DNA of 64,000 nucleotides from a virus (Duplodnaviria; Caudoviricetes), in the IMG/VR virus record IMGVR_UViG_3300020042_012680, positions 1-64,000 of that record; one strand, written 5' to 3'. The position numbers were made by a program, and so were the translations under genes. The notes under the pieces were generated by a model. It was not told the origin of the DNA. It saw only the letters and a list, made by a program, of their open reading frames with translations, and did not search any database. Of the stretch, positions 1 through 64,000 are shown one piece after another; position 1 is the first letter of the stretch, and each line of letters starts with the position of its first letter.

Positions 1-107
1 ATCACTTCTTGCGCCAGGATCGAATTGCCCAATGAAACTATAATCATATTCTCTATCTTTTAATAAGAGATCGGAATTTCCATTAAATTTAAATATTTCT
101 CCTAAAG
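1..107 (-). other. Inverted internal segment of the exostosin-like glycosyltransferase gene
   Basis: Reverse complement reads (T)LGEIFKFNGNSDLLLKDREYDYSFIGQFDPGARSD, open to the window edge, with no start codon (in-frame TAA about 7 codons upstream). RxYDxSFxGQ is the motif expected just before the + strand part at 108-502. Confidence 0.75.
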
Positions 108-502
108 TAAATAAATTAAATAATAATTATAAAAAAAATATTATTTTTTATGATGGATGGAATAAAGGTATTGGTTCAGAAGAATACTCAAGAGTATTGT
201 CCAACACAAAAATAGCATTGGTTCCAAGAGGTTCTGCGAGTTTAGATACTTTTAGATTTTACGAAGCCATGAGATGTGGGTGTATAGTTTTGACTTTAAT
301 ACAAAATGAATATGAATTTATGATAAATAGCCCTCACTTTGAAATAGGATCATGGTCTAACCTACAATTATATTTAGATAATATATTAAACAATGAAAAT
401 ATTCAAGAGCTATCGAACAAAACCAAGGAATTTTGGGAAAATAATTTAAGCTCAAAAGCTGCAGCAGGTTTTATCTTAAAGAAAATAAATAATAAAATTT
501 GA
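108..502 (+). CDS. Exostosin/GT47-like glycosyltransferase, 3' part (gene interrupted by the inversion)
   Basis: The frame of track ORF 197..502 is open upstream: NKLNNNYKKNIIFYDGWNKGIGSEEYSRVLSNTKIALVPRGSASLDTFRFYEAMRCGCIV, matching the exostosin SxxxLxPxG...RxxEAxxxGCxP signature. The TTG at 197 is probably not the true start. Confidence 0.7.
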
Positions 503-527
503 TATTTATATAAATTAAATATATAAT
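499..527 (+). promoter_or_regulatory. sigma70-type promoter of gmd
   Basis: TTGATA(499-504)-17 nt-TATAAT(522-527); the -35 box overlaps the upstream TGA stop. Confidence 0.7.
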
Positions 528-547
528 ACCTAAAACAATTTTATAAA

Positions 548-1693
548 ATGAATAAAAACATCAAAGAAACTTATTATGGTAAAAAAATAGATACATCCAA
601 TATTTTAAATATTGAAGACGCAAGTAAATTAATTAATGGTAAAAAAACCATAGTAGTGACTGGAGTTACTGGACAAGATGGAAGTCATATGGTAGATTTT
701 TTACTTAAAAATACAGATTACATTATCTTCGGTGGAGTAAGAAGATTAAGCGTTTACAATCACGAAAACATTAGACATATTAAATCTGATAGATTTTATC
801 TTATTAATTTCGATTTAACTGATTCTCATGCTATCGCTAGAACTGTAGAAAAATTACAACCAGATTATTTTATTAATTTCGCTGCACAAAGTTTTGTTGC
901 AAGTAGTTGGGATTTCTCCAAACAAACCTGGCACACAAATTCAACGGCAGTTTTAGATATTCTTGAAGCAATTAGATTATACAAACCATCTTGCAGATTA
1001 TATCAAGCTGGCTCTAGCGAAGAGTTTGGAAACGTAGAGTATTCTCCACAAGATGAAAGCCATCCTTTAAAACCAAGAAGTCCTTATGGTGCAAGCAAAG
1101 CCGCTTCTAGACAGTTGGTAAAAGTTTACAGAGAATCTTATGGGATATATGCAATTCAAGGTTGGCTATTTAATCACGAGGGTACAAGAAGAGGAGAAGA
1201 ATTTGTCACCAGAAAGATTAGTAAAAATGTAGCTCGCATTTATAATGCAATTAAAAATAACGAAGACTTCCAACCACTTGAGTTAGGGAATATTGAAGCT
1301 AAACGAGACTGGAGTGATGCAGAAGATTTTATAGAAGGTGTTTGGATGATGTTAAATCAAGATAAATATAATCCAAATTACTCTGGAGAACCTAAAGAAT
1401 ATATATTCTCTTCAAATGAAACTCATACTATTAAAGAATTTGCTGAAAAAGCTTTTAAATATGCATCAATAAATGGCGAATGGATTGGAGAAGGTGAACA
1501 TATCATATTCATAAATAAAGACAAAAAAGTATTACTTCAAATTAATTCAAAATTCTATAGACCAGCAGAAGTAGAGCTTTTGCTTGGAGATTCTAATAAA
1601 GCCAGACAAGAATTAAATTGGAAACCTAAAATTTCATTTGACAAACTTATAGAAAAGATGGTAAAGTGGGATATTGAAAATCTCAAATCATAA
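548..1693 (+). CDS. gmd: GDP-mannose 4,6-dehydratase
   Basis: TGVTGQDGS NAD-binding motif, AAQSFV, SSEEFG, SPYGASK (YxxxK), FNHE, FVTRKI, LGN..AKRDW, FYRPAEV. Confidence 0.97.
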   Translation: MNKNIKETYYGKKIDTSNILNIEDASKLINGKKTIVVTGVTGQDGSHMVDFLLKNTDYIIFGGVRRLSVYNHENIRHIKSDRFYLINFDLTDSHAIARTVEKLQPDYFINFAAQSFVASSWDFSKQTWHTNSTAVLDILEAIRLYKPSCRLYQAGSSEEFGNVEYSPQDESHPLKPRSPYGASKAASRQLVKVYRESYGIYAIQGWLFNHEGTRRGEEFVTRKISKNVARIYNAIKNNEDFQPLELGNIEAKRDWSDAEDFIEGVWMMLNQDKYNPNYSGEPKEYIFSSNETHTIKEFAEKAFKYASINGEWIGEGEHIIFINKDKKVLLQINSKFYRPAEVELLLGDSNKARQELNWKPKISFDKLIEKMVKWDIENLKS

Positions 1694-2018
1694 ACTTTGT
1701 CAATTAATAGTTAAGAAATTTATTAAAGGAAATATTAATTGGCCAAGAGAGATCAAAATTGCTCAAAGATTATCTAAAAGATTTAATTCTTTTGATTTTT
1801 GGGATAATCTCAAAGAGCTAGGAAGCCCGCCTCCTTCACTAGCTTGGTTTCTCAAGCCACAAGGCAAAGCTTTCATATTAAAGGAATATGAAAGCTTCAA
1901 TTTAAATTTAAATAAAGAAAAAGTAAAATTACAAAAAAATAAAGTAAATGAAGATAAAAACATTTGCAAAAAACCTAAAACTCTGCTAGAATTTATAAGA
2001 TATGGGAAGAAAACCTAA
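1674..2018 (+). CDS. Hypothetical protein
   Basis: 114 aa ORF overlapping both neighbours in operon fashion. Confidence 0.7.
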   Translation: MKISNHKLCQLIVKKFIKGNINWPREIKIAQRLSKRFNSFDFWDNLKELGSPPPSLAWFLKPQGKAFILKEYESFNLNLNKEKVKLQKNKVNEDKNICKKPKTLLEFIRYGKKT

Positions 2019-3144
2019 AGAAGAAATCGAACAACCATCTGGTCCAAGCGCATCAGATAGATTACTATCCTTTTTGAAGGATAATAAAGAGGACCATTAT
2101 AATTTCGAAGACGAAGTTCATTATAAAGTATCAACTGGTAGTTTAAACCTGGATATCGCTACAAGTGGTGGTTTATGCCCAGGTTTGCATAGATTTATTG
2201 GCATGAACGAAGGTGGAAAAACTTCAGAAGCACTTGAAGTCACAAAGAACTTTCTTAAAACAATAGACAATTCTAGAGCCTTGCTCTTCAAAGCAGAAGG
2301 AAGATTAAGCAAAGAGATTAAAGATCGTTCTGGTATTAAATTTGTAACTGATCCAAAAGAATGGGTTGATGGAACTTGCTTCGTATTTGAATGCAATATT
2401 TTTGAAACAGTTTCAGAATTAATGAAAGATCTTATTCAATCAAATGACGAAGATAAGAGATATATATTTATTCTTGATTCGGTTGACGGATTAATGACTA
2501 AAGGTGATTCTCAAAAAAGTATGACAGAAGCCACCAAGGTTGCAGGAGGCGCAGTTATCTCATCAATGTTGATGAAGAAAATTTCGCTAGCACTTTCTAA
2601 GCGTGGTCATATGGCTATCTTTATCAGTCAAGTGAGATCTGATATTAAACTTGACCCCTATGCTGCCAATAAAGATATTCGTCAAACGACTGCTACTGGC
2701 GGAAATGCGTTGTTGCATTTTGCTAATTGGATTCTCGAATTTGAACCAAAGTTTAATAAAGATCTTATTCTTGAAAAACCAAATGATAAATATGATCCAG
2801 TTAAGAACAAAATTATTGGACATAATGTTAAAATTGTAATTAAAAAGTCCACAAATGAATCTACGAATTCTAAAGTTCAATATCCAATCAAGTATGGGCG
2901 TAAAGATGGCTCATCAGTTTGGAGAGAGTATGAAGTTATTGATCAAATTCTTTCTTGGGAATTTGCAACCGCAAAAGGAGCATGGGTTACTTTCTCAGAT
3001 GACATTATCGAAGAACTTAAAAATGCTAATTTAGAACTAAAGAAACAACATCAAGGAATTGATAATCTAAGAGTCTATCTAGAAGAAAATAAACCAATCG
3101 TAGATTATTTTTATAATAAATTTATTAAAACTCTTGCGTCATGA
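2002..3144 (+). CDS. recA: RecA/UvsX-like recombinase
   Basis: VSTGSLNLDIATSGG, Walker A GMNEGGKTS, Walker B FILDSV, IFISQVR, TGGNALLHFA. Confidence 0.92.
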   Translation: MGRKPKEEIEQPSGPSASDRLLSFLKDNKEDHYNFEDEVHYKVSTGSLNLDIATSGGLCPGLHRFIGMNEGGKTSEALEVTKNFLKTIDNSRALLFKAEGRLSKEIKDRSGIKFVTDPKEWVDGTCFVFECNIFETVSELMKDLIQSNDEDKRYIFILDSVDGLMTKGDSQKSMTEATKVAGGAVISSMLMKKISLALSKRGHMAIFISQVRSDIKLDPYAANKDIRQTTATGGNALLHFANWILEFEPKFNKDLILEKPNDKYDPVKNKIIGHNVKIVIKKSTNESTNSKVQYPIKYGRKDGSSVWREYEVIDQILSWEFATAKGAWVTFSDDIIEELKNANLELKKQHQGIDNLRVYLEENKPIVDYFYNKFIKTLAS

Positions 3145-3560
3145 GATTATTAAATATTAACGGCAAACTCGTTAATAAGAACGTAAGAAATTATCTTGTA
3201 GATTGGGATGGAAAATGTAGAAGTAAACTCCAATTTAGATTCAAGCAATTTTTCTATCCTTACTGGAAAAATCATATTGTATACGAAGAGTTTCCAGTTT
3301 ATGGAAGTATGCTTAAAGTAGATTTATTAAATGCAACTAAAAAGATAGCAGTTGAGATACAAGGTAATCAACATGAGAGCTTTAATAAGTTCTTTCATGA
3401 TAATTCTAGATTAAAATATCTTCAAAGCATAAAAAGAGATGTTAAAAAAGAAAGATGGTTAGAAACGAATGGTTTTAAGTTTCTAGAACTCTATGAAAAT
3501 GACCTAAGAAATTTATCACCACAATATATAGAAGAAAAATGTGGCGTACTTATTATTTAA
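3141..3560 (+). CDS. Vsr/DUF559-like PD-(D/E)xK endonuclease
   Basis: VDLL...IAVEIQGNQH...RDVKKERWLETNGFKFLELY pattern. Confidence 0.75.
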   Translation: MRLLNINGKLVNKNVRNYLVDWDGKCRSKLQFRFKQFFYPYWKNHIVYEEFPVYGSMLKVDLLNATKKIAVEIQGNQHESFNKFFHDNSRLKYLQSIKRDVKKERWLETNGFKFLELYENDLRNLSPQYIEEKCGVLII

Positions 3561-3575
3561 GTGTAAAACTTTCTG

Positions 3576-3848
3576 GTGACTAATAAGAAAAAATTTAACT
3601 TTCCAGAATCTTTATTAAAACAGATTGATGAGTGCAGTTATGGCGGATATATTTTGTTTAATTTCTCATCAAAAGGTGAACCTCAAGTATATACAAAATT
3701 TGATAATCAAATAAATGCTATGGCTCTTTTATATTATTTAAATACGTGGGGCCAAAGTGTTGATCAATTAAATTTTGAAGCGACTACAGATTTAATTAGT
3801 AGGAATAATGAAAAACAAGACGAAGAAGATAATGACGAAGAACGTTAA
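3576..3848 (+). CDS. Hypothetical protein with acidic tail
   Basis: 90 aa ORF, GTG start, preceded by GTGTAA at 3561-3566. Confidence 0.7.
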   Translation: MTNKKKFNFPESLLKQIDECSYGGYILFNFSSKGEPQVYTKFDNQINAMALLYYLNTWGQSVDQLNFEATTDLISRNNEKQDEEDNDEER

Positions 3849-3851
3849 AAC

Positions 3852-3880
3852 TTGACTTTTGATTTTTAGTTTGGTATTAT
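3852..3880 (+). promoter_or_regulatory. sigma70-type promoter of helicase operon (probably leaderless)
   Basis: TTGACT-17-TATTAT; ATG 7 nt after the -10 box. Confidence 0.7.
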
Positions 3881-3887
3881 ATATTGA

Positions 3888-5372
3888 ATGATTTACTCCC
3901 TACAAGTAGAACGACATGTACTTAGTGGTTTGTTAAAATATCAAGATCTATTCGCTGATATTGATGTTTTCTTATCAGAAAATGACTTTTTTAATGATGT
4001 TCATTCTACTATTTATTCAGTATTTAAGAATATCAAATACAAGGGTGAAAATGTAGATAAAGTCTTATTAGCAGAAAAGATAAAAAATTTAGGAATATCC
4101 TTTAAAGATGAAATTAATATTTTTGATTATATAGATAATTTAACCTTTTCTCAGATCACAGAAGAAGCTACCATGACAGCTTGCAAGGAATTGATTAAAT
4201 TTAGAGTTCGAAGAGAACTTTGCCAAACAGCAGATAATCTTAAAGAGTATGTGACTAAAAATGCAGAAGATTCATTAGACGAGATTATTGGTAAGATAGA
4301 CGGCATATATAATAAAAAAATATCATCTTATTCAGAGAACGACGTACCAATTAATATCTTTGAAGGAGTAGAAGACCTTATTGAAGAAAGGGGCAACTCT
4401 CCTAAAGATGAAACTGGACTTATTACGCCCTATTCAGAATTTAACAGAATGTATGGTGGTTTAAAGAATGGCAATATTTACGCTATAGCTAGTAGACCTG
4501 GCCAAGGAAAATCGACTTGGCTTAATGATATTTGCTTTAAAACTGCTATTAATCCAAAGAACAAAACAAAAACTTTAATTTTAGATACTGAGATGCAGAC
4601 CGTGGATATTCAATTAAGAATGGTAGCATCTTTGAGCGGAGTACCAGTTTGGTATCTTGAAACTGGTAACTGGCGTAAAAATGAAGAAATGACAAAGAAA
4701 GTAAGAGAAGCTTGGAGCAAGGTAAAGAAATATGAATACTTTCATTATCATGTTGGCAACAAAAATATCGATCAAATTTGTTCTATTATCCGCAGATGGT
4801 ATCTTTCAAAGGTCGGTAGAGGAAATCAAGCTATGATTGCTTATGATTATATAAAATTAACTGGAGAAAAGGTTGGTCAAAACTGGGCAGAGCATCAAGC
4901 TATTGGAGATAAAATCGATAAACTTAAAAGAATATCAGAAGAAATTCAATGCCCAGTTATTACCGCAATGCAATTGAATAGAACTGGAGAAAGTTTCAAC
5001 AGAAAAGGCGCAGAAGTAATTGATGACAGTTCAGTTATTTCTTTGTCAGATAGACTTCAATGGTTCGCTTCTTTTGTAGCGATCTTTAGAAGAAAAACTC
5101 TAGATGAGCTTGGTTTAGATGGCCAAGCCTTTGGTACTCATAAACTGATACCAACAAAAACTAGATTTCAAGGTAAAGATGCAGCAGGGCATCAAGATTT
5201 AGTGAGAAGACTAGATTGCACTGGAAAAGAAGTATGGGCGCAGAATTATTTAAATTATAATGTTCAAAATTTTAATATAGAAGAAAGAGGATCATTAATT
5301 GATGTCGCTGAAAGACAAAGAGAGCAATATGAATTAAATGATGCAAATGCAAATGATGGAGAACTATTATGA
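3888..5372 (+). CDS. dnaB: Replicative DNA helicase, DnaB family
   Basis: N-terminal ERHVLSGLL, Walker A ASRPGQGKST, LDTEM, IAYDYIKL, AMQLNR; no intein. Confidence 0.95.
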   Translation: MIYSLQVERHVLSGLLKYQDLFADIDVFLSENDFFNDVHSTIYSVFKNIKYKGENVDKVLLAEKIKNLGISFKDEINIFDYIDNLTFSQITEEATMTACKELIKFRVRRELCQTADNLKEYVTKNAEDSLDEIIGKIDGIYNKKISSYSENDVPINIFEGVEDLIEERGNSPKDETGLITPYSEFNRMYGGLKNGNIYAIASRPGQGKSTWLNDICFKTAINPKNKTKTLILDTEMQTVDIQLRMVASLSGVPVWYLETGNWRKNEEMTKKVREAWSKVKKYEYFHYHVGNKNIDQICSIIRRWYLSKVGRGNQAMIAYDYIKLTGEKVGQNWAEHQAIGDKIDKLKRISEEIQCPVITAMQLNRTGESFNRKGAEVIDDSSVISLSDRLQWFASFVAIFRRKTLDELGLDGQAFGTHKLIPTKTRFQGKDAAGHQDLVRRLDCTGKEVWAQNYLNYNVQNFNIEERGSLIDVAERQREQYELNDANANDGELL

Positions 5373-6025
5373 ATGTAGAATTAATATCAGTAACAAACCC
5401 TAAGATGAATGGAATTAAAAATGCAGAAGATTTAGTTGCATTTTGCGCCAGAGTCAGTAACCCTTCGAATCAAATGAATACTGAAACTGCTCCAAAGTTA
5501 TTAAAATTTTTAATTAAACATAAACATTGGAGTCCATTCGAGCTCGTTGATATGTGTGTTGAAATTAAAACTAGCAGAGGAATTGCAGCGCAAATTCTTA
5601 GACACAGATCATTTAGTTTTCAAGAATTTAGTCAAAGATATAGTATTGCGAATGAATTTGAAGATATCGAGCTTCGATTGCAAGGAGATAAAAACAGACA
5701 AGTAGGCGAAATTCTCATGAAAACAAATACTGAAGCATACGATAAAGTTAATGAGCTTCTTATAGAATCTTTATCGCTTTCTCAACATTGTTATGATACA
5801 ATGATTGAAAATGGAATCGCAAAAGAAGTAGCAAGAATGATATTGCCTTTAACAACTCAAACTACAATGTATATGAAAGGTTCGTTAAGAAGCTGGGTTC
5901 ATTATATTGAATTAAGAACAGAGCAAAATACTCAAAAAGAACACAGATTAATTGCACAAAAATGCAAGAAAATCTTTATTAAAGAGTTTCCTGTAATAAG
6001 TGAGGCGTTAGAATGGATAAAGTAA
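5369..6025 (+). CDS. thyX: Flavin-dependent thymidylate synthase
   Basis: HWSPFE, ThyX motif RHRSFSFQEFSQRY, KEVARMILP, GSLRSWVHYIELR. Confidence 0.97.
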   Translation: MNVELISVTNPKMNGIKNAEDLVAFCARVSNPSNQMNTETAPKLLKFLIKHKHWSPFELVDMCVEIKTSRGIAAQILRHRSFSFQEFSQRYSIANEFEDIELRLQGDKNRQVGEILMKTNTEAYDKVNELLIESLSLSQHCYDTMIENGIAKEVARMILPLTTQTTMYMKGSLRSWVHYIELRTEQNTQKEHRLIAQKCKKIFIKEFPVISEALEWIK

Positions 6026-6918
6026 ATGTTTACCAAATCCTAACTGATTTGGGATATAAATTAAAAGATTGCGGTAAAGAATATAGAGCTAGACCTCTTT
6101 ATAGAGATAGCGATAATGATACTGTATTAAAAATTTATAAAGATACTGGGCATTGGTTTGATTTTAAAGAAAATATTAGTGGAGATTTCAGTTCGTTGGT
6201 TGGTATGACTTTAAAATTGGAAGATACAACTAAAGCTAAAGAATGGCTTAAAGATAAAAATTTTGCATTCAAAAACCCTACGGAAGTTAAAAAACCATTA
6301 ATAAAATCTTCTAAAAAATTTGATATAGAAGTTCTCTCTAGGTTAGAAGATGATCAAGACTACTGGATTAAAAGAGGCGTTGATATCCAAACTTTAAAAA
6401 CTTTTAAAGGTGGGGTCGCAAAAATGGGTAAGATGAAAAATAGATATGTATTTCCTATTTTTAACTCTAAAGATAATATCATAGGATTTTCTGGAAGAGA
6501 CATTACTAATTTATCTAAGATCAAGTGGAAGCATATTGGTGAGAAAACAGAATTCGTTTATCCTTTATTCGTTAACTCAGAAATTATACAACAGCAAAAA
6601 GAAATAATCTTAGTTGAAAGTATTGGGGATATGTTAAGCCTTTGGCAAGCTGGAATCAAAAATGCTCTCGTCACATTTGGAACTAGTTTAAGTTTAGCGA
6701 TTTTAAATTATTCTTTAAAAGTTGATCTAAAAAAAATCTACATCAGTTTAAATAATGATTCCAATAAAAATAACGCTGGAAATATTGCAGCGGAAAAAAC
6801 TCAAGCTAGATTGAGTAGATATTTCGATCAGAGCCAATTAAAAATAGCTCTACCACCTAAAAAAGATTTTGGTGAAATGACCAAAGAAGAAATAGTTCAA
6901 TGGAAAAACAATCTTTAA
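6013..6918 (+). CDS. dnaG: DNA primase (DnaG-like, Toprim)
   Basis: RYVFPIFN...IIGFSGR, KWKH, Toprim LVESIGDMLSL...FGT and ISLNND; the N-terminal zinc-finger region lacks its ligands. Confidence 0.85.
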   Translation: MDKVNVYQILTDLGYKLKDCGKEYRARPLYRDSDNDTVLKIYKDTGHWFDFKENISGDFSSLVGMTLKLEDTTKAKEWLKDKNFAFKNPTEVKKPLIKSSKKFDIEVLSRLEDDQDYWIKRGVDIQTLKTFKGGVAKMGKMKNRYVFPIFNSKDNIIGFSGRDITNLSKIKWKHIGEKTEFVYPLFVNSEIIQQQKEIILVESIGDMLSLWQAGIKNALVTFGTSLSLAILNYSLKVDLKKIYISLNNDSNKNNAGNIAAEKTQARLSRYFDQSQLKIALPPKKDFGEMTKEEIVQWKNNL

Positions 6919-7865
6919 AAGTATTATCAGCATCTAGAATTAAAACTCTTGAAACTTGCTCTTGGGTTTACTGGAACAACTATCATACTAAAGTTCCTCA
7001 AAGTCAAAATGATGGAGCATTAAGAGGAACAATTTGTCATACAGTTTTCGAATTACTATTAAACAAAAGACATCTTAAAAATTATAAAAGAATAATAAAA
7101 AAGAACGCGATTGATGGTGATGAGGGCGTGAATAGATTAGTTAAAAAGTTATCAGCAAAAGTTAAACTAGATGAAAGCAATTATAAACTATTAAATGATA
7201 TGATCCTTGTTGGTCTTAAAAATGACTTCTTTGGAGAAGGTGGCGAAATAGTTAAACCAGAGTATGATTTTGATATTAAAAATGATGAACCAAAATATCA
7301 TATTCGTGGTTTTATAGATAAGCCTATTAAAATTAAAAAAGAAATGCATATAATCGATTATAAAAGCTCCAAATATAAGTTTAGGGGTGATGACCTTGAA
7401 GCCAATATTCAAGCTATGATGTATAGTCTAGCAAGTAAAAAACTATGGCCAAAATTAAAACCTATTGTTAAATTCTTATTTCTTAGATTTCCAAAACAAC
7501 CAATTCAAGAACTAGTGTTTGATGACAACCAAATTAAGGGATTTGAGTATTATCTTGAGCATATTAATGATTATGTTAACAAATTTGACGAAGAATCTGC
7601 TAGATCAAACTTTGCAGTAGATAGTGTTAAAAATAAATGGATGTGTCAAGTTGGTGGCTGGAAATGTCCATATAAAGATCCATATACATATTATGTCAAA
7701 GTAAATGATAAAGGCGAAATAGTGGAAACTAGTCTAGAAGATAATTTTAAAGATATTAAAGGATTTAAAGTAGAAACTCGAACATATGAAGGATGTCCAA
7801 AATTTCAAACTAGTTCTGCTAAAGATGAGTTTCTTGATGATGCAAAAGACGAATTTTTAGATTGA
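6900..7865 (+). CDS. Cas4/RecB-like PD-(D/E)xK exonuclease
   Basis: LSASRIKTLETCSW, GTICH, IRGFIDK...IIDYKSSK, Q..MY, C-terminal Cys residues. Confidence 0.85.
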   Translation: MEKQSLKVLSASRIKTLETCSWVYWNNYHTKVPQSQNDGALRGTICHTVFELLLNKRHLKNYKRIIKKNAIDGDEGVNRLVKKLSAKVKLDESNYKLLNDMILVGLKNDFFGEGGEIVKPEYDFDIKNDEPKYHIRGFIDKPIKIKKEMHIIDYKSSKYKFRGDDLEANIQAMMYSLASKKLWPKLKPIVKFLFLRFPKQPIQELVFDDNQIKGFEYYLEHINDYVNKFDEESARSNFAVDSVKNKWMCQVGGWKCPYKDPYTYYVKVNDKGEIVETSLEDNFKDIKGFKVETRTYEGCPKFQTSSAKDEFLDDAKDEFLD

Positions 7866-7890
7866 TATATTTATAAATTCTTGTTATATT
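7862..7890 (+). promoter_or_regulatory. sigma70-type promoter of polymerase cluster (probably leaderless)
   Basis: TTGATA-17-TATATT; ATG 7 nt after; -35 overlaps upstream TGA. Confidence 0.6.
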
Positions 7891-7897
7891 TGTAAGA

Positions 7898-8644
7898 ATG
7901 ATACCTTTATTTAAATCTCATTATTCCCTAGGAAGATCAATTCTTACTCTAGAGGATAAATCCGAAAGAGATGAATATCCAGATTCTATTATTCAAATAG
8001 CCAAACAAAATAAATTAAAAGAGATATTTCTAGTAGAAGATAATATGTCTTCATTTCTTGAAGCTTATACAAATTGCAAGAATAATGATATTAAATTAAA
8101 CTATGGATTGAGAATTTCAGTTACAGAATCTATAACAGATAAAACCGATGAGTCGAGAGCCAAAAACTCAAAATTTATTATTTTCTTTAAAAATAAAAAA
8201 GGTTACGAATCTTTAACTAAACTATTTAGTACTGGAGCAAAAGATGGTTTTTATTATGAACCTAGATTAGATTATACAACAATAAAAAATAACTGGTCAG
8301 ATAGTTTAATTATGGGTATTCCGTTCTATGATTCTTTCATATTTAATAATACTTTAAAAAATAGCATATGTGTTCCTCAAATAGATTTCACAAAACCAGT
8401 TGTATTCATCGAGCAAAATGAATTACCTTTTGATTTTATTATTAAAGATAAAATGTTATCATTTGCGGAAAAAAATAAGTTAGAAGTTTTTAATGCAAAA
8501 AGCATTTACTACACCGATAGAAAAGACTTTAAAACATACTTAACATTCAGATGCATTAATAATAGGAGCGTTTTAAATAAACCAGATATTGAACACATGA
8601 GTAGTAGCGAATTTTCTTTTCAAAGTTGGAAGGAAAATAAATAA
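7898..8644 (+). CDS. Stand-alone PHP domain of DNA polymerase III alpha
   Basis: KSHYSLGRS (HxxYS-like), IKLNYGLRI, FFKNKKGYESLTKL, YYEPRLD, match the DnaE N-terminal PHP domain. Confidence 0.8.
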   Translation: MIPLFKSHYSLGRSILTLEDKSERDEYPDSIIQIAKQNKLKEIFLVEDNMSSFLEAYTNCKNNDIKLNYGLRISVTESITDKTDESRAKNSKFIIFFKNKKGYESLTKLFSTGAKDGFYYEPRLDYTTIKNNWSDSLIMGIPFYDSFIFNNTLKNSICVPQIDFTKPVVFIEQNELPFDFIIKDKMLSFAEKNKLEVFNAKSIYYTDRKDFKTYLTFRCINNRSVLNKPDIEHMSSSEFSFQSWKENK

Positions 8645-8647
8645 TTT

Positions 8648-9286
8648 ATGGACGAACATCTTTTAAGATACAATAAAAATAAGACTTTAGTTTTCATTGA
8701 TTGTGAAACATTTAATCTTTGTTTAAATTTTTGCCATAATTTACCTTGGCAAATCGCTATGCTTAAAGTTCAAGGCGACAAGAAAATCGACCAAAAGAAT
8801 TTTTATTTAAAATGGCAAACAGATTTAAAAATTAGTCAAGACGCAGCCAGAATCACAAGATATGATCACAAAAGAGTTCAAAAAGAAGGTTTTGATCCAA
8901 AGGAAATATTTCCAACTATTAAAGATTGGCTAGATAACGCAGACTATATTATCGGTCATAACACTCTTGGTTTTGACATTTATCTTATAAAAGAGTATTA
9001 TAAATATATGGGCTGCAATTGGCATCATCTCGTTAGTAAATTTATAGATACAAATGCAGTGGCAAGAGGCATAAAATATGATATGCCATATAATTCGAAA
9101 GATAATTTAACTGAATATCAATACAAAATTTATCATACAAGAAAAAAAGGAGTCAAAAGCTCTTTGACTGTATTAGGCAAAGAAAACGGAATTGAACATG
9201 ATTACGAAAAACTTCATGATGCAATGAATGATCTTGACTTAAATTTAAAAGTATGGAATAAATTAAAATGGCAAATAGAGGTATAA
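8648..9286 (+). CDS. DEDDh 3'-5' exonuclease (DnaQ/epsilon-like)
   Basis: ExoI FIDCET, ExoII GHNTLGFD, ExoIII HDAMND. Confidence 0.9.
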   Translation: MDEHLLRYNKNKTLVFIDCETFNLCLNFCHNLPWQIAMLKVQGDKKIDQKNFYLKWQTDLKISQDAARITRYDHKRVQKEGFDPKEIFPTIKDWLDNADYIIGHNTLGFDIYLIKEYYKYMGCNWHHLVSKFIDTNAVARGIKYDMPYNSKDNLTEYQYKIYHTRKKGVKSSLTVLGKENGIEHDYEKLHDAMNDLDLNLKVWNKLKWQIEV

Positions 9287-9287
9287 C

Positions 9288-9512
9288 ATGGCATCATTAG
9301 ACGATGTATACGATATGACACAGAAACTAGAAGATAATAATATAGATTATCTTTTAATCACTGTAACCAAAGGCAAGAAACATGGTAAAGCTGACGTTTT
9401 CTTTTCTTTAAGAGATAAAGCTTCAATGAAGATACTGGCTACGGGACTAGATGCATTTAATAAGGAAATAGACAATATAGAAAGAGAGGAAGAAGAGGGT
9501 TCGGATGAATAA
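9288..9512 (+). CDS. Hypothetical small protein
   Basis: 74 aa ORF with SD (GAGGT), overlapping the dnaE start. Confidence 0.7.
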   Translation: MASLDDVYDMTQKLEDNNIDYLLITVTKGKKHGKADVFFSLRDKASMKILATGLDAFNKEIDNIEREEEEGSDE

Positions 9513-12087
9513 CCATTTAGAAGATAAAGTATTTTCAGATAAATTTGAAAATACAGATTTAGGTCTACATGGAGTTAGACTTCCAGAATTTTCAATAGAT
9601 CCATCCCTTAAGAGACATTTAAATATTAGCGAAGATGTTTCCAATTATGAATTTTTAAGAGCATTAGCTTTAAATGGATTTAAAAAATTAAATATAGATA
9701 AAAACAATAAAGATTATAAAAAATACATCGATAGAGCTAAATACGAACTAGATACTCTAAAAGAATTAGGGTTTATTGATTATATTTTATTAGTTTGGGA
9801 TGTTATTGATTTCTGTAAGACTAGCGATATTCCAATAGGATTAGGCAGAGGTTCAGCTGCAGGGTCATTAATTTTATATCTTATTGGAGTAACTAGAATT
9901 GATCCAGTAAAATATGACCTTTATTTCGAAAGATTTATATCCAAGATTCGAGCTAAAAAGCAGGTTATTAATGGTATAACATACTTGGATGGAAGCTTAA
10001 TGTGTGATGTAGATATTGACATTTGTTATTATAATCGCCAAAAAGTACTTCAATATTTAGAAACAAAATTTAAAGGTAAAACTAGCAAAATTTTAACATT
10101 AAATACTCTAAGTGGAAAATTACTTATTAAAGAATGCGGCAAGATCGTAGGAGAAAAGAGCGAAGAAGAAATGACTAGTATTTCTTCGCTGATCCCCAAA
10201 GTTTACGGTCAAGTTAAAGACATTAATATTGCTTATGAAGAAGTAGAGAAATTTAAAAATTGGTGCGATGAGAATAAAGAAACATTTCAAATTGCTTTAA
10301 AATTAAGAGATTTAATCAAGAACAAAGGGGTTCATCCATCTGGGGTTCTTCTTTCTTATTACGATTTAGAAACAGTATGTCCTACCGAATTTTCTTCTGA
10401 TAAAGAACCAGTTTCTAGTTTTGATATGAATTGGGTTAGTATATTTAATATTAAGCTTGATATTCTAGGCTTAAGAAGCGTTTCTGTAGTTGATGATGTT
10501 TGTAAAAGTATAGGAATTAAAGTAGAAGATATTGATTTAAATCATGAAACTATTTATAGAAATTTACAAGAATTAAGATCACCTCATGGACTATTTCAAA
10601 TTGAAGCAGAAACTAATTTCAGAGTTTGCCAAAAAGTAAAACCTAAAAATCTTGAAGAACTTAGCGGAGTATTAGCCTTGGCAAGACCTGGAGCATTACA
10701 ATTCGTAGATAAATACGCGGCTCATACAAATTATCAGCAATCAGAAAGTATTCATCCGTTTTTTGATGAAATTTTAAAAGAAACAGGTGGCGTAGCACTT
10801 TATCAAGAACAGCTGATGAAGATGGCTCATAAAATTGGATTTAGTTTGGATGAAGCAGAAATCTTAAGAAGGATCGTAGGTAAAAAGAAAACAGAAGAAA
10901 TTAAAGCATGGAAGAAGAAAATTGAAACTAAGATTAAAGAAAATAAAATTCCCAAAGAAGTAGGAGACATTCTATGGAAAATATTGGAAGATTCTGCGAA
11001 TTATTCATTTAACAAGAGTCATTCATTGGCGTATGCAGCCCTAGCAGCGGTTACAATTTATTTAAAATTCAATTATCCTCAACAATTCTTTTTATCATTA
11101 TTAAAAATGAGCAGAAATGAACCAGATCCAATTGGTGAAATTTCTAAAATTCAAAAAGAAATGCATGAATTTGATATCAAACTTCTTCCTCCGCATATTA
11201 TTAAATCAGAAATGGATTTCTCAATAGAAAATAAAGATATTAGATTTGGCTTGTTATCTATCAAAGGAATTAGTGATAAATCTATTGAAAAACTAAACAG
11301 TTTCAGAAATAAGTATTCTAATAAGTTTGAAATCTTTCAAGCAGCAGAAGAAGCCAATCTAAACATTGGAGTATTATCTTCTTTGATTCAGGCAGGAGCA
11401 TTGAGTGGTTTTAATCAATCTAGAAGTAAAATTGTATTAGAGGCTCAATTATGGAATATTTTAACAGCTAAAGAGAAAAAGTATTCAATTTCATTCGCAG
11501 ATAAGTTTGATTACGATTTGATTAAAATTATCAAACATCTCAATAAATTTACTGACGAGAAGAATCACTTGGTTATTAAAGATAATAGATTAAATACTAT
11601 TAAAGCAAAATATGCGCCATATCTTGAAATCTATAATCAGAATAGTAAAAGTGAAAGCTTTGCTAATTGGTATTATGAAAAGAAACTGCTAGGATATACA
11701 TATAATAAAAATTTAAGAGATATCTTCGCAGAGAAAAGAGAAAACCTTAAATATGTTAGTGATATTATAGATGAACCAGTTAATAGTAAAGTGGCATTTG
11801 TTGGTCAAATAGAAGAAATATATACTGGCGTATCTAAAAATGAAAAGAAAACTAGGTATGTAAGGTTAAAAATATCAGATGAAACCAGTTCAATAAGCAC
11901 ATTAATATTTAATGATAATATTGAGAATAATAAATTATTAAATAATAAAGCTTTTGAAGAAGGTAATATTGTTATAGCGAAAGGCTCTAAAAGAGATGAT
12001 TGTATATTTGGAGATTTAATAGCTATTCAAGATCATCAAATTTATATGAAATTAAATGATTTAAAAAAGACAGATAAAAATAATTGA
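9505..12087 (+). CDS. dnaE: DNA polymerase III alpha catalytic core (family C), lacking PHP
   Basis: GRGSAAGS, FERF, DVDID, HPSGV, KLDILGL, GLFQ, YQEQLM, FNKSH, IRFGL..IKG, C-terminal OB fold. Confidence 0.96.
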   Translation: MNNHLEDKVFSDKFENTDLGLHGVRLPEFSIDPSLKRHLNISEDVSNYEFLRALALNGFKKLNIDKNNKDYKKYIDRAKYELDTLKELGFIDYILLVWDVIDFCKTSDIPIGLGRGSAAGSLILYLIGVTRIDPVKYDLYFERFISKIRAKKQVINGITYLDGSLMCDVDIDICYYNRQKVLQYLETKFKGKTSKILTLNTLSGKLLIKECGKIVGEKSEEEMTSISSLIPKVYGQVKDINIAYEEVEKFKNWCDENKETFQIALKLRDLIKNKGVHPSGVLLSYYDLETVCPTEFSSDKEPVSSFDMNWVSIFNIKLDILGLRSVSVVDDVCKSIGIKVEDIDLNHETIYRNLQELRSPHGLFQIEAETNFRVCQKVKPKNLEELSGVLALARPGALQFVDKYAAHTNYQQSESIHPFFDEILKETGGVALYQEQLMKMAHKIGFSLDEAEILRRIVGKKKTEEIKAWKKKIETKIKENKIPKEVGDILWKILEDSANYSFNKSHSLAYAALAAVTIYLKFNYPQQFFLSLLKMSRNEPDPIGEISKIQKEMHEFDIKLLPPHIIKSEMDFSIENKDIRFGLLSIKGISDKSIEKLNSFRNKYSNKFEIFQAAEEANLNIGVLSSLIQAGALSGFNQSRSKIVLEAQLWNILTAKEKKYSISFADKFDYDLIKIIKHLNKFTDEKNHLVIKDNRLNTIKAKYAPYLEIYNQNSKSESFANWYYEKKLLGYTYNKNLRDIFAEKRENLKYVSDIIDEPVNSKVAFVGQIEEIYTGVSKNEKKTRYVRLKISDETSSISTLIFNDNIENNKLLNNKAFEEGNIVIAKGSKRDDCIFGDLIAIQDHQIYMKLNDLKKTDKNN

Positions 12088-12112
12088 CATTTTAAAATAT
12101 AAGTAGTAACAT
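12084..12112 (+). promoter_or_regulatory. sigma70-type promoter (probably leaderless)
   Basis: TTGACA-17-TAACAT; ATG 8 nt after; -35 overlaps the dnaE TGA. Confidence 0.65.
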
Positions 12113-12120
12113 AAAGTAAT

Positions 12121-12654
12121 ATGATATCATTTTATAAACCAAATAGTAAGAATACAGGCACAGCTTGTAGTTTTAGCGTAAATTCAAAAGATAATTCAGT
12201 ATGGGGATCATTAATTAAACAAAGCTCTTGGAATGATGCCAAAAAGATTGGATCTTTCTCCGAAAACCAAAATAATCCAAATAAAAGCGTTAAAATTAAA
12301 TTTTCATTAACAGAAGCTGCTGGAATTCTTGACGCAATAGAAAGAAATACAGAGTTTTCTGCTTATCATAACTCGGAAAAACAAATTACTAAGATTAAAT
12401 TGTCTCCCTATATTAGGGAAGAAAAACAAGTGGGTTTTTCTTATAGCGTTCATAAAGAAGATAAACAAAATATAGAAAACAAACAATCTTATTTAATTGG
12501 TTTTTACTTCAACGAAGCTAGACTTTTAAGAGAGTTTTTAGCGTATTCTTTAAATTGTGTTTTCGAAACTCAAAGAATTGAAGCGATAAAGAAAGCTAAA
12601 AATTCAACAAAAGAAACCATCAATAACTCACAAGAAGATAGCGAACTTTGGTAA
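12121..12654 (+). CDS. Putative Whirly/PC4-fold ssDNA-binding protein
   Basis: Pattern similar to plant Whirly proteins (recalled, not searched); position after dnaE; acidic-aromatic C-terminus EDSELW. Confidence 0.5.
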   Translation: MISFYKPNSKNTGTACSFSVNSKDNSVWGSLIKQSSWNDAKKIGSFSENQNNPNKSVKIKFSLTEAAGILDAIERNTEFSAYHNSEKQITKIKLSPYIREEKQVGFSYSVHKEDKQNIENKQSYLIGFYFNEARLLREFLAYSLNCVFETQRIEAIKKAKNSTKETINNSQEDSELW

Positions 12655-14570
12655 TCGTGAAAAGAAAAAAGATTTTATTTCAAAGTGATTTTTCTTTAGC
12701 GAAAACTGGTTTCGGTAGAAACTCTAGAGCTTTATTAAAGTATCTATATTCCACAGATAAGTATGATATAACTCACTACTGTTGTGGTATGCCTTACGAT
12801 CACCCAGAGCTTAAAAAAACCCCATGGAAATCAGTAGGCTCACTTCCGAATAATCAACAAGAACTAGATCAACTCAATAGAGATCCAAACTTGGCAAGAA
12901 TGGCTAGTTATGGGGCTTATTCTATAGATAGAATAATTAACGAAGAAAAACCAGATGTGTATTTCGCTGTACAAGATATTTGGGGGGTTGATTTTGCAAT
13001 TGAAAAAAATTGGTTTTCTAAAATTAGTTCTGTTATTTGGACGACATTAGATTCCTTGCCTATACTTCAATCTGCTATTACAAATGCAAACAAGATCAAA
13101 AATTATTGGATCTGGAGTAATTTCGCAACAAAAGCGCTGCATAAACTTGGTTATAGTCATATAAAAACAGTTCACGGGTGTTTAGAGGATAAAGATTTTT
13201 ACAGATTATCAGATTTTGATAGAAAAGAACTTCGCAAAAAGAATAATCTTCCAGAAAATGCTTTTATTATAGGATTTGTGTTTAGAAATCAGTTAAGAAA
13301 AAGTGTTCCCAATCTTTTGCAAGGCTATGCTTTATGGAAAAAAGAAAATCCAAAAATTGAGAATACTTATTTATTGCTTCATACACATTGGGGAGAAGGT
13401 TGGAACATACACAAGTTAGCTTCAGAAATTGGAGTAGATCCTAAAGAAATATTAACGACATATGTATGTAAAAATTGTGGTGAATACGAAATTAAACCCT
13501 TTATTGGTCAAGATTTAAACTGTAAATATTGTGGAGCAGAAAAGAGTCAGACAACTACAAACGTAGGATTAGGAGTCATAGAGTCTCAATTAAATGAGAT
13601 ATACAATTTTATGGACACATACTGCCATCCTTTTACAAGCGGAGGTCAAGAGATACCCATTCAAGAAGCAAAATTAACAGAATTAATTACGTTAGTTACC
13701 AATTATTCTTGTGGAGAAGAGATGTGTGAGCCAGAAGCAGGTTCATTAGCTTTAGAATGGACCGAATATAGAGAACACGGAACAGAATTTATTAAAGCTT
13801 CTACAACTCCAGAATCTATAGCTAAACAAATTAATATTGTATATAAAATGCCTGAGCATAAAAGAAAAGAGTTAGGTAAAAAAGCTAGAGAATGGACAAT
13901 TAATAATTTTGCAGTAAAAAACATAGGCAAAATTCTAGAAGATTTTATTGACTCTCAACCCTTTGCTGATTGGGAAAAAATAAAAGAAAATCCAGAAGAC
14001 AAAAAAGATCCTTACTATCAAATGCCAGAAATTCCAGATGACGCAAGCTGGTTGATTCATTTGTATCATAATATTTTAAAAATGAAAAATATTGACGGTA
14101 ACGATTCTGGACATAAATATTGGATGCAAGAATTATCTAAAGGGACAAAAAGACAAGACGTAGAAAATTATTTTAGGAACGTCGCCTTGAAAGAAAATGA
14201 AAATAAAAAACAAGTAAAATTTGAAGATTTACTTGATGAAAAAGATAAAGGTAGGGTTATATATGTTATGCCAGAGAGCGCGGGAGACATATTCTTAAGT
14301 ACTGCTTTATTTAAATCTATTAAAAATAGATATCCAGATTATAGCTTGTATGTGGCTACAAAACCGCAGTATAAAGACATACTAGATGGTAACCCTTATG
14401 TTCACAGATGGATAGAGTATAATCCTATTATGGACAATTTAATTTGGTTAGAAGGAAATAGTCAACACGATGGATACTTTGATATCGCTTATTTACCTTA
14501 TACCTGCACTCAAAGAAATTTAAATTATCTTCACAATGGTTTAGATAAAATAGATTTTGAACTCGAATAA
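12648..14570 (+). CDS. Multidomain glycosyltransferase (GT4-like + Zn ribbon + DUF4214-like + GT9 N-half)
   Basis: TGFG, GFVFRNQLRK, HPFTSGGQEIPIQEA (GT4 E-x7-E); CKNC..CKYC; LYHNIL...DSGHKYWMQEL; ESAGDIFLSTALFKSIKNRYP. Confidence 0.85.
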   Translation: MVIVKRKKILFQSDFSLAKTGFGRNSRALLKYLYSTDKYDITHYCCGMPYDHPELKKTPWKSVGSLPNNQQELDQLNRDPNLARMASYGAYSIDRIINEEKPDVYFAVQDIWGVDFAIEKNWFSKISSVIWTTLDSLPILQSAITNANKIKNYWIWSNFATKALHKLGYSHIKTVHGCLEDKDFYRLSDFDRKELRKKNNLPENAFIIGFVFRNQLRKSVPNLLQGYALWKKENPKIENTYLLLHTHWGEGWNIHKLASEIGVDPKEILTTYVCKNCGEYEIKPFIGQDLNCKYCGAEKSQTTTNVGLGVIESQLNEIYNFMDTYCHPFTSGGQEIPIQEAKLTELITLVTNYSCGEEMCEPEAGSLALEWTEYREHGTEFIKASTTPESIAKQINIVYKMPEHKRKELGKKAREWTINNFAVKNIGKILEDFIDSQPFADWEKIKENPEDKKDPYYQMPEIPDDASWLIHLYHNILKMKNIDGNDSGHKYWMQELSKGTKRQDVENYFRNVALKENENKKQVKFEDLLDEKDKGRVIYVMPESAGDIFLSTALFKSIKNRYPDYSLYVATKPQYKDILDGNPYVHRWIEYNPIMDNLIWLEGNSQHDGYFDIAYLPYTCTQRNLNYLHNGLDKIDFELE

Positions 14571-14584
14571 TATACAATAAAATA

Positions 14585-15736
14585 ATGAGACTTTTAGATA
14601 CATATGCAACTAATACTGGTTCAAAAATTGACAAACCTTTTATCTATACTAAATTTTTTCCCTTGCCATTAGAAAAGTATATAACTTTTCAAGCTCAAAC
14701 TCCTTATGACTCTAGAAATTACTCTTATTGGCAAGAAGTAATTGGATTGATTCATGCCCCTTTATTAAAAGAAAACATTCATATATTACAAGTTGGTATA
14801 AAAGACGAAAAAGTTTTAAATGGAACAATTAACATTGTTGGTCAAACAACGCTAAATCAATTAGCTTATGTTATTGAAAATGGTATTTTACACTTTGGCG
14901 CGGATAGTCTTTCTGTTCATTTAGCTTCTTATTTTGATAAGCCTATAGTTTCAATTTACAGTATAAGTAACCCCGATGTTGCTGGTCCTCATTTTGGAAA
15001 TAAAAATAAACATATACTACTAAAAGGGTACGAAAAAATTGGAAATAAAAAACCATCATACTCTCAAGTAGAAAACCCTAAATCAATAGATACCATAAAA
15101 CCAGAAGAAATTGCTAAAGGAATTTTAGATTTATTAAATATAAGTCATCCTAAATTACCAGAAACTATACATATTGGACCAGATTTTAACAATAGAAGCT
15201 TTGAAGTTATATTAGACGATGAGATCGATGTTAATTCAATTCCAATAGAAAATCCTATTATAAGAATGGACTATCTTTTCAATGAAAAAGTTCTTGAAAA
15301 AGTCTTATTAATTAAAAAATCCATAATTTTCACAGATAAACCTATCAAAAAAGATATACTTAAAAAGTACAAAAGTAATATTATGCAATTAATTTACATT
15401 ATAGATCATAATAATGATCCAGACTTTGTTAAAACATTAAAGAATAATTCAATAAACTATGTATTACTTTCTTTTTTGAAGGATGAAGAGCTTAGTAAGT
15501 ATAAATTAAATTATATGGACTATAACTTAATTATAAATAAAAACCATAAGACTAAAAAAGACGCTAACATAAAAGAGGTTGATAATCTTTACTATAATTC
15601 GTCTAGAATACTCCATACTTCAAAAGGTCAGTTTAGATCAAAATATGATTGGTTAAATAAAACAGGAGATAAAGTGGTAGATCATCCTGATTTTTGGAAA
15701 GAGGTTGATAATTTTTATATTTTTAAGTTGACTTAA
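14585..15736 (+). CDS. GT9-like glycosyltransferase C-half plus unknown domain
   Basis: RNYSYWQEV, ILQVG, GQTTLNQLAYVI...GADSLSVHLASYFDKPIVSIY. Confidence 0.8.
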   Translation: MRLLDTYATNTGSKIDKPFIYTKFFPLPLEKYITFQAQTPYDSRNYSYWQEVIGLIHAPLLKENIHILQVGIKDEKVLNGTINIVGQTTLNQLAYVIENGILHFGADSLSVHLASYFDKPIVSIYSISNPDVAGPHFGNKNKHILLKGYEKIGNKKPSYSQVENPKSIDTIKPEEIAKGILDLLNISHPKLPETIHIGPDFNNRSFEVILDDEIDVNSIPIENPIIRMDYLFNEKVLEKVLLIKKSIIFTDKPIKKDILKKYKSNIMQLIYIIDHNNDPDFVKTLKNNSINYVLLSFLKDEELSKYKLNYMDYNLIINKNHKTKKDANIKEVDNLYYNSSRILHTSKGQFRSKYDWLNKTGDKVVDHPDFWKEVDNFYIFKLT

Positions 15737-15756
15737 AGTTTAATATAGGGTATCAT
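15728..15756 (+). promoter_or_regulatory. sigma70-type promoter (probably leaderless)
   Basis: TTGACT-17-TATCAT; ATG 6 nt after. Confidence 0.65.
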
Positions 15757-15762
15757 TCTTAA

Positions 15763-16569
15763 ATGGGCCCTAAAATTAAAACAGAAGAAAATACAATTTC
15801 AGTAGCCAGTTCTGAGCTTTTTAATATGCCAATACAACAAGAAAATAAAGACTTACCTATTCAGGTGGTCCCACCAAGGCTAATAACAAGAAACAAATAT
15901 GGCTTAATTGAAGATGCAAATATAAATTACATTTATAATGATGATGGAACGATCAACTGGCGCAAAATGGTCAAAACAGAATATCTTGTTAATAACAGAC
16001 AAAAAACCCAAGAAACAGATGTATCTAAGTTAGAAGACAAAGATCTTCTTATTCTATTAGGTGGAATAAAAGAGCTTGCTCAAATCAGAGGATATTCTAA
16101 AGTAGAATACAATGTTGTATCTGCAAATGATACATACTTCGCTACAAGCTGTAGAATTACTTGGCTACCTAATTACGAAACAGACGGCAGAGAGATAGTT
16201 TTTGAATCGTTAGCTGACGCTACAGTAAATAATACCAAGAGCTTTGCTAAATTCTTCTTAGCCGCAATTGCTGAGAATAGAGCCTTTGTAAGATGTGTTC
16301 GTAATTTCTTAAAAATCAATATTGTATCTCAAGAGGAGCTAGGAGAAGCAAAACTATTTGATTTTGCTCAACCTTCTAATGAAAATCCCACTTCGCCTCA
16401 ATCTGTTTTAGAGAAAACTATGAAAGAAAAAGGTGTTAATTTCGAGTCACTTAAAAAAAGACTAATTAAAGATAATTTTGATAATGCAGAAAATTTAAAC
16501 TCTATATCAGATATACCTAAAGTCAAGTTGTTTGAATTGATAGATAGAATCAAGAAGATCAAAGATTAA
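15763..16569 (+). CDS. Conserved-looking phage protein, possibly Rad52/Sak-like annealing protein
   Basis: LGGIKELAQIRG...AIAENRAFVRCVRNFLKINIVSQEEL plus a separate C-terminal helical domain. Confidence 0.4.
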   Translation: MGPKIKTEENTISVASSELFNMPIQQENKDLPIQVVPPRLITRNKYGLIEDANINYIYNDDGTINWRKMVKTEYLVNNRQKTQETDVSKLEDKDLLILLGGIKELAQIRGYSKVEYNVVSANDTYFATSCRITWLPNYETDGREIVFESLADATVNNTKSFAKFFLAAIAENRAFVRCVRNFLKINIVSQEELGEAKLFDFAQPSNENPTSPQSVLEKTMKEKGVNFESLKKRLIKDNFDNAENLNSISDIPKVKLFELIDRIKKIKD

Positions 16570-16605
16570 TATAATATAATATAATATAATATTATATAAT
16601 ATAAT
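16566..16605 (+). repeat. (ATAAT)n microsatellite
   Basis: About 8 tandem ATAAT units, one variant (ATTAT), directly before GTGTAA. Confidence 0.9.
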
Positions 16606-16619
16606 GTGTAAATTATATT

Positions 16620-17318
16620 ATGACTAAAAAACAAGCCTATTGTTGTTTAAATTGCTCACATTTATCTCCTCCTTGTGATGGAGCTATAGACTGTAATATT
16701 TGTTGCGAAGATTGTGGGGATACTAGCGCGTGCAAGTCGAGTGCATATTTTAAAGATGGATCATTTTATCTAAATCATACTACCACTATTACTTTTAATC
16801 TAAACGCAAACTTCACTAATGGCCTTGCTGTTTTCGAGGATTCTGGTTCTGGCACATCTACATATACAAGCAAACAAAATAAATGTTTATCGAATAGCTC
16901 ATATACTAGTAGTACAACTTTTGATGATGGAGATCAATTTTATGATCAGACTGGTTGCGGTGGGACTGAATGTTACGGTTGTAGTTGTAGTGATAATGAA
17001 GAATGTTGGACGGTCGATCGTAGATGTGGTCCAGATTGCTGTGGTACATCTTCCGCAAGCTGTGATACGTGTATTGATGATGAATGCCCAGGTTTTAATT
17101 CTGGATGTAATGGATTAGAGTGCATTTGTACTTCTCCCGAGGATGACTGCGAAGGTACCTATGAAACAGCAAATACAGCAAAAATTACTTTTGAAGATCC
17201 AGTAAAACTTTATAATAAAGAGGGACAAGATGTTGGTAATATAATAGGTGCAACTTATGATCCATGTGCTCCATGTGAAATATGGAGTGCTCCAGCTTGT
17301 CACTTCTTTGCACCTTAA
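16620..17318 (+). CDS. Cysteine-rich protein (28 Cys in 232 aa)
   Basis: Open ORF preceded by GTGTAA (16606-16611); CC, CxxC and CxC clusters. Confidence 0.75.
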   Translation: MTKKQAYCCLNCSHLSPPCDGAIDCNICCEDCGDTSACKSSAYFKDGSFYLNHTTTITFNLNANFTNGLAVFEDSGSGTSTYTSKQNKCLSNSSYTSSTTFDDGDQFYDQTGCGGTECYGCSCSDNEECWTVDRRCGPDCCGTSSASCDTCIDDECPGFNSGCNGLECICTSPEDDCEGTYETANTAKITFEDPVKLYNKEGQDVGNIIGATYDPCAPCEIWSAPACHFFAP

Positions 17319-17615
17319 TTAAAATTCTTTATATTTTACTAATTGATTTCTAACGAAATATAAATTAATAAAAAATCCACAAAAAGCACTTAATAAGTTA
17401 CTAAAATAAGGATAAGTTAATAAATCAAAAGGATTAACGAAAAAACTAATAGCTAAGGATATCCAAAAACTAGAACATTCATGACAAAGCAAAGGCTTAT
17501 GAATATATGGTATTTTAGCTATAAAATTTCTAAAAGGTCTAGCGATCTCAGTGTCACTCCAAGCATAAGTTACTCCTAAACAAAGGAATAAATATACTAC
17601 AAATTGATAAAACAT
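17319..17615 (-). CDS. Small membrane protein with CxxC (DUF1360-like)
   Basis: Three hydrophobic segments; LLCHECSSFW. Confidence 0.6.
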   Translation of the reverse strand: MFYQFVVYLFLCLGVTYAWSDTEIARPFRNFIAKIPYIHKPLLCHECSSFWISLAISFFVNPFDLLTYPYFSNLLSAFCGFFINLYFVRNQLVKYKEF

Positions 17616-18089
17616 TTAAATAAAATAAACAACTAGTTTATCTGGTTTCTCTACTATTGAGAAAGACTTAAAAGGTATCTTTTCTTCAGTTAGTTTTTTA
17701 GCAAGATTTTTCCAATCTTCTTCACTCTTGCCAATTTCGAATACTCTTCCGCCACTATTTCTAAACACGTTTTGTTGCATCATTTGCATATGTTTCTCCA
17801 TTGGGTTGTTTGGTACTTGAGAAGCTTTAATTTCTTCTGTTTTTTCTTGCATTAGGCTCTTAACTTCTTCATTAGTTATTAAGTTATTAAAGTAATCTTG
17901 TTCAGTAGCAATTTTTCCTTGAAGATGAGCCTTTACTCTATTTTTGCAAGAGCAATTTGGGTTGTCTCTAGAGCTAGTAAGATCAGCTAAAATTTCTGGA
18001 AATTTGTCTTTTATAGAAGTAAAAAAAGTGTCATTTTTAAGGAAAGTATTAAAAAATACTGGAGAATTGATGAGTTCTTGAAATGTCAT
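17616..18089 (-). CDS. Hypothetical protein with NPNCSC motif
   Basis: 157 aa ORF with SD (AAGGAA). Confidence 0.7.
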   Translation of the reverse strand: MTFQELINSPVFFNTFLKNDTFFTSIKDKFPEILADLTSSRDNPNCSCKNRVKAHLQGKIATEQDYFNNLITNEEVKSLMQEKTEEIKASQVPNNPMEKHMQMMQQNVFRNSGGRVFEIGKSEEDWKNLAKKLTEEKIPFKSFSIVEKPDKLVVYFI

Positions 18090-18129
18090 ATAATTTATTA
18101 TATATTAATATTCCTTATATTTCTAAAAT

Positions 18130-18939
18130 TTATAAACTGCCGCTCAATATATATGTATCAAAGCTTAATGTCAATTTAGCATCATTATTTATTGAGTACG
18201 ATAATTGAGTATTATTATTAATTAAATTAGCCAAATTTATCTTTAACAAAGACTCATTAGTATTATATTTTCTAAAATTAACACTAAAGTCTCTACTTGA
18301 TATAGATTTAAATATATTAGTTACTTTTTCTTGATCATAATCACTCATTGAAAATTGAAAATTTAAACTTATATTTATAGGATATTTAATTATAACAGCA
18401 TCTGGTAAATAATTACCAATAGTGTAGACTGGAATTCTATTTATATTTATATTTAATCCGAATGATTCTAACCTATTAGAGTTGGCTTCATTTAAATCTA
18501 GGTCAACGTAGCAACTATCACCTATATCAAAATTATTTATTGGTTTTGGATTAAAATTAAAAGTTCCAGAGGTGTTTCCTAATTCTCCTAATAATAAAGT
18601 TCTTACGTTGACTTTTGGGTATTCGTTTAATCTATATTCTATGGAATAATTATTTAAATATCCGCTAGAAAATGTAAAAAATTTATTTCCATATTCGATT
18701 TTTCCAGAAAAGGAATTATTGCCTGTATAGGATATAAAAGGGTCATTCGAACTCAAAATGTAATTTAAATCCAAATTACTTATAATTGGAGCAGAAACGG
18801 AGTAATTGATGTCATTGCTATCTATAGATAGATAAGGATTAATATTATTACCGTAAGATATACTTAAGTCTTCAATTCCAGAAATAAGAGAGTTATTTAA
18901 ATAAAAGTTTTGGTTTTCTACAGAATATACGTTAAACAT
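18130..18939 (-). CDS. Tail tube-like protein (minor paralog)
   Basis: RIPVYTIGNYLP...YPINISLNF parallels RTPIQRLGNKFA...FPLTVSLSV of 35313..36461. Confidence 0.6.
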   Translation of the reverse strand: MFNVYSVENQNFYLNNSLISGIEDLSISYGNNINPYLSIDSNDINYSVSAPIISNLDLNYILSSNDPFISYTGNNSFSGKIEYGNKFFTFSSGYLNNYSIEYRLNEYPKVNVRTLLLGELGNTSGTFNFNPKPINNFDIGDSCYVDLDLNEANSNRLESFGLNININRIPVYTIGNYLPDAVIIKYPINISLNFQFSMSDYDQEKVTNIFKSISSRDFSVNFRKYNTNESLLKINLANLINNNTQLSYSINNDAKLTLSFDTYILSGSL

Positions 18940-18948
18940 TAAACATGA

Positions 18949-18970
18949 TTACACTATATTTTAAGTGTAA
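18949..18970. promoter_or_regulatory. Divergent pair of GTGTAA late motifs
   Basis: TTACAC 18949-18954 and GTGTAA 18965-18970 between divergent genes. Confidence 0.7.
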
Positions 18971-18991
18971 ATTATTAGAGGTAAAAGGTAT

Positions 18992-19534
18992 ATGGCAAGT
19001 ATTTACGATACAGTTTCTAACTGGAGCAATGGAACTACTTATAAAAAGTATGATATTGTGAAAGGTAGTGATAATCGTTTCTATTATTCAACTAAAGATT
19101 CTAATACGTCTAATAACCCTATAACCCCTGCAAATCTCCAGGTTCATTGGGATGGATATATTTCTTTGAACGGAATTTTAGTCCCTAATTTTTGGTGGAA
19201 ACCATCATATAATGCATCGATAGAAATTAGCCCTGAAATTATAGTTTCTCAATTTGGAAACGGGTATCAGCAAAGAATTTCTGACGGAATAAACTCAGCT
19301 CTTGCAAAATTTACTTTAAATTTTGAAGGCAGATCTGAAAATGAAACAGTTTCAATCTTGCATTTTTTAAAAGAAAGAGCAGCCGTAGAGTCTTTTATTT
19401 ATAATCCTCCAACCATATATAAAAAATCAAATAATAAACTTGACACAAGATATGTTTCTATAAATTGGACGGCTTCATATGTATCATACGATATGTACGT
19501 TGTTCAAACTACCATTCTAGAAGTACCTGTTTAA
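18992..19534 (+). CDS. Minor tail protein, lambda gpM-like
   Basis: QFGNGYQQRISDGIN...FTLNF..R...ILHFLKER..ESFIYNPP. Confidence 0.85.
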   Translation: MASIYDTVSNWSNGTTYKKYDIVKGSDNRFYYSTKDSNTSNNPITPANLQVHWDGYISLNGILVPNFWWKPSYNASIEISPEIIVSQFGNGYQQRISDGINSALAKFTLNFEGRSENETVSILHFLKERAAVESFIYNPPTIYKKSNNKLDTRYVSINWTASYVSYDMYVVQTTILEVPV

Positions 19535-19539
19535 TAAAT

Positions 19540-20943
19540 ATGAACACATCTTCTGAAATATATAATTTGATCGTAAGTGGAAGTAAAGACATAAACTCCA
19601 ACCTAACTTCTTTAACACCATCGACACCAATAAACTTTTATGAGATAGACCTTTCAGAAATATCACCAAACTTAAAAAACTTTAATAATACGGGAGAGCA
19701 GCCGTTAAATGGAGGAGTATTAAGGTTATATAATGAATATTTCTTATATAACATTAGCAATAACCCATCCGCTGCCATAAAATGGAAAAATAATTTTTAT
19801 TATCCATTTCCAATAGTAGCAGATGGATTTGATTATACAAGCGCAGGTACTCTTCCAACACCTAGGCTTGCCATGGGTAACTTTAGTCCAGATAAATCTT
19901 TAAACTCTTTTTATAAATACATTAGAATGCAAATTGAATCTTTAGGCGATATAGTCGGGGCAAAGTTCACGAGAATAAAAACTTTTGTTAAATATCTAAA
20001 AGGTGAAAATTTTCAAGGAGGAACGAATATATTCAATACTCAATCTAGCATATATGAAGTTGAGCTACCAAAAGAAATCTATTATATAGACAGAAAAACT
20101 ATAGAAAATAAAGTCATGGTAGAGTATCAATTAGCTTCTATACTCGACATAGAAAACGTAGTTCTTCCAGCTAGGACGATACTAGCAAAAAAATGTAACT
20201 TTCAATACAGAGGAGAAAATTGTTGCTATGAATACAATTCAAGACTAACAGAAAAACATAGTGGCTGTTACGCTGGTATTGAAAATAATTACGCTACAAT
20301 TCGCGGTTTACAATCTGCACCTCCAGTAGCAACAGAAAATGACCAATTATTTATTGGAGGTATTTTTTCTGAAGGGCCAGCCGCAGTATCAGCTGCAGCC
20401 AGAATTACTGGCGGGTTAGGTAATTCTGGAGTCTGGCAAAATACCGCTAATTACGTTTCTGGAGATTTTGTTTTTATTGAAAAAAATAAATTAAAATATT
20501 ATTTTGTTTGTATTAATAATCATCATGCAGACGAGTTTAATTACCCACCAAACACTAACTATTGGACTTCAGATACATGTGCAAAAAATATAAATTCTTG
20601 CAGACTAAGATGGTTAAAGAATCCAGCATTTAGACCTGTAATTTGGCCTACAGATAGAAATGGAGAAACTTACGATCAAACAATTAGTAGAATCTTTGCT
20701 CAACAAAGAGCTAACTCAACAATCTATGCAGCAAAACCTGGAGCAGTACAATATACTGCAAACGAAGTTAATTCTCAATGGTTAACGGGAATAAATGGAG
20801 CTCCAGTTTATTTTCCTAGAAGGCCAGGAGCAGAAAATCCAACATCTGAACAAGCGCATGGTATTCCCAAAGATTATCAAGGTAATTACTTAAATGGGCA
20901 TTTACCTTTCGGTGGATTTCCTGGTGCAGGAAAACCGTCATGA
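19540..20943 (+). CDS. Minor tail protein, lambda gpL-like
   Basis: YYPFPIVADGFD...GTLPTP, GAKFTRIKTF, CNFQYRGENC, C.K.INSCRLR, FGGFPG; start moved to the ATG at 19540. Confidence 0.9.
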   Translation: MNTSSEIYNLIVSGSKDINSNLTSLTPSTPINFYEIDLSEISPNLKNFNNTGEQPLNGGVLRLYNEYFLYNISNNPSAAIKWKNNFYYPFPIVADGFDYTSAGTLPTPRLAMGNFSPDKSLNSFYKYIRMQIESLGDIVGAKFTRIKTFVKYLKGENFQGGTNIFNTQSSIYEVELPKEIYYIDRKTIENKVMVEYQLASILDIENVVLPARTILAKKCNFQYRGENCCYEYNSRLTEKHSGCYAGIENNYATIRGLQSAPPVATENDQLFIGGIFSEGPAAVSAAARITGGLGNSGVWQNTANYVSGDFVFIEKNKLKYYFVCINNHHADEFNYPPNTNYWTSDTCAKNINSCRLRWLKNPAFRPVIWPTDRNGETYDQTISRIFAQQRANSTIYAAKPGAVQYTANEVNSQWLTGINGAPVYFPRRPGAENPTSEQAHGIPKDYQGNYLNGHLPFGGFPGAGKPS

Positions 20944-21287
20944 TAACCAACGAAATACTCAATTTTATTAAAAATAAATCTTTGACAGATTTACCTAATG
21001 AGACATGCGGATTTGTCATAGAAAATAACAATGAAAATTTATGTATTCCAGTAAAAAATATATCTTCTCAACCTAAAGAAGCTTTTAAAATTGATGCGCT
21101 GGATTTTTTAAAAATAAAAAATAAATATAAAAAAATACAATATATCTATCATAGTCATCCAGGTGAAATTAAAAACTTTTCTAAATTAGATATACAAATT
21201 TCTAATGCAATTTTAATACCTTTTGTATTATATTGTGTTGGTTTGGACGAATTTAATTTTTATTATCCAGGAGAAATATATGATTAG
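20940..21287 (+). CDS. JAB/MPN domain tail assembly protein, gpK-like
   Basis: ETCG...HSHP-x6-SxxD (intact JAMM motif). Confidence 0.85.
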   Translation: MITNEILNFIKNKSLTDLPNETCGFVIENNNENLCIPVKNISSQPKEAFKIDALDFLKIKNKYKKIQYIYHSHPGEIKNFSKLDIQISNAILIPFVLYCVGLDEFNFYYPGEIYD

Positions 21288-22047
21288 AGTAAATATTCAT
21301 GGTAAATTAGGTCAAGAAATTGGAGAATTTTGGGATTTAGATGTTGTTAGTGTTTCTGAAGCTCTTAGAGCAATAGAAGCAAATACAGGTAAATTGAGAA
21401 AATTTCTTTTAGAAAATAAAGAAGTGTTTGAATACGAAATTTTAATTAATAAAGAAAATCTATTTAGTGAAGTACCTAAATTTGAAACTATTGAAGATTT
21501 TAAAAATTCAGAATTTTTCTTAGACATATCAGAAAAAGTAGACACAATAGATATTATACCAGAAATTATTGGTAGCAGTTTTTGGAAAAGAGCAGCTGGG
21601 ATTTTTCTGGGTGCTGTTTCGGTTGCGGCAGCAATATTTATACCTTTTGTTGCTCCTGTCTTAGCTTTTGCTGCACCTGCACTCTTATTTGCTGGAATTG
21701 GTTTAATTGCGGCTGGAGTAAGTTCATTACTATCTAAACCTCCGCCAAACGTACCTTTTACTGCTCAACAAGCCGATGCTATAGATGGTAGCGCTGGTGG
21801 ACCAAGTTCTTATCTATTTAATGGTCCCAACAATACTGTTGGAGAGGGTGGGCCAGTCCCAGTTGGATACGGTGAACTTATAATTGGCGGGCATAATATT
21901 ATGAGTAATTTTAGTTATAATGTGAATGCATCAAAATCAAGCGTCGATTCAAAGACAAAACAAGTATCTCTATACGCAACTCCAGCATATATTTTTAATA
22001 ACAGAGGGTTCTTAATAAATCAAGGCCCTAGTACGACGGAAGTATAA
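21280..22047 (+). CDS. Tail assembly protein, lambda gpI-like
   Basis: IHGKLGQEIG...SEALRAI, hydrophobic Gly/Ala stretch, SYLFNGPNNTVGEGGPVPVGYGELIIG; start at the ATG at 21280. Confidence 0.9.
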   Translation: MIRVNIHGKLGQEIGEFWDLDVVSVSEALRAIEANTGKLRKFLLENKEVFEYEILINKENLFSEVPKFETIEDFKNSEFFLDISEKVDTIDIIPEIIGSSFWKRAAGIFLGAVSVAAAIFIPFVAPVLAFAAPALLFAGIGLIAAGVSSLLSKPPPNVPFTAQQADAIDGSAGGPSSYLFNGPNNTVGEGGPVPVGYGELIIGGHNIMSNFSYNVNASKSSVDSKTKQVSLYATPAYIFNNRGFLINQGPSTTEV

Positions 22048-22052
22048 TCTTT

Positions 22053-25000
22053 ATGGCAAATAGCCCTAATAAATATGCAGAAGGTTTTAGGAATATATTA
22101 AATACATTTAATATAGGGTTTACTTACTGTGGCTATAATTTTCCAGAAAGCACTGCTCAAGACAGACCAGGCGCATTAGCATTTTCATTTCAAGGAGGAG
22201 ATTCTTCAAGTATACCGTATTCTACTTCGAAAACCAGAGGCTATGGTTATGGACCAAGCGGATTTGATGCCTATTGGACGACTATAAGAACATTAAACGA
22301 TGCAGACATATTCAGATTTCAAGAAAATGGTGGAAACAATGGACCAGGATTTACAGCATCAGCTATATCTCCAAGTTCTCCAAATTTAAAAACAATTTTT
22401 CAAGAAAGTCCACCTGCTAGCGCCACTGTAAACAATCAGAGATCTTTTACATCGGTCAATACTATCGCTACCGCAGACCTTGTCTGCGAAGGCCCAATTG
22501 AAGGTTTTGTCACAGGGCAATATTCCTATGGATTTGAAAATAAAACAACTGGAAGTATAGGTTATTCAAGTGCAACTTTTACACCATTTTCTAATTTAAA
22601 TTCTAGCTTAGAATCTCCATCAATATATTGGAATAATACTCCTGTAGCAGATATCAGGGGATTTTCTAATTTTCAATATGTTAATTATAGATACACGTAT
22701 GGAGAAAATAATAACGAACACACAGTATTTAATCCTAAAATATATTTATATGAAGATAGATACGATTATTATGGTTCGCAAGTTGATAAATTTAAAATTC
22801 CTTTAGAAACAACCACGACAAGATCAATTGGAGAGAGACTGTATGGAGCATATCTCTCAAATACAGACACAAAAATAAGGTATCCCAAAACATATTATAT
22901 ATATAACACAGACTTAAGTGCAATAGAAGTGAATATAAAAGTTTTGGCTTTATTTGAACAAATTTTAGACGGAACAGAAACAGCAGGGGATGTAGAATAT
23001 CAAGATGTAGAAGTAGAGATCCAAGTTTCTAGAGTTTTAAATGACAATACTTTAGTGGCGTTAGATACATCTAAATATTCTCCACACACCTCTTCAGCTT
23101 ATTCTAATGATTTAGTTTATGTAGAGGGAAAAATCCAATCCTCTCCAAATGTATTTACATATCATATAAATTTAAGACCATACGCAGAAAATTTTCCAAA
23201 CTTTAGATTATTTGATAATCAAATTGGTTGGGCAGTTACATTAACAAAAAATACTTTAGAAGGTGGAGGAAGCACGCTTCAAACAACGACACAAATAGAT
23301 TCTATATCAGAAATATATTCTGATCGATTTGTTCATCCAGGTTGCGCAATAGTATATTCTAGATTTGACGCAAGATATTTTGGTTCAATTCCAGAGAGAT
23401 CTTATAATCTTCGTTTACTAAAAGTAAAGATTCCTATAAACTATAACCCTATTACAAAAACGTATGATGGCGCTTGGAATGGAAAATTTAAATTAGCTTG
23501 GACAGATAATCCAGCTTGGTGCTTTTACGATATGATTACAAACAATAGATATGGTCTTGGGAAATATATCGATAAAGATCTTACAGACAAATGGACTTTA
23601 TATGAAATTTCTAAATATTGCGATGAACTCGTATCAAATGGAATCGGAGGCTTAGAGCCAAGATTTACTTGTAATTTATATATAAACACTAGAGAAGAAG
23701 CTTACAAAATTTTAAATGATATGGCTAGTATTTTTCGGGGTATTATATACTATTCAGCTGGTCAAATATTAACATCGCAAGATTCTCCAAAAAAACCAAT
23801 ATATATTTTTAATAATAGTAATGTAATAGGTGGCGAATTTATTTATTCAGACGCTTCAAGAAGAGCAAGAAGTACCACGGTATTAGTAAGGTATAATGAT
23901 AAGAATGATAATTATAAACCTGCAATTGAATATGTTGAAGACAGACAAGGAATATTGAAACACGGAATCAGAGAAAAAGAAATCAGCGCGTTTGGATGCA
24001 CATCGAAAACTCAAGCAAGAAGAATAGGCAAATGGTTGTTAGTTACTGATAACGAAGATACAGAAATGGTAGATTTCAGAGTAGGGCTCGAAGGGTATTA
24101 TATAAAACCTGGAGATGTAATCTCTGTGTATGATCAAAATAGAAGAAACAAAATATACGCAGGTAGAACATTAGAGTTAAGCGCAAATCACGCCGTTTTA
24201 GATTTAGATTATAATCAATATAATTTAAATATTTTAACTGGAATTAATGAATCTTTTAAATTTCAAATTGTAACCCCTACTTATAATTTACAAATGGGCA
24301 CGGACCTAGCAAATCTATATTCTACAGGATTTTCAGATATTAAATCTGATGGAATAAGTGGTATTAATAGTGAATTTATAAAACGCCCTCATATTCAAGA
24401 TATAAATATAAATAATGCATCGAGCTTTTTAACAAGTGGGTCTGGAATTTATAAAGATTACATAAGATTAAACTTACCACAACCTTTAGATTCAATTAAT
24501 TATAATCTATTAAATAATACTAATTGGATTATAGAAATTAATCAATCAAGTTTTAATGGAATTTTAAATGCTCGATCCGAGATTAATAATCCATCACTTA
24601 GCGTCTATCCAGGATATTATCTAGAGCCATTTTTAGATAAACCTCAAAAATATAGAGTTTTATCGATCAAAGAAAATGAAAATAACAACTTTAGTATTTC
24701 TGCATTGATGTATAATGAACAAAAATATTTTAACATTGATAATTCGGCTACTTTAATAGATAAACCAATAAAACCAGAAGTACCTCCACCACCAAACTTA
24801 TTTTTAACTGGTTTATTTAGAGATCTACCCAGATCAGGATACGGTGGCAATAATTACGCTCCAACAGGTACCCCAAGTATTCCTTATAAAGAAAATCAAA
24901 GTGGGATAAACAGTATTATATATCAAATTTTACCAACAGGAGATACAGAATATGCGTCTCTATATACCGTATATGTAAAATCTGGTAATTTTGATGGAGA

Positions 25001-25253
25001 TGGAATAGACAATCAATTTTTAGAAAAGACCCTCTCGCTTACGGAAGTATTACAAAATGGATTAAACGGCACAGACTGGGAAAATGGTACTATACCTCCG
25101 TTTGTTACCCCACTTTATACGGGTGTATACTCCTTTAGAGTATATGCTTCAAACTTCTTGAATGAGAGATCTAGTTATGTAGAAAAGAAGTTTAATTTTA
25201 TAAACCAAGCTCCATTAGATAGCGTCACGATATCTGGAGTAAATTTATTATAA
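22053..25253 (+). CDS. Tail tip/host-specificity protein, lambda gpJ-like
   Basis: LVCEGPIEG, WTDNPAWCFYDMITNNRYGLG, EPRFTCN, FGCTSKTQARRIGKWLL. Confidence 0.93.
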   Translation: MANSPNKYAEGFRNILNTFNIGFTYCGYNFPESTAQDRPGALAFSFQGGDSSSIPYSTSKTRGYGYGPSGFDAYWTTIRTLNDADIFRFQENGGNNGPGFTASAISPSSPNLKTIFQESPPASATVNNQRSFTSVNTIATADLVCEGPIEGFVTGQYSYGFENKTTGSIGYSSATFTPFSNLNSSLESPSIYWNNTPVADIRGFSNFQYVNYRYTYGENNNEHTVFNPKIYLYEDRYDYYGSQVDKFKIPLETTTTRSIGERLYGAYLSNTDTKIRYPKTYYIYNTDLSAIEVNIKVLALFEQILDGTETAGDVEYQDVEVEIQVSRVLNDNTLVALDTSKYSPHTSSAYSNDLVYVEGKIQSSPNVFTYHINLRPYAENFPNFRLFDNQIGWAVTLTKNTLEGGGSTLQTTTQIDSISEIYSDRFVHPGCAIVYSRFDARYFGSIPERSYNLRLLKVKIPINYNPITKTYDGAWNGKFKLAWTDNPAWCFYDMITNNRYGLGKYIDKDLTDKWTLYEISKYCDELVSNGIGGLEPRFTCNLYINTREEAYKILNDMASIFRGIIYYSAGQILTSQDSPKKPIYIFNNSNVIGGEFIYSDASRRARSTTVLVRYNDKNDNYKPAIEYVEDRQGILKHGIREKEISAFGCTSKTQARRIGKWLLVTDNEDTEMVDFRVGLEGYYIKPGDVISVYDQNRRNKIYAGRTLELSANHAVLDLDYNQYNLNILTGINESFKFQIVTPTYNLQMGTDLANLYSTGFSDIKSDGISGINSEFIKRPHIQDININNASSFLTSGSGIYKDYIRLNLPQPLDSINYNLLNNTNWIIEINQSSFNGILNARSEINNPSLSVYPGYYLEPFLDKPQKYRVLSIKENENNNFSISALMYNEQKYFNIDNSATLIDKPIKPEVPPPPNLFLTGLFRDLPRSGYGGNNYAPTGTPSIPYKENQSGINSIIYQILPTGDTEYASLYTVYVKSGNFDGDGIDNQFLEKTLSLTEVLQNGLNGTDWENGTIPPFVTPLYTGVYSFRVYASNFLNERSSYVEKKFNFINQAPLDSVTISGVNLL

Positions 25254-25257
25254 TAAA

Positions 25258-26664
25258 ATGAAAAATAACAATATTAATATAAAACTTGAATGGAAGACCA
25301 TATTAAATTCTTTAGGTACTTCATCAAAGATTAGTGTTCCTCCGTCTTTTAGCGTAACTTTGAAAGATAAAGATTTAATTATTGATAAGTTTTTAAATTT
25401 AAATAATCATATGATCGCAAACGACAAAACTTTTTCTTCAGAAAATAACTCTAAAAAACTTAAATATGATCGGAGTGAGGATAGGAATAAAGTTAATTCA
25501 AGTTTTGACTATCTTTTCGAAAATAATTTTAATAAATACAAAGAAAATAATAAAAAAATTGGTTTTTATAAAAATATAAACTTTAATGTGGCGTATGATA
25601 ATCAGGACAAACAGCATTTTAATTTAGATGTTGAATATGAAATGTTAGAAGACATAGATAAAAATATTTTATTTAATAAAATATATAGAAGCGATGACTT
25701 TTTGAGTATAAAAATCTTATCAAATAAAGAATACGTAGAATCAAAAGGAATATATTCATATTTAATATTATCAACCTTATCTAATCATGTAGAAAAAAAT
25801 CTTCAACTTAAAAATTTATTTATCGAAAATGTTGCTTCAAAATGGTTGGATAATAATAATTTTACTACTTTACTTACAGTTCCTTTTATAGAATCTAATA
25901 TAGTCGAAATATCAGAGAATATAAATATTAAAATTTTACCTCTAAAAAAATGGCAATCAGAAATGTATAAATTTCTAAAAGATAGAGAAAAAGAAGAAGA
26001 TATAAACGCTTTTTTAACAGAAAATTTTGAAAAACAAATTATAAATATTGGAAAAATATACAAACAATCAATAAATTACGAAACATTAATATTTTTTCAA
26101 AATTATTTATACTTATTTAACGAAGAAAGTTTAAGCAGTTCTATTCATAAGATACAGGTTGGAGATGTTAATTTTGAGAATTATTATCCAATTTTGAATA
26201 AAAATCTTAAAGATAAAATGATTTGTTTGTCAGAAGATCTAAATTCTGATGACGTAATAGATAATAGCTATAACATAAAAAAAGATTATCTTGGATACTA
26301 TAATCAAAGTCAAACTAAATATGTAGATATTAATATGGATTTAGATTATTTTCAATCTAGAAATATTAAAGACGTTAAAATTTTAGAAATTAAAGAAAAT
26401 GAAACAGAATGTTTCTTGTACATAGAATTTATTACAAATTTTTTTGAAAAAGAAAAATTTTATGTTGAATCGAGCCCAAATTTAAAATATATAGAAAAAT
26501 ACAAAACTCTTTTAAACGATAGAGAATATATTACTTTTCTTTTTGAATATAAATATTCGTTAGAAAAATTAAAAAATTTTTTATCTTTAAATCAAAATTT
26601 ACAAAAAAATCAAATTTTATCTGAAAAAGATTTAATAAATTTTTCTGCAAAATTTATAATTTAA
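25258..26664 (+). CDS. Hypothetical Asn/Lys/Ile-rich protein
   Basis: 468 aa uninterrupted ORF directly after gpJ. Confidence 0.7.
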   Translation: MKNNNINIKLEWKTILNSLGTSSKISVPPSFSVTLKDKDLIIDKFLNLNNHMIANDKTFSSENNSKKLKYDRSEDRNKVNSSFDYLFENNFNKYKENNKKIGFYKNINFNVAYDNQDKQHFNLDVEYEMLEDIDKNILFNKIYRSDDFLSIKILSNKEYVESKGIYSYLILSTLSNHVEKNLQLKNLFIENVASKWLDNNNFTTLLTVPFIESNIVEISENINIKILPLKKWQSEMYKFLKDREKEEDINAFLTENFEKQIINIGKIYKQSINYETLIFFQNYLYLFNEESLSSSIHKIQVGDVNFENYYPILNKNLKDKMICLSEDLNSDDVIDNSYNIKKDYLGYYNQSQTKYVDINMDLDYFQSRNIKDVKILEIKENETECFLYIEFITNFFEKEKFYVESSPNLKYIEKYKTLLNDREYITFLFEYKYSLEKLKNFLSLNQNLQKNQILSEKDLINFSAKFII

Positions 26665-26666
26665 CT

Positions 26667-29600
26667 TTATCTTTTCTTGTATATACTGCTACTCAGCATT
26701 CCACCAGGTCTTTGTTGCTCTGTTAATACTCGAATTACTTGACCTTTTATTTTTTCTGCAAGGTCTTTATTTTTAACTGTTTCTTCTTTTGCATCCTCTT
26801 CTGATGCCGAACTATTTTGATTTTGAGATACGACTTGTGATTGTTCTTTTGCTACATTAACAGTTATATTAATGTTATTTACAGGCGAGTAGGCTGAAGT
26901 ATTTGATGCTGGAACTGAAGAGGGAGAAGAAGATAAATTTCCAACAGGACCTCCTTCAGCAAATTTTTTAATCCTGCCCCTGTTGAGATCATCAAAAAAT
27001 TGCTTGCCATACATGTTTACAATATCTTTTTTTATTACAAATTCTCCAGCCATAAGTAAGGCGGGTATATCATCTACATTTGACCCTCCTGCTGCAAATT
27101 TTTTAATTTGTCCTCCGCTAGCCTTACCTAATTTTAATCTTCCTCTTGCATCAGGCGGATAATTCCGATCAAAGCCACCATACGGTTGACGCAAGCGCAT
27201 GTTTGGAGTAGAAGATTTACCAAAGAAAGAGTCTTTGCCACCAGGCATAAATCCTGGAGCAAAAGCACCTGCTACTCCTAAACCAAATCCTACAAGCGCT
27301 CCTGTTTGCTTCTGATTTTGTTGGCGATTATAATTGTCTCTGATTTCTTTGTTTAATCTTTGGTTTTCTTTATAAGCTTCTTCATTTCTTTCCTTTAAAT
27401 CTTTTAAATATATTAAATAATTAAATAAAGTCGTTTCTCTTTCTTTTCTTATTGCATTTTGAGGATTATCTTCATCTAAAATAGCTAGAAGACTTAGATT
27501 TTCACTTATTACAGATTCTCCACCAGTTGGGTAAAGAGGATCATTATATTTATAGAAATTTTTTCCTAAAAATCCTACTTCTCCTCCACCAGCAAATTTT
27601 TCGTATTCGCGCGGGTTTACTCGTCCTGATTGTCCAGGGGCTACTTGCATAGATTGTTGGCTTGTACCCCTCATAGATTTTTGACCTATAGGGAAGCCAA
27701 ACGCTGGAGCTATATTTGTAAGCATAGAAGCAGCTCCTGGGTTTGTTTTTGCGCCTTGAGCAAGTGCTGCTATAGTTAGACCAAGAGCTCCTCCCAAAAA
27801 GCGTTTTTCAACTTTTCCTTCATTTAGCATTTGTAAATATTCTGGACCATATTTTTTAACTGCACTTTTTCTTATAACATATTCTCCACCACTTAACATA
27901 GCTGGAACATCATCCTTTGTGCCTGATCCACCAGTTACATTACCACCAGACGAATAACCTTTTATGATTCCGCCCTTTGATTTGGATAGACCGCTTAAAA
28001 AATCTCCGATTGCACCACCGATTCCACTAGTGCTACCTAGTGAACCAAAAATTTGATTTGTTGCAAATTCTAATGCTAATTGTTGTATTCTATTACTTAT
28101 ATTAAGAGCCATTTTTGTAAAAGCGTCACTAGCGGTTTCTGTTCCATCAGCAAAAGATAAGAAGGCATTATTAAATTCACTTTTAATTGTTCTTGCTGTA
28201 TCTGCTGCTCCAAGTTGAGCTTGTCTATATGAATCTTCTGTTCTAAAATCAAATTCATCAAAAAATGCAGCAGGAATATCTTCTAGTTTTGCGTCTCCAC
28301 CTAATATTCTTTTTTCTCTTCCAGCTTGTCTTGCTCCTTTAAAATCTTCAGCAAACATTAAACCTCGCGCTCTTTGATTTAAAGCTACAAGTTCTTCTTG
28401 ACCACCTTGAACAGCTAAAATAAATTTATCTAAATCTATAACACCTTTTTTCTGTAAATTATTAGTTTGCTCTATGAATTTAGCGTTAACTTTTCTTCGT
28501 TCTGTTTCATTTAATATAGATGAATATATTTGTTGTTGAGCGTCTAAAACTCTTCCAGTAGCAATACGATTAGCATTCAAACTCATGTCTTTATCTAAAA
28601 CTTCTTTGCTGTATTCTTCTAGAGATTTTACGTTTATATTCTTTCGGAAAGCGTCGGCTGAAGCTGGATTTGAAGAAACATCACCTGCAAGCCCTGCTCT
28701 TCTTAAAAGATCTTCTCTCGTGTATTTAAGCAGTACTTCAAGTCCTTTATCTGTCTTTTTAACCGTAAGACCAAGTAGACCTAAAGCTTGATTTAAAGCT
28801 TGCGCTTGTGTGCTTGTTTCATCAAACGGGAGACCTCTTAATGGTTGTATTATAGAATCTATAGTATTTTGACTAATTTCTGCATCTTTAAAAAGTTGCT
28901 CAATTGAATTGATTACTATATTTTGACTTTTTTCTTCAAATTCTTTTTGTTTTTGTTTAAATACATCTGGCGCAACAATGCTCTTTAATCGATTTAATTC
29001 TTTCTTATCTATTTCTTGCTTCTGCAAAACGAAGTTGGGGTAGTTTGTAGACTTAGCGTAAGCTCTATCCCCATCCATGTTAGTTCTGTATCCAAATCTT
29101 TTTTCTACAGCATCTGTAAGATCTCTGTTTGATACGTTTATACCTTCTTTCCCTAAACTTTCATTTAAATTTTTTTGAAAATTTTCAAGTATCCTAGGGT
29201 TATTCATTACTGAGCCAGCTAAAGATATACCTCTTTCATTTTGCACGCCTAATATGGAAGAAACTAGTTTACTAGATTCTGCTTGACTTACTTTTTTATC
29301 AGAAGTAATTTCAAGTACATTTGCTAGGTTTTGTGTATTTGCGCTTTGTACCTGCAAAGCGGTCTGCACTTGACTTAATCCTTCTGCAATTTTTTCAAAA
29401 TCTCCAGTAGATAATGTATTCGCAAGGCTTTCTCTAAGATTATCTGGAGTATTAAGAAGTATTTTTGATAATTGTTCATTATTTTGTGACAGAATTTTTT
29501 GTTTTTCTCCCAAAGAAATATTTTCATCTTTTAATTTTTCTAAATTCGAACTGTAAGAGGAGAACGCAGAATTAAACTCTTCAATTTTGTCTTTATTCTC

Positions 29601-32600
29601 TTCAGAAGCAACAATTAAATCTTTAATTGTTTGATCTGTAGATGTAAATGCGCTTATCAATCCTGAAGTTAAAGTTGACAAAGCTATCGTTCCTCCAAAT
29701 TTTGCTCCACCTCCTAAAGATGCAGCTCCTAAACCAAATGAAGCAGCTTGACCCACAGTCGAGACGATTTGTTTATTTCTTTCACCTTCAATTCTAGAAT
29801 TAACAGTATCTACCAATTTATTAATTCCAATTATAACTGCTGTTACTACTGCTTGTTGAAGAAGAAATCTAGCTGTAGAAGAAGTTGCTAGAGCTACTCC
29901 TCCCGCTACAATTGGTGCAGCAAAATTAGGTATAAAACCATTAGATGCTCCTGCAGTTTTAGCTTTGTTACCAGCCCTAGATACTCCTTGACCCAAACCA
30001 AGTGGCTCATCTTTTGTGTTGTAGACTCCTAGACCAAGAGGGTTCGAAGCAGAAGTCAATCTTTGGTCTTTACCAATTTTTATTCTAGATGGAGATGTTC
30101 CAGCCATAACTTCTCTATTTATAGAATCATTTAGTGCTGAAAAGTTAGGTATAAAACCTTTAGATTTACTTTTACTAGAAGAAGTTTTTTGAATTTTACC
30201 ATTTAATAATTCTGTAAATGGGAGACCAGGTATATTAGAATTGTAAGCTTTTTTAATTATAGATCTAATTGCTGTAGAATCAGAGGTTAATTTTGCATCA
30301 GCTTTAATTAAGTTAGATTTAAATCCAAATCTTGATTTAAATTGTCCGCTTGCTGCTCCAGATTCTTCAAAATCAAACGGCCTTCTGAAATCGTCATCTA
30401 CAGATTGTACAAATTTTCCTGGATTTTTTGTAGCAATTTTTACTACTGTTTCAAAAAGATCTCCTATAGCTCCTGGAGGTAAGAAGCTTTTACCATTTTT
30501 AATTTTTCCAAGCACTTCATTTACTCCATCTCCTTGATTCCCTAACGCACTACCCATAAACTGTGTTGCCACATTAGCTAAAGGTGGTAAAATTTGCTCT
30601 GTTAATAATTTAATAAACTCGTTGGGCTTTTGCTTATCTAAAGCATCTAAAGACCTAACTTGTACCTTATCAAATCGAACCATGTTTTCACCTATAGATG
30701 GGTCGGTTTTAACTGCGTTAGAAAACATTGGTAATGTAGCCAGCGAAGTAGAGGTAGGCACATCACCGCTTTTGCCTCTTAAAGATAAAACTCCTAAAGT
30801 TTCTGCGTTAAAAGGTTTAGTTATTCTAGTTGGACTTTTAGTAGAAGCTCTACCTGCCAATATCTTTTGTTTGGCTAAATTTACAGCTGTTGATTCGGCC
30901 GCTGTTAAACGATTAGTAAATGTTGAATTTGATGTTAGTGATCTTATGTCTCCTTTGGATAAAGCTTTAGTTATTGCTACTTGTACAGCTGGAGATATTG
31001 CTGAGAAATTTGGTATAAAACCAGAGCTTGCATATGGATTAAATCCATATACTGAATCAAATTGACTTTTATAATTTTTCCCAGCTTTGCTAGTTTGAGG
31101 AGGCATAATTGCTGGTTGATCCATTCCAGGAAATTTTTTAACTTTTTCTGCTGAATTATAAGTTACAGAACCTTCTCCAGGAATATTCATTTTACGAACA
31201 TATCCAGGGTCATATCCACCAGCTAATGCTCCTAAAATTTCTGAACTAGCAAAATTAGGAATAAATCCTGCACTCTTTGCTTTTAATACTCCACCTTTAG
31301 CAGATAATCCTTTTCCAATTAATCCAGTAGTTAAAGTAGTTGATAATGAAGCGGCTTTTTGTCTTTCTAAAGTTTGCTGTCTTATAATTGCAAGAATTTT
31401 ATTTTCAACATCTAAAACAGTTATTTCTTTATTGTAAATTGCTTGAACGAGAGCAGGTTCTTGAGATAAAACTTGATTTATTTTTGCTTGTATTGCTGCT
31501 CTTTCTTCAGATTTTGTATTTAAACTCAAAAGAACTTGTAATGATTGTGCAGCAAATTTTCCTAGATTAAATACTAATTTAGCAACAACCGCAGTAAGCA
31601 AAACTATTCCAGGACCAGAAACAAACGCCCCAATTTGCTCAAATATACCTTTGGCAATTTTGTTTCCAATACCACCTCCATCTACATCAATACTTTCTAG
31701 TCCTTTATTTAATAAATTTAATAAATTTTCTATACTTGGCCCAAAAGATACTTTTCCAAGATCAGAACCTACTTTAGTTAAATTTACAAAAGTTTTATTA
31801 ATTAAAGAAGATAAAGTTTGATTTAAAGCTTCATTTCGAGTTATGGCTTGATCTGTTGCGCTAGATGAAGTTCTAAGTGCATTGTTATAAACAGAATATT
31901 CTTTTCCTAAGTCTGCTAATGCTGCTTTTAAAATATTGATTTGGAAAACGCCACCAACAGTTTCTGCTACTTGAGCTCTTTGGGAATCACCTAAAGTTCC
32001 GAAAGTACTTGCAAGATTAGATAATACTTGAATTGCTGGTAAGGTAGTTCCTTCTAAAGTTCTAACTTGAATACCTAATTGTTCTAATTGGTCAAGAGTA
32101 TCTGTCCTTTGTATTCTAGTAAAAATTGTTTTTAAAGAATTTCCGATAACTGCTCCGCCTCTAGCAGTGGTTTGCTGAACACTTGTAACAATTGCTAATA
32201 ATTCATCAAAATCAACTCCTGCATCTTGAGCAGAACTACCAACACGCTTAATAGCTTCTGCAAGGTCTGCACTACTAACAGCAAAAGCAGCGTCAACGTT
32301 AGCTAATTTATTAATAATAGTGGTAGAATCTAAAGCGGCATCACTAAAACTATTAATTGTTGCTGTTAAAGCTTCCACAGAAGCTACTGTATCTAAACCG
32401 CTTAAACGAGTTAAAATAAGAGCATCTTTTGTTCTTTTCAGTGTTGCTTCTAAACCTAAACCTTGACGAGAAAACTCTGTTGCAGCTCGAGCAACTGCGT
32501 CAAAACTTTGGCCAGTGCTTTTTGCTATATCAAATAGCCCAGAGCCGAAAGTGTTTAGACTTTTTGTGCTTACATTTAATATAACATTAATATCAGTTAA

Positions 32601-32882
32601 TGATTTTTGCACATCTATAGTGCTTCTTATTAATGAAGAAAATGCCTTCTCTACCCCATATATTAATCCTGCACTAGCACCGAAAGCGATAACTCTAGCA
32701 TTTGATGCATCTAGTGATTTTTGAAATTCATTAGAAGCACCAGTAATTCGACCTAAAGGTTGAGTAAAGGCTTTTTCATTCAATCCTTTGAATTTAAAAT
32801 CACGCGCTAACGCGCTCTGAATATCTCTTTCGAGCTGTCTTGTGTCTGCGCCTACTGAAATTGTAGCTGAAGTCCTAGCCAT
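26667..32882 (-). CDS. Tail tape measure protein (TP901-type core)
   Basis: 2071 aa, Ala/Gly-rich; GQSF..VA.AATEFSRQG, KLANVDAAFAVSS.DLAEA, ARGGAVIGNSLKTIFTR; two DDVPAML..GEYVI modules. Confidence 0.93.
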   Translation of the reverse strand: MARTSATISVGADTRQLERDIQSALARDFKFKGLNEKAFTQPLGRITGASNEFQKSLDASNARVIAFGASAGLIYGVEKAFSSLIRSTIDVQKSLTDINVILNVSTKSLNTFGSGLFDIAKSTGQSFDAVARAATEFSRQGLGLEATLKRTKDALILTRLSGLDTVASVEALTATINSFSDAALDSTTIINKLANVDAAFAVSSADLAEAIKRVGSSAQDAGVDFDELLAIVTSVQQTTARGGAVIGNSLKTIFTRIQRTDTLDQLEQLGIQVRTLEGTTLPAIQVLSNLASTFGTLGDSQRAQVAETVGGVFQINILKAALADLGKEYSVYNNALRTSSSATDQAITRNEALNQTLSSLINKTFVNLTKVGSDLGKVSFGPSIENLLNLLNKGLESIDVDGGGIGNKIAKGIFEQIGAFVSGPGIVLLTAVVAKLVFNLGKFAAQSLQVLLSLNTKSEERAAIQAKINQVLSQEPALVQAIYNKEITVLDVENKILAIIRQQTLERQKAASLSTTLTTGLIGKGLSAKGGVLKAKSAGFIPNFASSEILGALAGGYDPGYVRKMNIPGEGSVTYNSAEKVKKFPGMDQPAIMPPQTSKAGKNYKSQFDSVYGFNPYASSGFIPNFSAISPAVQVAITKALSKGDIRSLTSNSTFTNRLTAAESTAVNLAKQKILAGRASTKSPTRITKPFNAETLGVLSLRGKSGDVPTSTSLATLPMFSNAVKTDPSIGENMVRFDKVQVRSLDALDKQKPNEFIKLLTEQILPPLANVATQFMGSALGNQGDGVNEVLGKIKNGKSFLPPGAIGDLFETVVKIATKNPGKFVQSVDDDFRRPFDFEESGAASGQFKSRFGFKSNLIKADAKLTSDSTAIRSIIKKAYNSNIPGLPFTELLNGKIQKTSSSKSKSKGFIPNFSALNDSINREVMAGTSPSRIKIGKDQRLTSASNPLGLGVYNTKDEPLGLGQGVSRAGNKAKTAGASNGFIPNFAAPIVAGGVALATSSTARFLLQQAVVTAVIIGINKLVDTVNSRIEGERNKQIVSTVGQAASFGLGAASLGGGAKFGGTIALSTLTSGLISAFTSTDQTIKDLIVASEENKDKIEEFNSAFSSYSSNLEKLKDENISLGEKQKILSQNNEQLSKILLNTPDNLRESLANTLSTGDFEKIAEGLSQVQTALQVQSANTQNLANVLEITSDKKVSQAESSKLVSSILGVQNERGISLAGSVMNNPRILENFQKNLNESLGKEGINVSNRDLTDAVEKRFGYRTNMDGDRAYAKSTNYPNFVLQKQEIDKKELNRLKSIVAPDVFKQKQKEFEEKSQNIVINSIEQLFKDAEISQNTIDSIIQPLRGLPFDETSTQAQALNQALGLLGLTVKKTDKGLEVLLKYTREDLLRRAGLAGDVSSNPASADAFRKNINVKSLEEYSKEVLDKDMSLNANRIATGRVLDAQQQIYSSILNETERRKVNAKFIEQTNNLQKKGVIDLDKFILAVQGGQEELVALNQRARGLMFAEDFKGARQAGREKRILGGDAKLEDIPAAFFDEFDFRTEDSYRQAQLGAADTARTIKSEFNNAFLSFADGTETASDAFTKMALNISNRIQQLALEFATNQIFGSLGSTSGIGGAIGDFLSGLSKSKGGIIKGYSSGGNVTGGSGTKDDVPAMLSGGEYVIRKSAVKKYGPEYLQMLNEGKVEKRFLGGALGLTIAALAQGAKTNPGAASMLTNIAPAFGFPIGQKSMRGTSQQSMQVAPGQSGRVNPREYEKFAGGGEVGFLGKNFYKYNDPLYPTGGESVISENLSLLAILDEDNPQNAIRKERETTLFNYLIYLKDLKERNEEAYKENQRLNKEIRDNYNRQQNQKQTGALVGFGLGVAGAFAPGFMPGGKDSFFGKSSTPNMRLRQPYGGFDRNYPPDARGRLKLGKASGGQIKKFAAGGSNVDDIPALLMAGEFVIKKDIVNMYGKQFFDDLNRGRIKKFAEGGPVGNLSSSPSSVPASNTSAYSPVNNINITVNVAKEQSQVVSQNQNSSASEEDAKEETVKNKDLAEKIKGQVIRVLTEQQRPGGMLSSSIYKKR

Positions 32883-32943
32883 ACCTTATTCCTTTACTAT
32901 AAGGAATTACACGAAATATTATTAATTATGATAGTATTAGACT

Positions 32944-33954
32944 TTAAACTCCATGCATCTTCATTAAATCTTCCATGCTAAGAACGCCACCCTTTTTTTG
33001 AGCTTCTTTATGTAAGCTGAGTCCATTTTCATCTTTTCCTATTTTTGCAAGATCTTCTTTGGTAGCTCCTATTATGGAAGTAGCGATTGCACCTTCTGTT
33101 TTCTTTGCATTACCTTCATTTTTACTTAAGACTTCTTCCGCATTTCTGCTGCTTTCTAACCATTCAATAAGCTTATCAGGATCTTCGTAATATTCTGCTG
33201 GGGGTTGATGCTTTGCTTGAGACAAGATATTCTTAAAGTATCTAGCATATCCAAATATTTCCATTTGATAGAAAGTTAAATATACAATAGGTTTGCCATA
33301 TAAGCTATATGCGCTATCATCACAAATATTAAATAAGCTCAAATAATAAGATGACAAAGCTATTTTCTTAAGATTTTTATCATTATAGTTTTTATTAATG
33401 TTATTATAGATTTCAAGCACATCAGATAGATCCTTATTTTCTAACTGATCAAAGTCTTCTTCTGAAAAAAATCTTTCTTTTAAATATTGGTCTTTAAATA
33501 AAGAATTAAACATGTAATATTCATTAATTTTTTTATTACTATAATCTTCTACTGTAAAGCCTAGTAGCTCTTTTCTTTCTGATATTAGATTGATTAGTTT
33601 TATATTTTCTTCACTGATTTGTTTGGATAACTGAGCAATATCTTCATTTTTAAAAACTTTAGATTTTGTTTGCTTTAATTCATCAATATAAGATTTTATT
33701 TTTTTTATTTCCTCATTATTCTCTTTAGACCAGAGTTTTTCGCTAATAATATACTCTTCTTTTTGCTCTTCCGTGGGCAAGCCATTCTTTATGGCTTTTT
33801 GCATGAATTCTTGTTTTAAGTGATCTATATCACCAGAATCAATTGTAGTATTATGCTTAAAATATAACTTGTTATTTTTATAGTAGGAAACACTATAACC
33901 TTTTAAAATATCAACAAAAAGTATTCTTAGTTTATTTTTATCTAAGATCTCCAA
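32944..33954 (-). CDS. Putative tail assembly chaperone (T-like)
   Basis: Position directly upstream of the tape measure gene; TTG start with AAGGA SD. Confidence 0.55.
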   Translation of the reverse strand: MEILDKNKLRILFVDILKGYSVSYYKNNKLYFKHNTTIDSGDIDHLKQEFMQKAIKNGLPTEEQKEEYIISEKLWSKENNEEIKKIKSYIDELKQTKSKVFKNEDIAQLSKQISEENIKLINLISERKELLGFTVEDYSNKKINEYYMFNSLFKDQYLKERFFSEEDFDQLENKDLSDVLEIYNNINKNYNDKNLKKIALSSYYLSLFNICDDSAYSLYGKPIVYLTFYQMEIFGYARYFKNILSQAKHQPPAEYYEDPDKLIEWLESSRNAEEVLSKNEGNAKKTEGAIATSIIGATKEDLAKIGKDENGLSLHKEAQKKGGVLSMEDLMKMHGV

Positions 33955-33957
33955 GAC

Positions 33958-34716
33958 TTATTCCTTAGATTTTTCTTCTTTTTTAGAAATATTCAAAAGT
34001 TTCTCAAACTCTTCTTGAGAGGCTGCTCTTCCAATATACCAAAAACTAATTAAATAAAGAAGCTTTTGTAGAGCTATTTTTTCTAGGTTACTTTCGCTCT
34101 CTTCAATTTCATCATATCTCTTTAGCTTATCTTCATAAGAACCTTCGTTGAATAAATCTTTGAATTTTTTACTTTCATCTTGAATAAGACTTAATTGTAG
34201 AACCCACCACATGATAGTTTTATTACGAGCCCTATTTTCTGCAGTTTGCTCGAATAAGTTTGCTTGGGCCATTTCATATTTTTGAAGTCTTTCTCTAGCG
34301 TCGTTCATTTTTTCTATATTATTTTGAATAGCTTTCTTCTCTTCTTCTGTTCTTATAGATTCTTCTTTTATTGATAATTTTTGAAATTCATTTTGAAGAT
34401 TAAAGAAATCAAGATAAAGTTCATTATATTCTTTTTGCTCTTCATCGCTTAGAACTCCTCCGTCGTTATTAAATCTTTTAGCTAATAAGGCGCGAGTTAA
34501 TAATCCAGCCTTAATACCCTCTGAAAGTCTAACTCCATAAAATAATTCGGCTTCATCAAATAAACTTCTTGTTGGTTTTCTAATAGCTAATTTAACAGGA
34601 ACAGTAGTCTTTACTTTAGAAGTTGTTTTTACTTCTTCACCTTTTTCGTTAGTAGATATTTCTACTTTATCTATTTCCTTTTCATGATATATATCAAATT
34701 CAAACATTGTTTTCAT
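33958..34716 (-). CDS. Putative tail assembly chaperone (G-like)
   Basis: Position between tail tube and tape measure; helical and charged. Confidence 0.55.
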   Translation of the reverse strand: MKTMFEFDIYHEKEIDKVEISTNEKGEEVKTTSKVKTTVPVKLAIRKPTRSLFDEAELFYGVRLSEGIKAGLLTRALLAKRFNNDGGVLSDEEQKEYNELYLDFFNLQNEFQKLSIKEESIRTEEEKKAIQNNIEKMNDARERLQKYEMAQANLFEQTAENRARNKTIMWWVLQLSLIQDESKKFKDLFNEGSYEDKLKRYDEIEESESNLEKIALQKLLYLISFWYIGRAASQEEFEKLLNISKKEEKSKE

Positions 34717-34988
34717 ATTTTTTCTCCATTAGTATTAATTAGGTCATCTAAATAGTTTTTAACTTTACCATAATAAACTACTCCACCAATTGTTTTAATA
34801 AATCTGTGTTTTTTATCTTCGTCCCAGCGTTGATAATTTTTAATAAAATTTAAATTTTTAAATGTTGTTAAAGTTGGTTTTGAAATTCCAAAGTTGTCCT
34901 TTAAGCTTTTTTGTATGCTTTGAACAGAAAGATTTCCTTCGATTATCTCGTCTATAGGGAAGTTATAGTTTAATTTTTTAAGTTTCAT
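34713..34988 (-). CDS. Hypothetical protein
   Basis: 91 aa ORF coupled by ATGA-type overlaps. Confidence 0.65.
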   Translation of the reverse strand: MKLKKLNYNFPIDEIIEGNLSVQSIQKSLKDNFGISKPTLTTFKNLNFIKNYQRWDEDKKHRFIKTIGGVVYYGKVKNYLDDLINTNGEKI

Positions 34989-35209
34989 TTTAATGTTATA
35001 TTTAACTTAGTAAAGCTTTCTTCTATTTCCCTGAAAGCGTCATTAGCGTTATCAAGTACTCTTTTACGTATTTTTTGATAAGTTTCATCATTTATATTAT
35101 AGCCAGAATCACCTAAATCTTCAAGAATAAAAAAGAAATTCTTATATATATTTGTGATTTTTCTTTTTATCTGAAAAAGAGTTATATCTTTTAAAGCTTC
35201 ATTTTCCAT
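34985..35209 (-). CDS. Hypothetical protein
   Basis: 74 aa ORF downstream of GTGTAA (35250-35255). Confidence 0.65.
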   Translation of the reverse strand: MENEALKDITLFQIKRKITNIYKNFFFILEDLGDSGYNINDETYQKIRKRVLDNANDAFREIEESFTKLNITLK

Positions 35210-35256
35210 ATTCTTTTACCTTTTAACCAACCTTTAACCTTACATGGTATTACACA

Positions 35257-35290
35257 AAAAATAACCCCCGCAGAACGCGAGGGTTATTTT
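35257..35290 (-). terminator. Intrinsic terminator after the major tail tube gene
   Basis: Hairpin AAAATAACCC-TCGC-gttct-GCGG-GGGTTATTTT followed by a T-run, then immediately GTGTAA. Confidence 0.8.
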
Positions 35291-35312
35291 GTGATATATA
35301 TTTTACTGTCTA

Positions 35313-36461
35313 TTAGATTTGACCGTTAATAAACAATCCGTTAGTTGTATCTTGAGGACCGCCAATTTGAGAACTAAATGTAAGAGTAACAGATTTATTA
35401 CTTCCGATATCAGTACTGTATTCTTGGCTATCTAGTTTTGCGCCTTTGAGCAAGAATTTAGCCATAGTCACAGTAGAGTCAGTAGGACTCTTAATTGTAA
35501 TAGATGGGGTATATGTTGCACTATCGTCTGCTACAAGAGTTGCTAAATTGCCTGCGTTCATTTCTGTTACTTGAGCTTCTACGCTAAGTGAAACAGTTAA
35601 TGGGAAATCAATTTCTCTTGTAAATGCAAACTTGTTACCTAATCTTTGAATTGGAGTACGACCCAAATCTAAGCTTAAAGTATAGCTTTGAATATTCATG
35701 CTGTTAACATCTACTCCGCTAGCGAGCGAGTCACTTAGTGATAATGTTATATCTCCTGGACGTAGAGCGGAAATTGTATTTCCGATACCAACTCCAACAT
35801 TTTGAGTAGCTTGAGATAATTGATAATAATTTTGTAGAGGGGATCCGTTTACAGGATTTACTGCTGGCACAAAATTACCGCTTATTCCTTTTTGAAAGTT
35901 CATATTTAAACCTTCAACATTTATGGTTGTTGTTGGGAAATTACCAACAGATCCCTCTGTCGAATAAGAGGTTATTGTTCCGTTGCCAATACCTATGACT
36001 CCATTATCACCAGAAGAGCTACTTGTTAAGCCTACTGCGTCTGTGCCTTCTGGAGTTGTGCGAATAAAGTAATTTCTTTCATCAGAAGTTTTATTTAAAA
36101 ATCCAGATATAGCAGAAACTGTAGAATCACTACTGCCACTAGCTATTGTAAGGCCGAGTATATTTTCGTTTGATAAGTTTCCTAGTAAATAACTAAAATC
36201 AAGAGATACAGTTGGACTGTTTAAAATAACTCTATCAATAGCTGCTAATTGACCATATTGATTAACATCTGTGCGTTCTACATTAAAACTATAATTAGCG
36301 GTTTGAATTCTTTGTAGTTGTTTAACTAGACTTGTGGATTCATTCATCACATTGCTGTTGCCGCCTATTCCAGGGGTAAATGTTCCATAATGCAAACCTG
36401 TTGCGGGTGCAGGTCCAGCATAAAGAGCTTCTGATTGATAAATTATTCTATTTCTAGGCAT
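35313..36461 (-). CDS. Major tail tube protein
   Basis: Own GTGTAA motif, SD and terminator; RIQTANYSF...DVNQYGQL..IDR...P.VSLDFSY; position upstream of chaperones and tape measure. Confidence 0.75.
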   Translation of the reverse strand: MPRNRIIYQSEALYAGPAPATGLHYGTFTPGIGGNSNVMNESTSLVKQLQRIQTANYSFNVERTDVNQYGQLAAIDRVILNSPTVSLDFSYLLGNLSNENILGLTIASGSSDSTVSAISGFLNKTSDERNYFIRTTPEGTDAVGLTSSSSGDNGVIGIGNGTITSYSTEGSVGNFPTTTINVEGLNMNFQKGISGNFVPAVNPVNGSPLQNYYQLSQATQNVGVGIGNTISALRPGDITLSLSDSLASGVDVNSMNIQSYTLSLDLGRTPIQRLGNKFAFTREIDFPLTVSLSVEAQVTEMNAGNLATLVADDSATYTPSITIKSPTDSTVTMAKFLLKGAKLDSQEYSTDIGSNKSVTLTFSSQIGGPQDTTNGLFINGQI

Positions 36462-36517
36462 ATTAGTATTTCTCCGTTTCTATTTATTACACAGTTTTTT
36501 TCTATTTTTCTATTTTT

Positions 36518-37381
36518 TTATTGTCTTGGATATCTATTTTGACTTAAATCAAAGTCTATAAATGCAGTAAAAAGGTTAGGATTTAATCTATTATAGCTAT
36601 TAGTTAATCTGCTATCTATTTTAGAAACATTTACATTATCTATATAAAGATAATCATAATCTGCTTGTTTATTAGCTGTGGATTCTAAGTAATTAAAGCA
36701 GTCTCCAGTGCAACTACCTAATGAATTAAATGGCATATCATACTCATATAATAATGGCACAAGCGTTTTGCTTGTGTCTCTGAATATGCTAGTTAATGCG
36801 TCTAATTTAAATACATTATCAGATAATACTATAGCTCTTACTCGAATATTTGTTTTATCTAATCCTCCAAATGCTAATGGCTCATTTTCACCACCTTGAT
36901 ATTTTAAGTAAACAACAGGGTAAGTTTCAGCGTTTGAAGCTAATCCTGTTGGATTTTGTGAAACTCTAGGATTTATTTCAAATTGAGTTTCAAATAAAAG
37001 ATCCTCTTCTGTTTCACTAGTTAGATAAATATTAAAATCTTTGACTGCATAATTTCCGCTTATAGAAGATGGAGCCCCAGCAACTGGTTGACTAAAATAC
37101 AGCTGTCCTTGAGAAGCATTTATTCCACTCAAATAATTTTGACCGACTTTAGTAAATGAACCATTTATATAGACTCCACTAATTATATTAGCGCCACTTA
37201 TAGATTCGTCGATTACCATCTGTTTGAATGGTGCACCATATGTATAATAGCCGTAATATGTAGTATCTATAGGCCAAAAATTACTAGAATGATTTACGAA
37301 AGCTTCTCCTTTTGTTAATAACTTATTATCAAACCAGAAAATCATGCTACTCATTACTATGTTATTAAATTGAATTTTCAT
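36518..37381 (-). CDS. Putative tail completion/terminator protein
   Basis: Position between neck genes and tail tube. Confidence 0.5.
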   Translation of the reverse strand: MKIQFNNIVMSSMIFWFDNKLLTKGEAFVNHSSNFWPIDTTYYGYYTYGAPFKQMVIDESISGANIISGVYINGSFTKVGQNYLSGINASQGQLYFSQPVAGAPSSISGNYAVKDFNIYLTSETEEDLLFETQFEINPRVSQNPTGLASNAETYPVVYLKYQGGENEPLAFGGLDKTNIRVRAIVLSDNVFKLDALTSIFRDTSKTLVPLLYEYDMPFNSLGSCTGDCFNYLESTANKQADYDYLYIDNVNVSKIDSRLTNSYNRLNPNLFTAFIDFDLSQNRYPRQ

Positions 37382-37382
37382 T

Positions 37383-37964
37383 TTAATTAAAACTTTCTAT
37401 AAAATTTTTATACAAACTACTAAAATATTTTGTTGGTTTATAATTTGCTCTACGCACTCTATTCTTGGATTGGATCGCTTTACCAGACCTACTACTAGGA
37501 AATATTAAACCATAAAAATAATAACTAAAACCAGATATTCCTTTTTCTAATCCACTTAGCCAACTATTTCCCACTTCAAACGGCATTCTAGTAGTATTTT
37601 TTAATTCATCCATGGAAGGAGAGTATACCTCAAACCTAAAGATTCCATTTTTTGCATCTTTTTCTTTTATGCTAGTATTTTTTTGTATAACATCAATTAA
37701 ATCTTCTACTGGTTTATCAGAATCATTGAACCCAATAAAACTAAACAAATTTCCTTCTCCGTCTAGTGTCCTAGAAATATTTTCTGCGCTTGGACCGTTA
37801 GATAGTTCTTCTGATATAGGGTGATTTTGTATTTTTTCAATATATTGTTTTTTCTTTTCAATCAATAAATCATTAGCAATAACTGCTGCTTGTTTTCTTA
37901 AGGACTCTGATTGAGCTTTTGAAATTTCGTTTTTAAGTATAGACTTGTTTATTCTAGCTGCCAT
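37383..37964 (-). CDS. Putative neck protein
   Basis: Position in head-tail joining cluster; basic C-terminus. Confidence 0.45.
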   Translation of the reverse strand: MAARINKSILKNEISKAQSESLRKQAAVIANDLLIEKKKQYIEKIQNHPISEELSNGPSAENISRTLDGEGNLFSFIGFNDSDKPVEDLIDVIQKNTSIKEKDAKNGIFRFEVYSPSMDELKNTTRMPFEVGNSWLSGLEKGISGFSYYFYGLIFPSSRSGKAIQSKNRVRRANYKPTKYFSSLYKNFIESFN

Positions 37965-38401
37965 TATTTTGTTTCCTCAAGATAATATTGATAGTAAGTA
38001 TTGTTTAAATATTTTCTAACTCCACCACTAGTTATTTTATTAAAAGTTTTACCATCAAATTGAATATTTAAAGTTGCACCATTTTCTATATAATTTCTAG
38101 CAGGTTCTTTTACGACAATAGTTACAATTCCTTTGGCTATAGTTAATCTTACGTCAGTTATAATATCTTCACTTTGTTTTTTGTTATAAGATATTCTGCC
38201 TTTAAAAGTAGCATTTACAGGAATATAGGTATAAGTTGCAGGATTAGACTGATTATCGTATCCGAATAATGGTGCTGTGGCTGGAGATAATATTTGTCTT
38301 AATGGCTGTTTGTTAACTACAAAATCCCTAGAAAAATATTCAAAGAATTTATCAAATTCTGCCGAAAACTTTTCTGCCACCTTTGGATTTATAAAACTCA
38401 T
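37964..38401 (-). CDS. Putative head closure protein
   Basis: 145 aa beta-rich ORF in head-tail joining cluster. Confidence 0.45.
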   Translation of the reverse strand: MSFINPKVAEKFSAEFDKFFEYFSRDFVVNKQPLRQILSPATAPLFGYDNQSNPATYTYIPVNATFKGRISYNKKQSEDIITDVRLTIAKGIVTIVVKEPARNYIENGATLNIQFDGKTFNKITSGGVRKYLNNTYYQYYLEETK

Positions 38402-38403
38402 AT

Positions 38404-38913
38404 TTATCCAGCGTTATATATTGTTCTTATATTATATAATGCATCCTTTTCAGAATCGTAGGTTCCTGGTATTGTATCGTCTCCAGCAACTTGTAAGGGA
38501 CTAACTTCATTAAGTTCGTATTTATTAACAAAATCTTGTAATTCTTTATATTCTTGTTGTCTAATCTGGTAAAAACCTTTTAAAATCTCATTTGTGTTTA
38601 ATTTTTGCACGCTACCAAAATCATCTTTTATAGAGGTATAATCGCTAAGAGCAAGGCTTCCTGCGCTTTTTATCTTAATATCAAAAAAATAAATAGAATA
38701 CATTTTTTTGAATATATATTTTTCGATATCAGATAAATTAGGGGTTATCTCTAGAGTAGAACTGTTTATTTCGTAAGAAATATTAAGCATGTTACCCAGT
38801 CCACCAATGTTTCTTCTAACCCATGCTGCTATTGCTGCTATACTAAAATCTTCTGGTTCGCCCATTTCTTCATATATCTCTTGGGCAATAGATGTAACAG
38901 TATTTATAATCAT
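38404..38913 (-). CDS. Putative head-tail adaptor
   Basis: First gene of the joining cluster, preceded by GTGTAA (38922-38927). Confidence 0.45.
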   Translation of the reverse strand: MIINTVTSIAQEIYEEMGEPEDFSIAAIAAWVRRNIGGLGNMLNISYEINSSTLEITPNLSDIEKYIFKKMYSIYFFDIKIKSAGSLALSDYTSIKDDFGSVQKLNTNEILKGFYQIRQQEYKELQDFVNKYELNEVSPLQVAGDDTIPGTYDSEKDALYNIRTIYNAG

Positions 38914-38944
38914 ACTTTAAATTACACTTTAAATTATTATAAAT

Positions 38945-39814
38945 TTAAATCAAAGTTGATAAGATTTCTTCTGCATCAAAGGCTTCTGGTATGTTATATT
39001 CGCACTGATGAGCTAAGCCAGAGAACTCCTTTTCCATAACTATACCATCTATATTATGAATAAATATCTTACTTTGGTCTTTTGCAAGTATATTCTTATG
39101 TATATTATAACCTAAAATATCTGGCGATGTGCCTATCCAGCAAACAGTTGATGGAAGCATAAGGCTAGCCGCCGCATGTTGAGCAAAAGAGTCTATGAAT
39201 AATCTCTTTTGACTTAAACTAATCAAACAAAATAGGTCACGAAGATTCGCATTTACTTTTTCTGTATTTTCAAATGATATCTGATCATTTCTAGCAAGAT
39301 GATATATATGATATTTATCTTTTAATTTATCTACTAGATTTTTGACTAAAAATTCTGGTAAATCTCTAGCCCAATTATAATGATTTCCTTCGTTTCCTCC
39401 GCCATTAGTTTGAAGAAGTAATAATGGTTTATTTTGATTATATTTTTTTGCTAAATCAATAACTTCTGCATAATTTAAAAATAATTTAGGATTTTCTCCA
39501 GTATATTTTAATCCAAACATATTGCACCATGCTTCAATTAAATGTTTTTTTCCTACAACATATTCATTACTTTGGTATACTTCATTTCCTAAAAATATAA
39601 CATCTTTATTTTTAATAAAATCTTCATAAAAATATTGAGCCGAGTTAGATCTATATACTCTATAAACATTTGGATTATTAAGAAATACTTCTGGATACGG
39701 ACAGATTACGATTAATTTTCTATCTGGAAAATTTTTATTAATATTTTCAACCACAGCAGTTGCGGCTATATGCTTGCCTATTCCACCTTGAAGAAAAAAT
39801 ATTACTGTTTTCAT
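38945..39814 (-). CDS. GT9-like (GT-B) glycosyltransferase
   Basis: GGIGKHIAATAVV..I.K.FP, FIDSFAQHAAASLMLPSTVCW; start at 39814 overlaps the sulfotransferase TGA (ATGA). Confidence 0.75.
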   Translation of the reverse strand: MKTVIFFLQGGIGKHIAATAVVENINKNFPDRKLIVICPYPEVFLNNPNVYRVYRSNSAQYFYEDFIKNKDVIFLGNEVYQSNEYVVGKKHLIEAWCNMFGLKYTGENPKLFLNYAEVIDLAKKYNQNKPLLLLQTNGGGNEGNHYNWARDLPEFLVKNLVDKLKDKYHIYHLARNDQISFENTEKVNANLRDLFCLISLSQKRLFIDSFAQHAAASLMLPSTVCWIGTSPDILGYNIHKNILAKDQSKIFIHNIDGIVMEKEFSGLAHQCEYNIPEAFDAEEILSTLI

Positions 39815-40623
39815 TTTAAATTTCTCCAAAATTGTAGGTTTTTATAAGAATTTGCTATTTCTTCGCCTAGTATTTCATTTGCTTTTAAAGGAACAGGTTG
39901 AACTATGGGTCTAATTGTATGTAGATCTTTTATTCTATGGATATTATCATCATCTTCTTTTGTGTATTGAGGCACATTATTAAAATCATGATCATAGTAT
40001 TTTAATCCAAGATAATTATAAATATTTTGTATTGTTTGTTTTGGGTTCTGAGTCAGATCATCAAATTCCATAAAATATAATCTATCTTTATAGCCTCTAT
40101 CTACTGCATCTTTTAATCTGTTAAAAGCATCGCCTAATGGTTGACCAGCTTCTGACCAAAGTTCTGCGCGGCCTTTTATTGTAAGAGATTTATTGTAATT
40201 ATTTTGTTCTATATTCCATTGGCTTTGGCCTGTTGTTTTTCTCCAAATACCTTCAAAAGAAGCAAGAATTTCATTGATATTTCTTACTGTGCAAATTATT
40301 TTAACGGGTCTATCTAAAACAAATTCAAGAGTTTCTATAAAAGACAACCAACCTCGACCTTTGTCAAATATTACATTTTTATCTGTGAGATGATAAGAAT
40401 TTAATACATTCTTAAGAACATTTTTTAATTGATTTCGATTTACGCCTTCTGCTTGATGTTCTGTTGTGCGATCCCATTGATTTCTAATTGAAAATAATAT
40501 TTCAATACAACCGCTTGTAGCTTTATTGACAAAAAAATCTGGATTCTGAGCTAATATGTTACAAAGCAAAGTCGAACCTGATCTTGGAAGACCAGATATA
40601 AAGAATATTTGTTTATCTTGCAT
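39811..40623 (-). CDS. Sulfotransferase-family protein
   Basis: PAPS-binding loop FISGLPRSGSTLL, DK.RGW, VRN...ILASF; likely start MQDKQ at 40623. Confidence 0.85.
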   Translation of the reverse strand: MQDKQIFFISGLPRSGSTLLCNILAQNPDFFVNKATSGCIEILFSIRNQWDRTTEHQAEGVNRNQLKNVLKNVLNSYHLTDKNVIFDKGRGWLSFIETLEFVLDRPVKIICTVRNINEILASFEGIWRKTTGQSQWNIEQNNYNKSLTIKGRAELWSEAGQPLGDAFNRLKDAVDRGYKDRLYFMEFDDLTQNPKQTIQNIYNYLGLKYYDHDFNNVPQYTKEDDDNIHRIKDLHTIRPIVQPVPLKANEILGEEIANSYKNLQFWRNLK

Positions 40624-40698
40624 TACAATATAATTATAATGCAAGAAATAAATTTATCTAGTAAAGATTAATATAATTTATTTTTAAATTAATTAAAT

Positions 40699-42234
40699 TT
40701 ACCAGGCAAAGCCACTAAATCTTTTCCAAGTATTATCTTGTACGCATACATATAAATAATTTGAATCCCAACTTATATCACCTCTTAATCCCGTAGATGC
40801 TGAAGATGCTATAGTCCTTGAGTGATTAATATTAATTTTATTAGATAATATTAATGGAGGATTATTTATTAATAAATTATTATATCCAGAGTAATTCAAA
40901 TGAGAAAGATAAACCTTACTACTAGATACTGTTACTGTTGCAGGAGGAAATCCGCAACTAACTGCATATAGATTAGCAAGCTGTGTTTGACTATTACCAG
41001 GAATGTAATATCTAAATGAAGTAATTGAAGTTACTTCATTTACAGCATATGTTCCATTTAATAAGCTATCATTGCAACCCGCAGTTTTTAATCCTGCCAC
41101 TATAACCGTGTCTCCAGCTCTATAACCATGTGGAGAAAATGTTGTTATATTGATTGGATTTGTCCCTCCTGCTGATTTTTGAATAGCGGCAATTTGTAAT
41201 GGAATAGAATTAACATTAGTGGCGGTCGTAGAATCTAGCTGGAAATCACCGTTAATTAAATTTATCCCAGAACTATTTATTCTTGTTCCAGCGCTCGAAG
41301 AATTATTAATAACAATAGTGGAATTTGACATAGAAATATCTAAGCCTGATATTAATAATTTATCAATATTATTTAGATCAAGAGAATTAGTAGAAATACC
41401 ATTTCCAGAAACGATAATACCAGTAGCAAAAGTTTTGATTCCAGAAATAGTTTGATTGCCAAATGTTAATACTGAAACTCCACTTAAATTATTGATTTTA
41501 GTATTTAAAGTTGAACCAGTTGAAGCGAGGTTAGCTGAAGTAGCATATAAAGTTGAAGATCCAGTTAATACTTGGTTGCCGCTAAGTAAAATATTTCCAG
41601 TTACATTTAAATTACCAACTATATTTGTATTATCAAAAATATTTAAAGCACCAGAACCATTAATGTTTATGTTATTACCTGTAATTACTACATCTCTTAA
41701 AATTCCACTTTGAGATTGTTGAGAACCAATTATAAATTGATTATTTCTCCATCCAATTAATCCAAATTCGCCGCTGTTAATTCCTGTGCTATTGAATATT
41801 CTTAAACTTTGAGGACTTGTTTCACTATAAATATCTATCCCAGAAGTAAATGTTTTTAAACCGTTGATGGTTTGATTGCCAAATGTTAATACAGAAACTC
41901 CACTCAGATTATTTATTTTATTATCAAGAGTTGAACCAGTAGAAGCCAGATTAACTGAAGTTGCATACAAAGTTGAAGATCCAGTTAGTACTGCGTTTCC
42001 ATTAACAAAAAGCCCACTAGTAAAATTACCACTTCCATAAACTGTAAAATTATTACCAGAAATAACTAAAAAGTCACCTTGCGCCGAGTCACCAAATGTT
42101 GTATCTTGTATGAAAGTTTTAGTTCCAGAGATAGTTTGATCGCCAGTATTATATACAAGATTTGGAGCAATTACTTCGTGAGAAAATATTCCCGTGCGAC
42201 TTACAAGAGTTTTCGCTTTAAATATATTTGCCAC
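40699..42234 (-). CDS. Tail fibre-like protein
   Basis: QTIxGxKTF repeats, duplicated ~53 aa unit, C-terminal GDISWDSNYLYVC...W motif. Confidence 0.75.
   Translation of the reverse strand: MANIFKAKTLVSRTGIFSHEVIAPNLVYNTGDQTISGTKTFIQDTTFGDSAQGDFLVISGNNFTVYGSGNFTSGLFVNGNAVLTGSSTLYATSVNLASTGSTLDNKINNLSGVSVLTFGNQTINGLKTFTSGIDIYSETSPQSLRIFNSTGINSGEFGLIGWRNNQFIIGSQQSQSGILRDVVITGNNININGSGALNIFDNTNIVGNLNVTGNILLSGNQVLTGSSTLYATSANLASTGSTLNTKINNLSGVSVLTFGNQTISGIKTFATGIIVSGNGISTNSLDLNNIDKLLISGLDISMSNSTIVINNSSSAGTRINSSGINLINGDFQLDSTTATNVNSIPLQIAAIQKSAGGTNPINITTFSPHGYRAGDTVIVAGLKTAGCNDSLLNGTYAVNEVTSITSFRYYIPGNSQTQLANLYAVSCGFPPATVTVSSSKVYLSHLNYSGYNNLLINNPPLILSNKININHSRTIASSASTGLRGDISWDSNYLYVCVQDNTWKRFSGFAW
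41421..42000 (-). repeat. Diverged 160 bp direct repeat within the fibre gene
   Basis: 41421-41580 vs 41841-42000 (offset 420), near-identical protein with many synonymous changes. Confidence 0.85.
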
Positions 42235-42340
42235 TTTTTATTCCTTTTATTAGCTTTCGCTAAATTGCTGCTTTTAGGGCAGACTAAAGAGTAAAAGAAT
42301 TATTAATTCTGTTATTCTAGCAAATATTACACTAGATTAT

Positions 42341-43045
42341 TTATTGTGTGGAAGCGAAAGTATGGATTTTTGCGCCAGCTTCTAAAATATTATCAGAAAG
42401 TAATCCTGTATATCCACCAGACGTAATAGATCTAATAGATAAATTATACATAACATCTGAATTTTGGTCTACTTCTAATGTAGCTTGTACTTTTGGTATT
42501 GTGTTGTATGGAAATGGTACTGGATAAATAACTGCATATGCATCTGATCCAGCATCTAATGTTTTTGTAAATACTTGATTACTAGATTTTGCAACAAATT
42601 GTGCATTTGCCCAACCACTATAAGCTGTATTATACTCAGAAAGAGCTTTACCAGTTCCAAATAAATTATTTTTAGTAGCAAAAGTATCAATGTAATATGA
42701 GCCACTTTGATCTAAACGAGCAGAAAGACTATCTGTAATAGCTTTAAAATATCCACTATTGCCTACTACTTTAATTTCCCCAAGACCAACATCTACTTCT
42801 ATAGTAACTCCATCTCCACCAGTTATATAAAGATCGCCTTGTAAATTATTTAATTTACTAACATCTGCATTGGCTGTGTTAATTAAGCCTTGCAAATAGC
42901 CACTAATTCCAGTAAGTTCACTGTAATAAGCTAATCCACTCCCTTGAAATCCTAAACGTAACGAAGAGCTATTATCGTAGGCACTTCCTTGAATAGGAGT
43001 AACATTGTATCCGCTGAGTCTAATATGTTTAAATGCGCTTATCAT
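42341..43045 (-). CDS. Virion/fibre-associated protein
   Basis: Own GTGTAA and SD; C-terminal beta domain similar to that of 43083..43637. Confidence 0.6.
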   Translation of the reverse strand: MISAFKHIRLSGYNVTPIQGSAYDNSSSLRLGFQGSGLAYYSELTGISGYLQGLINTANADVSKLNNLQGDLYITGGDGVTIEVDVGLGEIKVVGNSGYFKAITDSLSARLDQSGSYYIDTFATKNNLFGTGKALSEYNTAYSGWANAQFVAKSSNQVFTKTLDAGSDAYAVIYPVPFPYNTIPKVQATLEVDQNSDVMYNLSIRSITSGGYTGLLSDNILEAGAKIHTFASTQ

Positions 43046-43082
43046 AAATTTTTAATTCCTTTTATATTATTACACATTTTTT

Positions 43083-43637
43083 TTATTTTTTAACTTGAAT
43101 ATTTAAAAAATATCCATTATTTAATAGAGTATCACTAAAATTAATATTAAAACCATTAACATCTATATTTCCTATAGTAAAATAATAGGCCATATCATCA
43201 ACTATATTTTGAAACGCACAAGTCACAGCTTTAGGATTAGAAGCAAGCTGTTGCGGGAAATTAATAGTATAACTATCAGATCCTGGCGCAAGACTAGCTT
43301 TATATCCAATTATGTTCTCTGCTTCAAAGTATCCACTAAGCGGCGCAGCATTTATCGTTATTGATTTAAGGTTTTGAGAATTATCTGTTAATACATTTAT
43401 ACCTGTTTGACCAATAAATTTTAATGATTCTATACCAGTTGGGATTAAATCTGACTGACCATCCACTTTAATGGTTTTAAATTGATTTAGTGGGCCTTCT
43501 GGACCTTGTGGACCTTGTGGACCTTCTGCGCCTTGTGCGCCTGGAATAAAAACATTTGCATCTCCTTGCAGACTTGGTGAAAATACATCTGCTGCAATTT
43601 GAGATGGTAGAATAACATCTACATTTATTTCTGACAT
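43083..43637 (-). CDS. Short collagen-repeat virion protein
   Basis: GAQGAEGPQGPQGPEGP. Confidence 0.7.
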   Translation of the reverse strand: MSEINVDVILPSQIAADVFSPSLQGDANVFIPGAQGAEGPQGPQGPEGPLNQFKTIKVDGQSDLIPTGIESLKFIGQTGINVLTDNSQNLKSITINAAPLSGYFEAENIIGYKASLAPGSDSYTINFPQQLASNPKAVTCAFQNIVDDMAYYFTIGNIDVNGFNINFSDTLLNNGYFLNIQVKK

Positions 43638-43641
43638 AAAA

Positions 43642-44016
43642 TTAAAAAGCTGTTACTTCTGGACTTACAATAAACTTTCCTCTGATTAATTTAATGCTAT
43701 TTCCAGCAGGAATGTTATAAGGAAATCTTTCAATATCATATACAAATGTGCCAACTGGTAAATAGGTTGTTAAGCTTGAGTCTACGCTTATATTTACTAT
43801 GCCAGAAGCGAGGTTTGATCCGTTTATCCCAGAATTAATAACTGGATTCAAATTTAAAATAACTTGATCGTATCCAGTATAACCATAGGAATATTTTACA
43901 ACACCTCGAACATCATAACCGCTTAAATTTATTGGGTTGCTATTTGAATCTTTTATTCTTAAACTTAATTGTAAATGATCGCCTTGAATTGTATTTATGT
44001 TATATGAAGTAGCCAT
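43642..44016 (-). CDS. BppU N-terminal-like baseplate/fibre adaptor
   Basis: INTIQGD...PINLSGY...G.VNISVD...VYDIE...RGKFIVSPEVT. Confidence 0.7.
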   Translation of the reverse strand: MATSYNINTIQGDHLQLSLRIKDSNSNPINLSGYDVRGVVKYSYGYTGYDQVILNLNPVINSGINGSNLASGIVNISVDSSLTTYLPVGTFVYDIERFPYNIPAGNSIKLIRGKFIVSPEVTAF

Positions 44017-44047
44017 ACAACAAATTACACGAACAATTAAAAATTAA

Positions 44048-46204
44048 TTAATAAAAGAATGGAATATAAATCGTACCAAATGATGAAGTGCTAACAGACA
44101 TATATCCTGATGTAGCTATTCTGAGGTTAACTCCAAAGTTATTACTTGTTCCTGTATATAATCTACTACCATCTCTAAATCCAGTAGCATACCATCCACT
44201 TTGAGGGGTTCTATTAAATGGAGTAATATCATTTTTATAGTAAACTCCAGAAGTCGAGTTATCAACAACTAACCATGCTGGAGAGAATTTAGGACTAGTA
44301 TGATTACCATATATAATATTAAATCCACTAACACCTGTATAAGAGGTTGGGCCGAATATATTAAATTTATTTAAAAACAAACTAGAAACTCCACTAGCTT
44401 CCCCAGCAGCAGATGTTAAAGTATTAGATGCTCCAGTTTTATAATTAAAACTTGGTAAAAATACCTTATTAGACAATTTATCGTAATATGAATCTTGAAA
44501 TGTATTTGTTGAGAATGTTGGCCCATTTTGTTTTAATGAATCTGCCATAGTATCAAATTCGCTTTGAATTATAATATTTTCACCATTAATTTTTGGTCTA
44601 GTTACAGAATCAAGTCTTATTTCAGATGGATTAATTTCTATTTTAGAATCAGCGGCTGCTAAAGAAATTGTTGCTGTTTTATTTGCTCCTGTTGGCGTAT
44701 AATTAATTCCAATAAATATAGAATTATAATCTCCAGACCTTACTTCGTTATTATTTCCAATAACATAATTTTGAGAACCAGAAATAGAATTACTTTGTCC
44801 AAATACATATGAATTAAATGCTTTGCTTGCTATATTTTCATTACCAATTATGTAACTATTATAACTATCTAGCCCAATATTAGATTCACCAAATGTAAAT
44901 AAATTTTCGTTATTCTTGCCATAATTCGATCTGCCAAATATATACAAATTTTTTCCAGCTAACCCCGTAGTAGGCAATAGATTAGCTCCTGTATTTAAGT
45001 ATCCTTGACCGTTAGATTCGCCAACTATGATACCATTTAACAATCCACTTACATCATTACCTTTACCAATAACAGTTATAGCAAAGGAATTATTTAAATT
45101 GTTTACTTCACCAATACTAGTAGAATCTGTTAATCCTTTGATTTCAGAAAAGTTTCCAAAAAAGTTTAGATTAGTAGAATTACTAATTAAATTATCATCT
45201 CCAATAATATGAGATTCTTTATTTAGAGTAGATTCATTATCCCTACCCAAAATATAGTTCCTATCATCTCCTGTAGATAAGTTATTTTCGCCTATTAGAT
45301 ATACTTTGGAAGAGTCAAAAATCTCGCTATCGACACCTAAAAGGGTATTTTTATATGTATAATCTAGGGTATTATATGTGCCAATAACTATATCATGAAA
45401 TGCTTCATTAATAGAAAGATTTTTGCCAATTGCATTTATTTGACTTGATTTTTCTAAAAATATATTTTCTCCAAGTACCACAGCATCTGTAACTGATTTA
45501 ATTGAATTTGCTTCTCCAAAAACTTTTACTCCAGTAGTATTCACGCTCTTATTTCCCCAACCAATATTATATGTATCTTGAGACTTTGGGTTGTTTAAAC
45601 CGCTTATTAAATTACTAAAACCTAAATTTAAATTATTATATGTGCCATTTGTAGTTTGATTACTATCGCCAATAGATATTGATAATTGAGCTGAGTCAAT
45701 TTTATTATTAAACCCAAATATGTTTGAAGAATCAGATTTATTTAAAGTATTTAATCCTCCCAATATATAACTTTTAGTTTGTAGTCCACTGCTTGCATTA
45801 TTATCAATCCCAAGCATATTAGCTCTTGACCCGCTAAAGTTTCGATTGTTAAGACCTAAATTTATTTGGTTTTGTAAAAAAGATCCTGCTGAACGAATAT
45901 CACCTTTAAACTCATGTCCACTAAATGTATTTAGATTTTCAATCTTATAGGAAAATGGTTCTGAAAAGAACCCGTATCCAGTGAAATTTATATTGCCATT
46001 TGCGCCCGTACCATAACCAGTTACTTGTAAACCTGTAACAGTACCTGTCTCTACATAACTATACCCAGTAGTTTGTGTAAATTTTGGAAGATCTCTAAAA
46101 TAACTATTTTCAGAGAGACTTTTAGCAAGAGCAGTTAAATTTGTCTCTAAGTATCCATTTCCAGATTTATTAACACGTTGAAGATAAAAAGCATCAGGAA
46201 TCAT
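44048..46204 (-). CDS. Tail fibre with YadA-like beta-roll repeats
   Basis: About 14-residue periodic (I/V)G..N repeats over ~400 aa. Confidence 0.7.
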   Translation of the reverse strand: MIPDAFYLQRVNKSGNGYLETNLTALAKSLSENSYFRDLPKFTQTTGYSYVETGTVTGLQVTGYGTGANGNINFTGYGFFSEPFSYKIENLNTFSGHEFKGDIRSAGSFLQNQINLGLNNRNFSGSRANMLGIDNNASSGLQTKSYILGGLNTLNKSDSSNIFGFNNKIDSAQLSISIGDSNQTTNGTYNNLNLGFSNLISGLNNPKSQDTYNIGWGNKSVNTTGVKVFGEANSIKSVTDAVVLGENIFLEKSSQINAIGKNLSINEAFHDIVIGTYNTLDYTYKNTLLGVDSEIFDSSKVYLIGENNLSTGDDRNYILGRDNESTLNKESHIIGDDNLISNSTNLNFFGNFSEIKGLTDSTSIGEVNNLNNSFAITVIGKGNDVSGLLNGIIVGESNGQGYLNTGANLLPTTGLAGKNLYIFGRSNYGKNNENLFTFGESNIGLDSYNSYIIGNENIASKAFNSYVFGQSNSISGSQNYVIGNNNEVRSGDYNSIFIGINYTPTGANKTATISLAAADSKIEINPSEIRLDSVTRPKINGENIIIQSEFDTMADSLKQNGPTFSTNTFQDSYYDKLSNKVFLPSFNYKTGASNTLTSAAGEASGVSSLFLNKFNIFGPTSYTGVSGFNIIYGNHTSPKFSPAWLVVDNSTSGVYYKNDITPFNRTPQSGWYATGFRDGSRLYTGTSNNFGVNLRIATSGYMSVSTSSFGTIYIPFFY

Positions 46205-46242
46205 TACTAGATATTACACGACAAATTATTTTAATATAAAAA

Positions 46243-46590
46243 TTATTTTCCTTCAGATAAAATATTTTTTGCTTCTTTATTTAGCTCTGTATTATCTTCT
46301 TTGTTTTTTGGAACTTTATAAAGAGAAGTAAATTTTCTAAATTCAGCTATTAATCTTTTTGTTATTGTTTCGCGATTATCTACTGGAATTAAGCCTATTT
46401 TTCTTGCATGAGTTTGTAAGTCGCTTTTATTAAGGTCATTTAAATATTCCATATACTTTGACTCGTCTAACGTCTTATACTTGGTTGAACCATCTTCTCC
46501 CCAGATTTGTTCTAGGCTTTTATATTGAATATCCTCTAATTTTCCGTGGGTCTGAGAAAGGTCTTCTAATTTTTTTCTTTGTTTTGGCAT
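46243..46590 (-). CDS. Hypothetical protein downstream of the capsid gene
   Basis: 115 aa ORF, SD AAGGAG. Confidence 0.75.
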   Translation of the reverse strand: MPKQRKKLEDLSQTHGKLEDIQYKSLEQIWGEDGSTKYKTLDESKYMEYLNDLNKSDLQTHARKIGLIPVDNRETITKRLIAEFRKFTSLYKVPKNKEDNTELNKEAKNILSEGK

Positions 46591-46651
46591 ATTATCTCCT
46601 TAATATATTATAAATCTAGCACATGTAATATCTAATATTTTTAAACAAAAA

Positions 46652-46684
46652 AAGACCCAGCAGGGATTATCCTGCTGGGCCTTT
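46652..46684 (-). terminator. Intrinsic terminator after the major capsid gene
   Basis: 9 bp stem CCCAGCAGG/CCTGCTGGG, 6 nt loop, followed by a T-run on the - strand. Confidence 0.9.
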
Positions 46685-46703
46685 AAATTTAATCTAATTT
46701 AAC

Positions 46704-47774
46704 TTAGATTTTGATACCAACGATTGCGCGAGCATCGATACAAACGCGACCTTCTTCGAGAGAACCGTAGAAACCAGTTTTCTCAGAACGGCCAGCGAAT
46801 TGATCATCTGGAAGAACACTAAATGTTGAACCAGAATCAGCATTGCGAGCGATTGGACGAATAAACGCTTCTTTGCTTAGATCAAGACCGATTGCCAATT
46901 CATCAGCACCAGCATTGAAGGTATAAGAGCCTTTGAATGCACTAAAGAGTGCATTGTATTTAGCATTTACGCCTAGTTCTACTAGCTCATGAATTGTTAC
47001 TCCATAGAGTGATTCTGTGCCAGCACCACGATAGATCTCTTCACGAACACCAGCTGGAAGATCTGTTTTTGTACTTCCACCAATTGGGTTATAAGCAAAA
47101 GCACGAATTTCTGCTTTAACTTCTGGGCTAACAAATAGATCTGTTAATCCATAACTATCAGATGTGGTTCCACCAGCATAAGAAGTATTAATTCTTTTTA
47201 CTAGTGTCATTAGAGTGTTAAGATCGCCTAGATTAAATGTTCCTGGTGTTGAAGCAGAAACAATGTGGTTAGGGGTTGCTGAACCAACACTTTTTGCTTC
47301 GGCAAGAGCTTTAAGAACTACTGCCCAAGCGTTGCGCTCTTGTTTAACAAGAACTTCGTTGCTCATTCTCTCAACAGCTTTGCTTACTACATCAATACGA
47401 CCGCGACGAGCATAGCGCTTTAAAAAGCTAACTGCTGCGTCCAAGCGGTAAGTAGAGACTTTTAGTTCGCTAAAACCTTCTACTGCAGAAGAAGGAAGAC
47501 CACCTGCTACATTTTGACTCCAAACTGTAACATAATCTTGTCCACCTTGATCGTGCCATAGGTCCAAAGGAAGACTAGGATTATCGTCTTCATCATATGG
47601 TGCATCGCTATAAATAGCGCTTGCTGTTCCAGCTTGCATTAGCACTTTGCTAACAACTGGACCAATAAATGCTGCAAAAGCTTCAGTTGCTTCGCGAGCT
47701 ACGGTAAGATCTCTGCTGCCCATAGCTTTTACGAGCTCAACTTGCTCTGGTGTATTTTTTAGTTTAATTTTCAT
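46704..47774 (-). CDS. Major capsid protein
   Basis: 356 aa; follows protease-scaffold and decoration genes; strong SD and terminator; higher GC than neighbours. Confidence 0.8.
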   Translation of the reverse strand: MKIKLKNTPEQVELVKAMGSRDLTVAREATEAFAAFIGPVVSKVLMQAGTASAIYSDAPYDEDDNPSLPLDLWHDQGGQDYVTVWSQNVAGGLPSSAVEGFSELKVSTYRLDAAVSFLKRYARRGRIDVVSKAVERMSNEVLVKQERNAWAVVLKALAEAKSVGSATPNHIVSASTPGTFNLGDLNTLMTLVKRINTSYAGGTTSDSYGLTDLFVSPEVKAEIRAFAYNPIGGSTKTDLPAGVREEIYRGAGTESLYGVTIHELVELGVNAKYNALFSAFKGSYTFNAGADELAIGLDLSKEAFIRPIARNADSGSTFSVLPDDQFAGRSEKTGFYGSLEEGRVCIDARAIVGIKI

Positions 47775-47794
47775 TTTATATTTTTTTCCTTAAA

Positions 47795-48415
47795 TTAGAA
47801 GTTAAGCTTAACTAAAGCGATACCATTTACTGGTTTGCTTAGTAAAGTTCCAACTTTATTAGCAGGTGTAGCACCATTTCTAGTGCTGTCTACTGTGCTA
47901 AGTTCTCCAGCGTTCAAGTTGCTGATGAAAACTCCATCGCCAACATTAGCGCTAGCAGAAATTTCAGTTCCGCTATAGACTACAACGCCTTTAGTGAGAA
48001 CTGGAACTCCTTGACCACTAATTACAACGCCTTTTTCAGCGGCTTTGCGTGGATTGAAAACTAGTTTTTCACCGTTTTCATCAAGTTCTTGAGTGCTCAT
48101 TAGAGTAATACCAAGAGGGGCAGAACCAGAATTGGCTGCTTGAACTTTAGCTGTTAAAACATAACGGTTAGAAACAACATTTGATAATCCAGGGATGGAA
48201 AGTGTTCCGCCTAGATCAACTGGTATTGTTCCAAGAAAACCGGTTCCACCACCAAGAGTAGAATCTGCTACTGGTTGAAAACCGTTTCCTGCTACTTTAA
48301 CTACTGTGCCTGCGGTTGCAATAACGCCATTAGCGTCTTGTGCACCATCAAAAGCAAATAGATTGATTACATCGTGTTCGCTGTAATCTCTGTATGGTCT
48401 GAGTGTATGTGCCAT
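47795..48415 (-). CDS. Head decoration/cement protein
   Basis: Gly/Val-rich 206 aa between scaffold and capsid; SD AAGGAG. Confidence 0.65.
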   Translation of the reverse strand: MAHTLRPYRDYSEHDVINLFAFDGAQDANGVIATAGTVVKVAGNGFQPVADSTLGGGTGFLGTIPVDLGGTLSIPGLSNVVSNRYVLTAKVQAANSGSAPLGITLMSTQELDENGEKLVFNPRKAAEKGVVISGQGVPVLTKGVVVYSGTEISASANVGDGVFISNLNAGELSTVDSTRNGATPANKVGTLLSKPVNGIALVKLNF

Positions 48416-48429
48416 ATATTTATTTCTCC

Positions 48430-49953
48430 TTATTTAATATCAAATCCTTCGAAACCAAAAGCTTTGCTGTATTTTTCGCGTAGCGAAACTTCAGCAGTTG
48501 CTGTTGAATTTGGAATAGAATTTTTCTCAACGTTAGAATTGTCGAGAACTTCATCTACAACTTCGGTTGCAGATTGTTCTGAAGATGCTGAAGCTACTAC
48601 TTCCTCTTTAATTTCAGAAGCCTTAGCTTTTTTCATTTCTTCTTCTTTTGCTTTTTTAGCAGCTTTATTTTTTTCTTTCATAAGAACTGCCATCTTGTTT
48701 TTATAAGCAGCAAAAGTTTCATCATTTAAATCTTTAATATCTGTTGCAAGAACTTGACGATCTTCATCGTTTAGATCGTATTCTTCATCAAAAGAAGCCA
48801 TTCTTAAATTAAAAGCCTCTTCTTTTGCTTTAGCAACTTTTTCTTCTTCAAGTTTAGCAAGAGAAGCTTTGACTTTTTCTAGTTCTTCTTTTACTTTTTC
48901 GCTTTCTGTAGAAAGTGCTTCGTATTTTTCTTGAGCGGCTTTAATAGCGTTATCTTTTTCATTCTTTTCTGCTACGAAAGTTTCTGAGGCTTTCTTTAGC
49001 TCTTCTTGAATAAAATCAGTTAAACTAGAAGCAGTTACCTGCTTCAAAAGTTCGTCTGTTATTTGGTTAATATTTTCTATTTTCATAATTATTCTGTTTA
49101 TAACTCCTTCTTGGTTTACAGTGTTTTCTTCCTTTTGTGAAATATTATTTTCAGCATCAATATTAGATGAATCTATAGATTCTTCTTCTTCTTGCTTAAT
49201 TTCTATATTTTGGTTATCTTTTGTAGCTACGCCTTGTACGTCTGCAGCAGGATTTGCTGTTAAACCTATTCCTAGCGGAATAACGTTTCCTAATACTTGG
49301 CGATAAATAGACTTATCTTTGTCTATTTTACCACTACCACCAAAAGCTTTTAAATTTTTCTTTAATTTATCTTTTTCTTTTTCATCTGATATAATTTTAG
49401 CATCTTCTATATTTTTATTGTTATTCTCCAAAATAACTAAATCATATTCATTAAATCCTAGTTCCCAGCTAGCACTAACATTCATGTAGTTTTCGCTAGA
49501 AGGATCGTTGCTTTCCTCTATGAGATTAGATAATTGAGGATTTATAATTTTCCAAATTACTCCACCAAGAGTAATATAAAATGGCTCTTTCATGTCTTTT
49601 GCTTCTTCTTCAGAAAGAGATTCATTTGTGCCAAATTTACTAAAATTAGCAGTCAATATACAACCAACGACTTTTGTTCTATCGTGCTCTACATTAATTG
49701 GTTTGTTAACAAAATTTTTAAGCATTTCGGTTGCTGTTAAAGAATCTACCACGTCTCCATTTTTGTTGACTCTATTAACAACGCAAGCATCAAAAGCAAT
49801 TGGCAATAAATCTATATTTTTATCTGTATCAATATCTGGTAAAAATTTCTTTAAGCTATTAATAGAAGCTAATGATAAGTACTTATCTTTATCTTCGCTA
49901 ACTATAGGCTTGATTTGAAGATTTGCGAAAGTTGTTATATATTTTAAATTCAT
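48430..49953 (-). CDS. Prohead protease-scaffold fusion
   Basis: NKNGD, KPINVEH, SASWE, GIGLT.NPAADV, then a long Glu/Lys coiled coil. Confidence 0.85.
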   Translation of the reverse strand: MNLKYITTFANLQIKPIVSEDKDKYLSLASINSLKKFLPDIDTDKNIDLLPIAFDACVVNRVNKNGDVVDSLTATEMLKNFVNKPINVEHDRTKVVGCILTANFSKFGTNESLSEEEAKDMKEPFYITLGGVIWKIINPQLSNLIEESNDPSSENYMNVSASWELGFNEYDLVILENNNKNIEDAKIISDEKEKDKLKKNLKAFGGSGKIDKDKSIYRQVLGNVIPLGIGLTANPAADVQGVATKDNQNIEIKQEEEESIDSSNIDAENNISQKEENTVNQEGVINRIIMKIENINQITDELLKQVTASSLTDFIQEELKKASETFVAEKNEKDNAIKAAQEKYEALSTESEKVKEELEKVKASLAKLEEEKVAKAKEEAFNLRMASFDEEYDLNDEDRQVLATDIKDLNDETFAAYKNKMAVLMKEKNKAAKKAKEEEMKKAKASEIKEEVVASASSEQSATEVVDEVLDNSNVEKNSIPNSTATAEVSLREKYSKAFGFEGFDIK

Positions 49954-49957
49954 AATA

Positions 49958-50551
49958 TTAAATAATAATATCTAAACCATATATTGATATTCCATCTTCT
50001 TCATCATCAAGATAAAGCTCATCTGGAGATTCAAAATCAAAATCATTTAAGTTGTAATTTTTAATGTCCGCTTCTGATTCAATAAAATCTTCTTCGCTTG
50101 ACTCAAGATTTACTTCTATTATATAATCGGTCTTTGATGCTTTTGCTATGTCGCTATCAGCTTTGCGATAAGAATCTTTTACTTTACCTCCACTTACCAT
50201 TCTGAGAAAAGTATTTACTCTTGCCATTGCCCAAGAAACTCGTGATTGTCCTGGTCTATGAGAGGAAGAAAATGCACCTGCGCCCCTTCTGAAAACTTTT
50301 TTTAATTGCCCAAGTGTGACTTTTTTCTTATTTTTACTATTATGTTCTTTGACTTTATTTTTGAGAGCTTCTATAACTTTTTTAGAAAATTCAATAGCCT
50401 TATCGCTTTTAGTTCCTGCGCTGCCTGGCTTGTTTTTGGCTGAACCCTTTCGTCTTTCGTTTGGTTTTGCTGGGGTTTGAGCAGATGATTTTGGTCCAGG
50501 TCTTGCAGCTTTGATAAATTCAAAGCCATATTGTTCTGAATTAATACTCAT
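49958..50551 (-). CDS. Basic head-region protein (DUF5824-like)
   Basis: LKKVFRRGAGAFSSSHRPG...WAMARVNTFL; basic N-half, acidic C-tail. Confidence 0.55.
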   Translation of the reverse strand: MSINSEQYGFEFIKAARPGPKSSAQTPAKPNERRKGSAKNKPGSAGTKSDKAIEFSKKVIEALKNKVKEHNSKNKKKVTLGQLKKVFRRGAGAFSSSHRPGQSRVSWAMARVNTFLRMVSGGKVKDSYRKADSDIAKASKTDYIIEVNLESSEEDFIESEADIKNYNLNDFDFESPDELYLDDEEDGISIYGLDIII

Positions 50552-50590
50552 ATATTTATATATATTACACGCTAATTTAATTAATTTAAA

Positions 50591-50737
50591 TTATTTATTA
50601 TACAATTCTCTACTGGCGTCATCTGCAGAACCCATAGTTGGAGTTTCTGGATATTTAGTTGGTAATTCTCTACTATCAAAATTGGGTTCTGAACAACCTA
50701 TTAATAATAATGGTAATATTAATATTAGTTTCCTCAT
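50591..50737 (-). CDS. Small lipoprotein (o-spanin/Rz1-like), not in the ORF track
   Basis: MRKLILILPLLLIGC-SEPNFDSRELPTKYPETPTMGSADDASRELYNK; lipobox LIGC; GTGTAA 8 nt upstream. Confidence 0.75.
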   Translation of the reverse strand: MRKLILILPLLLIGCSEPNFDSRELPTKYPETPTMGSADDASRELYNK

Positions 50738-50745
50738 AACAACTA

Positions 50746-51372
50746 TTACACTTTTAAAGATTCTTCAATTAATTTAGCTTCAGCATCTCTTCTTCTGCTC
50801 ATTCCTTTTTCGATACTTCCACCAATCCATATTCTTTTCATATTTCTTATTTGGTTTGCAATAAATGTAAGAGCTTTTTGATCATAAACTGATACTAATT
50901 TCATGCCATCTCTTATTAATTTCATTTCGCGGCGACGATCACCTTCTAAGGCTGCTCCTCTATTAAAAACTAAACTAACTAATCCACCTTTTGCATCTTC
51001 TGGAAGATTATCAAAATTAGGAAAAGTTTGTTTAGTTAAATTATAAAATTTAGTTACTGTTTTATTGTTAAATACTTTTAATGCAAGATCCCAAGGAATA
51101 TTAATATTTTTTAATCCTATAATAAGATTCTTTGCATTATACCCTTTAATACCAACTACTTTATATAATCTATCGAATATTTCTTTTGGTAAATCTTTCC
51201 AGTCTTCACTAAATTCAGCTTTATTAACGTAACCCAAATCGTAACCTATGCCAATTGTAACTCCGCTTTGCTCTCCTGGCCAAGTTGGATTTTTTAAAAA
51301 TTTATTATAATAGTTTTCACCACCGCCAACTTCAAATTCGAGAATAAGATCTAAGGATTTTTTGCTTAACAT
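50746..51372 (-). CDS. Endolysin (pesticin/T4-lysozyme-like muramidase)
   Basis: LEFEVGG...WPGEQSGVTIGIGYDLG, ALVSL-like GLVSLVFNRG, L..RR..EA. Confidence 0.85.
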   Translation of the reverse strand: MLSKKSLDLILEFEVGGGENYYNKFLKNPTWPGEQSGVTIGIGYDLGYVNKAEFSEDWKDLPKEIFDRLYKVVGIKGYNAKNLIIGLKNINIPWDLALKVFNNKTVTKFYNLTKQTFPNFDNLPEDAKGGLVSLVFNRGAALEGDRRREMKLIRDGMKLVSVYDQKALTFIANQIRNMKRIWIGGSIEKGMSRRRDAEAKLIEESLKV

Positions 51373-51375
51373 AAT

Positions 51376-52224
51376 TTATTTATTATAAAAATATTCTTTT
51401 ATTTTCTTTAAAACTAAATTTGGTTCATAAACTGATTCGAAGCCTTCGAATTTAGCAAAGAAATTTATTTCTAATACATATATTTTTTTAGTATCATTAT
51501 CCACAATAAAATCTATAGCGCAGTAATCTAAGTCTAATAAATTGCATATTTTTTCTGCAATTTGTTCTATTTCTACAAAATCAACTTTATGAAAAAGTGC
51601 TCCTGAATAAAAATTAACAATTTCATTGTTTTGATTTTCCTTAAAAACTACACCTAATGATTTTTTGTTTACCAACATTACTCTATAATCTTTTTTATTT
51701 GATATAAATTTTTCTAAAAAAGTATTATGTTTGTTCATGATATTTTTAAATTTTGATTCGTTTTTATCCTTTGGAAGGCATATTCCTTTACCAAATGAAC
51801 CTGCTGTCATTTTAAAAATAAAATTATCTTTATTTTCTATTAAAAAGTCATTTGAAATACCTAAAAATGGAATATTATTTTTTTTAAAGAAAAGGTGTTG
51901 ATTGACTTTGTCGTTAATTAAAGTATAATTTTTTGAGTTTAAAAAATTTCTATTAAGTAAATTAATATTATTATTGTTAATTTTTTCTAAAAAAAGATTA
52001 AAATTATACGGTTTTGAATAAACGACTATATTTTTAAAATTTTCAATGTCTATATATTCATTATTTAAACAAATACCTAATTTGAATTTATCATCATTTA
52101 TAGAGTAGTTGTATTCATCCTGGTCAGCAATGACAAAATCATTATCTTGAGTCAATTGCTCTAATATATAATTATTAGTATAAACTAATGGATTAATTAT
52201 AAATAATATTTTATCTTTACTCAA
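51376..52224 (-). CDS. RimK-like ATP-grasp ligase
   Basis: DK...NNIP, FK..AGSFGKG, LEKFI..DYRVM, IDFI...YVLEIN. Confidence 0.85.
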   Translation of the reverse strand: MSKDKILFIINPLVYTNNYILEQLTQDNDFVIADQDEYNYSINDDKFKLGICLNNEYIDIENFKNIVVYSKPYNFNLFLEKINNNNINLLNRNFLNSKNYTLINDKVNQHLFFKKNNIPFLGISNDFLIENKDNFIFKMTAGSFGKGICLPKDKNESKFKNIMNKHNTFLEKFISNKKDYRVMLVNKKSLGVVFKENQNNEIVNFYSGALFHKVDFVEIEQIAEKICNLLDLDYCAIDFIVDNDTKKIYVLEINFFAKFEGFESVYEPNLVLKKIKEYFYNK

Positions 52225-52226
52225 AA

Positions 52227-52433
52227 TTAATCCTCAGAACCTTCGGTTGGATCAATTCCCTCTTTTTCTATCCAATCGTCTAAGATCTTTTGAACAGCCT
52301 GTGGAGTCATTTGTTTTAATATATTAGGTACCTCATCATGATTTTCTGATAAAGCATGCTCTTCAATTATACAGTCCTCTATGAGATCTTTTTCTTCTTG
52401 CGTTAATTTATCAAAATAATCTAAACCGTTCAT
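52227..52433 (-). CDS. Small acidic protein
   Basis: 68 aa, Asp/Glu-rich, ends EGSED; GTGTAA at 52456-52461 upstream. Confidence 0.7.
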   Translation of the reverse strand: MNGLDYFDKLTQEEKDLIEDCIIEEHALSENHDEVPNILKQMTPQAVQKILDDWIEKEGIDPTEGSED

Positions 52434-52455
52434 TTATCTATTTTTTTCTATTATA

Positions 52456-52533
52456 TTACACGTTATTATAATAGTTTTCACCGCCACAAACTTCAAATTC
52501 TAATATAAGGTCAAGAGATTTTTTGGTTAACAT
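52456..52533 (-). pseudogene. Truncated second copy of the endolysin 5' end
   Basis: MLTKKSLDLILEFEVCGGENYYNNV* vs endolysin MLSKKSLDLILEFEVGGGENYYNKF. Confidence 0.92.
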
Positions 52534-52538
52534 AATTT

Positions 52539-53075
52539 TTAATTAGAAGTAAAGTATTCAATATCTGCTAAAGCTTTTTCGCTTTTATTTAATATTTTTA
52601 AATTTAAAACTACTTTTGGGTCTTGATATTTAAAAATTATTGATCCTATTTCTTTTTCTATAACTAGATCATCTAAAAATCCTGCGCCTTGATATAATTT
52701 ATTAGGATGTTTTTTCATAGCTTCTGAATAAGTTGTCCAAACGTCTATTTTAATATCATTTAAGAGCCAATGAGATCTTCTTAATCTATCTGTCCAAGGG
52801 GTTCGATCTTGAGGTATATTGTTTTGATTAAAAGATTCTATATAAGATTCATTATCCTCGCGCTGTATTAATAGATCAATATCTTTAGGGATTCTATTCA
52901 TCTTTTGATAATGTAAAATTAAAGCTGTGCTACCAACAATAGCATATTTTACCTTAGAAGAATCTAATATAGAAGAAATTTGAACTATAGTATTAAAATA
53001 ATTTTCTATATTTGTTATGTCTTCTGTTGAGATATTTTCTATTTTAAAATTTTGAATAAATGAATTAGAGTTCAT
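52539..53075 (-). CDS. Nucleotidyltransferase-fold protein
   Basis: YAIVGSTALILH...RIPKDIDLL (G[S/G]...DxD), IDVW. Confidence 0.75.
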   Translation of the reverse strand: MNSNSFIQNFKIENISTEDITNIENYFNTIVQISSILDSSKVKYAIVGSTALILHYQKMNRIPKDIDLLIQREDNESYIESFNQNNIPQDRTPWTDRLRRSHWLLNDIKIDVWTTYSEAMKKHPNKLYQGAGFLDDLVIEKEIGSIIFKYQDPKVVLNLKILNKSEKALADIEYFTSN

Positions 53076-54211
53076 TATAATAATTTATCATAATATTTTC
53101 TTTGTAAATATCTATTTATCAAACCGTCCTCTTCAGTACTTAAAGATTTATCATAGACAAGAACTTCACTTAAGTATAAGTCGCTAGGTATTACCCCCGC
53201 AGCGGGGGGATATGGTAGTCCTCCGCCAAAATTATTATGACCAAGAAATAAATTACCCACGCTCTGCTGGAAAGATGCTGTTACACTCTTAAAAGCGGCG
53301 CTCCCAGGAAATTCATTATAATAACTGCAAGTCACATCTCTAATTGGTGATGCTGAATTAGTTTGATAATTACTTGATATTTTTAATATACTTGGGCGAT
53401 AGCCTGCAAACATACTTTTAGATACTGAGAAGATTGCAAAGGGTGAACCAAAAATATATAATGTAAAATTATGAAGCCCGGCGACAGGAGTAGTAGAAGT
53501 AGATTGTAAATATAAAATTTGACTGGGACCATTAGTTATTCCAAGTATATTACGCGTGGCATTACCTAAATATTGATCTACAAGAACTATATAAATTGTA
53601 AAAGGAAGAAAAGCATTAATAGTATTAGTTGTTTGAAATGGAGTTTTTAAGAGTTTAGCTTCTAAGCCTTTTATTGTTGAAGATATTATTCCTTGGTTAG
53701 AGGGATCTTTTCTTGTGGTAAGATGATTATTTTTTCCACTAACATCAGACCATACATATCCCGAGTATGCTCCTTCCGTTTCGGAGAGGTAGTCGTAATC
53801 ATTAATTTCAAAATTATTTAAGTCGTTATATGTGGTCCATGGACCAAACAAGCTTTGAGCGTATCCATAATCATTATCATTTACATCATATAAAATCCAC
53901 AAACCGTTGTACACACTATAAGATATATAAAAACCAAACTCATCTCCTAAATATGATGAATTATTGTCAAGATAAAAAGTTGTATCTATATCTCCACCAT
54001 CGTAATTCGCTATGAAATTCAACCGAAACAGTATATAATATTCTGCATCTGATGTCAAACTACCTTGTTTTGTCCATAATTGAATATTAGAAATATTTTT
54101 AGGATTATCAAATTCAAATAAGCTTAATTTTCCACCACCACCAAGGTTTTGTTTATTAATAGAAATCTTGTTATCTTTACTTAAATTAGAATTAGCTTGT
54201 AAACGACCCAT
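53075..54211 (-). CDS. Concanavalin/LamG-like virion protein
   Basis: IQLW...WSDVSGKNNHL...LSEVLVYDKSLS.EE..INRYLQRKY. Confidence 0.65.
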   Translation of the reverse strand: MGRLQANSNLSKDNKISINKQNLGGGGKLSLFEFDNPKNISNIQLWTKQGSLTSDAEYYILFRLNFIANYDGGDIDTTFYLDNNSSYLGDEFGFYISYSVYNGLWILYDVNDNDYGYAQSLFGPWTTYNDLNNFEINDYDYLSETEGAYSGYVWSDVSGKNNHLTTRKDPSNQGIISSTIKGLEAKLLKTPFQTTNTINAFLPFTIYIVLVDQYLGNATRNILGITNGPSQILYLQSTSTTPVAGLHNFTLYIFGSPFAIFSVSKSMFAGYRPSILKISSNYQTNSASPIRDVTCSYYNEFPGSAAFKSVTASFQQSVGNLFLGHNNFGGGLPYPPAAGVIPSDLYLSEVLVYDKSLSTEEDGLINRYLQRKYYDKLL

Positions 54212-54216
54212 TTTAT

Positions 54217-54633
54217 TTAATTATTTATTTTATCTATGGTCTTGTCTAGTATATTATCTTGAGCTACTTTTTCTTTTAGCCAAGAGTTAAGAACTCCAAA
54301 ATAAACAAGATGCTCACTATCAATTAAAAACAATTCATTGCCAAAAGTATCCTTATAAGGTTTAATTCCAGAATCTTCAACTAGATCAATTGCTTTTTCT
54401 TTTTTAAATTTGATTCTATACATTTTAATTAAATTATTATATCGTTCACGCGCCTGACGAGTAATAAGAGCATCATCACCAACAAAAGAAATCAATCCAC
54501 CATTATCTTTATCATATTGTTTTGGTGTTGTGGCGTCATAAGAAGATTTATCATCTTGTATTTTATTGGGAGTCACAGTAGCACAACCAATAAAAAGAAA
54601 ATTAAGAGCTAATATGCTTACGAGCTTCTTCAA
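54217..54633 (-). CDS. Lipoprotein (o-spanin-like)
   Basis: Lipobox FIGC at residues 14-17; overlaps the upstream gene. Confidence 0.7.
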   Translation of the reverse strand: MKKLVSILALNFLFIGCATVTPNKIQDDKSSYDATTPKQYDKDNGGLISFVGDDALITRQARERYNNLIKMYRIKFKKEKAIDLVEDSGIKPYKDTFGNELFLIDSEHLVYFGVLNSWLKEKVAQDNILDKTIDKINN

Positions 54634-54802
54634 GATATTTTTCCTTTACTGCTTTCTCAATTTCACTTTGATGGTCAACTTCTTTTTGAGCTTGTTGACG
54701 ATCTTTCATTTCTTTTGTATTCTTGGCGCCGAATACGTTGTTAATTGCTGCGAATATTCCAGATACTGCTGAAAGTATAGCTGTTAATATTCCAGTTGGC
54801 AT
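54602..54802 (-). CDS. Putative i-spanin-like protein
   Basis: MPTGILTAILSAVSGIFAAI (hydrophobic) + charged coiled coil; start at 54802. Confidence 0.5.
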   Translation of the reverse strand: MPTGILTAILSAVSGIFAAINNVFGAKNTKEMKDRQQAQKEVDHQSEIEKAVKEKYLEEARKHISS

Positions 54803-54804
54803 GA

Positions 54805-55254
54805 TTACTCTACGTAACTTGCTGTTGCATCTTTGCATCCAGATGCAATAGCGTTAAGTACCTTGATGGCGAGTGCGGTATTACCATCTAGTCTTGCAAA
54901 TTGTTGAGCATAAAGATCTTTGATTACAGTAACATAATTTGCCCAATGAGTTTTTTCTGCTGGAAGATAATCATTAAGAGCTTTTTGAAGTTGCTCTGGA
55001 GTTGGAGTATTTCCAGCTGTTAATCCTTCTACAATAGCAGCAACATGATTAATCATTTTAGCTTTTTCAATTCTATCATTACCAGAAACTGCTTGATCAA
55101 GAACTACTGTGCAAGCTAATACTACTGCTGGCTTAACATAAGGAAGAGTATTTTCAACACTTGTTGCAACATCAACTTTTCCAGTATTGGTTGTAGCGCA
55201 AGCTCCAAGAAATACGCTCAAGAGAGCAACTGCAATTAGATTTAATTTATTCAT
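54805..55254 (-). CDS. Lipoprotein
   Basis: Lipobox LGAC at residues 16-19. Confidence 0.75.
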   Translation of the reverse strand: MNKLNLIAVALLSVFLGACATTNTGKVDVATSVENTLPYVKPAVVLACTVVLDQAVSGNDRIEKAKMINHVAAIVEGLTAGNTPTPEQLQKALNDYLPAEKTHWANYVTVIKDLYAQQFARLDGNTALAIKVLNAIASGCKDATASYVE

Positions 55255-55532
55255 ATGTTTTCTCCAGTTCTTTTTTCTGCTTCATTTGTTTGAGCTACTG
55301 TTCCACCAGTAACTGCTGCATCTTTTACTGTTAATGCAAAAATAATACCAGATACAACTGCAACTAATTTTGAAATTCCTGTGATATAAACTTCTGCTTT
55401 GTCTGGAAGAAATGCAACCAATGAGGGATCAGAATGAATTGCTATTGCCGTACAAACTGCTACAACTGTTATAACGCCAGATGAGCTAGATCTCCAATTT
55501 GGACCAAATATTTTAGATAGCATAGTTTTCAT
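55251..55532 (-). CDS. Holin-like membrane protein
   Basis: Two hydrophobic segments after NWRSS..G; first gene of the lysis cluster; GTGTAA 6 nt upstream. Confidence 0.6.
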   Translation of the reverse strand: MKTMLSKIFGPNWRSSSSGVITVVAVCTAIAIHSDPSLVAFLPDKAEVYITGISKLVAVVSGIIFALTVKDAAVTGGTVAQTNEAEKRTGENI

Positions 55533-55579
55533 AAGATATTACACATTATTATAAAAGAAAAAATATGTAATATCTAATA

Positions 55580-58174
55580 TTAATTATTGCTAATATTAGA
55601 CTCTAGATTCCATACCTTACTTTTTAAGTTATTAACTTCTAAAGATAATTCTTTGACTGCTGATGTTAATATAGTTATTAAACTAGTTTCTGCAATTTGA
55701 AGAAATTTTTCTTCTTCAGCTAAAAGTTCTCCACTAAAACCGTATACAGGAGGCCGCGTACAATGTTGAATTACATTTTCAGACCAAGGTTTACCTGAAA
55801 TTAGCTGCTGTACTTCTTGCGCTATAAATCCAACTTGTACTCCTTTATCAAAATTATAAGCCTCTCTTAAAATCTCGATTTTATTTTTAGTTGGATTATA
55901 TGCGGTTACTATTCCTTGGTTTTCTTTCCAAGTAAAGGTTTTCGGGCTCAAATTATTTATTATATTTAAACCCCCGCTTAATGGATGAATATTTTCTTTG
56001 TATTTAATATCCGAGGTGGTAACTAAAGCGGTCAGTGATGAAATTCGACCATTTACCTGAAGCATAAGGTTCGCGGGACTACTTAATGGTGCTGTTTGTC
56101 CAATTAAGACTGATCCTGTATTCCAAATTCTCATCCTTCTATTTTCAGTGGAATCACCATTAGCCGTCCAAAAATCAATAATATTTGCTCCTGGGGAACT
56201 AGAATAAGCTGAACCTCCTACCTCTGCTATTCGTAATGTACCGTTGTCATATCCGCCAAAAGCTGTAAATGGCTGATTAGCATTATTGAACCTAGCGCAA
56301 CCAATTGTCATTACTTTCGTTGTGTTATCACCAGTAGTATTACTCGATACAATGCCTTTATATGCTGCGCTTGAGTCAATAACCCTTAATGCTCCTGCGG
56401 TTATAGATGCACTTGTACTTGTAAATGAACCAATAGAAACATGTTTATTTCCATTTATTTCCATAATCGAGCTACTTGCCCCGTTATCAGTTTCGTTATA
56501 AGGTCCTGCGTGAATCTTTACTACTGTAGCGTCTGGTGAACCCCACCCTCCTCCTCCAATAGTTACTTCTCTTATGCTACCATCATCATATACTCCAAGA
56601 CCGTTAAATGGCGTATTTGAATTCGTCTTTCTTGCTCCTTTTAATACTCCGCCTTTATTCGTTGCATCACTGCTAGTGCTAGTAAGTACGATGTTATCAT
56701 TTCCTTCATCAGTTACGATTAATCTACCATGGGGGACTCCATTACTTACAACGCTAGCTAAAGTGGTTGACCCAATTGATGTGCGACCTGTGATGTAAAT
56801 TTCTCCTCCTGCACTCGCTCTTAATCTTGAGGTACTGTTGGTCATGAAATTTACGTCATGATTTGTGCTCGTTCCAAAGAATGATGATCCCGTATCTGAT
56901 TGAATCACTGAGTTCATAGAGTTCGCGGTATTTTGCACTAAAGCTCTAGCAACGCCGCTATTGTTAACAAAAAGATTCGCAGTATTTGTTACTGCAGGGT
57001 TTCCTATTGAAATCCTTCCTGTCAAAGAGACAAGACCATCATTGCTAAATATTGCCATAGGAGATGGTGCAGAGTTAGAATTTTCGTTATAAGGTCCTGC
57101 GTAAATATTTACTAATGTAGCATCTGGTGAACCCCACCCTCCTCCTCCAATACTTACTTCTCTCACGCTACCATTATCAAATACTCCAAGACCGTTAAAT
57201 GGCGTATTTGAATTCGTCTTTCTTGCTCCTTTTAATACTCCGCCTTTATTCGTTGCATCACTGCTAGTGCTAGTAAGTACGATGTTATCATTTCCTGCGT
57301 CAGTTACGATTAATCTACCATGATTACTTGCAACGCCAGATAAAGTGCTTGACCCAATTGATGTGCGACCTGTGATGTAAATTTCTCCTGCTTTTGTTAT
57401 ATTTAAACGAGTAAATGCATTTGTACCGAGTAATAAATCGTTTCCAGATATATTCCCTATAAAAGAAGATTCATCTCCAGCAGAAATAATAAATTGATTA
57501 CCTTTACAATTTGTAATCTGTAAATTGGTTGTACCTGAGTTATTTAAATACAAAAGTGTCCCACTATAAAAACTATTTGAGTAACATTGTCCAGTTCCAA
57601 TAATTAATCCGCCTTGAATATTGTTTACTCCTTCACTAAATCCATTTCCTGCTGGGCCAGTAGCTCCTGTGGCTCCCTCTGACCCAACCAATCCAGTCGC
57701 TCCTGTTGAACCTCTTGATCCAGCAACTCCAGTTGCCCCTTCTGGTCCAGTCGCTCCCGTAGGGCCAATAGGTCCTGTTGACCCAATATAATTAGGTCCA
57801 ACAGATGGACCTGTAGCACCCTGCGGTCCAGTGGGACCTATTATCCCACTTGCTCCTTGTGGTCCAGTAGATCCAATTGGTCCTGTTGCTCCTGTGGCTC
57901 CTAAACCTGTAGATCCTTGTGGTCCAGTAGGTCCAGTTGGTCCTGTTGCGCCATTTGATGCAGTAGAATCAATAATTATATCTCCTGCTCCATAACCATT
58001 AACATCAAGACCATTAGAAGCTGTAACTGTTATATTTGTTCCACCTTTAATTTTAGAAACAATTTTAGTTAAGTTTTTTAAATTTCCATTTTGAACACTT
58101 AATACTGTGTCGTTGCTATTTAAATCTATACTAGATACATTTACGAAATCTTTAACATTTTTTTTAATAGACAT
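55580..58174 (-). CDS. Tail fibre with collagen repeats and C-terminal S74 intramolecular chaperone
   Basis: Gly-X-Y run ~57650-57955; TSD.KYKENI...GFIAQEV...LTSAVKEL. Confidence 0.9.
56492..57390 (-). repeat. Internal duplication of ~100 aa fibre module
   Basis: 56492-56808 vs 57085-57390; ~115 bp identical core 56590-56705 = 57181-57296 (offset 591). Confidence 0.9.
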
Positions 58175-58197
58175 ATGTTTTTAATATTTACACTATT

Positions 58198-59478
58198 TTA
58201 GTATACCAGCGGCGCAGTAGTTATCCATGATAAATCGTAATCTATTGAACTTTCTGTCCCTAGAAGCTCATATTCATTAATTCCAGAATTTCCTAATAAA
58301 AATCCATCATATTTTATATTTATTAAATTACCGCTAGCAAAAAGACCTCTTGTGGAAAAATCTGGATCTATATCAAATTTAAATAAAATTGATATATTTT
58401 TATTTCCTTCTATAGAAGAGTCATAATTAATATTATTAAATTTACATCCACTGAATATATATCTTGTATTATCTACTCCAGCTCTATTTGAATTAAAATC
58501 ACATATTATATCATAATTGTTGTCTAAATTTAAGTATTCAAAAAATGAACCTGTATTTATATTTTTGTTAATGATATTTAAATTTAAAGTTCCTTGTACT
58601 GGAAATTGAATTTTATTTAGTAATGGAAATTTATAATTTACAGATTTTAATTCTGATCTATTAAAAGTAATGTTATAATTTAAACTATATATATATTCTG
58701 TATCAAAGATTATTTTTTTGGCGCTAGATAAGATCTGTATGTTCATATCTTGTGGTAAAAGAATATTTTTACCCAAAATATTTGGACTTTTTAGATCGAG
58801 ATGTCTAGGGATTATAATCTCTTCGCTAGCAATTTTTAGATCTCCAGATTTTAAATCTAGTGTTCTATTGAATAAATTACTTCCAGAGTTATAAAAAGTT
58901 AAATTATCGCAAGCATACCTTTGATTTACAATAGGTAAATTATTTGTAGTAATTTCAAATTGATACTCTTTTAAATAACAATTTTGAAAATGTAACATGC
59001 CATAATCACTAGAATTTAAGTCTAAAATATTATTTTTTGTTTTCGGGTTGATAGACTCTTCTGAAGGTTCAAAAGTATATTCAGATAAATCATTTTCATT
59101 CTTTTTGATTACCAAGAAAAAATCTTTTTTATCAAATAAATTGGATTTCATCATGCTTGAAAACATTGGGTAAATTTCATGATAGTTAAAATAACCTACA
59201 TCAAAATTTAAACGATACTCGTTTGTTATTCCATCTGGAATGTATGAAAAGTCTAAATCAACTGTTGGATAATCAAATCCTCGAAAAACTAAATTTTTTG
59301 ATATTAATTGATTTTTTTTATTAGAATTTATGGTATAATTTACGGTTTGAATTTTTTCTAATTTTTTTAAAATATTGAACCCACTTAAATAATAGTTTCC
59401 CCCATTATTCCTTTCGCTTTGCTCCCCAGAATAAGGAGACAAGTATAGTCCCTGCATGTTGTAGATAATTCTGTTCAT
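58198..59478 (-). CDS. Tail tube-like paralog
   Basis: NRIIY, LKKLEKIQTVNY, PTVDLDFSY, SGCKFNNINY..IEGNK align with 35313..36461. Confidence 0.7.
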   Translation of the reverse strand: MNRIIYNMQGLYLSPYSGEQSERNNGGNYYLSGFNILKKLEKIQTVNYTINSNKKNQLISKNLVFRGFDYPTVDLDFSYIPDGITNEYRLNFDVGYFNYHEIYPMFSSMMKSNLFDKKDFFLVIKKNENDLSEYTFEPSEESINPKTKNNILDLNSSDYGMLHFQNCYLKEYQFEITTNNLPIVNQRYACDNLTFYNSGSNLFNRTLDLKSGDLKIASEEIIIPRHLDLKSPNILGKNILLPQDMNIQILSSAKKIIFDTEYIYSLNYNITFNRSELKSVNYKFPLLNKIQFPVQGTLNLNIINKNINTGSFFEYLNLDNNYDIICDFNSNRAGVDNTRYIFSGCKFNNINYDSSIEGNKNISILFKFDIDPDFSTRGLFASGNLINIKYDGFLLGNSGINEYELLGTESSIDYDLSWITTAPLVY

Positions 59479-60665
59479 TATAGAAGATAATTTTCATATC
59501 TCAACAGATTGCCGCTAGCGAATAATCCGCGAGAATTAAAATCAGTATCAAGATCAAAAGTAAAGTTTAAAGTTGCCGACTTATTGTCTCCAATATTTGA
59601 ATTATAATTAATATTATTAAATTTACATCCACTTATAATAAATTTTGTTAATTCTATCTTTTTTGATAAATTTGAATTAAATTCTAGAACTATATTATAA
59701 TCATCATCTGCTTTTAAAGTATCAAAAAAAGAACCACTTAATGTACTACTAGTAACTAATGATAAGTTTAATTCTCCGTTTACAGGAAAAGTGATATTAC
59801 TAATTATTGGAAATTTATAATTTATTGATTTAACAATTTTTCTATTAAAATTTATGTTGAAATTTAAACCATTTATATTCTCTTCATAAAATTTAAGAGT
59901 TTGATTTTTTGTGATAAGATATAAATTTAAATTATTTGGGGTTAATACGTTTACACCGCTAATCAAGGATTGCTTTAAATCTATGTCTTTAGGTATTATG
60001 ATAATATCTTGTGATTTTGTGTTTAATCCTGATTTAATATCTAAGCTACTGTAATTTAGATTACTACCACTGGAATAAAAAAATATATTATTAAATAAAT
60101 AATTTTGTTGTATCGTTGGCATTTGATTAACTTGTAGATCAAAGCTATAATTATTTAAGTAACAATCTTGAAAATGAATAACTTGAAAATCTTTTCTTTT
60201 CGGATGAGCAATGTCCTCTTGCGAATTAGGAAAAATGAAAGACGAATTAATAGTAGATTTTGAATCTACGTCTTCTTCGGTTTTATTTACAATTAGATAA
60301 AAATCTTTGCGATTTGTATCTTTATCGTTTGTACAGATCCCAGAAAACATATTTCCATAGAAATTTTTATTGAAATGACCTACATCAAATCCTAGTCTAT
60401 TTTCGTTTGTTATGCCATCTGGTATATAAGAAAAAGTTAGAGTTCCTTCTGGTGAAGACGTAATTCCCCTAAATATGCTAATTTTTTGGCCAAAAGCTTT
60501 CGCGTCTTGTCTTGGTTGTTCTATTGAGTAATTAATATTTTGAATTTTTTCTATCTTTTTTAAAATCTTAAAATTAGGCAAATAAAAGGGGAATCCATTT
60601 TGCTCTTCTTGCGACTTGGGTAAGACAAAAAGCTCTTGTTGATTATATATTATTCTATTAACCAT
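59478..60665 (-). CDS. Tail tube-like paralog
   Basis: NRIIY, KIQNINYS, LTFSY, SGCKFNNINYNSNIGDNKSATL. Confidence 0.7.
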   Translation of the reverse strand: MVNRIIYNQQELFVLPKSQEEQNGFPFYLPNFKILKKIEKIQNINYSIEQPRQDAKAFGQKISIFRGITSSPEGTLTFSYIPDGITNENRLGFDVGHFNKNFYGNMFSGICTNDKDTNRKDFYLIVNKTEEDVDSKSTINSSFIFPNSQEDIAHPKRKDFQVIHFQDCYLNNYSFDLQVNQMPTIQQNYLFNNIFFYSSGSNLNYSSLDIKSGLNTKSQDIIIIPKDIDLKQSLISGVNVLTPNNLNLYLITKNQTLKFYEENINGLNFNINFNRKIVKSINYKFPIISNITFPVNGELNLSLVTSSTLSGSFFDTLKADDDYNIVLEFNSNLSKKIELTKFIISGCKFNNINYNSNIGDNKSATLNFTFDLDTDFNSRGLFASGNLLRYENYLL

Positions 60666-60712
60666 GCACCTTAATCCTTGTATAGGATTACACTTTTATT
60701 TTAGTTTATATT

Positions 60713-61231
60713 TTACCAAGTGGACATTGCTGTTCTTGTCCAATAATTGCCATTATGTCTATATAAATAATTTTTATCAAAAGCAACTTGACCACTTATA
60801 CCAAATGAAGTAGAATTAACTGGTATTTGATTATCATTTTGAATAATAACTTTATTTTTAATATAAGTGCCACTTGCAAAATCTAATGTTAATGTATTAG
60901 GTCCAGAGGTAGAATGTGTCCGAGTTTGTGAGTCGGAAATTACTCCAGCGCCACTATGAATTGCTGATCCAAGTTTACCACCAATAGTAAAAGCATGATT
61001 TGCTTTAACGACATTTGCTTCTCCGCCTAAACTAAATCCGTATCTTCCTGATACACCATTTCTAAATCCCCCAATAATAAAAGCGTAATCTCCAGAAAGA
61101 TTATTATATCTTCCACCAAGAATCCCTTGATCATTTGCCAATCCAAAAGAGTTATTATTTACTTCGTAGTAAGATTTTAGCGAACCGTCATCATATACTC
61201 CTTTATAAATTATTTCGTTATTTTGTATCAT
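60713..61231 (-). CDS. Short fibre protein, paralog of the repeat fibre at 62873
   Basis: About 4 GG..N repeats + HSG..V..D.Q.R.H...GP.TLTLDF.SGTY + terminal motif. Confidence 0.75.
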   Translation of the reverse strand: MIQNNEIIYKGVYDDGSLKSYYEVNNNSFGLANDQGILGGRYNNLSGDYAFIIGGFRNGVSGRYGFSLGGEANVVKANHAFTIGGKLGSAIHSGAGVISDSQTRTHSTSGPNTLTLDFASGTYIKNKVIIQNDNQIPVNSTSFGISGQVAFDKNYLYRHNGNYWTRTAMSTW

Positions 61232-61252
61232 TTTGATATCCTTTATTCATGA

Positions 61253-62401
61253 CTATTCTCCCTCTCCTGGATTTGACCCTCCTGCATTTGAATAATTGCC
61301 CATTAAACCAGCTACGGTTCTACCATATTCGTACCTTATAAAATTTCCATTATTATATAATTGTGTTACTTGAGCTTGATTTAAAGCTGTACCTTTCCAA
61401 AAAAGCATATATCTTAAAGCATCTACTTTAGAGTAAAATTCAACAGAAGTTGCTGGGTTGCGTCGTGCAGATCCGTTTGGACTTGCTCCTATTCCCCATC
61501 CTTGGTAACTCGGATTCTGGTAAATTGATCCTATTTTTTGTCCAACATTCATATATGGAGGCGCATATGAAGCGGTAGATTGTAAAATTCCATTAACATA
61601 AAATTTAATTAGTTTAGTTGCTGCCTCATTAGTAACAACTACTTGACAAAATTGTGATGTACTTGGAGGCGTAAGTGTTGTTTGTCCTAGCCATCTATAA
61701 TCAAAGTAGAACGCTCCAGAAACAGTGTTATGAGTATTAAAAGAAAAATTTAAATAATCTCCATTAGTAGGGTAGCCTCCATTCAGAGTCTTGGAGTCTG
61801 GATTTACCCAACTTAAGTAAAAACCTAATTTTCCAAAAGGTTGTCCCATGAAAAATCTGTGGACGGGACCTGGAACTAAAGGTCTTTTTGTTTCAAAACT
61901 AAGAGTAAAATTTTCATTTAGTGTACTTGGTTCTATAAGATTTGATGTACTATTAAGTAAATACCCACCAAGATCATTTGAATAACCACTGACTGTATCA
62001 AATCTTGATGGACCATAACTATAGAAATGGTATTCTCCAATTCCGTCTGTTCCATTTGAAGTAAGTTTCCAGGAATTATTTGGAATAGGAATATAAGTTT
62101 GACTAGGGCTAGTTAATCCTGGTTTCACATCTGCATTATTTTCTTCTTCCCAATAAGCTAATTTTGATCTTACCCATTTATTTATGCCTATGCAATAATA
62201 TAAATGATGGTCATCAAAAGCTGTATTTCCCCTTTCTCCTATTGAGGTAGATGCAGTTGGAGCGGTAACCTTTAGCGTATCTCTATTAAAAAGTGGATCG
62301 ACGATCAATCTATAACCAGAAATAATAAATTGATTAGTATTTGAATCAATAAATAAACCCTTGTTAGGTGCAATAGAAAATACTGTATTTAAACTTGCCA
62401 T
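61253..62401 (-). CDS. LamG-like receptor-binding/virion protein
   Basis: N-terminal G..GN.AFD..HLYYC..W motif, then a LamG-like domain (IKFYVNG, ALNQAQVTQLYN). Confidence 0.7.
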   Translation of the reverse strand: MASLNTVFSIAPNKGLFIDSNTNQFIISGYRLIVDPLFNRDTLKVTAPTASTSIGERGNTAFDDHHLYYCIGINKWVRSKLAYWEEENNADVKPGLTSPSQTYIPIPNNSWKLTSNGTDGIGEYHFYSYGPSRFDTVSGYSNDLGGYLLNSTSNLIEPSTLNENFTLSFETKRPLVPGPVHRFFMGQPFGKLGFYLSWVNPDSKTLNGGYPTNGDYLNFSFNTHNTVSGAFYFDYRWLGQTTLTPPSTSQFCQVVVTNEAATKLIKFYVNGILQSTASYAPPYMNVGQKIGSIYQNPSYQGWGIGASPNGSARRNPATSVEFYSKVDALRYMLFWKGTALNQAQVTQLYNNGNFIRYEYGRTVAGLMGNYSNAGGSNPGEGE

Positions 62402-62402
62402 A

Positions 62403-62840
62403 TTATGATACTCCTTGTGTAAATGATGTACTTACCCAACCTGTATAAAAATTATTTTTAATTCCAAGAAAGGTTACTCCGTGTTTTTGATAAATTTCCA
62501 AATATTCATCAGAATATTCAAATTTTTGATTTGGTGAATATCCACTGATATATAATGGAATGGTTGAAGTAGAATGATTTTTAATTGTTATCATTTTACC
62601 GTTAGAAACATCTGGTAGAAAACCAGTAAAATTACTATCATTTTGGTCAGAAACAAAAATATTTATACTTTTATTTATATTAAAATTTGTATTTTTATGA
62701 AAATCAAAATCTTGGGTCAAATTTCCAAGATAAATATTTGCAGGTTGATCATTTCCACTAATACGAACATACCTTAAATCTAGTTGACCAGAATTAGTTA
62801 ACTGCTCTGTGAATATTTGTAAGCCATTAAATGTACGCAT
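62403..62840 (-). CDS. Hypothetical virion protein
   Basis: 145 aa, GTGTAA 9 nt upstream. Confidence 0.65.
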   Translation of the reverse strand: MRTFNGLQIFTEQLTNSGQLDLRYVRISGNDQPANIYLGNLTQDFDFHKNTNFNINKSINIFVSDQNDSNFTGFLPDVSNGKMITIKNHSTSTIPLYISGYSPNQKFEYSDEYLEIYQKHGVTFLGIKNNFYTGWVSTSFTQGVS

Positions 62841-62872
62841 TTAATAGAGTTACACAAAAAATATGTAAAATA

Positions 62873-64000
62873 TCACCATTCAGCAAGAGCTGTTCTACGC
62901 CATTTTACTCCATCATGAGAATAAATAAAATTAGAATCTGTTGTAATTTGACCAGAAACTCCAAATGAGGTTGATAAATATGGAATATATGAATTATTAA
63001 AAATTAATTTATTTCTAATATAAGTTCCACTTATAAAGTCGAGGGTTAAAGTATGTGGACCAGCGGATTGGTGGACTCTATTTTGACCATCACCAAGAAC
63101 TGCTGATCCAGAATGAGAAGCTTGAACTACTGAACATCTGCCCCCAACTATATAACTATAATCTGCAAAAGCGCAATTTCTTTCGCCACCACCTATTATA
63201 GAAAAGTTTCCTGTTGCACAATTAGAAGCTCCTCCACCAATAGTTGAATAGTCTCCTATTGCACAATTAGAAATTCCTCCACCAACAGTTGAATAGTTTC
63301 CTATTGCGCAACTAATTCTTCCTCCACCAATAGTTGAATAAAACCCTGCTGCACGATTAATTTGTCCTCCACCAATAGTTGAAAAAGCTGCTGTTGCACA
63401 ATTAGAAACTCCTCCACCAACAGTTGAAGAAATCCCTGTTGCACGATTTTGATTTCCTCCACCAACATTTGCATAATTTGCTGTTGCAGAATTATATCTT
63501 CCTCCACCAACATTTGCATAATTTGCTGTTGCACAATTTCTATATCCTCCACCAACATTTGAAGAGTATCCTGTTGCACAATTACGGTTTCCTCCACCAA
63601 TAGTTGAAAAAGATCTTGTTACACAATTACAGTTTCCTCCACCAATAGTTGAAAAAGCTTCTGTTACACAATTACAGTTTCCTCCACCAATAGTTGAAAA
63701 AGACCCTGCTGCACGATTAAATTGTCCTCCACCAACAGTTGAAACAGCTGCTATTGCACAATTAGAAGTTCCTCCACCAACGTTTGAATAAGTTTCTGTT
63801 GCACAATTAGAAGCTCCTCCACCAACAGTTGAAGAAAGCCCTATTGCACAATTTCTATTTCCTCCACCAATAGTTGAAAAAACTGCTGTTGCATGATTAT
63901 TTTCTCCTCCAACAACAATTGCATAGTTTTGTGTAGCAGTATTACTTCTTCCACCAAGAATAACGCTTCCAAAACAACCGCTAGATACACTTTGATGACC
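62873..64000 (-). CDS. Fibre protein with 14-aa beta-roll repeats (5' end outside the window; not in the ORF track)
   Basis: Open frame from 64000 to TGA at 62873; about 19 repeats S-T-[IV]-G-G-G-x-x-N-C-A; ends FGVSGQITTDSNFIYSHDGVKWRRTALAEW. Confidence 0.9.
   Translation of the reverse strand, partial: GHQSVSSGCFGSVILGGRSNTATQNYAIVVGGENNHATAVFSTIGGGNRNCAIGLSSTVGGGASNCATETYSNVGGGTSNCAIAAVSTVGGGQFNRAAGSFSTIGGGNCNCVTEAFSTIGGGNCNCVTRSFSTIGGGNRNCATGYSSNVGGGYRNCATANYANVGGGRYNSATANYANVGGGNQNRATGISSTVGGGVSNCATAAFSTIGGGQINRAAGFYSTIGGGRISCAIGNYSTVGGGISNCAIGDYSTIGGGASNCATGNFSIIGGGERNCAFADYSYIVGGRCSVVQASHSGSAVLGDGQNRVHQSAGPHTLTLDFISGTYIRNKLIFNNSYIPYLSTSFGVSGQITTDSNFIYSHDGVKWRRTALAEW
63130..63960 (-). 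repeat. 42 bp coding tandem repeat
   Basis: cctccaccaa(t/c)agttgaa recurs every 42 bp. Confidence 0.95.

Follow-up and report, generated by a model that had tools for sequence, protein, structure and literature searches.

It has been described that the chimeras which form during MDA arise when displaced 3′ ends re-prime on nearby strands. Inverted chimeras with an intervening deletion were the dominant class among them (85% of chimeras) and close segments were favoured as partners, while complementarity of at least 2 bp was found in 93.5% of the inverted joins of less than 10 kb (Lasken & Stockwell 2007, PMC1855051). Short inversions within genes may also be genuine. Intragenic invertons that introduce premature stop codons exist in bacteria, and site-specific inversion, that of intragenic invertons included, requires two inverted repeats (Chanin et al., doi 10.1101/2023.03.11.532203).

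The left end of the phage contig described here bears a likeness to both systems. It shares with the MDA chimeras the inverted and offset joining of two nearby segments (the A'C form), the ends so joined being 117 nt apart, and a junction with at least 2 bp of complementarity (AAG, probably AAAG). It differs from the MDA data in that it is known from a contig alone, and ordinary library preparation or events in vivo give the same signature. It is also unlike fold-back (mirror-duplication) artefacts, as the flipped piece is the upstream neighbour of the sequence that it adjoins and is present once: chimeras at contig ends are not necessarily palindromic, and one that consists of the flipped, otherwise missing, upstream neighbour mimics an inversion. 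With the bacterial invertons the locus has in common an apparent short inversion lying wholly inside a coding sequence, the premature stop codon that it would create and a glycan-related gene, but it differs from them in the lack of flanking inverted repeats and of an invertase in the sequence searched, in that one junction is seen, and in its location in a phage genome. In all likelihood the flipped piece arose as an artefact of sequencing or assembly rather than as a genetic switch; our preferred reading, with a probability of roughly 0.8, is that of an inverted chimera formed by template switching of a polymerase and kept by the assembler at the contig end.

Contig end and flipped piece

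The stretch studied (the window, 64,000 nt) comprises bases 1-64000 of a linear IMG/VR virus record of 74,247 nt, for which CheckV estimates a completeness of ~49%. Base 1 of the window is base 1 of the contig, with no upstream sequence in the record. The features relevant to the analysis are the following:

1..107, minus strand: flipped glycosyltransferase fragment at the contig tip (terminal 107 nt), encoding residues 105-139 of the intact protein (274/275 aa)
41..43, plus strand: TAA stop codon in the plus frame, within the flipped piece; the gene as written has no usable 5′ part
104..107, no strand assigned: putative chimeric junction with microhomology, from alignments on both strands
107..502, plus strand: C-terminal 131 codons and stop codon of an exostosin-like GT-B glycosyltransferase, residues 144-274, in normal orientation
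548..1693, plus strand: GDP-mannose 4,6-dehydratase gene (PF16363, E 2e-102), for context only

Translation of window 1-105 in the minus frame gives LGEIFKFNGNSDLLLKDREYDYSFIGQFDPGARSD, a 35-residue open stretch on the reverse complement (LGEIF...REYDYSFIGQFDPGARSD). This frame remains open back to ~128 and holds no ATG, GTG or TTG, in agreement with the initial annotation, which had read the piece as lacking a start codon. On the plus strand, the downstream gene's frame runs without interruption from 44 to its stop codon at 500-502, and the earliest start-type codon in it is a TTG at 197. The reading of this frame that had been given from ~108 onward (...KIALVPRG...RFYEAMRCGC) was reproduced on translation, where it is preceded by VNKLNNNYKKN. 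Window 1-107 (minus strand) and window 107-502 (plus strand) are consecutive pieces of one gene of ~275 aa that lie on opposite strands. The usual short read is 150 nt in length, and the flipped piece, at 107 nt, is shorter.

Two other structures that may be expected at the end of a linear phage sequence were considered and rejected. Circular permutation was dismissed as the N-terminal 100 codons of the gene occur nowhere else in the contig. A hairpin telomere or simple fold-back duplication was likewise set aside: the contig contains no sequence of which window 1-107 is the reverse complement, and a self-match was found at neither end. The right end of the contig has no anomaly comparable to that at the left end, so that nothing points to a systematic fault of the assembly.

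The intact gene in relatives and in the same genotype

The plus-strand piece matched 18 IMG/VR loci, and in all 18 of these the gene is a single intact ORF, of ~270-290 aa, on one strand. The motif R-x-YD...GQ(F/Y)DP, which in the window falls in the flipped piece, is found at each of these loci on the same strand as VP-x-GSAS...FRF-x-EA and a few tens of residues ahead of it. This is the order and spacing that the initial annotation had given for exostosin-like genes, and the comparison with homologous phage genes that it had proposed thus bears out its view that the two pieces belong to one gene once bases 1-107 are flipped. The closest relative, with 92% nucleotide identity, is IMGVR_UViG_3300032225_002310 (hereafter L003). 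Its gene (L003:3539-4366) is an intact single ORF encoding 275 aa, in which the sequences on both sides of the break are continuous (...PLGEIF...GARSD-FYPE-VNKLNNNYKK...).

A search of 5.8 billion proteins led to a 90% cluster of 26 sequences, one member of which (P0057, 274 aa) is encoded on three other contigs, the longest of these being 53,996 nt. Residues 105-139 of P0057 are identical to the flipped piece (35/35) and residues 144-274 to the plus-strand piece (131/131), in normal order. P0057 agrees with the window at every residue at which the window differs from L003, and also in a C-terminus that is shorter by one residue. Since both pieces are present at 100% identity and in normal order in P0057, an intact arrangement exists for the window's own genotype.

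The flipped state was absent from the 18 relatives and from the 15 members listed of the 26-member 90% protein cluster, and a search with the exact 28-nt junction returned no match among the other IMG/VR viral contigs of a collection from which records very close to the window's genome may be missing. A 33-nt stretch from within the segment matched the record of L003 only among viral contigs and had no match in metagenome contigs. Among metagenome contigs no relative of the intact protein was identified, and the protein was without a match among GenBank phages.

The glycosyltransferase

Pfam matches of the protein (RXYLT1_C, Exostosin_GT47 and Glyco_trans_1_2) are all below threshold. PF03016 scores 17.7-18.5 bits against a cut-off of 33.4, the gathering score for assignment to GT47/exostosin, with a best E value among nine relatives of 1.6e-4; the best E value for RXYLT1_C is 8.6e-7, and Glyco_trans_1_2 has a similar score. 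A PDB profile search gave Exostosin-1 (E 0.003). The intact L003 protein, when modelled with AlphaFold from an alignment of nine sequences (mean pLDDT 87.5), has a predicted GT-B fold, and the model and its Foldseek matches are both in keeping with the GT47 fold. The top PDB matches are human EXT1/EXT2 (7uqy, 7sch) and EXTL3 (7au2, 8og1), with E values of 3e-8 to 1e-6 and TM scores of 0.5-0.6, followed by A075L of chlorovirus PBCV-1, a 280-aa xylosyltransferase (8asa, 8avq; E 1e-6). The label of exostosin-like that had been given from the motifs alone is therefore appropriate at the level of fold, EXT1/EXT2, EXTL3 and A075L being the best PDB matches of the model.

Like members of GT47, A075L included, the L003 protein carries the motifs R-x-YD...G-Q-x-D-P and VP-x-G-S...F-R-F-x-E-A, but unlike GT47/exostosin proteins recognized by Pfam, the sequence similarity of the phage protein lies under the threshold. 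From the model, it appears to represent a compact viral family of exostosin-like GT-B enzymes that is not yet annotated. The flipped stretch corresponds to residues 104-142. It takes in eight residues that are invariant (L105, R122, G130, Q131, D133, P134, R137 and F140), as well as the beta-strand with which the C-terminal Rossmann domain begins (124-131).

The family (~275 aa; L003:3539-4366, window 107-502) is widespread in uncultivated phage contigs, with 42 clusters identified at E <= 1e-20. Its members are annotated in their sources as 'hypothetical protein' or are unnamed.

Geometry of the junction

Blastn analysis placed window 1-107 on the minus strand of L003 at 3955-3849 (101/107 identical; E 6e-46, extended alignment) and the window from 105/108 onward on the plus strand from 3966/3969 onward (92% identity). 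The order in the contig is thus the reverse complement of L003 3955..3849 followed by L003 from 3966, and the ends that are joined lie 117 nt (39 codons) apart within the intact gene. The breakpoint falls at 104-107|108, consistent with the break at 107/108 that had been proposed initially.

The AAG at window 105-107 fits either segment and constitutes a 3-nt microhomology. The linker between the two pieces is FYPK in P0057 versus FYPE in L003; if the lysine codon of FYPK is AAA, the homology at the junction would probably be AAAG in the window's genotype, and with this codon CC also matches two bases further on (6/7). Ten nucleotides, L003 3956-3965, are not represented in the contig. For a full inversion of 3849-3965, the left junction would fall ~10 nt past the contig end. 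Six of the 107 nucleotides of the flipped piece differ from L003, and all six differences are synonymous in the sense frame. This shows that the flipped piece evolved within a working gene and speaks against an inactivating inversion of long standing.

The DNA at the breakpoints folds less stably than its shuffled counterparts (z = +1.6), and neither a hairpin nor a quasi-palindrome was predicted there.

Origin of the flipped piece

The sequence of events that is proposed for the chimera begins with a nascent minus strand that would end at the position matching L003 3849. Its 3′ end (...CCTAAAG) could then re-anneal to a few complementary bases (AAG/AAAG, L003 3966-3968) on a strand with the same polarity, at a distance of 117 nt. 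Extension from the re-annealed end would join the reverse complement of 3955..3849 to the sequence from 3966 onward. One or a few chimeric reads would suffice to supply the last 104-107 nt of the contig, the true path of the gene not having been followed at this point, probably due to a coverage gap or to strain variation in the variable glycan cluster. The origin is probably artefactual and may lie in amplification, in library preparation or in the assembly itself.

A chimera is favoured by the position of the piece at the very tip of the contig, by its length of less than one read, by a junction with microhomology only, without inverted repeats beyond chance and without an invertase in the sequence searched, and by the intact gene of the same genotype elsewhere. 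It is further supported by the absence of the junction from other IMG/VR contigs, by the intact gene in 18/18 relatives and by differences that are synonymous only. Against it stands the expectation that an assembler would clip such a tip where the true path is well covered, so that some cause has to be supposed for the loss of this path, and the right contig end offers no parallel anomaly. Judged from the contig only, a sample containing both orientations would look identical, with the same extra edge in the assembly graph. Since a mixed population and a chimeric read both add this edge, only the reciprocal left junction separates one from the other.

As an artefact, the flipped piece matters for curation only. 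Trimming of the first ~104-107 nt of the contig is advisable, and the gene is best annotated as a 5′-truncated partial copy of an intact exostosin-like glycosyltransferase of ~274 aa rather than as a pseudogene or a switch.

Next in order is a real but unprogrammed inversion, which is judged unlikely. Some 117 nt (39 codons) would have been flipped in a minority variant or in a mutant of recent origin, through a template switch during replication or through illegitimate recombination at 4-7 nt of inverted microhomology; the glycosyltransferase would have been inactivated, and the mixture would have broken the assembly. The microhomology at the breakpoints is equally usable by a template switch in vivo, and a mixed population would cause the contig to break next to the segment, but just a single junction is visible, less than a read length from the tip, and 10 nt of the segment are missing. 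Purely synonymous differences are consistent with a very recent event, and the glycan cluster does vary among relatives (a methyltransferase is present in L003 and absent here). Set against this, three other contigs carry the gene intact in the same genotype, no other contig carries the junction, and intragenic inversions that are short and lack repeats are rare in comparison with chimeric reads at the ends of contigs. As regards an inversion that has become fixed, the substitutions and the intact P0057 both speak against it, and it offers no reason for the contig to end ~10 nt short of the second junction.

A programmed, reversible intragenic inverton is very improbable. Here a recombinase would flip the 117-nt segment to turn the gene OFF through the premature TAA and back ON, and a phage-directed glycan would thereby become phase-variable. 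Phase variation commonly affects genes for surface glycans, the 117-nt segment has a length divisible by three, and the ON form is present in other assemblies (P0057); bacterial intragenic invertons with premature stop codons provide a precedent. The inverted repeats at the boundaries are, on the other hand, no better than chance. Their best local score within +/-20 nt of both boundaries in the intact L003 gene is 14, compared with 11.6 +/- 2.5 for 5000 random pairs of sites 117 nt apart in this genome, 21% of which reach 14 (p ~0.21), so that in place of the flanking inverted repeats of an inverton the breakpoints have only 3-4 nt of microhomology. Resolvases and tyrosine recombinases (PF00239 and PF00589) gave no hit at E <= 1 in the 74-kb contig and the 82-kb relative, a weak negative for phage-encoded enzymes that covers ~110 kb of a phage genome estimated at ~150 kb (the records are ~49% and ~54% complete by CheckV). 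Furthermore, 0/18 relatives and 0/15 listed cluster members have the flipped state, and the flip removes a core beta-strand together with the eight invariant residues.

A variant of this reading dispenses with long inverted repeats and relies on a host recombinase, an unseen phage recombinase or template switching for an inversion that is both real and reversible; it is given very little credence. If true, it would be the first intragenic inverton in a phage glycan gene, through which the phage population could hedge between making and not making the glycan modification, and no evidence found points there.

A separate complete divergent gene on the minus strand, with no rearrangement, has the open minus frame alone to its credit and is refuted, as this frame is without a start codon and its 35 residues correspond to positions 105-139 of the very protein that continues, with residues 144-274, on the plus strand. 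Of the three origins offered by the initial annotation, the assembly or amplification chimera is the one retained, whereas the fixed inactivating inversion is disfavoured and the phase-variable ON/OFF switch gained no positive support, the inverted repeats and the invertase that had been suggested as signs of it having been sought as above without success.

Glycan cluster and phage context

The gene next to the glycosyltransferase encodes the GDP-mannose 4,6-dehydratase (gmd), which identifies the region as a phage glycan cluster. An additional gene is present in L003 between these two (L003:4406-5104), encoding a SAM-dependent methyltransferase of 232 aa (Methyltransf_11, E 3e-7). This gene is absent from the window, where only ~45 nt (503-547) separate the glycosyltransferase gene from gmd, and the difference is a gene-sized indel within the cluster. 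Directly upstream of the intact glycosyltransferase gene, L003 encodes a 524-aa protein (L003:1932-3506) consisting of two tandem halves that resemble sugar-phosphate nucleotidyltransferases, the N-terminal half being of the NTP_transf_3/NTP_transferase type and the C-terminal half IspD-like. The phage of the window presumably possesses this gene too, just past the contig end.

Comparison of window 1-3200 with ~50,000 GenBank phage records gave no nucleotide matches. The DnaB-like helicase (window 3888-5372) reaches an identity of only ~26%, to Bacillus siphoviruses, and by these comparisons the phage is remote from all cultured isolates. A gene for a RecA-family protein of 380 aa (window 2002-3144; PF00154, E 3e-11) is located between gmd and the helicase gene. 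It is preceded by an ORF of 114 aa (1674-2018) that overlaps the ends of both neighbouring genes.
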